Origin: Candidatus Latescibacterota bacterium
GTDB taxonomy: Bacteria > Latescibacterota > UBA2968
Reading direction: 5' to 3'
Assembly (NCBI GenBank): GCA_038279365.1
Contig: JAYODI010000004.1
Location: 92,649-138,739 of the forward strand
Length of the DNA stretch: 46,091 nt
In this document: piece after piece, positions 1 to 46,091 of the stretch
How positions within the stretch are numbered: position 1 is the first letter of the stretch
Layout of the letters: each line of letters starts with the position of its first letter
The notes under the pieces: model-generated
Told to the model about the DNA's origin: nothing
Seen by the model: only the letters and a program-made list of their open reading frames with translations
The model's database searches: none
Translations under genes and position numbers: made by a program

Positions 1-162
1 ACAAAACTGTTCGATTTGTCAGGCGATATTGACACGGCTGGCGGATTGGTGTTGCGCGCAGATCTAAATTTATCGCATGGCCAAGTCATGCGTCTCTACG
101 ATTTAATCCGTGGGGCAGGCATTAAGAAAATAGCTATTGCCACTTCAGAACCAGCCCCTTAA
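1..162 (+). CDS. exbD: ExbD/TolR family biopolymer transport protein, C-terminal fragment (5' truncated by window)
   Basis: Frame 1 reads ...GLVLRADLNLSHGQVMRLYDLIRGAGIKKIAIATSEPAP* (TAA 160-162), matching the ExbD/TolR pattern VxxRADxxxxxGxVxxxxDxxxxAGxxKI. Not in the ORF track. Confidence 0.85.
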   Translation, partial: TKLFDLSGDIDTAGGLVLRADLNLSHGQVMRLYDLIRGAGIKKIAIATSEPAP

Positions 163-175
163 AGGACAGATTTGT

Positions 176-808
176 GTGCCTCATCAAGCAGGTGGAACAT
201 TCCAAGGCTCGTCATCGTCAAAGCTCCGTGATGCAGATGATATTCGCATTGTGGCCCAGGTCATCAACGGGCATGTTGAAGCCTTTTCTGCGTTGGTTCT
301 TCACTATCAAGATCGGGTATTTCAGACCATTTATTCAATGGTTGGCGATAGGGACGAGGCCGATGATCTTGCCCAAGATGTTTTTGTAAAGGCTTTGCGG
401 TCTTTGCACTTGTTTCGTGGGCAATCTCGGTTTTATACGTGGCTTTATCGGATTGCTGTTAACCGCTGTTTGGACCACATTAAGTCGCGGCAACTGCGGG
501 TGTTTGTTCGAGAAAATGATGGTGAGGTAGATGTTGCTGTATTAGAGGCCCAGATATCTGTGGGAAAGGCAACTGACCAAGAAGTCTCCCAAAATGAAAT
601 ACAAGCCATATTGGAAAATGCTTTATTAAATATTCCCGAAGAATATCGCATTGCGTTTGTTTTAAGAGAAATAGATGGTTTAACCTACGAAGAAATTTCA
701 GAAGTGCTCGATTGTTCTGTGGGCACGGTAAAGTCGCGTTTGTTTCGGGCGCGGAGTCGTTTGCAGGTGCTGTTGCGTTCATTTTATCAGACTTGGTCCG
801 AAGGATAA
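176..808 (+). CDS. rpoE: ECF RNA polymerase sigma factor, RpoE/sigma-24-like
   Basis: Region 2 DLAQDVFVKA...FRGQSRFYTWLYRIAVN and region 4 LREIDGLTYEEISEVLDCSVGTVKSRLFRAR. Start placed at GTG 176 after AAGGA; ORF track starts at 137. Confidence 0.92.
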   Translation: MPHQAGGTFQGSSSSKLRDADDIRIVAQVINGHVEAFSALVLHYQDRVFQTIYSMVGDRDEADDLAQDVFVKALRSLHLFRGQSRFYTWLYRIAVNRCLDHIKSRQLRVFVRENDGEVDVAVLEAQISVGKATDQEVSQNEIQAILENALLNIPEEYRIAFVLREIDGLTYEEISEVLDCSVGTVKSRLFRARSRLQVLLRSFYQTWSEG

Positions 809-813
809 AATAT

Positions 814-1299
814 ATGGGTCGAAAATTTAATGCGGATTTGGATGGTGAGTTGTTGTCTGCTTATTTGGACAATGCTTTAAGCCCAAAACAAAAAAAAGAA
901 ATGGATATGCTTTTGGCAGAATCGGCAGAGGCACGTACTTACTTGCAAGGCTTGAAGTGCGTGCAAAAAGCTTTTCAAAATTGGTCACCCGCCGAGCCAG
1001 ATGCTTTTTTCTTGCGACGTATTGAAGCCCGCATTGCCGCTGATGGTCTCACGCACGATATCAAAGAATCTTGGAGTATGAGGTTGCAAAAATGTGCCGT
1101 GGCTGCCTTGATCTTGCTTTCGGTGGGCGGAATGTTTTGGGTGTCTCATTTGCGACAAAATCACACGGTTCAAGCCGATCTGGAAACCTTTTTGAGTGGT
1201 TCTCTGGATCAAGATGTGAAACAAGTGGTTGCCGTGAAAGAATCGGATGTTTCCAAAGAAATGATTTGGGATTTGATATTGACAGATAATGTAAGGTAG
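814..1299 (+). CDS. Single-pass membrane anti-sigma factor
   Basis: Directly follows the sigma gene. N-terminal ELLSAYLDNALS anti-sigma domain, one TM helix (CAVAALILLSVGGMFWV), short periplasmic tail. ATG at 814. Confidence 0.85.
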   Translation: MGRKFNADLDGELLSAYLDNALSPKQKKEMDMLLAESAEARTYLQGLKCVQKAFQNWSPAEPDAFFLRRIEARIAADGLTHDIKESWSMRLQKCAVAALILLSVGGMFWVSHLRQNHTVQADLETFLSGSLDQDVKQVVAVKESDVSKEMIWDLILTDNVR

Positions 1300-1311
1300 A
1301 GAAAGTGCCGT

Positions 1312-1704
1312 ATGTTTATTAAACGTTTATATTTTTTTAGTTTATTGATGCTTTGTTTCTTGTTTGGTGCGGTATCTGCCACGGTATATGACGCATTGAC
1401 ATCAAAAGAAGTGCGCCGATCTCGCCGTGTGCGCACGTCGGATGTGGTAAAGCAAATTGATATGACCGAGGCACAAAGAAAACAGTTAAACAGTGTGCTT
1501 GAAGAGAGCCGTCAGCGCATGATTGACTTGAATCGTTCGATGCGTCCAGAACTGTCTAAAATTCGGCAAGAATCTCGCGATAAAATTAGGCAAATATTGA
1601 CACCAGAACAAAGATTGCAATTTGATGTGTTGATGGCACTGCAAGACAGTTCGCGATCTGTTAAAGCAGATAGTGGGCAAACGCAATCCAAAACAAAAAA
1701 ATGA
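1312..1704 (+). CDS. Periplasmic Spy/CpxP-like helical protein
   Basis: N-terminal hydrophobic segment; MTEAQRKQL and ILTPEQR (LTxxQ) motifs; third gene of an ECF/anti-sigma cluster. Confidence 0.75.
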   Translation: MFIKRLYFFSLLMLCFLFGAVSATVYDALTSKEVRRSRRVRTSDVVKQIDMTEAQRKQLNSVLEESRQRMIDLNRSMRPELSKIRQESRDKIRQILTPEQRLQFDVLMALQDSSRSVKADSGQTQSKTKK

Positions 1705-1822
1705 GCGCAGAAATTTGGCGCAGAAGAATAATTCTTTGCATCTAAGTGGTGAAGGATTATTTTATTTTGTCAGGTAAGTGAGTGATTATTTACTTTCTTT
1801 TAGGTGTTTAAAGGGAGGACAG

Positions 1823-3178
1823 ATGGTTCGGTGTTATTTGCGATTTTTATTTTTAGGACTTTTTGTCGGATTTGTCGCCTGTGGCGAATCTGAAGAAGCC
1901 GCTTCACAAGCTGGTGGTGGGCGTGGTGGTGGGCGTCAGTCTGCGGCAGCATCACCCGTGAAGGTTGAAGCCGTGGTAAGAGGCGATATCTCACAATACA
2001 TATTGAAGAATACAACATTAGAAGCCGAGCGATGGGTAGATGTTCGGTCACGTACAACTGGCCAAGTGGTTGCCATATTAAAAGAAGAAGGCGATCCTGT
2101 ACAGGTGGGCAATGTGATTGCTCGTTTGGATGCAGATGCGGCACGCATTGGTGTGTCACAGCGAGAAGTTGCATTTCGGGAAGCCCAGCAACGTTATGAG
2201 CGAGAAGAAGCCCTTTTTCAAAGAAATTTGGGTAGTAAAGAAGGTTATGAAAATGCAAAAACACAACTTGAAGCCGCCAAAGCGCTTTTGGAACAAGCTC
2301 AGTTGAGTTTGAGTTATACCACAATTACATCACCCATTGAAGGGATAATGACGTTGCGCAATATTGAAGTGGGCAATGTGGTCACCAATAACCAAGTGGT
2401 GGGTGCCGTTGCCAAATTTGATCCCTTATTGGCGCGTATTCAGGTGACCGAAAAAGACTTTGGGAAAATTGTTGTTGGACAAAGTGCGCGCATAACCGTT
2501 GAGGCATTTCCCAAGCGCCCTTTTATGGGTGTTGTTAAAATGGTAAGTCCTGTGGTTGACCCAGAAAGTGGTACGGTCAAAGTTACTGTAGAAGTGCCCC
2601 GACCTAAAGATGGGTTGTTGCGCCCAGGTATGTTTGCGTCTGTTTATATCATTACAGAAACCCGTGCCAAGACATTGATGATACCGAAAAAAGCTTTGGT
2701 GCTTGAAGGTGCTGGCAATCAGGTTTTTGTTTATGAGGCCAATGAAGAATCGGGCATGGGAAAAGCACAGAGAAAAACGGTTGAAATAGGATTTACAGAT
2801 AGTGATAATTTGGAAGTCGTATCGGGGTTGTCAGAGGGTGATTTGGTGATTACGGTTGGGCAAGAAGGGTTGCGCCCAGGAGCGACGGTGAGATTGGTAG
2901 GGCAAACAGCACCCGTTGTGGCTCGTCAAGGTGGTGATAGGCCTCAAGGTCGTTCTGGACAACAAGGGGGAGGGGCAATGTCCGGTGATGGGGCGGATCG
3001 CAACCAACGCATTATAGCCATGATTCAGCGCACGCCCGAAGCCAAAAAAGAATACGATACACGTTTGCAAAAAGACCCCGATCTGGCCAAGAACCCAGAA
3101 AAACTGCGTGCTTTTGTGTCTGAAATGCGTGAAAAAGGCATTATACAGATGCGTGGTCGGCAGGGGCAGGGTAACTAA
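1823..3178 (+). CDS. RND efflux periplasmic adaptor (membrane fusion lipoprotein)
   Basis: GGGAGG RBS before ATG 1823; lipobox-like FVAC; V(R)SRTTGQV...EGDPVQVG, ITSPIEG, SPVVDPESGTVKV, LRPGMFA. Confidence 0.93.
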   Translation: MVRCYLRFLFLGLFVGFVACGESEEAASQAGGGRGGGRQSAAASPVKVEAVVRGDISQYILKNTTLEAERWVDVRSRTTGQVVAILKEEGDPVQVGNVIARLDADAARIGVSQREVAFREAQQRYEREEALFQRNLGSKEGYENAKTQLEAAKALLEQAQLSLSYTTITSPIEGIMTLRNIEVGNVVTNNQVVGAVAKFDPLLARIQVTEKDFGKIVVGQSARITVEAFPKRPFMGVVKMVSPVVDPESGTVKVTVEVPRPKDGLLRPGMFASVYIITETRAKTLMIPKKALVLEGAGNQVFVYEANEESGMGKAQRKTVEIGFTDSDNLEVVSGLSEGDLVITVGQEGLRPGATVRLVGQTAPVVARQGGDRPQGRSGQQGGGAMSGDGADRNQRIIAMIQRTPEAKKEYDTRLQKDPDLAKNPEKLRAFVSEMREKGIIQMRGRQGQGN

Positions 3179-3183
3179 GTCAT

Positions 3184-6100
3184 ATGAAACTGATCAATTT
3201 TTCAACTCGTCGGCGTGTGACTGTAACCATGTTTGTGGTGGCTGCTGTCATTTTTGGTATGGTGGCGTTTAACCGTTTGGCCATTAACCTCCTGCCAGAT
3301 ATCACCTATCCTGCCTTAACTGTGCGCACCGAATATGAAGGCACTGCGCCTTCAGAAATGGAACGCCTGATCACGGAGCCAATTGAAGGGTCTGTGGGGG
3401 TGGTGAACAATGTGATTCGGGTCAGTTCTATTTCTCGGGCAGGTATTTCTGATGTGGTTGTCGAATTTGCTTGGGGTACCGATATGGATTTCGCGTCGCT
3501 GGATGTGCGCGAAAAATTAGACCGTGTTCGGTTGCCACAAGGTGCAGATAAGCCCGTATTGTTGCGCTTCGATCCTTCACTTGATCCCATTATGCGCATT
3601 GGTCTTTACGGTGAAGAAAGTTTGATTGCATTGCGTTTGTTGGCTGAAGAAGAAATTAAGCCCGAGCTTGAAAGTTTAGAGGGTGTTGCGGCGGTTCGCA
3701 TAAATGGCGGTTTGGAAGAAGAGATTCAAATTGAAATAGATCAGCCTAAGTTGGCAGCCTTGCGCATTCCTTTGGCTCAAGTTGTAAATCGGTTGGCTCA
3801 AGAAAATGTAAACCTCACCGGTGGGCAATTAAAAGATGGTGAGGCCGAATATTTGGTACGGACGCTTAATGAGTTTCAGTCGATTGAAGAAATTAAAGAT
3901 ATTGTGGTGGGCCAACGACAAGGAACCGTTATTACCCTTGACGATGTGGCCCGTGTGGTTCGCGGGAACAAAGAGCGTAAAATTATCACGCGTATTAACG
4001 GGCAAGAGAGCGTTGAACTTGCTTTGTATAAAGAAGGTGATGCCAATACGGTAACTGTTGCCCGCGTTGTTAAGGAAGCCGTTCGTAATTTTCAAGAAAA
4101 ATCGGGCGAATTGTTGGGCAATTCGCGGATGGAAATTGTGGCCGATCAATCGGTGTTTATTGAAGAGTCCGTTCAGGAAGTACTCAATACAGCAATTCTG
4201 GGTGGTTTTTTGGCTGTTGTGGTGCTCTATCTGTTTTTACAAAGCCCTAAAAGCACCTCAATTATTAGTATTTCAATTCCAATTTCTGTGGTTGCGACCT
4301 TTTTCTTGATGTATGTCTTTGATGTGAGCCTCAACATTATGTCTTTGGGTGGGTTGGCGTTGGGGATTGGGATGTTGGTCGATAACTCCATTGTGGTTTT
4401 GGAAAATGTACAGCGTTATCGCGATGAAGGCATGCCTGCGCGCGAAGCCACTGTAAAAGGGGGCGGCGAGGTGGCACAAGCGGTGGTGGCATCTACCATG
4501 ACCACCATTTGTGTGTTTGTGCCAATTGTTTTTGTAGAAGGCATTGCAGGGCAACTGTTTCGCGATCAGGCACTGACGGTGACTTTTTCTTTGGTGGCTT
4601 CTTTGTTGGTTGCACTTACGGTCATTCCAATGTTGGCTTCTTTGCAGTTTAGCTGGATGGAAGAATTTGCCGATGTGGAAAAACGACGCCAAGAATTGGG
4701 GCGAAGCAGTTCTGAAGGAACGGCGAAAGTGCTTGCCAAACTTGGCCAATTGTCCACAAAAATTGGGCATTTCATTTTGGCGTGTTTGGGGCCACTCTTT
4801 TGGGCTTTTGATCAAGTTGTGGGGCGTGCATATGGCATCTACCCTGGCATTATTCGGTGGGCTTTGAGGCATCGGGCTGTTGTGCTTGTTGGTGCTGTGG
4901 TTCTGTTGGTGGGGTCTTTGTCTTTTGGTAAATATTTGGGCAGTGAGTTGATTCCAGAAATGAGCCAAGGGCAATTTTCTATTAATGTTGAAATGCCATT
5001 GGGTTCGCCTTTGATTGCAACCATCCAAACTGTACAGGCCATTGAAAACATCGTTCGAGAACAACCTGCTGTAAGGGTGGTTTACAGTATGGTTGGAACT
5101 GGAGGTGCTACGGGCGGGAATGCAGGTGAAGAACGCGAAAATGTGGGAGTTGTAAATGTTGTTTTGCACGAAGGATTTATTCGAGAACGTGAAACGGCAG
5201 TTATGGAAGCATTGCGCCTTGCTATTCAAGAAATTCCCGCAGTCGACTTTAAATTTGCGCGTCCATCTTTGTTTTCGTCAAAAACGCCAGTTGAAGTAGA
5301 AATTGGGGGGTATAATCTGCAAACATTGCAAATGTTGGCAGGGGATATGACCGGACGAATGATGAAGATTCCTGGGCTTGCTGATGTTAAAACAACAGCC
5401 GAAGGTGGAACGCCCGAAGTTCAAATTCGGTTTGATCGAAAGCGGGTGGCTCAAATGGGAACAACCATAAATGCCATTGGTGATATCATTCGCAATCAGG
5501 TTCAGGGTGAAGTGGCAACACAACTGACACGCGGGGATCGCCGTGTAGATATTCGGGTGCGTTCGGACGAAGAATATCGCAGCACGGTTGACGATTTAAA
5601 ACGATTGATTATTAGCCCTGCCAATGCGGCAAGCCCTGTGCCATTGTCTGTTGTTGCAGATTTAAGTGTGGAGATGGGACCTGCTGAAATTCGGCGCATA
5701 GACCAAGAGCGCGTGGCCCTTATTTCTGCCAACCTTGAAGGACGCGATTTGAGTGATGTGGTGACAGATATAGAGCGAGAAATTGATCAAATTCGATTGC
5801 CCGCGGAATTTACCATGAAGGTTGGTGGGCAAAATGAAGAACGAAAGCGCTCGTTTGAAAGTATGATGCTTGCCATTGGGTTGGCTATATTTTTGGTTTA
5901 TTTGGTTATGGCATCTCAGTTTGAGTCTTTGATTCATCCATTTGTCATTATGTTTGCCATTCCATTTGCGCTTGTAGGGGTGGTTGGTGTGTTGCTGGCA
6001 ACGGGTCAGGCGGTAAGTGTGGTTGTGCTTATTGGTTTGATTATGTTGGCGGGTATTGTGGTAAACAATGCCATTGTTTTAATTGATTATATCAATATGT

Positions 6101-6456
6101 TAAGACGCGACCAAGGTATGGACAAAATGACGGCCATTGAAGAGGCTGGCAAGGTAAGATTGCGACCTATTTTAATGACCACGTCAACAACCGTTTTGGG
6201 GCTGTTGCCAATGGCTTTGGGGATTTTTGATTTTCAACCCTTTATCGCCAGTTCTGATGCCTTTTTAAGTGGTGTTTTACCAGCAGATTTGGCTGGCGGG
6301 ATTATGGTGTTGTTGAAAATGTTTTTCCCTGTTGGGCAAGGAGCAGAAATTCGAGCCCCAATGGCCATTACTGTTATTGGTGGATTGGTGATTTCTACAT
6401 TGGTTACTTTGGTTTTAATTCCTACCATTTATTCATTGGCAGATCGAAAAGCTTAA
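3184..6456 (+). CDS. RND efflux permease (AcrB/MdtB-like)
   Basis: 1090 aa with GMLVDNSIVVLEN, GIVVNNAIVLID and RLRPILMT motifs; two large periplasmic domains. Confidence 0.96.
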   Translation: MKLINFSTRRRVTVTMFVVAAVIFGMVAFNRLAINLLPDITYPALTVRTEYEGTAPSEMERLITEPIEGSVGVVNNVIRVSSISRAGISDVVVEFAWGTDMDFASLDVREKLDRVRLPQGADKPVLLRFDPSLDPIMRIGLYGEESLIALRLLAEEEIKPELESLEGVAAVRINGGLEEEIQIEIDQPKLAALRIPLAQVVNRLAQENVNLTGGQLKDGEAEYLVRTLNEFQSIEEIKDIVVGQRQGTVITLDDVARVVRGNKERKIITRINGQESVELALYKEGDANTVTVARVVKEAVRNFQEKSGELLGNSRMEIVADQSVFIEESVQEVLNTAILGGFLAVVVLYLFLQSPKSTSIISISIPISVVATFFLMYVFDVSLNIMSLGGLALGIGMLVDNSIVVLENVQRYRDEGMPAREATVKGGGEVAQAVVASTMTTICVFVPIVFVEGIAGQLFRDQALTVTFSLVASLLVALTVIPMLASLQFSWMEEFADVEKRRQELGRSSSEGTAKVLAKLGQLSTKIGHFILACLGPLFWAFDQVVGRAYGIYPGIIRWALRHRAVVLVGAVVLLVGSLSFGKYLGSELIPEMSQGQFSINVEMPLGSPLIATIQTVQAIENIVREQPAVRVVYSMVGTGGATGGNAGEERENVGVVNVVLHEGFIRERETAVMEALRLAIQEIPAVDFKFARPSLFSSKTPVEVEIGGYNLQTLQMLAGDMTGRMMKIPGLADVKTTAEGGTPEVQIRFDRKRVAQMGTTINAIGDIIRNQVQGEVATQLTRGDRRVDIRVRSDEEYRSTVDDLKRLIISPANAASPVPLSVVADLSVEMGPAEIRRIDQERVALISANLEGRDLSDVVTDIEREIDQIRLPAEFTMKVGGQNEERKRSFESMMLAIGLAIFLVYLVMASQFESLIHPFVIMFAIPFALVGVVGVLLATGQAVSVVVLIGLIMLAGIVVNNAIVLIDYINMLRRDQGMDKMTAIEEAGKVRLRPILMTTSTTVLGLLPMALGIFDFQPFIASSDAFLSGVLPADLAGGIMVLLKMFFPVGQGAEIRAPMAITVIGGLVISTLVTLVLIPTIYSLADRKA

Positions 6457-6457
6457 T

Positions 6458-7276
6458 ATGGAAGAATCGGTTTCAGATATTGCCATTCGAGAACGGTTGG
6501 CACAATATTCTTTGTCAGAATTAGAAGATGTGCTTGCCCATGTCGATCGAGATACCTATCCCGACAGAGAACGCCTGGTGACTCAAGAAATTGAATCGCG
6601 GTTGGCATCTGTTCAGATGGACTCATTTGGTTCAGATACGAATATAGAAAACAGGTCGCCCAGCATTTTGCGGCGTTTGGGGGCTGGCCTTGTCGATTTC
6701 TCTATTCAAGTTTTGATTCCTTATATCGTGCTCTATTTTATTGTAAAGGTTATTTATACGCCTTTGTCCGAAAATAAACTGATTCAATATTTGTTTCCTC
6801 CTGATACACCTGCTATGGGTGGAGGCAGAGGGGGGGGCAGGGGGCGTGGAAGCAATGATATTTGGTCCGATGTTTCGGCGAATTGGGAGTCTTTTTATGG
6901 TTTTGTGACGGGCCTGGTTTCTTTGCAGCCTGAAGCGATATCAACCCTTAAGGTTGTTGGTGAATATTTTTTGGTTTATTTGTTGTTTCGGATGTTTTGG
7001 ACGTGTTGGGGGCTTAGCAAATCGGGTGCAACTTCTGGTATGAAGGAGGTTGGGATTGAATTGAGGCGGGCTGATGGGGAAGGTTTAACAAGCTTAAAAG
7101 TATTGAGTCGATTTGTATTACAACACATTTTGTTTATTCTCACATTGGGCCTGAGTGGTTTGTGGGCGTTGTGGGACAAAGAGAAATGCGCTTTGCATGA
7201 TCGGTTATTGGGTATGCGTTTGGTTCGGGTATTGCGGTCTTGGGAGAAGTCGGATCAGGAACGCAAATTTGATTAG
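6458..7276 (+). CDS. RDD family membrane protein
   Basis: RRLGAGLVD, GATSGMKEVGI, LWD...ALHDRLLG RDD motifs; 1 nt after the permease stop. Confidence 0.8.
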   Translation: MEESVSDIAIRERLAQYSLSELEDVLAHVDRDTYPDRERLVTQEIESRLASVQMDSFGSDTNIENRSPSILRRLGAGLVDFSIQVLIPYIVLYFIVKVIYTPLSENKLIQYLFPPDTPAMGGGRGGGRGRGSNDIWSDVSANWESFYGFVTGLVSLQPEAISTLKVVGEYFLVYLLFRMFWTCWGLSKSGATSGMKEVGIELRRADGEGLTSLKVLSRFVLQHILFILTLGLSGLWALWDKEKCALHDRLLGMRLVRVLRSWEKSDQERKFD

Positions 7277-7481
7277 AAGGTTGCTTTTTTTGAGAGCTTT
7301 TATTATACTCAAGAAACCTCGTTGTTTCCCTACGATATTTGTCCCTGCCGCAGGTTTGGAACACACCCAAATTGAATTTAACTCTTCCCTAAATACATTA
7401 TTTTTCTAATTTCTTGCGAAACTTTTGAGCATGTGTGTTCGTCTAACCTCACGAATTGTACATGTCAAAGGAGTATGGTTT

Positions 7482-7910
7482 ATGCAGAAGCAAATTTGCA
7501 GTTTCGTGCTTGCTGTGGCATTGTTGTTGACGTGTTTTGCGCCCAATGCAGAAGCAGGTTCGGTTTTTACCACGCGACGAACGTTTGGTGTTTTGTTTTT
7601 AAGTGGCAGTGTGTTGATGGCTAAAAAAGCAATCGATTTCAAACGCGATGCGGATGATATTTATGATGCTTACAAACTTGCTCGAAATGCCCAAGCGGCT
7701 AATGACTTGTTTGAGCGCGCCAGTGATCGAGACACCAAAAGTCAAATGAGTATCGGTCTTTCGGCTGTTTTATTGGTAAGTGGTTTGCGTTTGCTCATTC
7801 ACAGTGGCATTGATAATAATATTCCCAAAATTGACCGACGCATTAATATTGATGTGTCAAGTGACATCCACCAAAAAAAGGTGGGATTGGCCTTAAAAAG
7901 ACAGTTTTAA
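7482..7910 (+). CDS. Exported hypothetical protein (two hydrophobic helices, C-terminal beta-strand ending in Phe)
   Basis: AAGGAG RBS, signal peptide ending AEA, C-terminus VGLALKRQF. Confidence 0.7.
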   Translation: MQKQICSFVLAVALLLTCFAPNAEAGSVFTTRRTFGVLFLSGSVLMAKKAIDFKRDADDIYDAYKLARNAQAANDLFERASDRDTKSQMSIGLSAVLLVSGLRLLIHSGIDNNIPKIDRRINIDVSSDIHQKKVGLALKRQF

Positions 7911-7965
7911 CGGGGCTGGATAACAACAGAAAGTATTGTTGCCCCGTGGGGGCGAGGAGAACGTT

Positions 7966-10542
7966 ATGAATTATGGTTTTTGGAGCCGATTGGTTCAGTT
8001 CGGCTTGGTGGGTGTTGTTGTGGCAATGGTGGGATTAGGTGGGTGTGGGCGAGAACGTGCAAATCCAATAGACCCAGGTTTTCAAGGGAGTGAAGCTTTA
8101 AGTCCTCCAAGCAATATTACTGCTGTTGGAGATATTGGTCAGATACGTTTAACTTGGAATGCAATTAACAGCACCAATTTGGCCGGATATGGTATTTGGC
8201 GTTCAACATCTGCAACAGGGAGTTTTGAACGTTTGGAAGGAGAAGCAGCAGATACAGCGTTTACGACCAGTCGAACCACTTTTGTTGACTCCTCGCTTAA
8301 TGTGACAAGTGCCAAAGTTTATTTTTATAAAATCAATACAACGGATATCGCAGGCCGTTCGAGTGCATTATCGGCTTTTGTAAGTGCAGAAGTGCAAGTA
8401 GATAACAGACCTCCTGCGGCCCCCAGTGATTTGTCTGTGGTTTTAGACGAAGTGTCACAACAAGTGACGCTTTTTTGGACTGCACCCACTGTTGATGTGG
8501 GCAATCAGTTGCTTACGGGTGTTAAAGATTATAAAGTTTTTCGGTCAAAAAATTCAACTGACGCGTTTGTATTGGTTGCAACTTTGTCAGCTGATTCTGG
8601 CGGTACATATACAGACAAAGATCAATTGGATCCAGAAGCCCAATATTTTTACCGAGTCAGTGCCGTTGATGCCAATGGCAATGAAAGTAGTCGGTCGGGT
8701 GTTGCTGGGTTTTCTGGAACAAGTACGGCTATTTTGGCGGCTCCAACGGGGCTTCAAGCTACGGGTGCAATTGGTGAGATTGTTGTGCGTTGGAATTCAG
8801 TAAGTGACCCCAATCTCTTGGGGTATCTGGTGTTGCGTTCTGAAACGACAACTGGAACCTTTGCACCGGTTACAGCCGATACGTTGTTCACCACAGGCCA
8901 GTCTACATACACAGACCAAAATGTTGTACCTGAAAAAGTTTATTATTACAAAGTTCAAGCTGTGGCTCAAGATACCGAGCTGGGTGTTGTACGGAGCGTG
9001 GTTTCTTCTTTTAAAGACGGCCAGTCGTTACAAGACGAAAGACCTCCTGCTGCGCCAACAGACCTGATTGCAAGCTTGAATGACAACAACTTTAGATCTG
9101 TTTCCCTTACCTGGACACCTCCAACACAAGACAGCAATGGGGGGGATATTACGGGGTTGGTTTCTTATCAGGTTTTCAGATCTCGTGAAACCAGCAATTC
9201 ATTTGTGCTATTGGCGACTATTCCTGCCACACAAGCGGTTTATCAAGATACATCTGTTGAGTTTTTGACACGATATTTTTATACCGTAAGTGCTGTTGAT
9301 GGTGCTGGAAATGTTGGGCCAAGATCGTCAGCTGTATCTGTGACAACAAAAGGATTGGCCACACCGGCCAATTTGGTGGCAACAAATGGCGTTCAAAAAA
9401 TCACTCTCACGTGGAATGCCAATACAGAACCTGAATTGACGGGCTATGAGGTGTTGCGCTTTAATGCGCCAACAGACGCAAGCCCCAATGCAACATTTTC
9501 ATCTATTCTGACAACATATGTCGATACGCCTGTCACGGCAGGTCAAACCTTTGTGTATCGTGTGCGTGCTGTGGGTGTGAATAGCTTGCAAAGTGGGCTT
9601 TCAAACTTTGCATCGGCTCAAGCCAATGAAGCTCCCCCAGTTTTGGCCACGCCGCGCAACGTGACAGCAACGGGTAGCATTGGACGAATTACGATATCTT
9701 GGTCGGCAAATACCGAGACCCAGTTGACAGGGTATCGGGTGCTAAAATACACCGATCCATCGCAGACAACTGCTTTGGCGACTTTTTCATCGGTCAAAAC
9801 GACCTTTGTTGATTCCCCACTTGCTCAAGGACAAACATTTGTCTATCGCGTTCAAGCATTGGGTAGTGGTGGGGTAACAAGTGATCTGTCGCTGTTTGCA
9901 TCTGCAACCACACTCATAGATGACAGCGCACCAGCCACACCAAGTCCATTTGCGGCGGTGCTCAATGGTTCAACGACGATCAAGCTCACTTGGAGTGCAC
10001 CGCGCAAAGACAGCAATGGTGGGGATTTGACAGGTTTGTCTGGTTTTGTGATTTACAGAGCTGTTGGAACAGCAAGTGCTGGCCTTACGGCCTTAGCATC
10101 TGTTGATTCTACATTGCGCACATTTGAAAATGGTAGTTTGGAGTTTAATACAACGTACATCTATCAAATATCTGCCATTGATGCCAGTGGCAATGAAAGT
10201 CCTCGATCAAGCAGTGTTACGTTAACAACAGCAACGCAAGGCGCCAGTGTAGCAGCCCCCACAAATGTAACGGCTACCTACAACAGCAATGCCACACCTG
10301 TCAGTGTGACAGTGACGTGGACGCCACCTGCAAGCTTTGATAGTTTCCTCGTTCAACGGGCAACATTATCTGCTGGTTCTTCTACGCCATCGGCATTTAC
10401 CACCTTGGCGTTAGGACAAACGGGTACGAGTTATGTTGATACTTCGATTCAAAGCGGTATCACATATGTTTACCGTATTTCTACAAATTTTTCAGGACAA
10501 ATTAGCGATCCATCTTCTAATTCTGTTATCCCCATTCCATAA
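7966..10542 (+). CDS. Lipoprotein with about 8 tandem fibronectin type III domains
   Basis: GAGGAG RBS; lipobox LGGC followed by RERANPIDP; repeated PxxPxxL..LTW..Y.V.RS..YxY.V.AVDxxGNES motifs. Confidence 0.88.
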   Translation: MNYGFWSRLVQFGLVGVVVAMVGLGGCGRERANPIDPGFQGSEALSPPSNITAVGDIGQIRLTWNAINSTNLAGYGIWRSTSATGSFERLEGEAADTAFTTSRTTFVDSSLNVTSAKVYFYKINTTDIAGRSSALSAFVSAEVQVDNRPPAAPSDLSVVLDEVSQQVTLFWTAPTVDVGNQLLTGVKDYKVFRSKNSTDAFVLVATLSADSGGTYTDKDQLDPEAQYFYRVSAVDANGNESSRSGVAGFSGTSTAILAAPTGLQATGAIGEIVVRWNSVSDPNLLGYLVLRSETTTGTFAPVTADTLFTTGQSTYTDQNVVPEKVYYYKVQAVAQDTELGVVRSVVSSFKDGQSLQDERPPAAPTDLIASLNDNNFRSVSLTWTPPTQDSNGGDITGLVSYQVFRSRETSNSFVLLATIPATQAVYQDTSVEFLTRYFYTVSAVDGAGNVGPRSSAVSVTTKGLATPANLVATNGVQKITLTWNANTEPELTGYEVLRFNAPTDASPNATFSSILTTYVDTPVTAGQTFVYRVRAVGVNSLQSGLSNFASAQANEAPPVLATPRNVTATGSIGRITISWSANTETQLTGYRVLKYTDPSQTTALATFSSVKTTFVDSPLAQGQTFVYRVQALGSGGVTSDLSLFASATTLIDDSAPATPSPFAAVLNGSTTIKLTWSAPRKDSNGGDLTGLSGFVIYRAVGTASAGLTALASVDSTLRTFENGSLEFNTTYIYQISAIDASGNESPRSSSVTLTTATQGASVAAPTNVTATYNSNATPVSVTVTWTPPASFDSFLVQRATLSAGSSTPSAFTTLALGQTGTSYVDTSIQSGITYVYRISTNFSGQISDPSSNSVIPIP

Positions 10543-10560
10543 TTGGGTTTATGTTTCCTT

Positions 10561-10597
10561 AAACGGTGCCTTACCTTGCGTAAGGCACCGTTTTTTT
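10561..10597 (+). terminator. Rho-independent terminator after the FN3 gene
   Basis: Perfect 14-bp stem AAACGGTGCCTTAC / GTAAGGCACCGTTT, 5-nt loop, then a T run. Confidence 0.88.
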
Positions 10598-10700
10598 GTC
10601 TTATAACACGAGACTATTTGTTGAAAAGTGTCATGAATCGAAAGGCATTTTTGTTTTTTAAAATGCCCTCTTTTGTTTTAAAAACAATTATTTATAGAAA

Positions 10701-10716
10701 TGGCATGCCTCTTGCA
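10701..10716 (+). promoter_or_regulatory. sigma54 (-24/-12) promoter
   Basis: TGGCATG-CCTC-TTGCA with GG (10702-3)-N10-GC (10714-5), near consensus TGGCACG-N4-TTGC; AAGGAGG RBS downstream. Confidence 0.8.
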
Positions 10717-10765
10717 ATGATATGGGGAAGTGCAGGCGTTTTTCCCAGTTAAAAAGGAGGCTTAA

Positions 10766-12094
10766 ATGTGTGATGTTTTATTGATTGGTGATGTTCAAAC
10801 CCTTCAGACATGGTTTGATGGCTGGATAGGGGATGCAACAAATGCTTGGATGCAAGTAGAAACAGTTGGTGATGCATTGTCCATTTGTAACCAGGTAAAG
10901 CCCAAGATTATTTTGGTTGGAGATCACTCTTTAAAAAAAGATTTGCAATTACTAATAAAACAGGCAACCCCATTGTCGCGTGTGGTTATCGTGGGGCATT
11001 TTTTTGATGCAAAGTATTTTCAGTTGGTTTTGGATTGGGGCGCAAATGATTTTTGGGTTATACCCATTGGTGTTGACCAACTGAATCAAAAATTGAGAAG
11101 ATCACGGCTGGCCATAGAGGCGCGCAAGCCCGAGTTAGCGGTGCACAGTCAAAAAGAAGATGAAATGGTTATTGGCACCTCTCAAGATATGGTAACAGCT
11201 TTAAGAATGGCCAGTTTGGTGGCCAAAACCGATACCACCGTACTGATTCGAGGGGAAAGTGGCACAGGTAAAGAACTGTTGGCTCGCGAAATACATCGTT
11301 TGTCAGGGCGCTCTGGGCCATTTATTGCCTTAAATTGTGCGGCGGTTTCAGAAGGTGTGGCCGAAAGTGAGTTATTTGGTCATGAACGCGGTTCATTTAC
11401 TGGGGCCGTATCACAGCGATTGGGTTGTTTTGAACAAGCACATGGTGGCACACTCTTTTTAGATGAAGTGGGTGATGCGCCGATGACATTTCAAGCAAAA
11501 TTATTGCGTGTGTTAGAAAGAAATGAGTTTACCCGCGTTGGAGGGCAACAACTTATTTGTGCCGATGTGCGCATCATCGCCGCAACAAATGGCGATATTG
11601 AAACGCTCATTGAAGCAGGTGACTTTCGGTTGGATTTGCATTATCGCTTGGGTGCCGTGACGGTATTTTTACCCCCGTTGAAAGACCGTAGAGAAGACTT
11701 GCCTGAGATCATTGGAAAGATGGTTGGCAAGTTAAACGAAAAATTACACAAATCGATAAAAGGTGTTTCCAAACAAGCCGTTGAACAACTCTTGGCTTAT
11801 GAGTGGCCCGGAAATCTTCGGGAGTTGTATCAGGTTTTGCATCGGGCTGTGCTGTTATGCAGGCAAGGCGTGATTGAGGCTGAGCATTTGTATGGAATTG
11901 GCGAGGGGAGGCAACAAGAAAATCTGGTGCATATTCAGACATTGTCAGAAATAGAAGAGGCGCATATTGTGCATGTTTTGGATATTGTCGAAGGAAATCG
12001 AGGGCGAGCTTGTGATCTTTTGGGTATCTCTCGTCCTACGCTGAGGCGCAAATTGCGGCAATATGCATTAGAAGTAGATACAGTTCAAGCTTGA
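10766..12094 (+). CDS. sigma54-dependent activator (NtrC/AtoC family; degenerate REC, AAA+, Fis-type HTH)
   Basis: GESGTGKE, ESELFGHERGSFTGA, LFLDEVG, FRLDLHYRL, WPGNLREL, ACDLLGISRPTLRRKL. Confidence 0.93.
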   Translation: MCDVLLIGDVQTLQTWFDGWIGDATNAWMQVETVGDALSICNQVKPKIILVGDHSLKKDLQLLIKQATPLSRVVIVGHFFDAKYFQLVLDWGANDFWVIPIGVDQLNQKLRRSRLAIEARKPELAVHSQKEDEMVIGTSQDMVTALRMASLVAKTDTTVLIRGESGTGKELLAREIHRLSGRSGPFIALNCAAVSEGVAESELFGHERGSFTGAVSQRLGCFEQAHGGTLFLDEVGDAPMTFQAKLLRVLERNEFTRVGGQQLICADVRIIAATNGDIETLIEAGDFRLDLHYRLGAVTVFLPPLKDRREDLPEIIGKMVGKLNEKLHKSIKGVSKQAVEQLLAYEWPGNLRELYQVLHRAVLLCRQGVIEAEHLYGIGEGRQQENLVHIQTLSEIEEAHIVHVLDIVEGNRGRACDLLGISRPTLRRKLRQYALEVDTVQA

Positions 12095-12119
12095 CTCTAT
12101 ACAACTGTGGCCCCATAAT
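12091..12119 (+). promoter_or_regulatory. Putative sigma70 promoter for thrC
   Basis: TTGACT-N17-CATAAT. Confidence 0.6.
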
Positions 12120-12191
12120 ACACTTGTTTACGTATTCATGTTGGCGATAAAAAAAGCAGAGTCATTATTTTGAATGGAAAGGCGTGTACAT

Positions 12192-13355
12192 ATGGGTTAT
12201 TTGATTGATTTGGTCTGTACAAAAACTGGAAAATCTTATACAAAAGATGCCTTGTGGAATTTGAGTGAGGTTGGGGCGCCTTTATTTGCTCGGTATGATT
12301 TGGATGCTGTTCGAAAAAAGGTCAAAAAAGAGGATTTGGCCAGCAGAATACCAACGATGTGGCGCTATGAAGAGGTGATGCCTGTTGAAGATAAGCAATT
12401 TTGTGTCAGTTTGGGAGAAGGGTATACGCCGTTGTTGCAAGCCTCTTCTTTGGGGCGGAAATTAGGTGTGCCGAACCTATTTGTAAAAGAGGAAGGGGTT
12501 AATCCGACGGGTTCTTTCAAAGCCCGAGGGATGTCTGCGGCCATCTCGCGGGCGGCAGAGTTGGGGGCGCGGGCAATTGCAATCCCATCAGCTGGCAATG
12601 CGGGGGGAGCCACAGCGGCCTATGCGGCACGAGCCGGTTTGTCTTCGCATATTTTTATGCCCAAAGATGTTCCTCAAGCCAACTATATTGAGTGTGTGGT
12701 GTTGGGGGCTCAGGTAGAGCTGGTGGATGGTTTGATTTCAGATTGTGGAAAAATTGTGGCCCAACGCAAAGAAGCCGAAGGATGGTTTGATATCTCTACG
12801 CTGAAGGAACCATATCGCGTAGAAGGAAAAAAAACCATGGGTTATGAATTGGCCGAACAGTTTGATTGGGAGTTGCCAGATGTTGTTGTCTATCCAACTG
12901 GTGGTGGCACGGGCCTTATTGGCATGTGGAAAGCGTTTGATGAAATGGAGCAACTGGGTTGGATTGGAAGTAAACGCCCACGTATGGTGTCTGTTCAAGC
13001 CGCTGGGTGTGCACCCATCGTGCGTGCTTACGAATCGGGGGCTTTGTCTGCTGAGCCTTGGCAAAATGCCCAAACCAAAGCATCAGGGCTTCGTGTTCCT
13101 GCTGCTGTCGGTGACTTTTTGATGCTCAATGCCATTCGTGAAAGTCAAGGGTGTGCCGTTTCTGTAACAGATGAAGAGTTAATGGATGGCGTTACTGAAA
13201 TGGCACGTGCTTTGGGCATCTTTCCAGCACCTGAAGGCGGGGCAACTCTGGCGGGGTTAAAAAAGTTAATTGCTCAAAATTGGATACTTGAATCAGATCG
13301 TGTGGTGTTGTTTAATACGGGAACAAGCTTGAAATATCTTGAGCTTTTCCAGTAG
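12192..13355 (+). CDS. thrC: Threonine synthase (fold-type II PLP enzyme)
   Basis: SLGEGYTPL, NPTGSFKARG (PLP lysine), SAGNAG, EGKKTMGYE, PTGGGTG. Alternative start 12174. Confidence 0.88.
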   Translation: MGYLIDLVCTKTGKSYTKDALWNLSEVGAPLFARYDLDAVRKKVKKEDLASRIPTMWRYEEVMPVEDKQFCVSLGEGYTPLLQASSLGRKLGVPNLFVKEEGVNPTGSFKARGMSAAISRAAELGARAIAIPSAGNAGGATAAYAARAGLSSHIFMPKDVPQANYIECVVLGAQVELVDGLISDCGKIVAQRKEAEGWFDISTLKEPYRVEGKKTMGYELAEQFDWELPDVVVYPTGGGTGLIGMWKAFDEMEQLGWIGSKRPRMVSVQAAGCAPIVRAYESGALSAEPWQNAQTKASGLRVPAAVGDFLMLNAIRESQGCAVSVTDEELMDGVTEMARALGIFPAPEGGATLAGLKKLIAQNWILESDRVVLFNTGTSLKYLELFQ

Positions 13356-13369
13356 AATAGGGCTTTTTT

Positions 13370-15031
13370 ATGACACCAAATGAGTTGGTGCGTTTGCTTG
13401 CGCTTATCGGCGCCCATTTGCCTTCTGTTCTGAGTGCTCGGTTCGTAGGGGTGTTGCCAACGGAACTGAAGAACATGGTTTCACTCCAGGTTGAACCGGT
13501 TCGTCACCTGGAACGAGAACAACTGTCTGTGGTTGAGCAAGCGTTGCTAAGCGATTTAGACGCTCTATTTGATGATGAGGGGGCTGCCGAACGTGAAATT
13601 TTGCCTTTGCGTGTTGCCGATGTGATGGCCCTTGTATTGCGCCAAGCCACCATTTCTCGCAGTGCTGATGTGATTCGGCGTTTACCAGACGATTTGCAAA
13701 GTGAAATATTGCATCTTTTGGCTGCGCAGAGTTGGGCTGCTTGGGAGAGACGCTTAGGAACGGGTGAATTGCAAGTGATGGTTGCTCTAAAAGATGCGCT
13801 TGGTTTGCCCCACTTTGAGGTGTCGCCTCAATTTGTGGCAGAAATATTGCACCAAATCCAAACCCCTCAGGACGTGCGTAGAAATTTGACGTATATGTAT
13901 GAAAAAGAACCTGATTCAACGGGTTATATACAAAACTATCTCTATGGTTTTGAATCTCTGGTTAAGTTGCCAGACCGCGAGCTCCAAGTTGTATTGCAAG
14001 GTGTAGACCATTGGGATCTCATATTGGCCATGAGGGCTATACCTGCCAATGTTCGACGTAAAATATTGTCCAATTTATCTCAACGGCGTACAAAGATGTT
14101 TGAAGATGATGAAGCCACACTCGAAAACGTAGACGATGCCCAAGTTGAAATGCTACAACATCAGATATTGGATCGGGCACGGTTGTTATATGAAGCAGGC
14201 CAAATTCATACGTATTTGGGATCTGTGGTCGGGCAAGAAGGGGATGTTGATTTATCTGCGGTGTCTTTAGGTGGTGGGGGAGAGGGAAAGTCATTGGCCG
14301 GACTTGAGAAAAAAAAGGCCCCATCCAAATATGTGGCGGGTTTAATTGCGATTTTGGCAATGATAGGGATGGGATTTGTTTTCGTCAATTGGTTTGGACA
14401 ATCGCAAATATCTATAGATGCCACTAAAAGTGGGAAAGTGTTGGTGTCGGACGAGGTAGAAGACGGGGGTGAGATAACCCGTGATGAAGGCCGTACAGTA
14501 CAACGCATGGGGAAAAATTTGGGCAGTGCTGCAGTTATTTCGGGGCGGGCATTGTTGATGACTGGAGAGTCTGTAAGATCGTTGAATGACTCAGAAATTA
14601 AGATGGGTGATCGCATAAAAACCGATTCAGATGGCAGGGCTTCTGTGGTTTTAACGGGTGATGTGGGGCAGATGCAAGTGGAGCCAGATACAGATGTACA
14701 AGTTGGTCAGGTCGATTCATCAGAACCAGGTGCACCGCAGTTGGATTTGCGCGTGGGCAATATATGGGTAAAGGTAAAAGATCCTGCATTGGAAGTGCGT
14801 TCGCCCCTTGCCCAAATTACGGCCTCAGAAGGCGCGCTTTATCATTTGCGAATTACCTTAAATGCTACCACGACCCTATCTGTTCATGGGGGAACGGTCT
14901 GGATACAAGCTTCAAATGGGGGCGGGTTGCATGTGCTGGGTCTTGGAGAGCGTTTGCGTATTGATCCCGATGGAGATATAGACAGAGACCGGCATGTTGA
15001 AATATCCAAATGGCAAGGCAATGATGAATGA
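13370..15031 (+). CDS. FliG-like domain / transmembrane helix / FecR domain fusion protein
   Basis: aa ~155-280 match FliG_C (VAEIL...EP...LYGFESLVKLPDRELQVVLQGVD..DLILAMR...VRRKILSNLSQRRTKMFEDD...QVEMLQHQIL..AR.LYEAGQI); TM aa 321-342; FecR-like GDRIKTDSDGRASV...LRVGNIWV...VRSPLAQI...LSVHGGTV. Confidence 0.8.
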   Translation: MTPNELVRLLALIGAHLPSVLSARFVGVLPTELKNMVSLQVEPVRHLEREQLSVVEQALLSDLDALFDDEGAAEREILPLRVADVMALVLRQATISRSADVIRRLPDDLQSEILHLLAAQSWAAWERRLGTGELQVMVALKDALGLPHFEVSPQFVAEILHQIQTPQDVRRNLTYMYEKEPDSTGYIQNYLYGFESLVKLPDRELQVVLQGVDHWDLILAMRAIPANVRRKILSNLSQRRTKMFEDDEATLENVDDAQVEMLQHQILDRARLLYEAGQIHTYLGSVVGQEGDVDLSAVSLGGGGEGKSLAGLEKKKAPSKYVAGLIAILAMIGMGFVFVNWFGQSQISIDATKSGKVLVSDEVEDGGEITRDEGRTVQRMGKNLGSAAVISGRALLMTGESVRSLNDSEIKMGDRIKTDSDGRASVVLTGDVGQMQVEPDTDVQVGQVDSSEPGAPQLDLRVGNIWVKVKDPALEVRSPLAQITASEGALYHLRITLNATTTLSVHGGTVWIQASNGGGLHVLGLGERLRIDPDGDIDRDRHVEISKWQGNDE

Positions 15032-15100
15032 AGTTTATGCAAGGTTGTGCCGATGATTATGTAAGCCATCTTGCCTGCATAAAAAAGAGGATATTGCACC

Positions 15101-15535
15101 ATGAAACCCATTTATTCATTATGTTTTTTTGTATCTTTGATTGGTTTTGCTTGGATTTTCCCCGCAGAGGCTGCCAAAGAGACCATATTTGGTCTGGAAA
15201 AAGTGGTTATTACAGGAGTTGATGATCCCAATGCGCGTCCAGAGCGACTGCTTTTGGTATCGGGTAGCTTAAAACTTGTTGGTATGGGGAGAGATGGAAA
15301 CACTTGGCAAACCGTAACTTATATTCCTCAACGGCCAGCCGCACCACGCTCGGACTATGGCACCTTCAAGCGTTTTGGAAACCAGCTTGTTTTTTATTCT
15401 TACATTACATTTCGTCAGTTTGTCGGCACGATTCAACCCGATGGAGAACGGTTGATCGTTGATCGGTATAACGCTCGGGCAGGCAAACGGCAACAAGAGA
15501 CCTGGTATTTGGTGCGAGGTGGACAAAATTTGTAG
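15101..15535 (+). CDS. Secreted beta-rich hypothetical protein
   Basis: AGAGG RBS, signal peptide ending PAEA, 144 aa, alternating beta-strand patterns. Confidence 0.7.
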   Translation: MKPIYSLCFFVSLIGFAWIFPAEAAKETIFGLEKVVITGVDDPNARPERLLLVSGSLKLVGMGRDGNTWQTVTYIPQRPAAPRSDYGTFKRFGNQLVFYSYITFRQFVGTIQPDGERLIVDRYNARAGKRQQETWYLVRGGQNL

Positions 15536-15553
15536 TTTTTAGGCAATACTATA

Positions 15554-15589
15554 AAAAAGAGCCAGCAAATTTATTTGTTGGCTCTTTTT
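15554..15589. terminator. Bidirectional terminator between convergent genes
   Basis: AAAAAGAGCCAGCAAAT-TT-ATTTGTTGGCTCTTTTT hairpin with A and T tails. Confidence 0.8.
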
Positions 15590-16904
15590 ATGTTTTGTCA
15601 ACAATTTCTGCCGCTTGAAAGCCACTGCGTACGGCACTTTCGATTGTTGCGGGCAGTCCGGTATTGACCCAATCACCAGCTAAGAGGAGTTGGGGATGAT
15701 GGGTTTGTGTGTGTGGTGGTATTTGGCCCAATGGAAGGGTTTGGGTTGCGCGATGTTCGCAGATAACGCGTGCGTGTTGTAAAACGGCTTTTTGGGCTTC
15801 TGGCACAACAGATTGAAATTCTTGATGGGCCCATTCTGCGATGTCTTTGTGAGGCATTTGAGCCAATTGGTGTGCAGCGCTGGCAATAAGCGTGATGTGG
15901 CCTTGTGAGGCTTTGTCATGGTTTTGATAAAGAGAGGCTTTGTGAAATGCCCATTCCATTTTTGTACCCAGCATTCCAATGATAGGCTTGTCTAAGGTGG
16001 GGCGATCATACCAGAGATTAACAGAGAGTATGGGGGATGGACGGTAGGAAATAAGAAGGTGTAAAAGGTCTGCAAATGGATCCATGGGCAATATTTTTGC
16101 CAATGCGTGAGGGGGAAGTGCACTGATGATCATGTCGGGTGAATAGATGTGCCCATTGGAGAGGTGTAAACGCACTTTTTGTGGTGATGTTACCTCTAAT
16201 TTTTTGGCATAAACGCCCAATTCGAGTGTTTGGTTGTGCGTAGTGAGATAAGATTTTGCCTGGTCAAATAAGAGGTTGCTCAGGCCCATTCTGGCATATC
16301 CTAAAAGAGAACCATCGGCAGATGAAAAGAAGGCTTCATTAAGAACTGTTTGTAAATGTTGGGCAGGGGCCTGGTGTGGCATTTGGTTTAAGGCCGCCAA
16401 ACACAAAGGATTCCAGAAAACTTCTTGAAGGCGGGTGGTTTGTTTGCATTGGGTGAGCCATTGGGCAACAGACAGATGGGGGGGCAATGTCTTTTTAAGC
16501 TCGGGCTTTAATTTTGCCAATGGCACAATATCTTTCATTGTGACGGCTTTAAAACGCAAAAAACCCACCAGCACGTTGAGTGGGGCTGGGAGGTATTTGG
16601 GAAATCGCAGGGTGGTTGCACCTGTTGATGGGTGGCGATATTCAAGGTGGAATTCGTTTTGAAAGACAATGTTTTCATGGGTGCCTAATGTTTTGAGCAA
16701 ATGCAATGTTGCCCAATAGCATTTCATAAAAAGGTGTTGCCCATTGTCTATGGTATCACCCGTGACGGGGTCGGTAATAGAAAATGCGCGTCCTCCCAAT
16801 ATTTGGCGTCGCTCAATAAGCGTGACCTGATGCCCCAATTCGGTGAGCTTGACGGTTGCGGCTAACCCCGCAAATCCCCCTCCAATGACCACCACACTTT
16901 TCAA
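15588..16904 (-). CDS. hpnE: Hydroxysqualene dehydroxylase (FAD-dependent)
   Basis: VVIGGGFAGLAA, LGGRA, IDNGQHL, EHRAT, LAGDWVNTGLPATIESAVRSG. Start likely TTG 16904 overlapping the hpnD stop (TTGA). Confidence 0.9.
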   Translation of the reverse strand: MKSVVVIGGGFAGLAATVKLTELGHQVTLIERRQILGGRAFSITDPVTGDTIDNGQHLFMKCYWATLHLLKTLGTHENIVFQNEFHLEYRHPSTGATTLRFPKYLPAPLNVLVGFLRFKAVTMKDIVPLAKLKPELKKTLPPHLSVAQWLTQCKQTTRLQEVFWNPLCLAALNQMPHQAPAQHLQTVLNEAFFSSADGSLLGYARMGLSNLLFDQAKSYLTTHNQTLELGVYAKKLEVTSPQKVRLHLSNGHIYSPDMIISALPPHALAKILPMDPFADLLHLLISYRPSPILSVNLWYDRPTLDKPIIGMLGTKMEWAFHKASLYQNHDKASQGHITLIASAAHQLAQMPHKDIAEWAHQEFQSVVPEAQKAVLQHARVICEHRATQTLPLGQIPPHTQTHHPQLLLAGDWVNTGLPATIESAVRSGFQAAEIVDKT

Positions 16905-17761
16905 GGTTGTGACCTTTTTGAATAAAACCAACTGCCCATCCAATATTTGAGTGCAATGCTCAATTTGTGTGGATTTGACAGGCGAATTTTGGAGTCAAAA
17001 ATATTGTAATCGGCTTTTTCGATTTGGGAGAGTAGGCCTGCATATATTTTGCCCATAATTTCTGCGGGAAACATTTTGGGGCGATCTGCTTTTGGCAATA
17101 GACGTGCCGCTTCTTGATAATAATGGTGGGTGCGTGTGGCTTGGAACGTCATCATTTTGACAAATGAGGAATTGTAATGCTGTTGGGCGAGATCTTTTTC
17201 TGTGTATGAAAACGTTTCAAAATCTTCAGCAGGCAAATAAATGCGGTTTTGTAAATAGTCTGTATGTACATCTCGCATGATGTTGGTTAATTGTAGAGCA
17301 AGCCCGAGGTTAATGGCATAGTCTTTGGTTTGGGGATTTGAGTAACCAAAAATCTCAATGCAAATCAGCCCCACAACAGAAGCCACCCGATAGCAATATT
17401 GGTACAGTTCATCAAATGTTTCGTAGCGATTTTTGACCAAATCCATTTCAACCCCATCAATAAGTGCAACGAAATGTTCTTTGGGAATTGCAAAATCTTG
17501 AAGGGTATTTTGTAGATTGATGGCGATGGGGTGGGTCGGAGAGCCGTGATAACAGGCTTGGAGTTCGTTGCGCCAAATATCAATGTCGTGTTTTGCTTGG
17601 TCTTTAGACGGCGCATCGTCAATAATGTCGTCTGTATGGCGGCTAAAGGCATAGGCCGCAAAAATGGCTTCTCTTTTTTTCTTCGGTAAAAAAACAAACG
17701 CATAATAAAAGTTGGTGCGTGCAGCTTTCACCAGTTTTGCTGTGTGTTGTTTGAAATTCAT
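16901..17761 (-). CDS. hpnD: Presqualene diphosphate synthase
   Basis: TNFYYAF, RHTDDIIDD, YCYRVASVVG, LQLTNIMRDV. Start ATG 17761 in a TAATG overlap with hpnC. Confidence 0.9.
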   Translation of the reverse strand: MNFKQHTAKLVKAARTNFYYAFVFLPKKKREAIFAAYAFSRHTDDIIDDAPSKDQAKHDIDIWRNELQACYHGSPTHPIAINLQNTLQDFAIPKEHFVALIDGVEMDLVKNRYETFDELYQYCYRVASVVGLICIEIFGYSNPQTKDYAINLGLALQLTNIMRDVHTDYLQNRIYLPAEDFETFSYTEKDLAQQHYNSSFVKMMTFQATRTHHYYQEAARLLPKADRPKMFPAEIMGKIYAGLLSQIEKADYNIFDSKIRLSNPHKLSIALKYWMGSWFYSKRSQP

Positions 17762-18654
17762 TATGTGCGCCAGTAAAAAGGCCAAAAGGCTTTGTATAAA
17801 ATGTGTGACAGATCGTTTTTTTGCAGCTTGGGGCGGTGATGAAAAATATCAAAATCATTTTGTTGAATTTTGTTCAAAATTTCTCGCCCACCCAACCATG
17901 TTAGGCGCAGTTCATAGCGCAAACGCCCATGCACTTGAGACAGCAATGGTTTGCCACTTTGAAAACATTTTTCAGTATGTTGGATGAGGTGCGTGAGAAG
18001 CGCTTTGAAATGGGGAGTTACTCGTTTTTGTTGTAAATCTTCTTCTGAAACACCAAAGTTTTGCATTTCTGTTTTGGGTAAATAGATGCGGTTTCGCGAA
18101 AAATCTATGGCAATGTCTTGCCAGAAATTGGCCAGTTGTAATGCGGTGCAAATGGCATCTGAGTAGTGGGCAACTTGTGCTGAATGATAACCAAACAAGT
18201 GCAAAATAAGACGGCCAACTGGATTGGCTGAGTAGGTGCAATAATGATGTAATTCATCTAATGTTTCATGACGATCGTGTTCCACATCCATCAAAAATGC
18301 GGTGAGCAAATCTTTTAATAATTGGATGGGAATTTGTTGGGTATGTATGGTGTGTGCCAGTGCGGTAAAAATAGGGCCATCTGGGCTTTTGTGGCAGGTA
18401 TCCAATTTGTCTTTCCAGTTTTTGAGCTGAGCAAGTCGCTCTGGCTTGGATAGGCCAGGTTCATCGGCAATGTCATCTGCAGTTCTGGCAAAGGCATAAA
18501 TGGCGTGAACGTGGGGGCGCACCTGTTTGGGAATGAGTAAAGAACCCACAGGGAAGTTCTCATAATGGGCCTTGGTGAGGTTGGCACAATGGGCATAGGC
18601 CTCTGAAAGCAGAATGGGGTTGGGGGCAGGGGGAGTGTTTACATTTTTTCTCAT
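17761..18654 (-). CDS. hpnC: Squalene synthase HpnC (hydroxysqualene synthase)
   Basis: HYENFPVGS, YAFARTADDIADE, SANPVGRL, SDAICTALQLANFWQD. Confidence 0.92.
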   Translation of the reverse strand: MRKNVNTPPAPNPILLSEAYAHCANLTKAHYENFPVGSLLIPKQVRPHVHAIYAFARTADDIADEPGLSKPERLAQLKNWKDKLDTCHKSPDGPIFTALAHTIHTQQIPIQLLKDLLTAFLMDVEHDRHETLDELHHYCTYSANPVGRLILHLFGYHSAQVAHYSDAICTALQLANFWQDIAIDFSRNRIYLPKTEMQNFGVSEEDLQQKRVTPHFKALLTHLIQHTEKCFQSGKPLLSQVHGRLRYELRLTWLGGREILNKIQQNDFDIFHHRPKLQKNDLSHILYKAFWPFYWRT

Positions 18655-18776
18655 AGGTCATAAGGTAAGATATTGCATGGATATCGGCAATTTCTTTCCA
18701 AAACGACACTTGGCTTTTGACTTGTTTGGTGTATATTGAGAAAAGTTTCCCAAAAATTATGAGGAGGCATGGTTTC

Positions 18777-19376
18777 ATGAAAAAAAAGGCTGATATAAAA
18801 GTTTTACCACCTGATAGCACTGGCACACACGCACACCAATTACATCTTTATTATGGCTTTGGAAAAGGCAAAACGACGTGCTGTATGGGGTTGGCATTGC
18901 GGGCATTAGGCGCGGGGCATCGGGTGGCTCTTGTTCAGTTTGATAAAGGCTATGACGGTGAAAATGAGCATTATGCTGAACGAAGAATTTTGCGCACGTT
19001 AGACGGTATTGATTTGGTGCCCACCGGATGTGAGCGCATGTTAGATGATGGTTCCTTTCGTTTTGGTGTAGAACAAAGAGATATTGCCGAAGCCCAGCGT
19101 GGGTTACAAGAAGCCCAAAAGTTAATTCGTGAAGGTCGCCATCATTTGGTTGTATTGGATGAAATTTTGGCCGCAGTGGCGTATGATTTGTTAGAGCAGA
19201 CCGATGTGATGGATTTGATAAGCCTTTGGCAAATATCAAAACCCTGTGAACTTGTTATGTCTGGGCACAAGGTATGGGAGGATTTGCTTGAACAGGCAGA
19301 TTTGGTTACTGAAATGCGCAAAGTGAAACACTATTATGCCAAAGGTGTTCCTGCCAGAGTGGGTGTTGAATTTTGA
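18777..19376 (+). CDS. cobO: Cob(I)yrinic acid a,c-diamide adenosyltransferase (CobO/BtuR)
   Basis: YGFGKGKTT..MGLALRA, QFDKG, LVVLDEI, ADLVTEMRKVKHYY.KGVPAR.GVEF; GAGGAGG RBS. Confidence 0.88.
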   Translation: MKKKADIKVLPPDSTGTHAHQLHLYYGFGKGKTTCCMGLALRALGAGHRVALVQFDKGYDGENEHYAERRILRTLDGIDLVPTGCERMLDDGSFRFGVEQRDIAEAQRGLQEAQKLIREGRHHLVVLDEILAAVAYDLLEQTDVMDLISLWQISKPCELVMSGHKVWEDLLEQADLVTEMRKVKHYYAKGVPARVGVEF

Positions 19377-19393
19377 TCAGGGAGAGATGATAC

Positions 19394-19789
19394 ATGTGGC
19401 ACTCGTTTTTTTTTGTGGGCATTGGAGGCGCATTGGGGGCGATGGGGCGCTATGGCTTGGCTCTTGTTGCCGATCGTGTGGTGGGAACCGCATTTGCTTG
19501 GGGCACGTTGGTTGCAAATTTACTGGGATGTTTATTGATTGGCTTTGCACTGGCACTTGCTGATGCACGTGTTGTTCTTGGACCTTCGGAACGGCTGTTT
19601 TTTATGACTGGTTTTTTAGGGGCATTAACAACTTTTTCGACCTATGCCTTAGAAAGTGTTTTATATGCCAAGTCTGGGGCTTGGAGCACCGCATTTTTTA
19701 ATATTTTTATGAATCACTTATTGGGTATAGCTCTGGTTTTGGTGGGGCTTTGGTTGGGGGGGCGTGTGGTTGCCATGATGGGAGAGTAA
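19394..19789 (+). CDS. crcB: Fluoride efflux channel CrcB/FluC
   Basis: GGALGAMGRY, GTLVANLLGC, GFLGALTTFST. Confidence 0.93.
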   Translation: MWHSFFFVGIGGALGAMGRYGLALVADRVVGTAFAWGTLVANLLGCLLIGFALALADARVVLGPSERLFFMTGFLGALTTFSTYALESVLYAKSGAWSTAFFNIFMNHLLGIALVLVGLWLGGRVVAMMGE

Positions 19790-19820
19790 AAAGAAAAAGG
19801 ATGTGCTTTTTTATCCATAG

Positions 19821-19860
19821 AAAAGAAGCCCCGAATGGCATTTGCCATTCGGGGCTTCTT
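19821..19860. terminator. Terminator hairpin between convergent crcB and oxidoreductase
   Basis: AAGAAGCCCCGAATGGCA-TT-TGCCATTCGGGGCTTCTT. Confidence 0.85.
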
Positions 19861-19863
19861 AAC

Positions 19864-20898
19864 TTATTTGTATTTGGCTTTCAGTGTTTTGCCTTGTTCG
19901 GCACTGCGACAGGCCAAATCGAGAATGTGGATGGGGCGCCTGGACCATTCGGGGGTAATGATGAGGTCTTCCTCTTTGGCCAAGTGATTGGCAATATTAC
20001 CATAATACTTGGGATACTGACTGGGTGGGTTTTCGCCCGTAGTGACCACCTTGCGGTTGCCTTTCATTTGAATGATCTCATACGTTCGTCCATCAAAAAT
20101 GTAAGACCCTTCTGTGCCTGTAATTTCAAGCCAACCTTTTTTTGCATTAGAAGCCATGCTGGACATCGTTAAGTTGATCCAACCGCCATTGGCAAATCGC
20201 ACAATTGCCGAGGCTTCATCTTCGTTGGTATCTTTTTTCCAGGCCGTTTTTTGTGCCCACAAACCATTGTGTGCAAAACCAGTGACTTCAGATATGTCAG
20301 ACTTTAAGAGTTGAAGAGAATATTCAAGCAGGTGAACGCCCCAATCGTAAAGAATGCCGCCAGATATAGACTTGCTGCTTCGCCACCAATCGCCGGGTTT
20401 GCCATATCCACCCATGTGTGCTTCTATGCGATAGATGTCTCCAATGACTTTGCGTTTGTGGATGTTTTTGAGGGCTTCAAGCACACAGCCGTCCCAATGG
20501 CGGTTGTGGTACGTGGATAGCAGAAGTTTTCGCTTTTTTGCTTCGCGAATCATGGCGTCACACTCGGCCGTGGTAATGGCTAAGGGTTTTTCACTAATGA
20601 CATGTCGTCCTGCGCGCAGGCATTGTAGGGCTATTTGAGCATGGGTGTTGTGTGGTGTGATGATGACGACCAAGTTGACATCGGATTCTTGGAGCATCTT
20701 GTCAACCGTGTTGTAGGTTTGGATGCCAGGAAATTCTTCTTCGGCAACTTTGAGGCGCGAAGGATCTATTTCTGAAACTGCAACAGGTGTCATGCCTGCG
20801 CGCTTCATAAAGGTGAGGTGTTGGCGGCCCATATTAAAGGCACCGCCATATCCAATAACGCCTACTTTGATCGCACGTGCATTTTTAAATTGTGGCAT
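19864..20898 (-). CDS. Gfo/Idh/MocA family oxidoreductase
   Basis: VGVIGYG, TPHNTH, HVISEKP, YHNRHWD, GGILYDWGVH. Confidence 0.92.
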   Translation of the reverse strand: MPQFKNARAIKVGVIGYGGAFNMGRQHLTFMKRAGMTPVAVSEIDPSRLKVAEEEFPGIQTYNTVDKMLQESDVNLVVIITPHNTHAQIALQCLRAGRHVISEKPLAITTAECDAMIREAKKRKLLLSTYHNRHWDGCVLEALKNIHKRKVIGDIYRIEAHMGGYGKPGDWWRSSKSISGGILYDWGVHLLEYSLQLLKSDISEVTGFAHNGLWAQKTAWKKDTNEDEASAIVRFANGGWINLTMSSMASNAKKGWLEITGTEGSYIFDGRTYEIIQMKGNRKVVTTGENPPSQYPKYYGNIANHLAKEEDLIITPEWSRRPIHILDLACRSAEQGKTLKAKYK

Positions 20899-20952
20899 AG
20901 CATTTCCTTTTTGAGTGAGAAGAATGGAATAACGGTTTTTGGAGTGGGCGCA

Positions 20953-22323
20953 TTATTGTCCCAATCCAGCATCTTTGAAAATTTGTTCATGTTCATTGGC
21001 CAAAAGATTGAGTGCCTCTTGAGGGGGGCGCACATTGTCAATGGCTTCACCTAAATACCGTTGGGAGACAGCCAACAGTTCATTGTAAACGGGGACGTTC
21101 CAAAAGTCTTGCACATAGTCGAGTGATTCAGCAAATGGAGCATTATAGGGTGTGGCGTTTTTAAAGGCTTCACTTTTTAAGATATCGGTGTTGGCCGTGA
21201 ATCCGGCATCTTTGGTGATCCATTCCTTTTGAATATTGTTTTGCAAAAACCAGGCAATAAATTTTTTGGATAATTCTTGTTGCTCTTTGGACACTTTGGT
21301 TGAAATGCTAAATCCTTGACCGCCCAAACTAATTGCTCTGCGGTTTTGAGTAGATATTTTGACCGGTTTGCCACCTATGGTCATCATTTCGTTTGCTTTT
21401 ATTTGGGGCACCATAAAAAATCCTGCTTTATCGCCCATTTGTTTTACGATGCCGGGAAAAAATGCAAAATAATTCATACTCATGGCTGTAGAGCCATTTA
21501 TAAATGCTTCGTAGGTTTTGCCATAATCAAAATTGGAAGCCCCGTTTGGTGACAGCGCAATGAGGCTTTTAAAGAATTCGACACCCGCAGCCACTTCAGG
21601 TTTGTTGACATGGCCCTGAACTTGAAATGTGTTGCTGTTTCCCCAAGTGCCACCAAACCCCCACATAAACATTTGGAACCCCATGGTGAGCGAGTCGTAA
21701 CCGCGGCCTGTTAACAGGGCGCATCCGTATTGTTTGTCGTTTGGTCGATAAAAGAATTCGGCAATTTCTTTAAACTCTTTCCAGGTGTTGGGTGTGGTGA
21801 GATCTCGGCCATATTTTTGTTTAAAGGCCGATTTTTCTTGTTCATTTTCAAACCAATCTTTGCGATAAACAAACCCAACGGCATCTGTTTCACAAGGTGC
21901 TGCATAAAATTTCCCACTGTCTGGAGGATATTCACAAAGGTATTTGGCGGCACGTGGGTGGATTTTACTCATATCTGTTGCCGATGGCAACCAGTCTGTC
22001 AACTCAACGTAAAGCCCACGTGTGGCGCCTCGGCCAATCCACTGGCTGTCGCCTATTACCATGTCAAAATCGGTGACCTGGTTGCCAAAGTTTAGAAACA
22101 CTTGATCTTGGTAAGACGACCACGGAATTTGATGCACTTTGACGGCAATTCCGGTTTCTTTTTCAAATTGGTTGCCTAACTCTTGAAGGCCTACGGCAGG
22201 ATCCCATTGTGCCCACCAAATGGTAATGGCTTTTTTGTTATCTGATTGTGGAGATTGTGTACCACAACCCAGTGTGACAATGAAAAAGCTTATGCAAAAC
22301 ATAAGCTTAAGCAGATATTTCAT
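20953..22323 (-). CDS. ABC transporter sugar-binding lipoprotein (SBP family 1)
   Basis: Lipobox TLGC; FEKETGI.V, YRKDWF, P.TW.EF..IAEFF, LGGQG. No permease adjacent. Confidence 0.88.
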   Translation of the reverse strand: MKYLLKLMFCISFFIVTLGCGTQSPQSDNKKAITIWWAQWDPAVGLQELGNQFEKETGIAVKVHQIPWSSYQDQVFLNFGNQVTDFDMVIGDSQWIGRGATRGLYVELTDWLPSATDMSKIHPRAAKYLCEYPPDSGKFYAAPCETDAVGFVYRKDWFENEQEKSAFKQKYGRDLTTPNTWKEFKEIAEFFYRPNDKQYGCALLTGRGYDSLTMGFQMFMWGFGGTWGNSNTFQVQGHVNKPEVAAGVEFFKSLIALSPNGASNFDYGKTYEAFINGSTAMSMNYFAFFPGIVKQMGDKAGFFMVPQIKANEMMTIGGKPVKISTQNRRAISLGGQGFSISTKVSKEQQELSKKFIAWFLQNNIQKEWITKDAGFTANTDILKSEAFKNATPYNAPFAESLDYVQDFWNVPVYNELLAVSQRYLGEAIDNVRPPQEALNLLANEHEQIFKDAGLGQ

Positions 22324-22561
22324 AGATGCTCCCCCAAAAAGTGACAATAGAAATTACGGGACGCTGATGTGATAAGGAAAAAAGAACGCGCTGTCAAGTG
22401 GTTCGCATATGGGATCTGTTTGAGAAGGTCTTGCTTTTTCTGTGGGGTGCCTTATTTTGATCATTGTGGATAAAATGAAACAAAAGCAGTCGCGTTTATT
22501 CCCGATATTGTGGTATTGTTAATGTGATGTACTGGTCGTTTTGGGGATTGGAATGGAGGAT

Positions 22562-23446
22562 ATGGGCGTGGATTTGGATGATGATGTGGATATAGAGAAG
22601 GTTGCTGAGGGATGTCGGTTTACCGAAGGCCCAGCAGCAGATGCTGATGGCAATTTGTTTTTTTCAGATTCTCCCAATAACCGTATTATGGTGTTGCGTT
22701 CTAATGGCAAAACGGAGGTTTGGAAACAACCTTGTGGCAGGGCAAATGGGATGAACTTTGATGCCGATGGCCGATTGGTTACCTGTTGTGCACAAGGCGA
22801 TGGGGGGGCAAGGGAGGTTCAGCGCTATGAACACGATGGTTCTGTGACCGTTTTGGCCTCGCAGTATGAGGGCAAGCGGTTAAATAGCCCCAATGATTTG
22901 TGTTTTGATCCCCAAGGGCGTATTTATTTTACAGATCCGCGATATGGTGATCGCTCAGACCTTGAACAAGATGTGATGGGTGTGTATCGCATTGAAAATG
23001 ATGGACAGTTGACGCGCGTGATTGATGATGTGGAAACACCCAATGGCATTTTGATGACGCCTGATGGGCGAACGATTTATTTGGTTGATAACAATCCCGA
23101 TGAAGGTGGGGCGCGAACCCTGCTTACCTATGGTTATGACGTTGGAACGGATACCTGGTTACGCAAAGCTGAGTTGTATGATTTTGCTCCAGGACGCGGT
23201 GGTGATGGGATGGTTTTGGATATGGAAGGCAATGTTTATTTAACGGCTGGCGTGGGAGAGTTGGGTGGGGTGTATGTGTTTTCTGCACAAGGCCAGCAAT
23301 ACAGTTTTTTACCCACCCCAGAGACTCCAACCAATTGTACTTTTGGTGGTCCAGATTTGAGCACATTGTATATTACGGCCAGCACATCGGTTTATGCAGT
23401 TGAATGCCAAGTTCCTGGTTGTCTTGCTTTTCCGCGTTTATCTTAG
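22562..23446 (+). CDS. SMP-30/gluconolactonase family beta-propeller
   Basis: FTEGP, ANG, YEGKRLNSPNDL, YFTDP.YG, PNGI, DGM..D.EGN, PTNCTFGG; GGAGGA RBS before ATG 22562. Confidence 0.92.
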   Translation: MGVDLDDDVDIEKVAEGCRFTEGPAADADGNLFFSDSPNNRIMVLRSNGKTEVWKQPCGRANGMNFDADGRLVTCCAQGDGGAREVQRYEHDGSVTVLASQYEGKRLNSPNDLCFDPQGRIYFTDPRYGDRSDLEQDVMGVYRIENDGQLTRVIDDVETPNGILMTPDGRTIYLVDNNPDEGGARTLLTYGYDVGTDTWLRKAELYDFAPGRGGDGMVLDMEGNVYLTAGVGELGGVYVFSAQGQQYSFLPTPETPTNCTFGGPDLSTLYITASTSVYAVECQVPGCLAFPRLS

Positions 23447-23463
23447 CTGATTGGAGGTTGGAA

Positions 23464-24255
23464 ATGAAAATTGGTGTTACTCAGATTATTTTGGGCAGTT
23501 GGTCGTTGGAAGATACGTTGGATTTGTGTCAGGAAGCAGGATATGAAGCACTCGAATTGGTATTTGGGGCTGGGCGTGATCCTCATGTGGATATGAGTGA
23601 TGACGAAATTAGGACGGTTAAGAAAAAATGTGACGATGCGGGTGTTGAGGTGACCAGTGCCATTGCTTGGTATGAAGACCGAGGCAATATGTTGAGTTTG
23701 AATTCGGCGGCAAATGAAGCGGGTTTAAAGTGTTTGACGCGCGCAATTGATATCGCAAATGTGATGGATGTGGGGGCGATTTTGTTGCACCCTGGGCAAT
23801 TAACGGTTGAGGGTACCTATGAAGCTGCTTGGGATCGTTTTTTGGGTATGATGAAAGAAATTGCGCCATATGCCCAAGAAAAAAAGGTGGCCGTAGGTAT
23901 TGAAAATGTTTGGAATAAGTTTTTGTTGACACCTCGTGAAAATGCCGAATTTGTCGATGCGATTGGAAATGATTTTGTGGGTGTCTATCTGGATACTGCC
24001 AATATGATGTTTTATGGATTTCCCGAGCATTGGATACGTGGTTTGGGTAAGCGCATCAAACGCGTACATTTTAAAGATTTCGTACGCAAGGATCGCCAGT
24101 TTGTTCCATTGATGGATGGAGACACAGATTGGGCAACCATTGTATCCTTGTTGCGAGAAATGGGGTATGACAATTCGGTGATTCACGAAGTGGGTGGTGA
24201 TCGAAGTGTGCAAATTGAAATGGCCAAACGCATGAAAAAGATTGTGGGGATGTAA
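23464..24255 (+). CDS. Sugar phosphate isomerase/epimerase (TIM barrel, ketose 3-epimerase-like)
   Basis: GIENVWNKF, YLDTAN, VHFKDF, DGDTDW, IHEV metal-site motifs. Confidence 0.88.
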   Translation: MKIGVTQIILGSWSLEDTLDLCQEAGYEALELVFGAGRDPHVDMSDDEIRTVKKKCDDAGVEVTSAIAWYEDRGNMLSLNSAANEAGLKCLTRAIDIANVMDVGAILLHPGQLTVEGTYEAAWDRFLGMMKEIAPYAQEKKVAVGIENVWNKFLLTPRENAEFVDAIGNDFVGVYLDTANMMFYGFPEHWIRGLGKRIKRVHFKDFVRKDRQFVPLMDGDTDWATIVSLLREMGYDNSVIHEVGGDRSVQIEMAKRMKKIVGM

Positions 24256-25301
24256 TGGGGGAAGATATGAGACGTGTGGCAGCGATTGATGGGGCAGGGC
24301 ATATTTCTATTATTGATGAGCCCATGCCACAACCCAAACCCGGACAGGTGCTCATAGATGTCAAAGCCAGTATGGTCAGTCCTGGAACAGAGTTGGGCGG
24401 AGTAAAGCGCAGACGTGAAAATCCCACAGATGCCCCACCACGACCTTTTGGATATTCCAATGCAGGGGTGGTCATTGGCACGGGGGAAGGATGTGAAGAC
24501 ATTGCATTGGGGACACGTGTGGCGTGTATGGGGGGGGGATATGCCCAACATGCAAGCCATGCATGTATTCCGCGCAATATGGCAGTGCCCATTCCAGATG
24601 GGGTGTCGTTTGAACATGCTGCATCTATTCATTTGGTTGCGACAGGGTTGAATGCCTTTCGGCGGGGTGATTTTCGTTTGGGTGAGTTTGTGGGAGTTGT
24701 TGGTTTGGGGTTGGTTGGTCAATTTACATGTCAGTTGGCCCGTTTGGCCGGTTGTCATGTAATAGCTTTAGATCAACTGCCCATGCGTTTGGAAAAAGCC
24801 AATGTCTGTGGGCTTGAGCGAGGGGTCAATGTGAAAGAAGAAGATCCCATTTCTGTCGCTCCTGTTTTTTCGCGTGGTTATGGTGTGGATGGTGCGGTTA
24901 TTGCCTTTGGTGGGGATGGCACACAAGCTTTTGTCACGCTTACAAAAATGATTAAAAAGTCACCTGACACCCATCTGATGGGGCGCATTGTTATTGTGGG
25001 TGGGGCACGCATAGAACACAATTTTGCAGCTGCATTGGGTAATTTAGATGTGCGCAGTGCTGCACGTACTGGGCCTGGTTACCATGATGAAGCGTGGGAA
25101 CATGGTGCAGATTATCCCAGTGTGTTTATTCAATGGACAACACGGCGCAATATGGAAGAGTGTTTGATGTTTATGGCCACGGGGGGATTGTTGGTAGATC
25201 CATTAATTACCCATCGGGTTGCACTTGATGAGGCACCAAAAGCATGCGAAGACTTAATTCAACACCCTGATCGGGCATTGGGTGTGGTTTTTTTACCATA
25301 G
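24255..25301 (+). CDS. MDR-family (zinc-binding-type) alcohol dehydrogenase
   Basis: VSPGTE, FGYSNAGVV, VVGLGLVGQ, LITHR; TAATG coupling to the upstream gene. Confidence 0.87.
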   Translation: MGEDMRRVAAIDGAGHISIIDEPMPQPKPGQVLIDVKASMVSPGTELGGVKRRRENPTDAPPRPFGYSNAGVVIGTGEGCEDIALGTRVACMGGGYAQHASHACIPRNMAVPIPDGVSFEHAASIHLVATGLNAFRRGDFRLGEFVGVVGLGLVGQFTCQLARLAGCHVIALDQLPMRLEKANVCGLERGVNVKEEDPISVAPVFSRGYGVDGAVIAFGGDGTQAFVTLTKMIKKSPDTHLMGRIVIVGGARIEHNFAAALGNLDVRSAARTGPGYHDEAWEHGADYPSVFIQWTTRRNMEECLMFMATGGLLVDPLITHRVALDEAPKACEDLIQHPDRALGVVFLP

Positions 25302-25309
25302 AAAATGAT

Positions 25310-26380
25310 ATGGCAGATAAAATATATCGCGTGGGTGCGATAGGACATACGGGGCGTGGGAATTATGGGCATGGGTTGCACTTGGCCTATCGGGGATTAG
25401 ACAATGTGGTTTTTGTCGCCATTGCAGATCCAGATGATGCAGGCCGACAAAAAGCCGTTTCTGAATCTGGAGCTGTGCGTGATTATGTCCATTATGCCGA
25501 TATGTTGGCCCAAGAGACATTGGATATTGTGAGTGTGTGCCCGCGTTGGGTTGATCAACATGAAGATATGCTATTGGCCTGCATTGAGGCGGGGTGTCAT
25601 ATCTATTGTGAGAAGCCCATGACGGCAGATTTGGCATCTGCAGATCGCATTGTAAAAAAGGCCAAATTGGCCCAGGTGAAGATTGCTGTTGCACACCAAG
25701 GTGTGTACTTGCCTCAATTGCAAGCCGTGCGCAATTTGGTTGTTTCTGGGCGCATTGGAAAGCTGTTGGCGATGGAGGCCTATGGAAAACAAGACCGGCG
25801 TGGAGGGGGAGAAGATGCATTGGTGTTGGGGACCCATTTGTTTAATATGATGCGTTTTTTTGCGGGTGACCCAACGTCCGTTTTGGGATATGTCAGCAAA
25901 AATGGCAAAGCGGTGAAAATTGACGATGCCCAAGAAGCTGGTGAACCTATTGGTCTGATAGCTGGTGATTTTGTCATGAGCACCTATCTGTTTCATGAGG
26001 GTGTTACGGGGCATTTTGTCTCGCGCAAAAACCAGCCAGGAAATGGGCGTGGTTATGGCCTTGTTCTTGTGGGGGAGACTGGGCGCATTGCGATAAGTGG
26101 CAATGCCAATGATGTTGCTGTATTAGAGGCGTGGGCGCCATGGGAAGGGAAATTGGCTTGGGAAGAATTGGCTGTTCCTAAGGGATCATTACAAGAAGAT
26201 GGCAATCGGTTGGCTGTTTTAGATCTTATGAATGCAATTGAAAATGATCGCACGCCAATTTCATCCGACGAGGATGCAAGGTGGGCTTTGGAAATGATAC
26301 ATGGTATTTATGCATCTCATTTGTCTAAGGAACGTACAGATTTGCCTTTGTTAAAACGCACACATCCTTTAGCCAGATAA
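25310..26380 (+). CDS. Gfo/Idh/MocA family oxidoreductase
   Basis: GHTGRGNYGHGL, HIYCEKP, GKQDRRGGGED.LVLGTH. Confidence 0.9.
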   Translation: MADKIYRVGAIGHTGRGNYGHGLHLAYRGLDNVVFVAIADPDDAGRQKAVSESGAVRDYVHYADMLAQETLDIVSVCPRWVDQHEDMLLACIEAGCHIYCEKPMTADLASADRIVKKAKLAQVKIAVAHQGVYLPQLQAVRNLVVSGRIGKLLAMEAYGKQDRRGGGEDALVLGTHLFNMMRFFAGDPTSVLGYVSKNGKAVKIDDAQEAGEPIGLIAGDFVMSTYLFHEGVTGHFVSRKNQPGNGRGYGLVLVGETGRIAISGNANDVAVLEAWAPWEGKLAWEELAVPKGSLQEDGNRLAVLDLMNAIENDRTPISSDEDARWALEMIHGIYASHLSKERTDLPLLKRTHPLAR

Positions 26381-26474
26381 TGGGCTAAAAGTTGTGTGGT
26401 GCTTCACTTTATGATACATTTGTAATTATAAATTTTTCTGATAGATTTTTTGGGGTGGCGTAGGAGGTTGTGGC

Positions 26475-27443
26475 ATGAAGGTCAATTTTTTAACAGATAT
26501 AAATCAAGATTTTCATGCATCGGTGCTTTTGGCGGGGTGGCCAGGTATGGGCAGTGTGGGGGTGGGGGCAATTGATTATTTGCGGCGTAAGTTGGATGCA
26601 AAACCTTTTGCCGAAGTGGATATGCTCACTTATTTTACGGCAGATGCGGTTGTTGTAGAAGATGGCGTTGCCCGATTGCCCGAAGCGCCTACGCATATTT
26701 TTTATGCTGTACCCGAATTGGAATTGATCATTTTTCAAAGTGAAGCACAAATTGGTGGCACACCCGGTATTGAACTGATGGAACACATTTTAAATTTGGG
26801 TGAAAAATATGGCGTTGAAACCATTTTGACATGTGCTTCTTATATCATGCCCATTAGTCATAAAGAGCCAGCACAGGTGTTAGGTGTTGCAAATAATGTT
26901 GAATTTCGCGATGCACTCTTGCCCAAAGGTGTAGAGGTTTTGCCACAAGGTTTGGTGTCTGGGCTCAATGGTTTGCTCTTGGGATTTGCTGGGTTGCGAA
27001 ATTTAAATGCGGCCTGTTTGATGGGCACCATGCCCCAATATGCGGCAACGATTCCCAATCCAAAAGCATCGAGAGAAATTGTGCGCGTATTGCAACGTTT
27101 TTTAGACTGTGATGTGGATATGAGCGAAATTGATGAAGCTGTGGCGAAAATGGAACATACCATGGAAGACATTGAGTCACAGATTCACAAAGCCTTTTCT
27201 TCTATGGAGTCGGATCCGACGGGTGAGTTGGAAATAGAGGGGGTTGAAGAAGATAAAGTCCCTCAATATGTTATGGAGCGTATCGAGGCGCTGTTTGTTG
27301 AGGTGCGGCAACAATCTTCACAAGATCAATTTCGCCTTAGGGCAAATGCATTAAAAAAAGAACTCGATCGTTGGAATTTATACCATTTTTATGAAGATCG
27401 CTTTTTGGACCTGTTTAAATCTGATTCCGAAAGTGGTGGTTAA
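26475..27443 (+). CDS. PAC2 family (proteasome assembly chaperone-like) protein
   Basis: LAGWPGMG.VG, SGLNGLLLG, CLMG..P.Y...PNPKAS, YEDRFLDLF. Confidence 0.82.
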   Translation: MKVNFLTDINQDFHASVLLAGWPGMGSVGVGAIDYLRRKLDAKPFAEVDMLTYFTADAVVVEDGVARLPEAPTHIFYAVPELELIIFQSEAQIGGTPGIELMEHILNLGEKYGVETILTCASYIMPISHKEPAQVLGVANNVEFRDALLPKGVEVLPQGLVSGLNGLLLGFAGLRNLNAACLMGTMPQYAATIPNPKASREIVRVLQRFLDCDVDMSEIDEAVAKMEHTMEDIESQIHKAFSSMESDPTGELEIEGVEEDKVPQYVMERIEALFVEVRQQSSQDQFRLRANALKKELDRWNLYHFYEDRFLDLFKSDSESGG

Positions 27444-27470
27444 GCCCCAGAATTGGTGGTTGCGTTCATT

Positions 27471-27508
27471 TACCCCCAAACAGCAATGCTGTTTGGGGGT
27501 ATTTCTTT
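27471..27508 (+). terminator. Rho-independent terminator
   Basis: TACCCCCAAACAGC-AAT-GCTGTTTGGGGGTA followed by TTTCTTT. Confidence 0.8.
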
Positions 27509-27624
27509 GAGGTTGGGAAATAGCTTGCCGTACACGCCTTTCAAGCCTAAGTTAAAGCTGTTTAAGCCCAATTGGGATAAAAGGATTTGGGTATCATTTT
27601 CGCTTTTTATAGATGAGGTTTTTT

Positions 27625-28677
27625 ATGTCGAATATCAAAATTGATCTTTATAGCGATACATCCACCAAGCCAACACCTGCAATGCGTTCATATATGTGTG
27701 AAGCCGAAGTAGGTGATGAGCAAAAGGGCGAGGACCCTACGGTAAATGCTTTACAAGACAAAGTGGCAAAGATGTTGGGCAAAGAGGCGGCCTTGTTGTT
27801 GCCATCGGGCACGATGTGCAATCAAATAGCTTATGCGGTTCATTGTCGGGCAGGAGATCTCATTTTAATGGATCGAACGGCGCATCCGCTGATTTCAGAA
27901 GCCGGTGGTGCCGCAGTATTGGCAAGAGCAACCATGTATCCGATTGATGGTGAAAACGGTATGTTTACATCTGAGCAGATGGAAGCCGTTATGGAACCCT
28001 CTACGCGTTATAAACCGCCTTTTCGGTTGGTATGTGTTGAGCAAACGACCAATAAACCTGGGGGGCGTATATGGCCATTGGCACAGATACAATCTGTGTG
28101 CAAAACGGCTCACGATCGTGGTGCGCTTACTCACATGGACGGTGCACGTTTGCTCAATGCCACCGTGGCCACGGGCATTGACCCAAAAGATTATGCAGAA
28201 CCCTTTGATACCTTATGGATTGATTTGAGCAAGGGATTAGGGGCACCCATTGGGGGGGTGTTGGCAGGATCTGCCACATTTATTCAAGAGGCTTGGCAGT
28301 GGAAGCAGCGCATTGGTGGGGCAATGCGCCAAGCGGGGATTATTGCGGCGGCAGGTATTTATGCATTGGATCATCATATTGATCGCATGGCCGAAGACCA
28401 TGCCCATGCAAAAAGGTTGGCAAAGGGCATTGAAGGCGCACCTGGTATCGCGATTGATGTGGCGGGCGTAGAAACAAATATGGTGCGTTTTGATGTAAAA
28501 GGTTTGGGTGTTTCATCCCTTCAATTTGGCGATCAGCTTTTGGCCGAATTTGGTATCCGCGTGAGTACACCTGGTCCCACATTGGTTCGGTTGATTCCGC
28601 ATTTGGGCATATCTGAGGCCGACGTAGATGAAGCTGCGGCAGCCATTTGCACATTAGCCAAAAAAATAGCCTCATAA
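27625..28677 (+). CDS. ltaE: Low-specificity L-threonine aldolase
   Basis: DLYSDT.T.PT, VGD...GEDPTV, PSGTMCN, HMDGARL.NA, LSKGLGAPIG, GG.MRQAG. Confidence 0.9.
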   Translation: MSNIKIDLYSDTSTKPTPAMRSYMCEAEVGDEQKGEDPTVNALQDKVAKMLGKEAALLLPSGTMCNQIAYAVHCRAGDLILMDRTAHPLISEAGGAAVLARATMYPIDGENGMFTSEQMEAVMEPSTRYKPPFRLVCVEQTTNKPGGRIWPLAQIQSVCKTAHDRGALTHMDGARLLNATVATGIDPKDYAEPFDTLWIDLSKGLGAPIGGVLAGSATFIQEAWQWKQRIGGAMRQAGIIAAAGIYALDHHIDRMAEDHAHAKRLAKGIEGAPGIAIDVAGVETNMVRFDVKGLGVSSLQFGDQLLAEFGIRVSTPGPTLVRLIPHLGISEADVDEAAAAICTLAKKIAS

Positions 28678-28684
28678 GGAGTGG

Positions 28685-29878
28685 GTGATGAAAATTTATC
28701 GGGTGTGTATTTTGGGCTGTCGGGCAAGAGGAACGGCAGCCGCAATGGCTTACAACGCACATCCTCGTTGTAAAATTGTTGGACTGTGTGATTTGCTACC
28801 CGAACGACTTCGCGAGTTGGGTGATCGGCTGGGGGTAGATGCGCGCTTTTCTGATTTGGACGAGATGATGCGTCACGTGCAACCCGATGTTGTGGCCATT
28901 CCAACGGGCACCGAATTTCATTTTGATTTGGCGATGCGGGTGATTGAATATGGTGCGCACATAGACATTGAAAAACCCCTTTGTGCAACTTTGGAACAAG
29001 CGGATATGTTGCTTGCAAAAGCCAAAGAAAAAGGGGTTGAAATTGCCGTGCATCATCAGGGGCGTTCGGGGGCAGCATTACAAGCCGTATCGGGGGCTTT
29101 AAAACAAGGTCGTATTGGACGTTTGCGACAGATTGTGGGAAGTGGGAAAGGGTATTATGGTGGGTATGGGCTGATGAATATTGGCACACATTCTATTAAT
29201 GCGATGTTGGAGCTAACTGGGCATTGTACTCATGTTTGGGCGGATATTCGCACCGACGGCCGTCCTATAGAACCTAAAGATGTGTTGCCATCTCCAAGTG
29301 GCATGGGCATAATTGCAGGAGAAGATATTACGGCCACATTGGCATTTGAAAATCGGGCCATCGCTGTTTTGACACAGCATCGATTTCCCGAAATGGATTC
29401 GACGGCTCATGGATTTGAAGTTTATGGTACGGAAGGGCGTCTTTTTTGGCACAATTCGGGCGCATGGATAAAAACGACGCCTCATGGGCATCCAGGATTG
29501 CCAGGGGCAGAATGGGAAGCATTGCCCTTGCATTATCCCGATCATTTTGATGTATCGGGTCAGGCGGCGCCTGACGAGTATTTGTATGTTGATGAGTATG
29601 TCAATGCCTTAGATGCGGGTAGATCACATATATGTAGTGGCCAAGAAGGCTTGCATGTGATGGAAATTATGATGGGTATTTTTGAATCTGGGGCTTATGG
29701 GCTATCTGTGGATTTGCCTCAAAAAGATCGGTCACATCCACTTATTCGATGGCGACAAGAGGCGGGAATGGGGGCATTGCCTGATATGCCACGGGCATAT
29801 GGTGATTGGTTAAATGTTGAAGGACAGCGCTTGGGGTGGGGCGCACAAGAACGCAAACACCGCGTTAAGTTGATTTGA
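28685..29878 (+). CDS. Gfo/Idh/MocA family oxidoreductase
   Basis: ILGCRARG, IEKPL, GKGYYGGYGLMNIGTH. Confidence 0.88.
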   Translation: MMKIYRVCILGCRARGTAAAMAYNAHPRCKIVGLCDLLPERLRELGDRLGVDARFSDLDEMMRHVQPDVVAIPTGTEFHFDLAMRVIEYGAHIDIEKPLCATLEQADMLLAKAKEKGVEIAVHHQGRSGAALQAVSGALKQGRIGRLRQIVGSGKGYYGGYGLMNIGTHSINAMLELTGHCTHVWADIRTDGRPIEPKDVLPSPSGMGIIAGEDITATLAFENRAIAVLTQHRFPEMDSTAHGFEVYGTEGRLFWHNSGAWIKTTPHGHPGLPGAEWEALPLHYPDHFDVSGQAAPDEYLYVDEYVNALDAGRSHICSGQEGLHVMEIMMGIFESGAYGLSVDLPQKDRSHPLIRWRQEAGMGALPDMPRAYGDWLNVEGQRLGWGAQERKHRVKLI

Positions 29879-29968
29879 TGAAAATAAAAAAATGTTTGGG
29901 ATGATTGTTGACACTTAATCGTCTGTTTACTCATTGAGGGTTAAGAAGATATTTAAGGAGGTTGGCCT

Positions 29969-31378
29969 GTGTTTAAGAAGGTTTTGATGGTATTGGTGGT
30001 GATGACGCTTGCTGGTGGGGGGCGTGTCTGGGCGGCCGATGGGATGTTGACCATTTTGCATACCAGTCAGTTGCAAGGTCGTTTCCAGCAGATCATGAAG
30101 GTGGGGGCACTGAAAGAACAGATTCAAAAAGAAACGGGTGCGGTGGTGCTCTTCGATGCCGGAAATTCTTTTTCATCACAGGAAATGATTTTTGAACACC
30201 CAGAAGGCAAAGTTTCACCAACTGTGGATATGATGACTCGGGCTGGATATGATGCGTGGGTTTTGGGGCAAGCTGAGACTCAGATAGATTTAGATTTTTT
30301 GAGCCAGGCTTTGCGCAATGCGCAATTTTCTGTATTGGGAGCCAATTTGCATCGCCCACAAAATGGTCGCCTTCTTTTTCAAGTACAACCTTATGCGGTG
30401 ATTCAGGCAGGCCGTTTTCGCGTGGGTGTTTTGGGTTTGGGGCAAGGGGGAAAAGGTGTTCAAGCGGGAGATGCTGTGCTTGCGGCTAAATATTATGTGC
30501 CACTGATTAAACAACAAGCGGATGTTGTGGTTTTGTTGACACACTTGGGGTTTCCTGCAGACTCAACACTGGCTGAGCAGGTTGCTGATGTCGACCTCAT
30601 TGTGGGCAATTACTCTGAAACAGCGGAAGGGAGAAGTGCCCAAGTCAACGGTGTGACAATTCGACAGGCTGGGCCCTGGGGGCAATCTGCTGGGCGCATA
30701 GATCTGCGCATTGGTCAAGACGGCGTTACCGTACAGCATTCTCAGTTGATTCCGTTGGATATTCCCATGGGGTCCATAGATGCCATGACTGTTGCGCTGT
30801 CTGCTTGGACTTTGCCAATATTGGGTGAACCCATGTCTGTAACGGCCGCTTTGGGAACCTCGGCTGGCGGATTTGGTGCGTCCATTGGACAAGCAGGTGC
30901 CATGGGGTATTTGGTGTCTGACTTGATGCGGGCTTCCGTTCAAGCAGATATTGCACTTGTTTCTGCCACATCTTTAGATTCAGAATTACCTGAGGGTGCT
31001 GTGCGCGTGCAAGATGTTTATCGGATTTATGCACCCGATCATCGGGTTGTTGTGGTTGAAATGCGCGGAGAAGAACTGAGCCATTTAATGGAGGAAGGCT
31101 TGGATGATTTGAGGGCATTTTTTTATCCATCGGGTTTGCAAGTGGTTTATGATTTAACAAAATTGCGTGGTCAACGGTTGGTGTCTTTAATGGATGGCGC
31201 TCGCCATCCATTAAACTTGAGAAAAAAGTTCAAGGTAGCGGTTGAAAGTGATGTGGTGCCTTTTATACAAAAAGAAAAAATCGGCCAAGGTGAAAAGATA
31301 AGAGACATCATCACACGACATATTCGCGAGGCGGGTGTGATTCAAGGACGGCTCGACGATCGGATGCAGGAGCGATAA
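29969..31378 (+). CDS. Exported 5'-nucleotidase/metallophosphoesterase-fold protein, degenerate active site
   Basis: Signal peptide; ILHT, DAG, M..AGYDA, LGANL, LLTHLG, VDLIVG, QAG..G..GRID and a C-terminal 5'-NT domain; most metal ligands substituted. Confidence 0.8.
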   Translation: MFKKVLMVLVVMTLAGGGRVWAADGMLTILHTSQLQGRFQQIMKVGALKEQIQKETGAVVLFDAGNSFSSQEMIFEHPEGKVSPTVDMMTRAGYDAWVLGQAETQIDLDFLSQALRNAQFSVLGANLHRPQNGRLLFQVQPYAVIQAGRFRVGVLGLGQGGKGVQAGDAVLAAKYYVPLIKQQADVVVLLTHLGFPADSTLAEQVADVDLIVGNYSETAEGRSAQVNGVTIRQAGPWGQSAGRIDLRIGQDGVTVQHSQLIPLDIPMGSIDAMTVALSAWTLPILGEPMSVTAALGTSAGGFGASIGQAGAMGYLVSDLMRASVQADIALVSATSLDSELPEGAVRVQDVYRIYAPDHRVVVVEMRGEELSHLMEEGLDDLRAFFYPSGLQVVYDLTKLRGQRLVSLMDGARHPLNLRKKFKVAVESDVVPFIQKEKIGQGEKIRDIITRHIREAGVIQGRLDDRMQER

Positions 31379-32481
31379 TGGACACCTTTGATGAACCCCT
31401 CTTAGACATTGAAAGTCCTCCTGGGCCACCGCTTGAGAAAGTGTATGATTTTTATGCAACGGTTGCAGGCGGAATGGAAGATGTTGCCCTTGCTGAAATC
31501 AAAAAGCAATTGGGCAAAGTTTCAGATGTGCATGTGGTGCGGAGTCGTCGTTTGAGCCGTATTTTTTTTCACTATGAGCGCAGCCCCAAAAAGCTTTTGG
31601 AATTGCGCACGGTGGAACAGGTCTATGCCCTGTTGGCAAATATTTCGGGCGTAACGGTTGGCCAACCTGGGCTTTTGCATATTGCTCAGCGTGTGGAAAA
31701 AGTCGATCTCATACCCGCAGCTGTTTTGCACGACATTCTTCATGGCTTGAAAGATGAAGTAGGTTTTCGTCTTTCGTGTACGACAGGTAAAGGGCATCGT
31801 TTTTCGGCCAGTGAATTGCATCAGGTTGTGCAAACAGTGTTGACTATGAAATACGAGGTCGATGATCGTGTTGATCGGCCTTATGTGTTGCATTTGCGTT
31901 TAGAAGGCAATCGGGCACTTTTTGGATTGCAATTGGTCACACAAAAAGAACGTGAACGACTCAATTACCCCATCCAAGTGCGTGGTGATTTGCAGCCCTT
32001 TGTTGCAAATGGCATTGCACAATTGTTGCATGTGCGGTCTAAAGAGGTGGTTGTTAATATAGATTGTGGTGGCGGCCAAATTTTAATTGAAGCCGGTTTG
32101 GGTAAGATGCCTGGTTATAAAATAGGCATGGATGCATTTTCAGATATTGTGGGTGGGATGAAGGAAAATGCTTTGGCATCTCAGGTTTCGGTGGTTGGAC
32201 TCACTGGAGAAGGTTCTGCATTGCCATTTGTTAATGGCAGTGTGGACAAGGTGGTTGCCAATCTTGTGCCTCGTAAAGGCGCGCAACCAATTTCACTTTT
32301 TCATTTGTTTTCGGAGTTGGTGCGTGTGATTTGCCCCGACGGACAAGCCTTTTTGATATTTGAAGATCGGCGGATGTTTACGCGCATGTTGGATGATTTT
32401 CCAAGGTTTAAGGTTTTGAAGCGTCGCCCCTTGCATTTGCAGGGGCGTCATTTGGATTTGTTTATTTTACAGCGAAAATAA
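31378..32481 (+). CDS. THUMP-domain RNA methyltransferase-like protein
   Basis: ATVAGGMEDVALAEI, LLELRTVE, HRFSA; CGGGQILIEA SAM-like motif; LPF..GSVD.VV.N. Confidence 0.7.
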   Translation: MDTFDEPLLDIESPPGPPLEKVYDFYATVAGGMEDVALAEIKKQLGKVSDVHVVRSRRLSRIFFHYERSPKKLLELRTVEQVYALLANISGVTVGQPGLLHIAQRVEKVDLIPAAVLHDILHGLKDEVGFRLSCTTGKGHRFSASELHQVVQTVLTMKYEVDDRVDRPYVLHLRLEGNRALFGLQLVTQKERERLNYPIQVRGDLQPFVANGIAQLLHVRSKEVVVNIDCGGGQILIEAGLGKMPGYKIGMDAFSDIVGGMKENALASQVSVVGLTGEGSALPFVNGSVDKVVANLVPRKGAQPISLFHLFSELVRVICPDGQAFLIFEDRRMFTRMLDDFPRFKVLKRRPLHLQGRHLDLFILQRK

Positions 32482-32494
32482 GCAAGAGGGGAAT

Positions 32495-33304
32495 ATGCAC
32501 AATATTTCAATTTCTACATGGAGCCTCCACAAGCAATTGGGGCGTGCCTGGTATATACCAACGGCTAATGGGTTGCAAAATAAAAGTGACCAAACCGATC
32601 GGGTTGAATTGTTGGCTGTGCCAGAGATGGTGGCATCACAAGGAATTTATCAACTTGAGGTTTGCCATTTTCACTTTCCGTCTGTAGATACGGGGTATTT
32701 AAATGAATTTCGTGAAGAATTGGAACGACATGGGGTGACGTTTTATAGCTTGTTGATTGATACGGGTGATATTACACACCCAAATGAAAAACAACGAGAA
32801 GATGACCTTCTCTTAATTCGTAAATGGATTGATGTTGCAGGGCAATGTGGTGCATTGCAAGCACGGGTCATTGCTGGTGATGCAGAAGCCAGTGATGAAG
32901 TGATTGCTTTGAGCGCTCAAAACTTGGACGTTTTGGCAGAATATGCCCAAACGCGTGGCGTGAAAGTCTCTACCGAAAATTTTAAAAAACTCACCCAACG
33001 AGCGGCACCATTGCTAGAAATTATCAATCGTTGTACAAATGAATTGGCTCTGTGTGCGGATTTTGGAAATTTTAAGGGCACGACCAAGTATGACGATTTG
33101 GCTTCGATTTTACCTCGAGCAACCACCGTACATGCAAAAGGGGATTATGTGGATGGGGCATTGGACAAAAGTGATTTTGGGCAATGTATGAATTTGGCAA
33201 CTGCAGCTGAATTTGAAGGACCTTATGTGTTGATTTTTTCTGATAAGGGAGAAGAATGGCCCTATTTGCAGGCCCTAAAAAATGACATTCAATCATACTT
33301 ATAA
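32495..33304 (+). CDS. Sugar phosphate isomerase/epimerase (TIM barrel)
   Basis: STWSLH, LEVCHFH, TENF, LCADFGN, VHAK. Confidence 0.82.
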   Translation: MHNISISTWSLHKQLGRAWYIPTANGLQNKSDQTDRVELLAVPEMVASQGIYQLEVCHFHFPSVDTGYLNEFREELERHGVTFYSLLIDTGDITHPNEKQREDDLLLIRKWIDVAGQCGALQARVIAGDAEASDEVIALSAQNLDVLAEYAQTRGVKVSTENFKKLTQRAAPLLEIINRCTNELALCADFGNFKGTTKYDDLASILPRATTVHAKGDYVDGALDKSDFGQCMNLATAAEFEGPYVLIFSDKGEEWPYLQALKNDIQSYL

Positions 33305-33306
33305 TT

Positions 33307-34140
33307 ATGTTAACGCCCCCAAAAAAGAAGCCTGATACGCATTGGCGCGCCCGTTTACACGAAGTGATTTTTGAGGCAGAGACACGTTTAGGACGTTTGT
33401 TTGATGTTGTATTGATGGCCTGTATTATTGTGAGTGTTTTGGTGGTGATGCTCGACAGTGTCAAAAGTATTCGAGATGCTTGGGGTGATGTTTTTTTTGT
33501 GTTGGAATGGGCGTTTACCATTTTGTTTACGCTGGAATATGTGTTGCGCTTAATTAGCATTGGGCAACCGATTATGTATGCACGAAGCTTTTTTGGCGTT
33601 GTGGATCTGTTGGCTATTTTGCCCACTTATATGAGCCTGATTTTTCCGGGCAGTCACTATCTATTGGCGATACGTTTGTTGCGCGTTTTGCGCATTTTTA
33701 GGGTGCTTAAGATTGTTCAATACGTGGGCGAGGCCAACCATTTGTTGCAAGCACTGCGGGCCAGCCAAAGAAAAATTACGGTGTTTTTGTTTACGGTTGT
33801 AACACTGTCTATCATTTTTGGGTCTATTATTTATGTTGTTGAGGATCCCAACGATGGTTTTACGAGTATACCACGCAGTGTGTATTGGGCCATTGTTACT
33901 TTAACTACGGTTGGATATGGCGATATTTCTCCCAAAACAGACTTGGGGCAAGCCATTGCGGCTGTTATTATGATCTTGGGATATGGGATTATTGCCGTGC
34001 CCACGGGAATTGTATCTGCCGAATTTGCACAGGCGGGGCTTCGGTCAAAACCGGTATCGACCATGTCTTGTCATGAATGTGGTTGTGAAGGACATGATGT
34101 GGATGCGGTTTATTGCAAGCAATGTGGCGAAAAATTATAA
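33307..34140 (+). CDS. Voltage-gated potassium channel (6TM) with C-terminal CxxC..CxxC
   Basis: Selectivity filter TTVGYGD; S4 RLLRVLRIFRVLK; CHEC...CKQC tail. Confidence 0.93.
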   Translation: MLTPPKKKPDTHWRARLHEVIFEAETRLGRLFDVVLMACIIVSVLVVMLDSVKSIRDAWGDVFFVLEWAFTILFTLEYVLRLISIGQPIMYARSFFGVVDLLAILPTYMSLIFPGSHYLLAIRLLRVLRIFRVLKIVQYVGEANHLLQALRASQRKITVFLFTVVTLSIIFGSIIYVVEDPNDGFTSIPRSVYWAIVTLTTVGYGDISPKTDLGQAIAAVIMILGYGIIAVPTGIVSAEFAQAGLRSKPVSTMSCHECGCEGHDVDAVYCKQCGEKL

Positions 34141-34151
34141 GGATTTTATTT

Positions 34152-35219
34152 ATGAAAAAGGTAACAGCTGGTTTGTTTGGGCTTTCGCACCCGCATGCCA
34201 TTGCACACTTAAAAACGTTGAATCAATCTGAGTGGGTGGACAAAGTTTTTCTTTTTGACGAGTCGTTCGAATTGATCCAAAAGGTAAGGCAAACACATGG
34301 GGCTAAGGTGGTGGAAGGTTATTCCGACTTGGATCAAATGCTTACTGCCACAGACATAGATTTTGGGGTTGCTTGTTTCCGAAATGATTTGAATGCCGAT
34401 TTGTGTATCCATCTGTTGAAATCAGGCATGCATGTCATTAGTGAAAAGCCGATAGGAAATAATGTGGCCTCTGTTGCGGCTGCTGTTCAAACTGCAAAAG
34501 AAGCAAAGTTGATCTTGGGTGTGATGTATCAAAACAGATATCATCCGACGACCCAAGCAGCCAAGCAATTGATTCAAGATGGGGTGATTGGTGATGTAAC
34601 TGCATGCGAAGCGCGTATGGTGACTTCTCAGGTGAAGTTTCGCAACCCCAAACATTGGTTGTTTAACAATGCGCAATCGGGTGGGGGGATTTTGTCTTGG
34701 TTGGGATGCCACTATATCGACTTGGCAACATACATCTTGGGGAAAGACATTGTGCAAGTTTCTGGTGTGGTAGATACGCTCAGTGGCGAAGATATTGATG
34801 TGGAAGATGTGGCATCCGTGACCTTTCGGTTTGCCAATGGCGCTTTGGGCAGTATGCAAGCTGGCTATCAACTGGCCATCAGTGGCGCAGGGTATATGGG
34901 GCCAACTTACGATACCTATATGGGTTTTCGGGGGCGATTGGGGCGCGTTTTTTGGGAACCCACAAAAGCGCCTCCAGATTTACACTTAGAGTCTGTTGCC
35001 GATGGGTGGAAGACAGCCCCACAACGTTCATTTTCTTATGTTTTACCTCAAGTAGATGCTTATGGTGGGGCACACGGTGTTTTGTTCATAAACGATTTTA
35101 TCAAAGCCATGCATGGTGAGGGTGAGCCGCCTGCAACGGGAGATGACGCACTTAAAGTGGCACGTATCATTGAGGCCGTATATGTCTCTGATGAATCAGG
35201 TAAACGGATAAATCTGTAA
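34152..35219 (+). CDS. Gfo/Idh/MocA family oxidoreductase
   Basis: HVISEKP, NRYHP, SGGGILSWLGCH, DVED.A. Confidence 0.9.
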   Translation: MKKVTAGLFGLSHPHAIAHLKTLNQSEWVDKVFLFDESFELIQKVRQTHGAKVVEGYSDLDQMLTATDIDFGVACFRNDLNADLCIHLLKSGMHVISEKPIGNNVASVAAAVQTAKEAKLILGVMYQNRYHPTTQAAKQLIQDGVIGDVTACEARMVTSQVKFRNPKHWLFNNAQSGGGILSWLGCHYIDLATYILGKDIVQVSGVVDTLSGEDIDVEDVASVTFRFANGALGSMQAGYQLAISGAGYMGPTYDTYMGFRGRLGRVFWEPTKAPPDLHLESVADGWKTAPQRSFSYVLPQVDAYGGAHGVLFINDFIKAMHGEGEPPATGDDALKVARIIEAVYVSDESGKRINL

Positions 35220-35230
35220 GGAGTGATCTG

Positions 35231-36037
35231 GTGTTGTTGGAAACGATGGCAGGAAAACCGCTTTGTCCGTTGGGATTGGCGGGCAACCCAGAAATGGAAT
35301 TGGCCTGTGTATCTGCTGCCATACAGGCGGGTATGAATGCATTTTTCTTTTATAATTTGTCATTTCAACCCCTTGTAGATGGGCTGCGAGATGCGGCCCA
35401 AAAAGACCGAGAGGGCTTGTTTATTGCTACGGGTTCTGAAGACCGAGATGTGCAAGGCATTCGAAACGATTTGGATCAGGTAAAAATGGCATTGCAGGTC
35501 GATGTCATCGATGCCTTTTTTGCTGAATATGTGGCACCATCAGACCACTTGGATGATGTGTTGGACGTGTTGGGAGAGATTCAAGCCTGGAAAAAAGCGG
35601 GCAAAGTTCGATATGTGGGGGCATCTGTGCACGATCGAGAATTGGCGTTGTCTTTGCTTCTAAGTGGCCAAATTGATATTTTGATGCACCGATATAATAT
35701 GGCACATCGCAAGTCTGAGGAAGAAGTATTGCCTTTGGCTACCAAAATGGGCATTCCTGTTATTTCATTTACCAACACAAGGTGGGGATCATTGCTTAAA
35801 GGCCATACGCGCTGGCAAGGGCCTATCCCTTCTGCGACAGATTGTTATCGTTTTGTTTTGCGTCACCCCGCGGTTGCATTGGCTTGGTCTGCGCCGCGCT
35901 CTAGGGAAGAACTACAAGCCAATTTGAGTGTGTTGAAAGCCCCACGCATGTTGGGCGATGAAGTGGCACAATGGAAAGCCTATGGCGATTTGATATATGG
36001 TGTTGGTATGGATGCATTTGAAACGCGGTGGCCTTAA
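35231..36037 (+). CDS. Aldo/keto reductase family protein
   Basis: KKAGKVRYVGASVHDR, RYNMAHR..E..VLP, CYRFVL.HP.V. Confidence 0.82.
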   Translation: MLLETMAGKPLCPLGLAGNPEMELACVSAAIQAGMNAFFFYNLSFQPLVDGLRDAAQKDREGLFIATGSEDRDVQGIRNDLDQVKMALQVDVIDAFFAEYVAPSDHLDDVLDVLGEIQAWKKAGKVRYVGASVHDRELALSLLLSGQIDILMHRYNMAHRKSEEEVLPLATKMGIPVISFTNTRWGSLLKGHTRWQGPIPSATDCYRFVLRHPAVALAWSAPRSREELQANLSVLKAPRMLGDEVAQWKAYGDLIYGVGMDAFETRWP

Positions 36038-36055
36038 TTTTGTGACAAGAGGCGA

Positions 36056-36084
36056 TTGACATAACAAAAGGCAAATGGTAACTT
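36056..36084 (+). promoter_or_regulatory. Putative sigma70 promoter for fbaA
   Basis: TTGACA-N17-TAACTT with an extended -10 TG. Confidence 0.6.
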
Positions 36085-36135
36085 ATCACCTAACGAACGC
36101 CAATACTATCAAAAAAGTTTATTTGGAGGTTTTAA

Positions 36136-37164
36136 ATGCCCATTGTTGATTATAAACGGTATTGTGAAATGTTGGATAAGGCGCAAGCCGAAAATTATGC
36201 TTATCCGGCCATTAACATCAGCAATATTGACACGGTAAATGCTGCTATTGAAGGTTTTGTGGCTGCCAAAAGTGATGGCATCATTCAGGTTTCTACAGGT
36301 GGTGGGGCACATTCATCTGGCAATTTGGGTGATTCTGTGTTGGGGGGGATTTCTCTGGCAGAGCATGCCCATCGTGTGGCTGCCCGTTATGATGTGAATA
36401 TTGCGCTTCACACAGACCACTGTACCACCGATAAAATTGATTCGTTTTTAAAACCCTTGATTCAAGAAACCGCACGACGCCGTGCCAATGGACAGCCCAA
36501 CTTGTTTAATAGCCATATGTATGATGGCAGCGATTTGTCACTTGAAGAAAATATGAAACATGCTGTGCCTTTGCTTGAATTGTGTCGTGACAATGAAATA
36601 ATTTTGGAAGTGGAAGCGGGTGTGGTTGGTGGGGAAGAAGATGGGTTAAACCGAGAAGGTGTAGATGTTGAAAAATTATATACCACCCCTGAAGACATGT
36701 TGGGTGTTTATGAAGCACTCAATGGTGTTAAAGGTGCGCGATATATGTTTGCCGCCACATTTGGAAATGTGCATGGTGTTTACAAGCCGGGCAATGTGGT
36801 CTTAACACCTGTGATTTTGAAAAACGGCCAAGATGCTGTGATGGCGAAATATGGCAAAGAGGCGCAGTTTTGGTTGGTGTTTCACGGTGGGTCGGGTTCT
36901 GAACTGAGTGAAATTAGAGAGACATTGAATTATGGCGTGATTAAAATGAATGTGGATACAGACACGCAATATGCTTTCACACGCCCAGTTGTGGAACACA
37001 TGATGAAAAATTATGACCAGGTGCTCAAAGTAGACGGTGAAGTGGGCAATAAAAAGTTTTACGACCCACGTGCTTGGTTAAAGGCTGCTCGGGCCAATAT
37101 GGCTGCGCGCGTGGTTAGAGCCTGTGAAGATTTGCAATCTGCTGGCAAAACCATGGGTAGGTAA
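36136..37164 (+). CDS. fbaA: Class II fructose-bisphosphate aldolase
   Basis: YPAIN, LHTDHC, SHMYDGS, GGEEDG, FGNVHGVYKPGNV, FHGGSGS, KMNVDTD, KKFYDPR. Confidence 0.96.
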   Translation: MPIVDYKRYCEMLDKAQAENYAYPAINISNIDTVNAAIEGFVAAKSDGIIQVSTGGGAHSSGNLGDSVLGGISLAEHAHRVAARYDVNIALHTDHCTTDKIDSFLKPLIQETARRRANGQPNLFNSHMYDGSDLSLEENMKHAVPLLELCRDNEIILEVEAGVVGGEEDGLNREGVDVEKLYTTPEDMLGVYEALNGVKGARYMFAATFGNVHGVYKPGNVVLTPVILKNGQDAVMAKYGKEAQFWLVFHGGSGSELSEIRETLNYGVIKMNVDTDTQYAFTRPVVEHMMKNYDQVLKVDGEVGNKKFYDPRAWLKAARANMAARVVRACEDLQSAGKTMGR

Positions 37165-37186
37165 GTTTTTTGTTGAGATATTTATA

Positions 37187-37225
37187 AAACAAAAGGCACT
37201 GCATGATTTGCAGTGCCTTTTGTTT
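37187..37225. terminator. Bidirectional terminator
   Basis: AAACAAAAGGCACTGCA-TGATT-TGCAGTGCCTTTTGTTT between convergent genes. Confidence 0.85.
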
Positions 37226-38168
37226 ATGCAATTCGACTCAGGAGCGGTTTGCCTTCAAGCCCAGCCATCAGATTGTCTACGGTGCGTTGTGCCATTGCCA
37301 AGCGGGTTTGGCGTGTCGCACTGCCCAGGTGAGGGGCGATGGTGAGGTTTTCTTGTTTGAGCAAGGGGTGATCGCGCGGAAGTGGTTCGGGTTCGGTAAC
37401 ATCTAACGCCGCACCTGCTATCCAATTGTTTTGAAGGGCTTCGAGTAATGCATCGTGATCCACAACGCCCCCTCGGGCAAGATTGACCAAAAACGATGTG
37501 GATTTCATTTTTTTCAATTGTGCCCGGCCGATCATGTGGCGGGTTTGATCGGTTAGCGGGACATTGAGTGCCACATAGTCTGCTTGCGTGAGCAAATCGT
37601 CTAAGGTGGCATATGTGACGCCCAAGGTTTTTTCTGCTTCAAGGTCGCGGTTGCGATTGTGATACAAGACTTTCATGTCAAAACCAGATGCTCTGCGGGC
37701 TACTTGTTTGCCAATGTTGCCCATGCCAATGATGCCAAGTGTGGATGAGTGGACTTCATAACCCAATAAGATGCGTGGGTCAAGGTGGGTAAATTGGGCA
37801 CTGCGGGCATAGTGATCGCCAACAACAATATTGCGTGCAGCTGCCATCAGCAAGGCAAAGGTCATGTCGGCCGTTGCACCATCGAGCATATTGGGCGTGT
37901 TGCCCACGGGAATGCCTCTTTGTTTGGCGTCTTCGAGATGGATGTGGTCTACACCTACGCCAAAATTGCTAATGACTTTGATGTTGGGCATTTTGTCCAT
38001 GAAAGCACCGTTGATTTCTGGATGCCCATAGGTGAGCAATGCGTCGGCTTTTTGATAGGTTTCTTCTGTCACGTTTCTGTGAGACATGATGTGTAAATGG
38101 CAGCGTCCTGCAATCATTTGGGGGATTTCTTCTGGCAGGTCAGCATCTACAATGACGTTGTATGGCAT
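37224..38168 (-). CDS. D-2-hydroxyacid dehydrogenase (glyoxylate/hydroxypyruvate reductase-like)
   Basis: GVGVDHI, NTP, LGIIGMGNIG, NLARGGVVD, LDVTEPEP, PHLGSAT. Confidence 0.92.
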   Translation of the reverse strand: MPYNVIVDADLPEEIPQMIAGRCHLHIMSHRNVTEETYQKADALLTYGHPEINGAFMDKMPNIKVISNFGVGVDHIHLEDAKQRGIPVGNTPNMLDGATADMTFALLMAAARNIVVGDHYARSAQFTHLDPRILLGYEVHSSTLGIIGMGNIGKQVARRASGFDMKVLYHNRNRDLEAEKTLGVTYATLDDLLTQADYVALNVPLTDQTRHMIGRAQLKKMKSTSFLVNLARGGVVDHDALLEALQNNWIAGAALDVTEPEPLPRDHPLLKQENLTIAPHLGSATRQTRLAMAQRTVDNLMAGLEGKPLLSRIA

Positions 38169-38261
38169 TGTTGCTCCTTGGGTTAAAGTTCATGGGTATT
38201 GCGCATACCAAGATAGTTTGATTGGGGTAGGTAATCAAATAAAAAGGATAGGTGGTGATCT

Positions 38262-40169
38262 ATGAAGCAAAAATTGCCATATGGCACTTGGGCTTCTCCC
38301 ATTTCTGCAGGAATGGTCGCTTCGGCATCGCGTCGTTTTGGACAGGTACAGATTGATTTGGGCAATATCTATTGGGTAGAATCCCGTCCAGAAGAGGGTG
38401 GACGGAGTGTTTTGATGTGTTGTGATGAGGCCAATTGTGTGAGGGATGTTGTGCCAGCAGATTTTACGGTACGCAGTCGGGTGCATGAATATGGTGGGGT
38501 GGCTTATGGTGTGCAAAATGGTGTGGTGTATTGTTCTAATGGCGACGATGGTCGGGTGTATCGCTTAGAGACGGATGTTCAACCCATTCCAATAACACCC
38601 GAAGAAGATGCGCGGTATGCGGATTTTTCTATATCACCAGATGGAAAAATCATTTACTGTGTGCGCGAGCGGCACGGTATGGGGAAAGAACCCATCAATG
38701 AGGTGGTATGTTTCATTGATGGGCGCGTGGAGGTGTTGGCGACGGGGAATGACTTTTATGCCGCGCCAAGGGTTTCTAAAGATGGTCATCGGTTGGCATT
38801 TTTGACCTGGAATCACCCCAATATGCCTTGGGATGGTACGGCGTTGTGGGTCGCAGATTGTCAAAATGGGCAGATCATCCATCTCCAGCAGGTGACTGGT
38901 GGAGAGGAGGATGCCATTTTTCAACCGATTTGGGGAAATGATGATTGTTTGTATTTTGTGTCGGATCGGACGGGATGGTGGAATCTGTATCGTTGGGACA
39001 ATGGGGATATCATACCATTGTGGGAAAAAGAAGCCGATTTTGGTTTGCCCTTATGGGTTTTGGGCATGTCGACATATGCCGAAATGGAAGATGGGCAATG
39101 GGTGTGTGCTTATGTTTTGGAGGGGATGGCAAAATTAGAGATGCTTACTGTGCCAGAAGGACATACACGCAGCCTTGATTTGCCTTTTTCAGAATATGTT
39201 AGTATTGCTGCTCAGGGAAATATGGCGGCCTGTGTTGCTGGTCATTGGAACAAAACACCATCTGTTATTCGTCTGAATACGTTAACTGGGCATTATGACG
39301 TGATTCGTGAAAATGAACAATTGGTCGATGAGTTTGCGCTATCATGCCCTCAAACCATTAGTTACTCCAGCTTGGATGGTGCTCGTGTTCATGCTTTCTA
39401 CTACCCTCCACACCATGAATCGACGGAAGGCAACGCTTTGGAAAGACCGCCACTTTTGGTAAAAAGCCATGGCGGGCCAACGGGGGCAAGCACACCCACG
39501 TTGGATTTGAGTATTCAATATTGGACGAGCCGAGGTTTTGCGGTTTTGGATGTCAATTATAGAGGCAGCACAGGATATGGGCGGGCCTATAGACGGGCTT
39601 TGGATGGGCAGTGGGGTGTCTTTGATGTTCAAGACTGTGTGGCAGGGGCCCAGTATTTGGCATCAGATGGCCAGGTAGATGGTTCTCGTTTGTTGATTCG
39701 CGGTGGGAGTGCAGGTGGGTTAACCACCTTGTGCGCATTGGCTTTTTATGATGTGTTTCATGGTGGGGCCAGTTATTATGGGGTGAGTGATTTGGCCTCG
39801 CTTGCTAAAATAACACACAAATTTGAATCTCAGTATCTCAACCGTTTAATTGGGCAAGAAAAATTTGAGACCTTGTTGCAGGAAAGATCGCCTTTGTATG
39901 TTGCTGATCGCATATCCGCACCTGTTATTTTTTTTCAGGGCACGGAAGATCCTGTGGTGCCACCCGCACAAACCCAAACCATGGTCGATGCGTTAAAATT
40001 GGGTGGGGTTCCTGTTGCTTGTGTGATGTTTGATGGGGAAATGCACGGTTTTAGAAAGGCAGAAAATATGATTTATGCTTTAAAAGCAGAGTATGCTTTT
40101 TATGCATCTATTTTTGCATTGGACTGTCAGGAAGACTTGGTTGCAATTGGAATTGAAAATCGGACATAG
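38262..40169 (+). CDS. S9 family (prolyl oligopeptidase/acylaminoacyl) peptidase
   Basis: HGGPT, VNYRGSTGYGR, GGSAGG nucleophile, QG.ED.VVPP, E.HGFR. Confidence 0.94.
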   Translation: MKQKLPYGTWASPISAGMVASASRRFGQVQIDLGNIYWVESRPEEGGRSVLMCCDEANCVRDVVPADFTVRSRVHEYGGVAYGVQNGVVYCSNGDDGRVYRLETDVQPIPITPEEDARYADFSISPDGKIIYCVRERHGMGKEPINEVVCFIDGRVEVLATGNDFYAAPRVSKDGHRLAFLTWNHPNMPWDGTALWVADCQNGQIIHLQQVTGGEEDAIFQPIWGNDDCLYFVSDRTGWWNLYRWDNGDIIPLWEKEADFGLPLWVLGMSTYAEMEDGQWVCAYVLEGMAKLEMLTVPEGHTRSLDLPFSEYVSIAAQGNMAACVAGHWNKTPSVIRLNTLTGHYDVIRENEQLVDEFALSCPQTISYSSLDGARVHAFYYPPHHESTEGNALERPPLLVKSHGGPTGASTPTLDLSIQYWTSRGFAVLDVNYRGSTGYGRAYRRALDGQWGVFDVQDCVAGAQYLASDGQVDGSRLLIRGGSAGGLTTLCALAFYDVFHGGASYYGVSDLASLAKITHKFESQYLNRLIGQEKFETLLQERSPLYVADRISAPVIFFQGTEDPVVPPAQTQTMVDALKLGGVPVACVMFDGEMHGFRKAENMIYALKAEYAFYASIFALDCQEDLVAIGIENRT

Positions 40170-40305
40170 AACTGTGGTTGCGTATCTTTCAATTATGTTG
40201 TAAATTGCCCAATGACAAAATGTTAGGTGACCAAACTTAGATATTTGCTTTTGATGCTATGAGATTGGTTTCTTGAAATTTCTTTTATGATTTATGGGAG
40301 AAAGC

Positions 40306-41040
40306 ATGCGTTCGTACACAAGCGCATTATTGATGATTGGCCTGATGTTCACTGGGGCGTTTGCGCAGCTATTAGAAGTACAACCGGTTTCGACGGGGGG
40401 AAATCCGGTGGGAACTTGGATGGCTGATAAAGATCCATTGACCGTGTATGCTGCGCCTGCGCTTGTTGCGGCGGTGGTGAATTTGCAATTTACAGGAGAG
40501 ACCACGGGTAGCTTTACTTTGGATGGCAGTGGGGGGTATCAAGCCAATTATATTACGGTATCGTCTGCAACGGGTATGGTTTCTCTGGGACTTCTGGGGA
40601 CAATACCTTTTTCGGTCAATGTTGCAGATACCAACAAAGTGCAAGGGATGTATACCGTATTGGGTTCTCAATTGATTTTAATGCCATCTGCTTCAGGGCA
40701 AGTGCCCGATACATTGTCTTTTTCTGCGACGGCCAGTACCTTGCAATTGGTTCGAAAGGTTCCGTTGGGAGACTTTGCCCAATCATTGAATCTGGTTGCT
40801 CCAACAGCAGAAGCACCCATTGCCGTCATTCATATGACAAAGGTGGTTACTGGGCCATTAACGGCAGATTTTGACGGCAATGGTGCAGTAGATTTTACAG
40901 ACTTTGTGGCATTTGCTCAGCAATTTGGAAAAAAGTCGGTCGATGTGGGATATGATGTAAAATTTGATCTGAATAATAATGGATCTGTTGATTTTGGCGA
41001 TTTTGTGTCCTTTGCACAGCAGTTTGGTCTAAAGACATAA
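40306..41040 (+). CDS. Secreted protein with C-terminal dockerin-like (paired EF-hand-type) domain
   Basis: Signal peptide ending AFA; tandem DFDGNGAVDFTDFVAFAQQFG / DLNNNGSVDFGDFVSFAQQFG. Confidence 0.82.
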   Translation: MRSYTSALLMIGLMFTGAFAQLLEVQPVSTGGNPVGTWMADKDPLTVYAAPALVAAVVNLQFTGETTGSFTLDGSGGYQANYITVSSATGMVSLGLLGTIPFSVNVADTNKVQGMYTVLGSQLILMPSASGQVPDTLSFSATASTLQLVRKVPLGDFAQSLNLVAPTAEAPIAVIHMTKVVTGPLTADFDGNGAVDFTDFVAFAQQFGKKSVDVGYDVKFDLNNNGSVDFGDFVSFAQQFGLKT

Positions 41041-41073
41041 AAACTGGCAGTCGGGGTGCCCAAAGGGGGCTTT

Positions 41074-41478
41074 ATGCATGTGTTGATTGTTGATGACGAT
41101 CCGGATGTACAACAATTTTTAAAAAACAGTATGATTACTTTGGGGTGTGAAGGCATTGAGTTGGCCGCCTCTGGGGAAGAAGCATTGGGCAAGGTTGTTG
41201 TGCAGAAATTTGATTTGATTACACTTGATGTCAAAATGCCTGGTGTGAGTGGTTTGGATATTATTTCTGTCATTCGAGGGTTAATCCCGTGGGCTGTTAT
41301 TGCTATTGTATCGGGATATTTAGAAGATGTGACAGATCAGGCAAAAGAACATGCCGATCTGGTGTTGGCAAAACCGGTGCATTTGGAAAAAATACAAGCA
41401 TTGGTTACCCACACCAGAGAACTTATAAGTAAGCGCGAGGCAATTCGCAAACTCAGTGATCCACCGCAAGGGGATTAG
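41074..41478 (+). CDS. Single-domain response regulator (CheY-like receiver)
   Basis: VLIVDDD, LITLDVKMPG, VSG and KP motifs intact. Confidence 0.9.
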   Translation: MHVLIVDDDPDVQQFLKNSMITLGCEGIELAASGEEALGKVVVQKFDLITLDVKMPGVSGLDIISVIRGLIPWAVIAIVSGYLEDVTDQAKEHADLVLAKPVHLEKIQALVTHTRELISKREAIRKLSDPPQGD

Positions 41479-41493
41479 GAGTGGTGGGGTTGT

Positions 41494-42636
41494 ATGGCTG
41501 AAGAAGCTAAAATAGAAGAGAAACCAAACGAGACAGAGCCGAACCAGGTGATTACGCTGGATGAAGTTACCATGGAAAAGGGCGCGATTGATTTTCACAA
41601 TCAAGATGGCGTTGTTTCTGGTAATGTTTATCGGGGGGCTGTGTTGCGTGGGCGTGCCAATCTTTCGATTGAGGGCGAGGTTTTAGGTGTGCCCGAAACC
41701 CGAAGTGTGATTGAGGTTGGAGGAGATGTTCTGGTTGATCACTCCGTAACGGGGGCCAAAATTTTAGGACGCAACATTGTGATTGCTGGGGATGTTACAG
41801 ATTGTCAAATTCAGGCTGAAGGTCATGTTGAAATTCATGGTCAATTGTTGCGAAGTCAATTGAATGTGGGCTCTCGTGCAGGTTTGATTAGAGCACTGAA
41901 CCACAAACGTTTAGAAGTAAAGTCCATTGAGCAAAAAATTTCAGAATTGACCGTGCAAACGAGTTCTGCTGCGCGGAAATTTGTTAGAGATTACCCACAA
42001 GTTGATCTCAAAATGGGAAATATTCTGGTACCTCTAAAACGCGATTTGCGTGTAAAGCTGCAACAGTTTTATACGGCTGTGGGGACGGATGATAGCGCAA
42101 AGATAGACAAAGCGTTGGAGGAGTTTTATTTGCGGGTTGTTGTTGGTATGTTGACGCGCAACAACAAAGAGTATATTAGTCGAAATCCAAGCAGGCATAA
42201 GATATTTTTGAAACTTATAGAAGAATTGCGGCTCCATATTTTAAAAATTCGCGATATTGACAAACGTGAAGAGCAGAGACGGGCATTGCTTAAGGAAGGT
42301 GACGCTTTACTCCGGCAATTAAAAAACTCTGATCCAGAACCCTATGTGCGTGTGGGTGGGGTGGTTCATGAAGGCGTTACGGTAACGCTTGTCAGATTAA
42401 AAGGATTTCAGGAAAGCCCAAGTGGCACCATTGATATTGATCGGGTTATGATTGAAGGGCGTGTTGTGCGCTCGGAGGAAGAAGAGGATGGGACCGATAA
42501 GGAGGCTGAGGGTGGGGTGATTGTGGTTGTGACGGGGCCTGGTGGGGCTAAATCGACGATTACCCCTCCAAATGGTGTATTGGAAAACGGGAATTTTACG
42601 GCTTGGGAAGATGACTTGTTGTGGCAAACTGGATAA
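41494..42636 (+). CDS. FapA/DUF342-like beta-solenoid plus coiled-coil protein
   Basis: V..EKGAIDF...G.V.GNV..G....GNLSIEGEV..GGDVLV repeats; helical middle; VRVGGVVHEGVTV C-terminal motif. Confidence 0.62.
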   Translation: MAEEAKIEEKPNETEPNQVITLDEVTMEKGAIDFHNQDGVVSGNVYRGAVLRGRANLSIEGEVLGVPETRSVIEVGGDVLVDHSVTGAKILGRNIVIAGDVTDCQIQAEGHVEIHGQLLRSQLNVGSRAGLIRALNHKRLEVKSIEQKISELTVQTSSAARKFVRDYPQVDLKMGNILVPLKRDLRVKLQQFYTAVGTDDSAKIDKALEEFYLRVVVGMLTRNNKEYISRNPSRHKIFLKLIEELRLHILKIRDIDKREEQRRALLKEGDALLRQLKNSDPEPYVRVGGVVHEGVTVTLVRLKGFQESPSGTIDIDRVMIEGRVVRSEEEEDGTDKEAEGGVIVVVTGPGGAKSTITPPNGVLENGNFTAWEDDLLWQTG

Positions 42637-42663
42637 GTTTTTGGGGGAATCCTATACCCATTC

Positions 42664-42692
42664 TTGACATGCCTGAAATTTGGTCATATTGT
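42664..42692 (+). promoter_or_regulatory. Putative sigma70 promoter
   Basis: TTGACA-N17-TATTGT, then GGAGA RBS and ATG 42704. Confidence 0.55.
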
Positions 42693-42703
42693 TTGGAGAA
42701 ATT

Positions 42704-42886
42704 ATGACAAATTGGTTTTTGGGAATCTGGTTGGTTGTTGTGTTGGTTTGCCGGCGTATAGAAATGGACCCTGAATTTTTGTTGATGGCTTGGAAAAACC
42801 AACCTGTTATTGAAATATACGACCCAAGCCCTGCGGTTCGGAAGGCTCATTTTTCAGCTCAATTGGACACCGTTTTCCCCTTTTAA
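42704..42886 (+). CDS. Small (60 aa) hydrophobic-N-terminus hypothetical protein
   Basis: Promoter and RBS upstream; fills the gap to the TPR gene 14 nt downstream. Confidence 0.5.
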   Translation: MTNWFLGIWLVVVLVCRRIEMDPEFLLMAWKNQPVIEIYDPSPAVRKAHFSAQLDTVFPF

Positions 42887-42900
42887 GTCAATGGCAAAAC

Positions 42901-43539
42901 ATGAATTGGAACGTGCAAATCGTGATGTGTGTTGTGTGTTGTACGTTTCTATGCCTAAATGATAGTGGGGCACAGAATTCGGCTGAGTCTTTGTTTGAAG
43001 AGGCTCAGCGATATCATTTGGGTTTGGATCAACCCGTTGATTATGCACGGGCTTTTACGCTTTATAAACAAGTGGTTTTGGCCGATCCCAACTATAAAGA
43101 TGCCTATTATAATATGGCACATATTTGCCTGTCTCAAAAAAGATATGACTTGGCGATCACATATTACAAGCGGGTGATCAGCATCAACCCCGAAGACAGT
43201 GATGCCTATAACAACTTGGGCACGGTGTATCAGCGCCAGGGTGATTTGGACAATGCAAAGCGCGCATATGCCAAGGCCATTCAGCTCAACCGCGATCTGG
43301 CTTTGGCTTATTATAATCTGACTTATATTTTTTTAAAAGAAGGCGACAAAACGCGTGCTGAAAAATCGATTTCTGAAGCATTGCGTTTGGAGCCTGATAA
43401 TGCGGATTTTTTAAAATTACAGTCTCAAGTTTTAGGTGAAGTAGGTAAAATTTCTGATTGGTGGGCGGTTGTTGCTTTTGGTGGGTTTGGTGGGATCATT
43501 GTTGGTTATTATTTGTTGTTTGGGCGAAAGGGCGTGTGA
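42901..43539 (+). CDS. Exported Sel1/TPR repeat protein with C-terminal TM anchor
   Basis: Signal peptide; YHLGLDQPVDYARA (Sel1-like); AYYNMA, AYNNLG, AYYNL TPRs; C-terminal TM then GRKGV. Confidence 0.87.
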   Translation: MNWNVQIVMCVVCCTFLCLNDSGAQNSAESLFEEAQRYHLGLDQPVDYARAFTLYKQVVLADPNYKDAYYNMAHICLSQKRYDLAITYYKRVISINPEDSDAYNNLGTVYQRQGDLDNAKRAYAKAIQLNRDLALAYYNLTYIFLKEGDKTRAEKSISEALRLEPDNADFLKLQSQVLGEVGKISDWWAVVAFGGFGGIIVGYYLLFGRKGV

Positions 43540-44210
43540 TCGTGATTGGTCGATTGTGTGTATGCGTTTTTTTGGGGTTGGTGGCCAATGTTCAGGCTCA
43601 ATTTGAACCTGAAGTGATGCCAGATTCTATGGCGGTTATTTTGGCTCCCGAATTGAGTGGGTCTGTGGCTTCTCTTGAGTCTGGGGATGTGATGGGGGCG
43701 GTTGTAGAGTTGCAAGATATTGTGCGACGAAATGCCGGTCATGAACAGGCTTTGCGGTTATTGGCAAGTGCGTATTTAAAGTTAAAAGATTACACACAAG
43801 CCATAGCGACTTGCCGTCAGATTGTTGCTGTTGATTCGATGGATGCGGGGCTTCGGGTTGGCTTGGGATATTTGTATCAGCAGTTAGGAGATATGGCTCT
43901 GGCCGAGCAATATTATCGAGAAGGATTGCTTCTGGATCCTAAATTGGTGCAAGCTTATCAAGGATTGGGTTGGGTTTATTTACAACGCGGTGAACTGGAG
44001 AAAGCATTGGACATGATTACGGAAACGACAGAGCGTGCACCTAATTATGCCCCCAACTATATTTTGATGGGCAGAGTATTGACGGCTCAAGGTTTTTTTG
44101 AAGATGCGGTGATTGCTTATAATCGGGCATTTGCAATGCAAAGTTCTTTGCGGGATACATATGGTATTTTGCTTCAGGAACTGCGGTTGCGTCATGGGAT
44201 TAAGCGATAA
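43536..44210 (+). CDS. Exported TPR repeat protein
   Basis: GTGA overlap with the upstream stop; signal peptide ending VQA; LGYLY..LGD, AYQGLGWVY TPRs. Confidence 0.85.
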   Translation: MIVIGRLCVCVFLGLVANVQAQFEPEVMPDSMAVILAPELSGSVASLESGDVMGAVVELQDIVRRNAGHEQALRLLASAYLKLKDYTQAIATCRQIVAVDSMDAGLRVGLGYLYQQLGDMALAEQYYREGLLLDPKLVQAYQGLGWVYLQRGELEKALDMITETTERAPNYAPNYILMGRVLTAQGFFEDAVIAYNRAFAMQSSLRDTYGILLQELRLRHGIKR

Positions 44211-44211
44211 G

Positions 44212-44970
44212 TCATTTTAAATCGAAATCGATGGGCATAATCATCCAAACTTTGCGTCTTTCTCCGGCGTGTTTGCCTGGGCGAAATCTAAAACTTTGAG
44301 CCGCTTTAAGGGCGGCCTCTCTAAGTATTTCGGGTCCACTGACAACTTCTGTTTCTTCGACATTACCGGCTTTATCGACCAAAACTTTTACGATCACCCG
44401 TCCTATGATTTTCTTTTTCATTGCCTCGGGCGGATATTCGGGCGTGACAATGCGTACTGGATGGGGCTTGTAGTCTATGTCTGAGTAGTCCATGGGTTCT
44501 TCAGAAATTTGTCCAACGGGCCCTGATGCCATTGCAATATCGGGCAAGTCGAAGTTGTCAAAGTCGAGTTCTGTTGATTCTATGGTGACGTCATCGGGCA
44601 CTTCTTCGCCTTCAACGGCCAAGGGAACTTGTGGCCTTGGTGGCGATGGGGCACGTTTTTGCTGGCTTGTTTCTGGAATGTCTGAAACTTGGAGTACGAG
44701 TCTTTGTTTTGGAATGAGACTTACGGTAGGATGGTATTCTGGATAAAAAGCATAGGTGGCAATGAGGATGACCAATGTGATGAGGCTGTATCGGGCAAGG
44801 CGTTGCCAATATCCATTGCGAAGATCTGCTTCGGGTTGTTTGTTGCGAACTTGAACATAGTGCTCGGTGGGGATATCTTGTTGTAGACGTGCAAACTGTC
44901 GCTGTTTAGCACGGGATGTGTAGAGCGAATAACTAAGGGAGTTTCCAAAACGCGCGTGTAGAATATTCAT
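44212..44970 (-). CDS. tonB: Energy transducer TonB
   Basis: TM segment, Pro-rich linker (APSPPRPQVP), C-terminal PEYPPEA...GRVIVKVLVDKAGNV...AAL.AA..FRFRPG...V...PIDF. Confidence 0.9.
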   Translation of the reverse strand: MNILHARFGNSLSYSLYTSRAKQRQFARLQQDIPTEHYVQVRNKQPEADLRNGYWQRLARYSLITLVILIATYAFYPEYHPTVSLIPKQRLVLQVSDIPETSQQKRAPSPPRPQVPLAVEGEEVPDDVTIESTELDFDNFDLPDIAMASGPVGQISEEPMDYSDIDYKPHPVRIVTPEYPPEAMKKKIIGRVIVKVLVDKAGNVEETEVVSGPEILREAALKAAQSFRFRPGKHAGERRKVWMIMPIDFDLK

Positions 44971-45182
44971 AAGATTTGGATGTTCAGGACTGATATGTTA
45001 GATGGTTGTCATTTGAACTGTTCTAACATCAAATAGTTCCGAGCGGATAGGGACCTTTCTCGGATCATTTTTTTGAAACCTATTGGGCTTGGTTGAGTTT
45101 AACCCTGTATGATCTCAATAATTTAGATATCGCTTTAATTTACTTGCGGGTCTTCAAATGTCAAGGGGCATTTCTTTTGAAT

Positions 45183-45530
45183 ATGACAACAGGTTCTGTT
45201 TCGCCACCTAAGCGTATTCGTGTTGATCGCCAAGCGGGTTTTTTTGAGATTGCTTGGGATGATGCAGAAGGTCGCATTGCATTGTCTCAGATACGCCGAT
45301 CTTGCCCCTGTGCATTGTGCGATGATTTAAGAGCACAGCAAACCCAAATAAGTGGTTTACACATGATCGCAGATGCTGAAATGCCTTCTGCTGTATTGAC
45401 CAATGTGATTGCTGTGGGCAATTATGCGGTTCAACTGCGTTGGGAAGATGGCCACGATACGGGTATTTATACATACGCGTTCCTCAGGGAACTCATTGGT
45501 GCCAAATTGGATCTGTCTGACCGGCAATAG
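45183..45530 (+). CDS. DUF971 / gamma-butyrobetaine hydroxylase-like N-terminal domain protein
   Basis: IAWDD, RRSCPCALC, VGNYAVQLRWEDGHDTGIY. Confidence 0.88.
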   Translation: MTTGSVSPPKRIRVDRQAGFFEIAWDDAEGRIALSQIRRSCPCALCDDLRAQQTQISGLHMIADAEMPSAVLTNVIAVGNYAVQLRWEDGHDTGIYTYAFLRELIGAKLDLSDRQ

Positions 45531-45541
45531 AAAGGCTTATT

Positions 45542-46084
45542 ATGGTAAAAAGGTTTTCATTTTTTGCTGGTTTGATTGTTTTGCTTTCTGCTGTTGGAGG
45601 TGCTGAGGCGGGTTTTGGCATCTATAGCCTGAGTGCAAAAGCAGGCTTAGACGTTGTGCAGTCAAACGATGCACGAAACTTTTTTGTTTTGCAAAGCGAT
45701 ATTGCAACCGTATTTTCCAAGCGCATGCGATTGGAAGTGTCGGGAGAAATAGGCAGTGGAACCGATTTGGACGAAACGACGATTAAGGTGGTTGGTGGGG
45801 GGGCTTTTTTAAGATATTTATGGCCCAATGAATCGCATACGGCATTTGCATATATGGGCGGGGGTTTGGGGGTGAATCGGGTAAGGCGCGAACGTGTGAT
45901 TGTAAATACCATAGAGCATGAAATGCAGTGGAATGTACAATTTATTTTGGTTGGGATGGAAAAACATGTGATGAAAGGCCGCCTAAAAGCATTGTGTGAG
46001 GTGCGTTGGGTTTTGGGGGATGAAGAAGATGCAACAGCTTTGCGGGCGGCCGTTGGTTTTGGCATAAATTTTGGAAAACCCTAA
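45542..46084 (+). CDS. Small outer-membrane beta-barrel protein
   Basis: Signal peptide ending AEA; amphipathic strands (AYMGGGLG, EVRWV, AAVGFGINF). Confidence 0.72.
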   Translation: MVKRFSFFAGLIVLLSAVGGAEAGFGIYSLSAKAGLDVVQSNDARNFFVLQSDIATVFSKRMRLEVSGEIGSGTDLDETTIKVVGGGAFLRYLWPNESHTAFAYMGGGLGVNRVRRERVIVNTIEHEMQWNVQFILVGMEKHVMKGRLKALCEVRWVLGDEEDATALRAAVGFGINFGKP

Positions 46085-46091
46085 GACGTTA

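Follow-up and report, generated by a model that had tools for sequence, protein, structure and literature searches.

FliG is usually treated as a dedicated soluble part of the flagellar rotor. What, then, is a FliG-like module doing at the cytoplasmic end of a membrane-anchored protein with a FecR-type periplasmic domain, encoded on the 46,091-nucleotide stretch of Candidatus Latescibacterota DNA analysed here (the window)? An earlier interpretation made from the DNA letters alone (the sequence-only reading) had described a FliG module in the position of an anti-sigma domain, followed by a single transmembrane (TM) helix and a FecR-type periplasmic domain, and this domain order proved correct by both sequence and fold. 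Literature searches found no paper on a FliG-TM-FecR architecture, and the design appears to be undescribed. Sequence comparisons tentatively suggest that the protein, here called FliG-FecR, acts as a flagellar-motor accessory regulator or signal transducer through a contact of the FliG_C-MotA type, a role that we consider quite possible and develop below as the preferred reading.

The FliG-FecR gene (Table 1) is real and is conserved in flagellated Latescibacterota. Nineteen relatives align with the 553-aa protein over its full length, matches in the phylum are mostly open frames of 510-624 aa, and a 2362-nt contig from a run of another study spans positions 12626-14987 with seven mismatches and no gaps. 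A chimeric assembly, or two separate genes in relatives, which the sequence-only reading had raised as an objection to its own proposal, is ruled out by the full-length relatives, the frame lengths and this independent contig, which covers all the domains. Collection scans yielded three loci among species representatives and two among metagenome contigs, and a search for longer fused forms of the family, itself weak evidence, found none. Two metatranscriptome libraries contain 151-nt contigs that match exactly within the gene (8/30 and 4/30 bins covered) and weakly hint at its expression; DNA may occur in such RNA libraries, so these contigs do not demonstrate transcription.

Table 1. Features of the FliG-FecR locus, with positions in the window and, for protein domains, residues of the 553-aa product.
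Feature	Residues (aa)	Position	Strand	Basis
Sigma-54 activator (EBP), first in gene row		10766..12094	+	Pfam Sigma54_activat 3e-63 and HTH_8; also upstream in L044
PALP/threonine-synthase-like gene, stop 14 nt upstream of FliG-FecR start		12174..13355	+	Pfam PALP 3.3e-74
FliG-FecR gene, 553 aa, membrane-anchored		13370..15031	+	ORF, 19 aligned full-length relatives and bridging contig
First ARM repeat, FliG_M-like, not FliG_N	4-66	13379..13567	+	Pfam FliG_M 1.7e-5, profile positions 10-72
FliG_M-equivalent domain, EHPQ replaced by LRVAD and a 3-residue gap	85-150	13622..13819	+	TIGR00207 alignment, aa 85-280 to positions 134-327
FliG_C domain	177-279	13898..14206	+	Pfam PF01706, E 4.3e-22, 78.9 bits vs cut-off 23.3
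Torque-helix equivalent, S-Q-R-R...E-D-D	237-251	14078..14122	+	Alignment to SER...KEE of canonical FliGs
Gly-rich disordered cytoplasmic tether, KKK at end	287-320	14228..14329	+	pLDDT <50 over 287-325; conservation 0.35
Single transmembrane helix	321-342	14330..14395	+	Modelled helix; hydrophobic stretch in all aligned members
Disordered periplasmic tether	343-387	14396..14530	+	pLDDT <50 over 342-387; conservation 0.34
FecR/CJM-type beta-solenoid without STN subdomain	388-541	14531..14992	+	Fold match to PupR
Partner gene, 144-aa secreted protein, tentatively lipocalin-like beta-barrel		15101..15535	+	4gzv_H fold match, E 5e-4
Terminator-like hairpin with a 16-bp stem, at the end of the gene row, downstream of the small ORF		15554..15589	+	Sequence

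The FliG_C domain, previously placed by eye at aa ~155-280, was recovered within those bounds by Pfam (Table 1), with Z scores of 15-16 to solved FliG structures. It is matched in 19/19 relatives, is the most conserved part of the family (0.72, vs 0.34-0.40 for the linkers), and superposes on 1qc7_B with Z 15.2 and rmsd 1.2 over 89 residues and on 8ucs_H, the FliG chain in a MotAB stator complex, with Z 14.6 and rmsd 1.3; the fold match of the model to FliG 4fhr_B reaches Z 16.2. The TIGR00207 equivalog cut-off is not reached (74.1 bits vs 226.7). The torque-helix charges facing MotA, which we take to be R281, D288, D289 and R297 in E. coli numbering, are retained in part: among the 19 aligned members R239 and R240 are invariant, position 246 is always acidic and D247 is present in 18. 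These conserved charges are compatible, at the level of sequence, with the proposal that the FliG module faces a MotA-type surface. All 19 members have an acidic residue at position 255, the R297 equivalent (Arg in canonical GPVR); the stator face is therefore altered, and ordinary MotA may not be its partner.

A generic helical scaffold of the ARM or MgtE-N type, for example a cytoplasmic ligand or ion sensor unrelated to the motor, is a very unlikely description of this module. It would fit the lack of flagellar neighbours, the weak Pfam MgtE_N match under FliG_C (1.7e-4; 22.5 bits, below the cut-off of 25.9) and the similarity of MgtE cytoplasmic domains to the model (Z 7-8), but the similarity to FliG is much greater (Z 15-16; Pfam 4e-22 vs 2e-4), the stator-face residues are conserved, and nearly all genomes with the family are flagellated.

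The N-terminal part of the protein resembles FliG_M in place of FliG_N. The Pfam FliG_M match to the gene's own sequence is marginal (25.4 vs 25 bits) and recurs in 18/19 aligned family members. The first 60 residues of the family profile match the FliG_M chains 4qrm_B and 3soh_B at ~4e-4, and profile positions 88-281 match the Thermotoga maritima FliG-MC structure (3ajc) at 5e-31; the two FliG_M-like helical repeats discerned in the sequence-only reading are thus supported. FliG_N (PF14842) gave no match to FliG-FecR at E up to 1, in a scan in which it matched, at 1e-26 to 1e-37, five canonical-type FliGs encoded by the genome. In canonical FliG, FliG_N docks onto the FliF C-terminus, and the EHPQR motif of FliG_M binds FliM. 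At the EHPQ site the canonical paralogues align as KEHPQT, with KEHPQ kept in all five canonical-type FliGs of this genome in that alignment, and FliG-FecR as LRVAD followed by three gap positions (the EHPQR motif is named in PMC6290876).

The sequence-only reading had regarded this FliG as an orphan and had suggested looking for fliF, fliM and motAB. The genome does encode fliF, fliM, a flagellar motA gene for a 258-aa protein and two motB genes, within a flagellar set that also comprises fliE, fliH, fliI and fliJ (in a fliE-fliF-fliH-fliI-fliJ row), fliK, flgD, flgE and fliN; together with eight FliG_C-bearing genes in the genome and the nesting of the family among flagellated genomes, this contradicts orphan status. 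Across 168 genomes, FliF was found in 31/35 with the family and in 33/133 without it; the naive Fisher test (p 5e-12) ignores kinship, and because related genomes are not independent it exaggerates the co-occurrence, part of which could stem from common descent in one class. Within one genus (g25), the family is present in three of five FliF-positive and none of 26 FliF-negative genomes, and two other genera (g6, 21 genomes; g10, 15 genomes) have neither FliF nor the family. The four family-positive genomes in which FliF was not detected (G063, G099, G160 and G161) are 76-92% complete.

These data bear on whether the protein is a structural part of the rotor or basal body, an anchored FliG paralogue that would stack into the canonical FliG ring via FliG_M and FliG_C, turn with the MS ring and display its periplasmic domain. 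The genome uses FliG unconventionally, since fliG is missing between fliF and fliH and four scattered complete FliGs and fusions are found elsewhere, and a membrane-tethered FliG is compatible with a rotor because FliF-FliG fusions assemble into rings (PDB 8z4d; PMC6079021). Further points in favour are the preserved folds of FliG_M and FliG_C and the co-occurrence of the family with flagella. However, with FliG_N and EHPQ missing, FliG-FecR lacks the known means of docking FliF or FliM; the family is present in just 31/64 FliF-positive genomes and is thus dispensable for flagella; and its long, poorly conserved disordered tethers resemble a flexible leash more than a fixed element. A structural rotor role is therefore judged quite unlikely.

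The rest of the protein connects this module to the periplasm. The AF2 model (pLDDT 72) contains helices at 3-275, disorder at 287-325, a helix at 321-342, disorder at 342-387 and strands at 388-541. Under the positive-inside rule, the lysines ahead of the helix are consistent with the N-terminal side being cytoplasmic, and a single-pass topology with cytoplasmic N-terminus is predicted from the one helix that follows KKK. The modelled beta-domain matches the PupR periplasmic domain (6ovk_R; Z 14.1, rmsd 3.0, 134 aligned residues; model 383-551 to PupR 111-251) and the anti-sigma factor BDI_1681 (Z 13.9). Pfam FecR does not match the window's own protein, and it matches 8/19 close family members (best 8.9e-7) and 6/28 distant representatives; the FecR assignment of the sequence-only reading therefore stands on the fold match to the PupR CJM and on Pfam in relatives, and not on a Pfam match to the protein itself.

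In PupR, according to PMC7186176, the CJM spans residues 110-238 and the STN subdomain residues 250-324, and transducer binding requires both together. FliG-FecR stops at the equivalent of PupR residue 251, where STN begins, and STN (PF07660) has no match in the genome (98.5% complete). This rules out a classical FecR relay, and with it the relay from TonB-dependent receptors assumed in the sequence-only reading. Anti-sigma domains are likewise absent from the Pfam matches, the cytoplasmic part being FliG-like throughout.

The earlier proposal as a whole, in which a non-flagellar motor of the MotA, ExbB or TolQ type is coupled via FliG to an outer-membrane TonB-dependent receptor, is highly improbable. 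The retained torque-helix charges would suit it, as would the ExbB-ExbD-TonB sets of the genome, its two additional genes with weak MotA similarity (one of them adjoins an OmpA-like gene and encodes a coiled-coil tail) and 13 matches to the TonB-dependent-receptor barrel in ~12 frames. Against it, in addition to the missing STN, the family tracks flagella and not TonB systems, being absent in genera g6 and g10, and its conserved neighbourhood contains no ExbB or receptor gene. No TonB-dependent transducer or receptor gene lies beside the FliG-FecR gene in the window or in the other loci checked, and the ExbB-ExbD-TonB genes 14 kb upstream fall outside the conserved neighbourhood, leaving no pointer to an ExbB/TolQ-type partner. 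To our knowledge, ExbB-type proteins have no FliG-binding cytoplasmic domain.

The gene row at the locus begins with a sigma-54 activator and ends with a terminator-like hairpin (Table 1). The sequence-only reading had located the FliG-FecR gene 14 nt after thrC, and the upstream gene is indeed PALP/threonine-synthase-like with that spacing. The order of PALP gene and FliG-FecR homologue is repeated in locus L044 (PALP 3e-77), and upstream ORFs sized like the PALP gene are present in L043 and L045-L050, a resemblance of size only. With no strong terminator found between them, the PALP and FliG-FecR genes are probably on the same transcript, as judged from the sequence. Further neighbours in the window include squalene/phytoene-synthase-type genes. 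A sigma-54 promoter scan found 79 matches where 68 +/- 9 were expected, overall no more than chance. As had been noted, flagellar genes are lacking nearby: neither motAB nor any other flagellar gene adjoins the FliG-FecR gene in any locus examined.

Immediately downstream is the gene for a 144-aa secreted protein (mature part taken as residues 26-144), found in 12/168 genomes and directly adjoining a FliG-FecR homologue in all 12. This strict pairing argues for periplasmic input to FliG-FecR. The partner is 48-80% identical across eight loci, and on metagenome contig L078 its identity is 71%, with 44% for the FliG-FecR homologue. It has no match in Pfam or NCBIfam, and its model is of low confidence (pLDDT 60), the best fold match being a lipocalin-family protein (Table 1); a protein atlas search gave leads only, with scores of 0.90 or less. 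A second small ORF (~129 aa) was considered as a partner and rejected: it lies downstream in 6/8 loci, the exceptions being the window and L043, and was not found in the genome under study (G000).

On the cytoplasmic side, candidate ligands are suggested by other fusions. In this phylum FliG_C is also fused directly to a homologue of the MotA cytoplasmic domain (MotA-cyt), so FliG_C and MotA-cyt are also paired away from the rotor. In the genome under study, an ECF sigma factor with regions 2 and 4 carries a fused FliG_C and MotA-cyt, an arrangement seen only in the genus of that genome (g1); elsewhere the FliG_C-MotA-cyt module is without sigma domains (9/9 scanned). Among the matches listed, soluble MotA-cyt proteins are present in about half of the family-positive genomes, and several family-positive genera have only ordinary MotA of ~260 aa. 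The ECF-FliG_C-MotA-cyt protein as an obligate partner of FliG-FecR is accordingly weakened, being confined to one genus, with the MotA-cyt module missing in several family-positive genera. There are also short forms of ~370 aa (FliG_C-TM-FecR), for which an origin separate from that of the long forms is not established: five of seven group with FliG_C-MotA-cyt proteins in a quick tree (59 rows, 100 columns), and an AU test did not reject a single clade (p 0.40), the group having been named after the tree was viewed. Another FliG_C copy is fused to a sulfatase-maturase domain.

These fusions raise the possibility of anti-sigma-like sequestration, in which the FliG module would keep a transcription regulator membrane-bound until a signal reaches the FecR-type domain. 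The layout is that of PupR, with a cytoplasmic adaptor, one TM helix and a FecR/CJM domain. The clients could be the ECF fusion in this genus, whose C-terminal FliG_C and MotA-cyt would make it a natural ligand for the FliG module, and an RpoS/RpoD-like sigma next door in family f4, where in all four genomes examined (G105, G112, G097 and G161) a 281-309-aa sigma with regions 1.2 to 4 is adjacent or one gene away; in f1 and f2, the sigma-54 activator starts the gene row. However, the restriction of the ECF fusion to g1, the sigma-free modules elsewhere and the genera with ordinary MotA only, among the matches listed, weigh against such a mechanism. In G000 the f4-type sigma has at least 11 paralogues, none of them near the FliG-FecR gene; no locus has an adjacent ECF sigma gene (in the window the closest lies at a distance of 12.5 kb), and the protein has no anti-sigma domain. 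Sequestration is therefore considered unlikely.

The preferred reading, a regulator or transducer acting through a MotA-type contact, may be formulated as follows. FliG-FecR would sit in the inner membrane of flagellated Latescibacterota as a single-pass protein, with a diverged FliG (the extra FliG_M-like repeat, FliG_M and FliG_C) hanging below the membrane on a ~35-residue tether and a FecR/CJM-type beta-solenoid on a ~45-residue periplasmic tether. The retained stator face of FliG_C would bind a MotA-type cytoplasmic domain, presumably that of the flagellar stator or, in some genomes, of a soluble MotA-cyt protein. Having lost the ring-building features (FliG_N for FliF, EHPQ for FliM), it would be a tethered decoy or adaptor instead of a rotor subunit. 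The secreted lipocalin-like partner and the periplasmic domain may supply an envelope or ligand input, which would make the FliG module more or less available through changes in conformation or tethering. Alternatively, regulated proteolysis might free the cytoplasmic module, as in FecR-type regulators, for which PMC7186176 describes proteolysis as an output route and calls the Gly-Thr self-cleavage residues of FoxR-type regulators non-conserved.

A broader and more doubtful proposal is that the rotor-stator contact (FliG_C vs MotA-cyt) became a portable plug-and-socket for signalling in one Latescibacterota class. FliG-FecR would then be a new trans-envelope transducer that receives a ligand through its lipocalin-like partner and FecR domain and engages or releases MotA-type surfaces as output, braking or recruiting stators or freeing regulators with a matching domain. 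The eight FliG_C genes, the absence of fliG from the fliF operon and the ECF-FliG_C-MotA-cyt fusion together suggest that motor parts have been recruited for regulation, and a membrane-tethered family would widen the known ways in which the rotor-stator interface is controlled or exploited.

In its proposed mode, tuning of the FliG-MotA interface, FliG-FecR may be likened to what we take to be regulators at the rotor-stator interface, YcgR, MotI and EpsE, and to the stator-associated single-pass protein FliL. These are, we presume, PilZ, glycosyltransferase or SPFH-type proteins without sequence or fold kinship to FliG-FecR, and we know of none that carries a FliG copy or a FecR domain. The N-terminal domain of MgtE is likewise a distant FliG-fold relative on a membrane protein, but it is the weaker match (Z 7-8, Pfam below cut-off) and belongs to a protein with a different membrane part and function.

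Canonical FliG (TIGR00207; 4fhr, 3hjl, 8ucs) shares with FliG-FecR the FliG_M and FliG_C folds (Z ~16; FliG_C rmsd 1.2-1.3 A), the conserved torque-helix Arg and acidic pair, and an occurrence in flagellated genomes. Unlike the soluble FliG, FliG-FecR is membrane-anchored and carries a periplasmic domain, has a second FliG_M-like repeat where FliG has FliG_N, has lost EHPQ and the Gly-Gly linker, bears an acidic residue in place of the last stator-face Arg, and scores 74 bits against the equivalog cut-off of 227. In FliF-FliG fusions (8z4d; PMC6079021), FliG is also covalently joined to a membrane-embedded partner, but it follows a whole MS-ring protein and keeps its rotor contacts, whereas here its fusion partners are a lone TM helix and a FecR domain, with those contacts lost. 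FecR and PupR (6ovk; PMC7186176) present the same succession of cytoplasmic module, one TM helix and CJM/FecR beta-solenoid (Z 14.1). By contrast with these regulators, FliG replaces the anti-sigma domain in FliG-FecR, STN is missing, the periplasmic tether is much longer, and neither an ECF sigma nor a TonB-dependent transducer is encoded alongside, suggesting that a FecR/CJM domain can work without STN and without an anti-sigma domain, which bears on how this widespread sensor transmits its signals.

In a single chain, the target protein joins a FliG-type helical module, one membrane-spanning helix and a periplasmic FecR-type beta-domain. The anatomy proposed from sequence only (two FliG_M-like repeats, FliG_C, a Gly-rich linker with KKK, one TM helix and a FecR-type domain) is correct, as judged by Pfam and NCBIfam, family-profile, and AF2 and fold matches to FliG and PupR. 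FliG_C is matched by Pfam at 4.3e-22 (78.9 bits, cut-off 23.3, aa 177-279), FliG_M only just clears its cut-off (25.4 against 25 bits, aa 4-66), and aa 85-280 align with positions 134-327 of the NCBIfam fliG equivalog at 74 bits (cut-off 227). The target-family profile matches T. maritima FliG-MC at 5e-31, and its first 60 positions match isolated FliG_M chains (~4e-4). An AF2 model (pLDDT 72), built on an alignment of 19 full-length relatives (A1), contains helices at 3-275 and strands at 388-541, with disorder at 287-325 and 342-387 on either side of the helix at 321-342. By Foldseek and VIA-align, the helical part resembles FliG (4fhr_B, Z 16.2) and its FliG_C portion superposes on 1qc7_B (Z 15.2, rmsd 1.2, 89 residues); 8ucs_H, the FliG chain of a MotAB-FliG complex, matches the model with Z 14.6 and rmsd 1.3. 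The beta part resembles the PupR periplasmic domain (6ovk_R, Z 14.1, rmsd 3.0; model 383-551 to PupR 111-251) and the Parabacteroides anti-sigma factor 4m0n (Z 13.9). The target's own sequence has no Pfam FecR match.

Coordinates of features in the window and in its genome of origin, G000 (C, contig; L, locus)
Feature	Location	Strand	Remarks
Target ORF	13370..15031	+	ATG start, 553 aa
PALP/threonine-synthase-like (thrC-like) gene	12174..13355		upstream of target; stop 14 nt before target start
Small secreted protein ORF	15101..15535	+	directly downstream of target
Terminator-like hairpins	10561-10593; 15554-15589		flank four-gene row
Sigma-54-like core	10701-10715	+	TGGCAT-N5-TTGC, one mismatch from sigma-54 promoter core; intergenic, ~50 nt 5' of sigma-54 activator gene
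Fibronectin type III protein	7936-10542	+	868 aa, at least 7 repeats, N-terminal membrane/signal segment; upstream of target's row
FGE-sulfatase (sulfatase-maturase-like) + complete FliG N-M-C fusion	C191:4132-6189 = L059:4135-6189	-	685 aa
ECF sigma regions 2 + 4/FliG_C/MotA-cytoplasmic homologue	C48:29548-30813 = L060:6593-7855	-	421 aa

A word-indexed search gave 56 matches, comprising 22 relatives of the target (33-83% identity; 510-564 aa in 20, and 312 and 419 aa in the other two) and otherwise ordinary FliGs. Omission of P0005, P0011 and P0012 (one near-duplicate and two partial sequences) left the 19 relatives of A1, which, scanned singly, matched FliG_C in 19/19, FliG_M in 18/19, DUF2917 in 10/19 and FecR in 8/19 (best 8.9e-7). 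An exhaustive representative search returned 1701 matches at E up to 1e-3, among them a shorter form of ~370 aa and ~20 additional clusters of 470-610 aa whose alignments (25-36% identity) extend over both halves; among 28 distant representatives scanned, FliG_C was found in all and FecR was reached in 6. Database labels on the relatives range over 'hypothetical protein', 'FecR domain-containing protein', 'flagellar motor switch protein FliG' and 'PulM'. The target stretch was found in twenty public-run rows from 14 studies of estuary, marine and marsh metagenomes. An assembly artefact is ruled out by a single 2362-nt contig from a study other than the likely source, which spans 12626-14987 with 7 mismatches and no gaps; it connects the thrC-like gene with FliG and the TM helix and reaches the beta-domain. 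Two metatranscriptome libraries yielded four 151-nt contigs identical to parts of the gene, which does not demonstrate transcription.

In canonical FliGs, FliG_N binds FliF, the EHPQR motif binds FliM, and charged torque-helix residues contact MotA. Pfam detects FliG_N in five canonical-type FliGs of G000 and not in the target. In an alignment with these five, the target family has LRVAD and a three-residue gap in place of KEHPQT, lacks the GG linker, and has LYGF for MFVF. The torque helix is retained in A1, with R239 and R240 in 19/19, an acidic residue at position 246 in 19/19 and D247 in 18/19, while the position aligned to the Arg of canonical GPVR is acidic in 19/19. Conservation is highest in FliG_C (0.72), followed by the beta-domain (0.66), and is 0.34-0.40 in the tethers and TM helix. 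A generic helical scaffold is very improbable beside the FliG_C matches and this retained charged face. A membrane-anchored rotor component is doubtful given the lost FliF- and FliM-binding elements.

The distribution of the family was surveyed in 168 Latescibacterota genomes, using its specific beta-domain as query. The family is present in 35/168 genomes and FliF in 64/168, with FliF in 31/35 family-positive and 33/133 other genomes (naive Fisher p 5e-12, overstated because related genomes are not independent). The four family-positive genomes with no FliF match (G063, G099, G160, G161) are 76-92% complete. Neither the family nor FliF was found in genera g6 (21 genomes, many closed) or g10 (15 genomes), and in g25 the family occurs in 3/5 FliF-positive and 0/26 FliF-negative genomes. 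All its occurrences were in families f1-f4 of a single class; f10, where 10/13 genomes have FliF, showed none. This co-occurrence identifies the gene as an accessory of flagellated lineages, and the earlier description of it as an orphan FliG is withdrawn.

The periplasmic region of PupR comprises a CJM subdomain (110-238) and an STN subdomain (250-324), neither of which alone binds the signalling domain of the transducer (PMC7186176). The target's alignment to PupR covers 111-251, where the target ends, so that only a CJM-type domain is present. G000 (98.5% complete, 7.4% contamination) has no STN match, no Pfam FecR match, and 13 matches, in ~12 frames, to the TonB-dependent-receptor barrel. 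With CJM only in the target and STN absent from the genome scan, the classical route, in which a TonB-dependent transducer relays the signal, is unsupported. The transducer first proposed, linking a non-flagellar motor to a TonB receptor, has barrels available and lacks this relay element, and is the least probable of the readings.

In families f1 and f2, a sigma-54 activator gene is followed by the thrC-like gene, the target, small ORF(s), and convergent squalene/phytoene-synthase-type and amine-oxidase genes (by Pfam scan for L044 and the window, and by ORF size for the remaining loci), the convergent group being presumably hopanoid 'hpn' genes. Sigma-54-like cores occur at chance level across the whole window. 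ORFs of 868 and 862 aa occupy the place of the fibronectin type III gene in L043 and L046. The window has a strongly positive GC skew (+0.15 to +0.28 in 21/23 2-kb segments of 1-46091), also across the minus-strand genes at 15588-18654, with lower values at 8001-10000 (+0.07) and 20001-22000 (+0.04). The product of the first small ORF is 132-144 aa long and carries a signal peptide; across 8 loci, copies share 48-80% identity with that of the window. It was found in 12/168 genomes, every time directly beside a target homologue; in the two further family-positive f1/f2 genomes the contig breaks off at the target. An independent metagenome contig carries the same pair (small protein 71% identical, target 44%). 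The small protein matches no Pfam or NCBIfam family; lipocalin-family proteins (4gzv_H, E 5e-4) are the best fold matches of its model, which has low confidence (pLDDT 60). A second conserved small ORF (L044:10689-11075, with homologues in L045-L047, L049 and L050; 127-165 aa as called) follows the lipocalin-like gene in 6/8 loci, and is absent from the window and L043; it was not found in G000 and has no signal peptide or Pfam/NCBIfam match. In f4, a FadB-like gene, sometimes with HpaB, precedes the target relative, which is followed by a 281-309-aa sigma factor with regions 1.2 to 4 (4/4 genomes examined). At L051, L052, L054 and L048 the relative adjoins the sigma gene or is one gene away, with FadB-like on the opposite side. 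The closest NCBIfam similarity of this sigma is to RpoD/RpoS, below cut-off. An anti-sigma-like sequestration device would fit this f4 arrangement, and is unlikely, as at least 11 paralogues of the sigma occur in G000 with none near the target.

G000 has 8 FliG_C matches and only one FliF; a flagellar cluster is present (C14 = L061: fliE, fliF, fliH, fliI, fliJ, then fliK, flgD, flgE, motA, two motB, fliN), with fliM at another locus, and fliF is not followed by fliG. Four complete FliG N-M-C genes lie at unrelated, non-flagellar loci (C31, C194, C118, C26), in surroundings that include an ankyrin-repeat gene, an ECF sigma gene and a position between response regulators. This relocation seems specific to one class, since FliF and a FliG_C match are ~2 kb apart, by coordinates, in f10 genomes. 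The FGE-sulfatase-FliG gene adjoins fliN, fliM, fliN, fliN and another FliG_C gene broken by the contig end. The ECF sigma fusion, seen only in genus g1, matches G000's own MotA over its last ~130 residues (BLASTP 2e-11) and PDB MotA chains at ~8e-6 (8ucs_C 7.7e-6), and is in effect a sigma factor bearing both sides of the rotor-stator contact. Stand-alone FliG_C + MotA-cytoplasmic proteins of 221-432 aa occur in other genomes (9/9 scanned; L065, L067, L068, L070-L074, L048:3017-4297). A genome often has several of them, and as many as 16 FliG_C-type matches; in G161 one such protein is encoded ~5 kb from the target homologue. In a quick tree of 59 FliG_C domains, the 22 long and 2 short family members fall on one side of a branch (SH-aLRT 95) and 5/7 short forms group with FliG_C-MotA-cytoplasmic proteins; a single clade of all FecR-bearing forms is not rejected (AU test, p 0.40). 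C127 (L013:1414-3217) encodes a 427-aa protein, weakly matching MotA_ExbB and bearing a long coiled-coil-like tail, ahead of an OmpA-like protein; the two may form a non-flagellar stator-type pair, possibly resembling Zorya ZorAB. C160 has another gene (276 aa) whose MotA_ExbB match is weak.

As to function, we infer that the tethered FliG_C would contact a MotA-type cytoplasmic domain, that input would come from the periplasmic domain and its secreted partner, and that the protein would act by competing or tethering where rotor and stator meet, or by freeing its FliG module through regulated proteolysis, a described output route of FecR-type regulators (PMC7186176). Taken together, these steps are a tentative proposal, more probable than any of the four rival readings above. 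The architecture is real, conserved and undescribed: by titles and abstract openings, no FliG-FecR fusion appears in literature naming both from 1995 on; a full-text search for FliG and FecR with 'domain architecture' gave nothing; by title, no paper concerns FliG in Latescibacteria; and the records listed on FliG-like proteins, paralogs, homologs and domains include no membrane-anchored FliG with a FecR domain. It occurs in a lineage with striking expansion and re-use of motor parts. The target falls outside FliG proper, because it is membrane-bound, lacks FliG_N and EHPQ, and scores below the equivalog threshold; it likewise falls outside the FecR-type sigma regulators, because it has no anti-sigma domain, STN or sigma/transducer neighbours. 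With each of these two systems it has one domain type in common.
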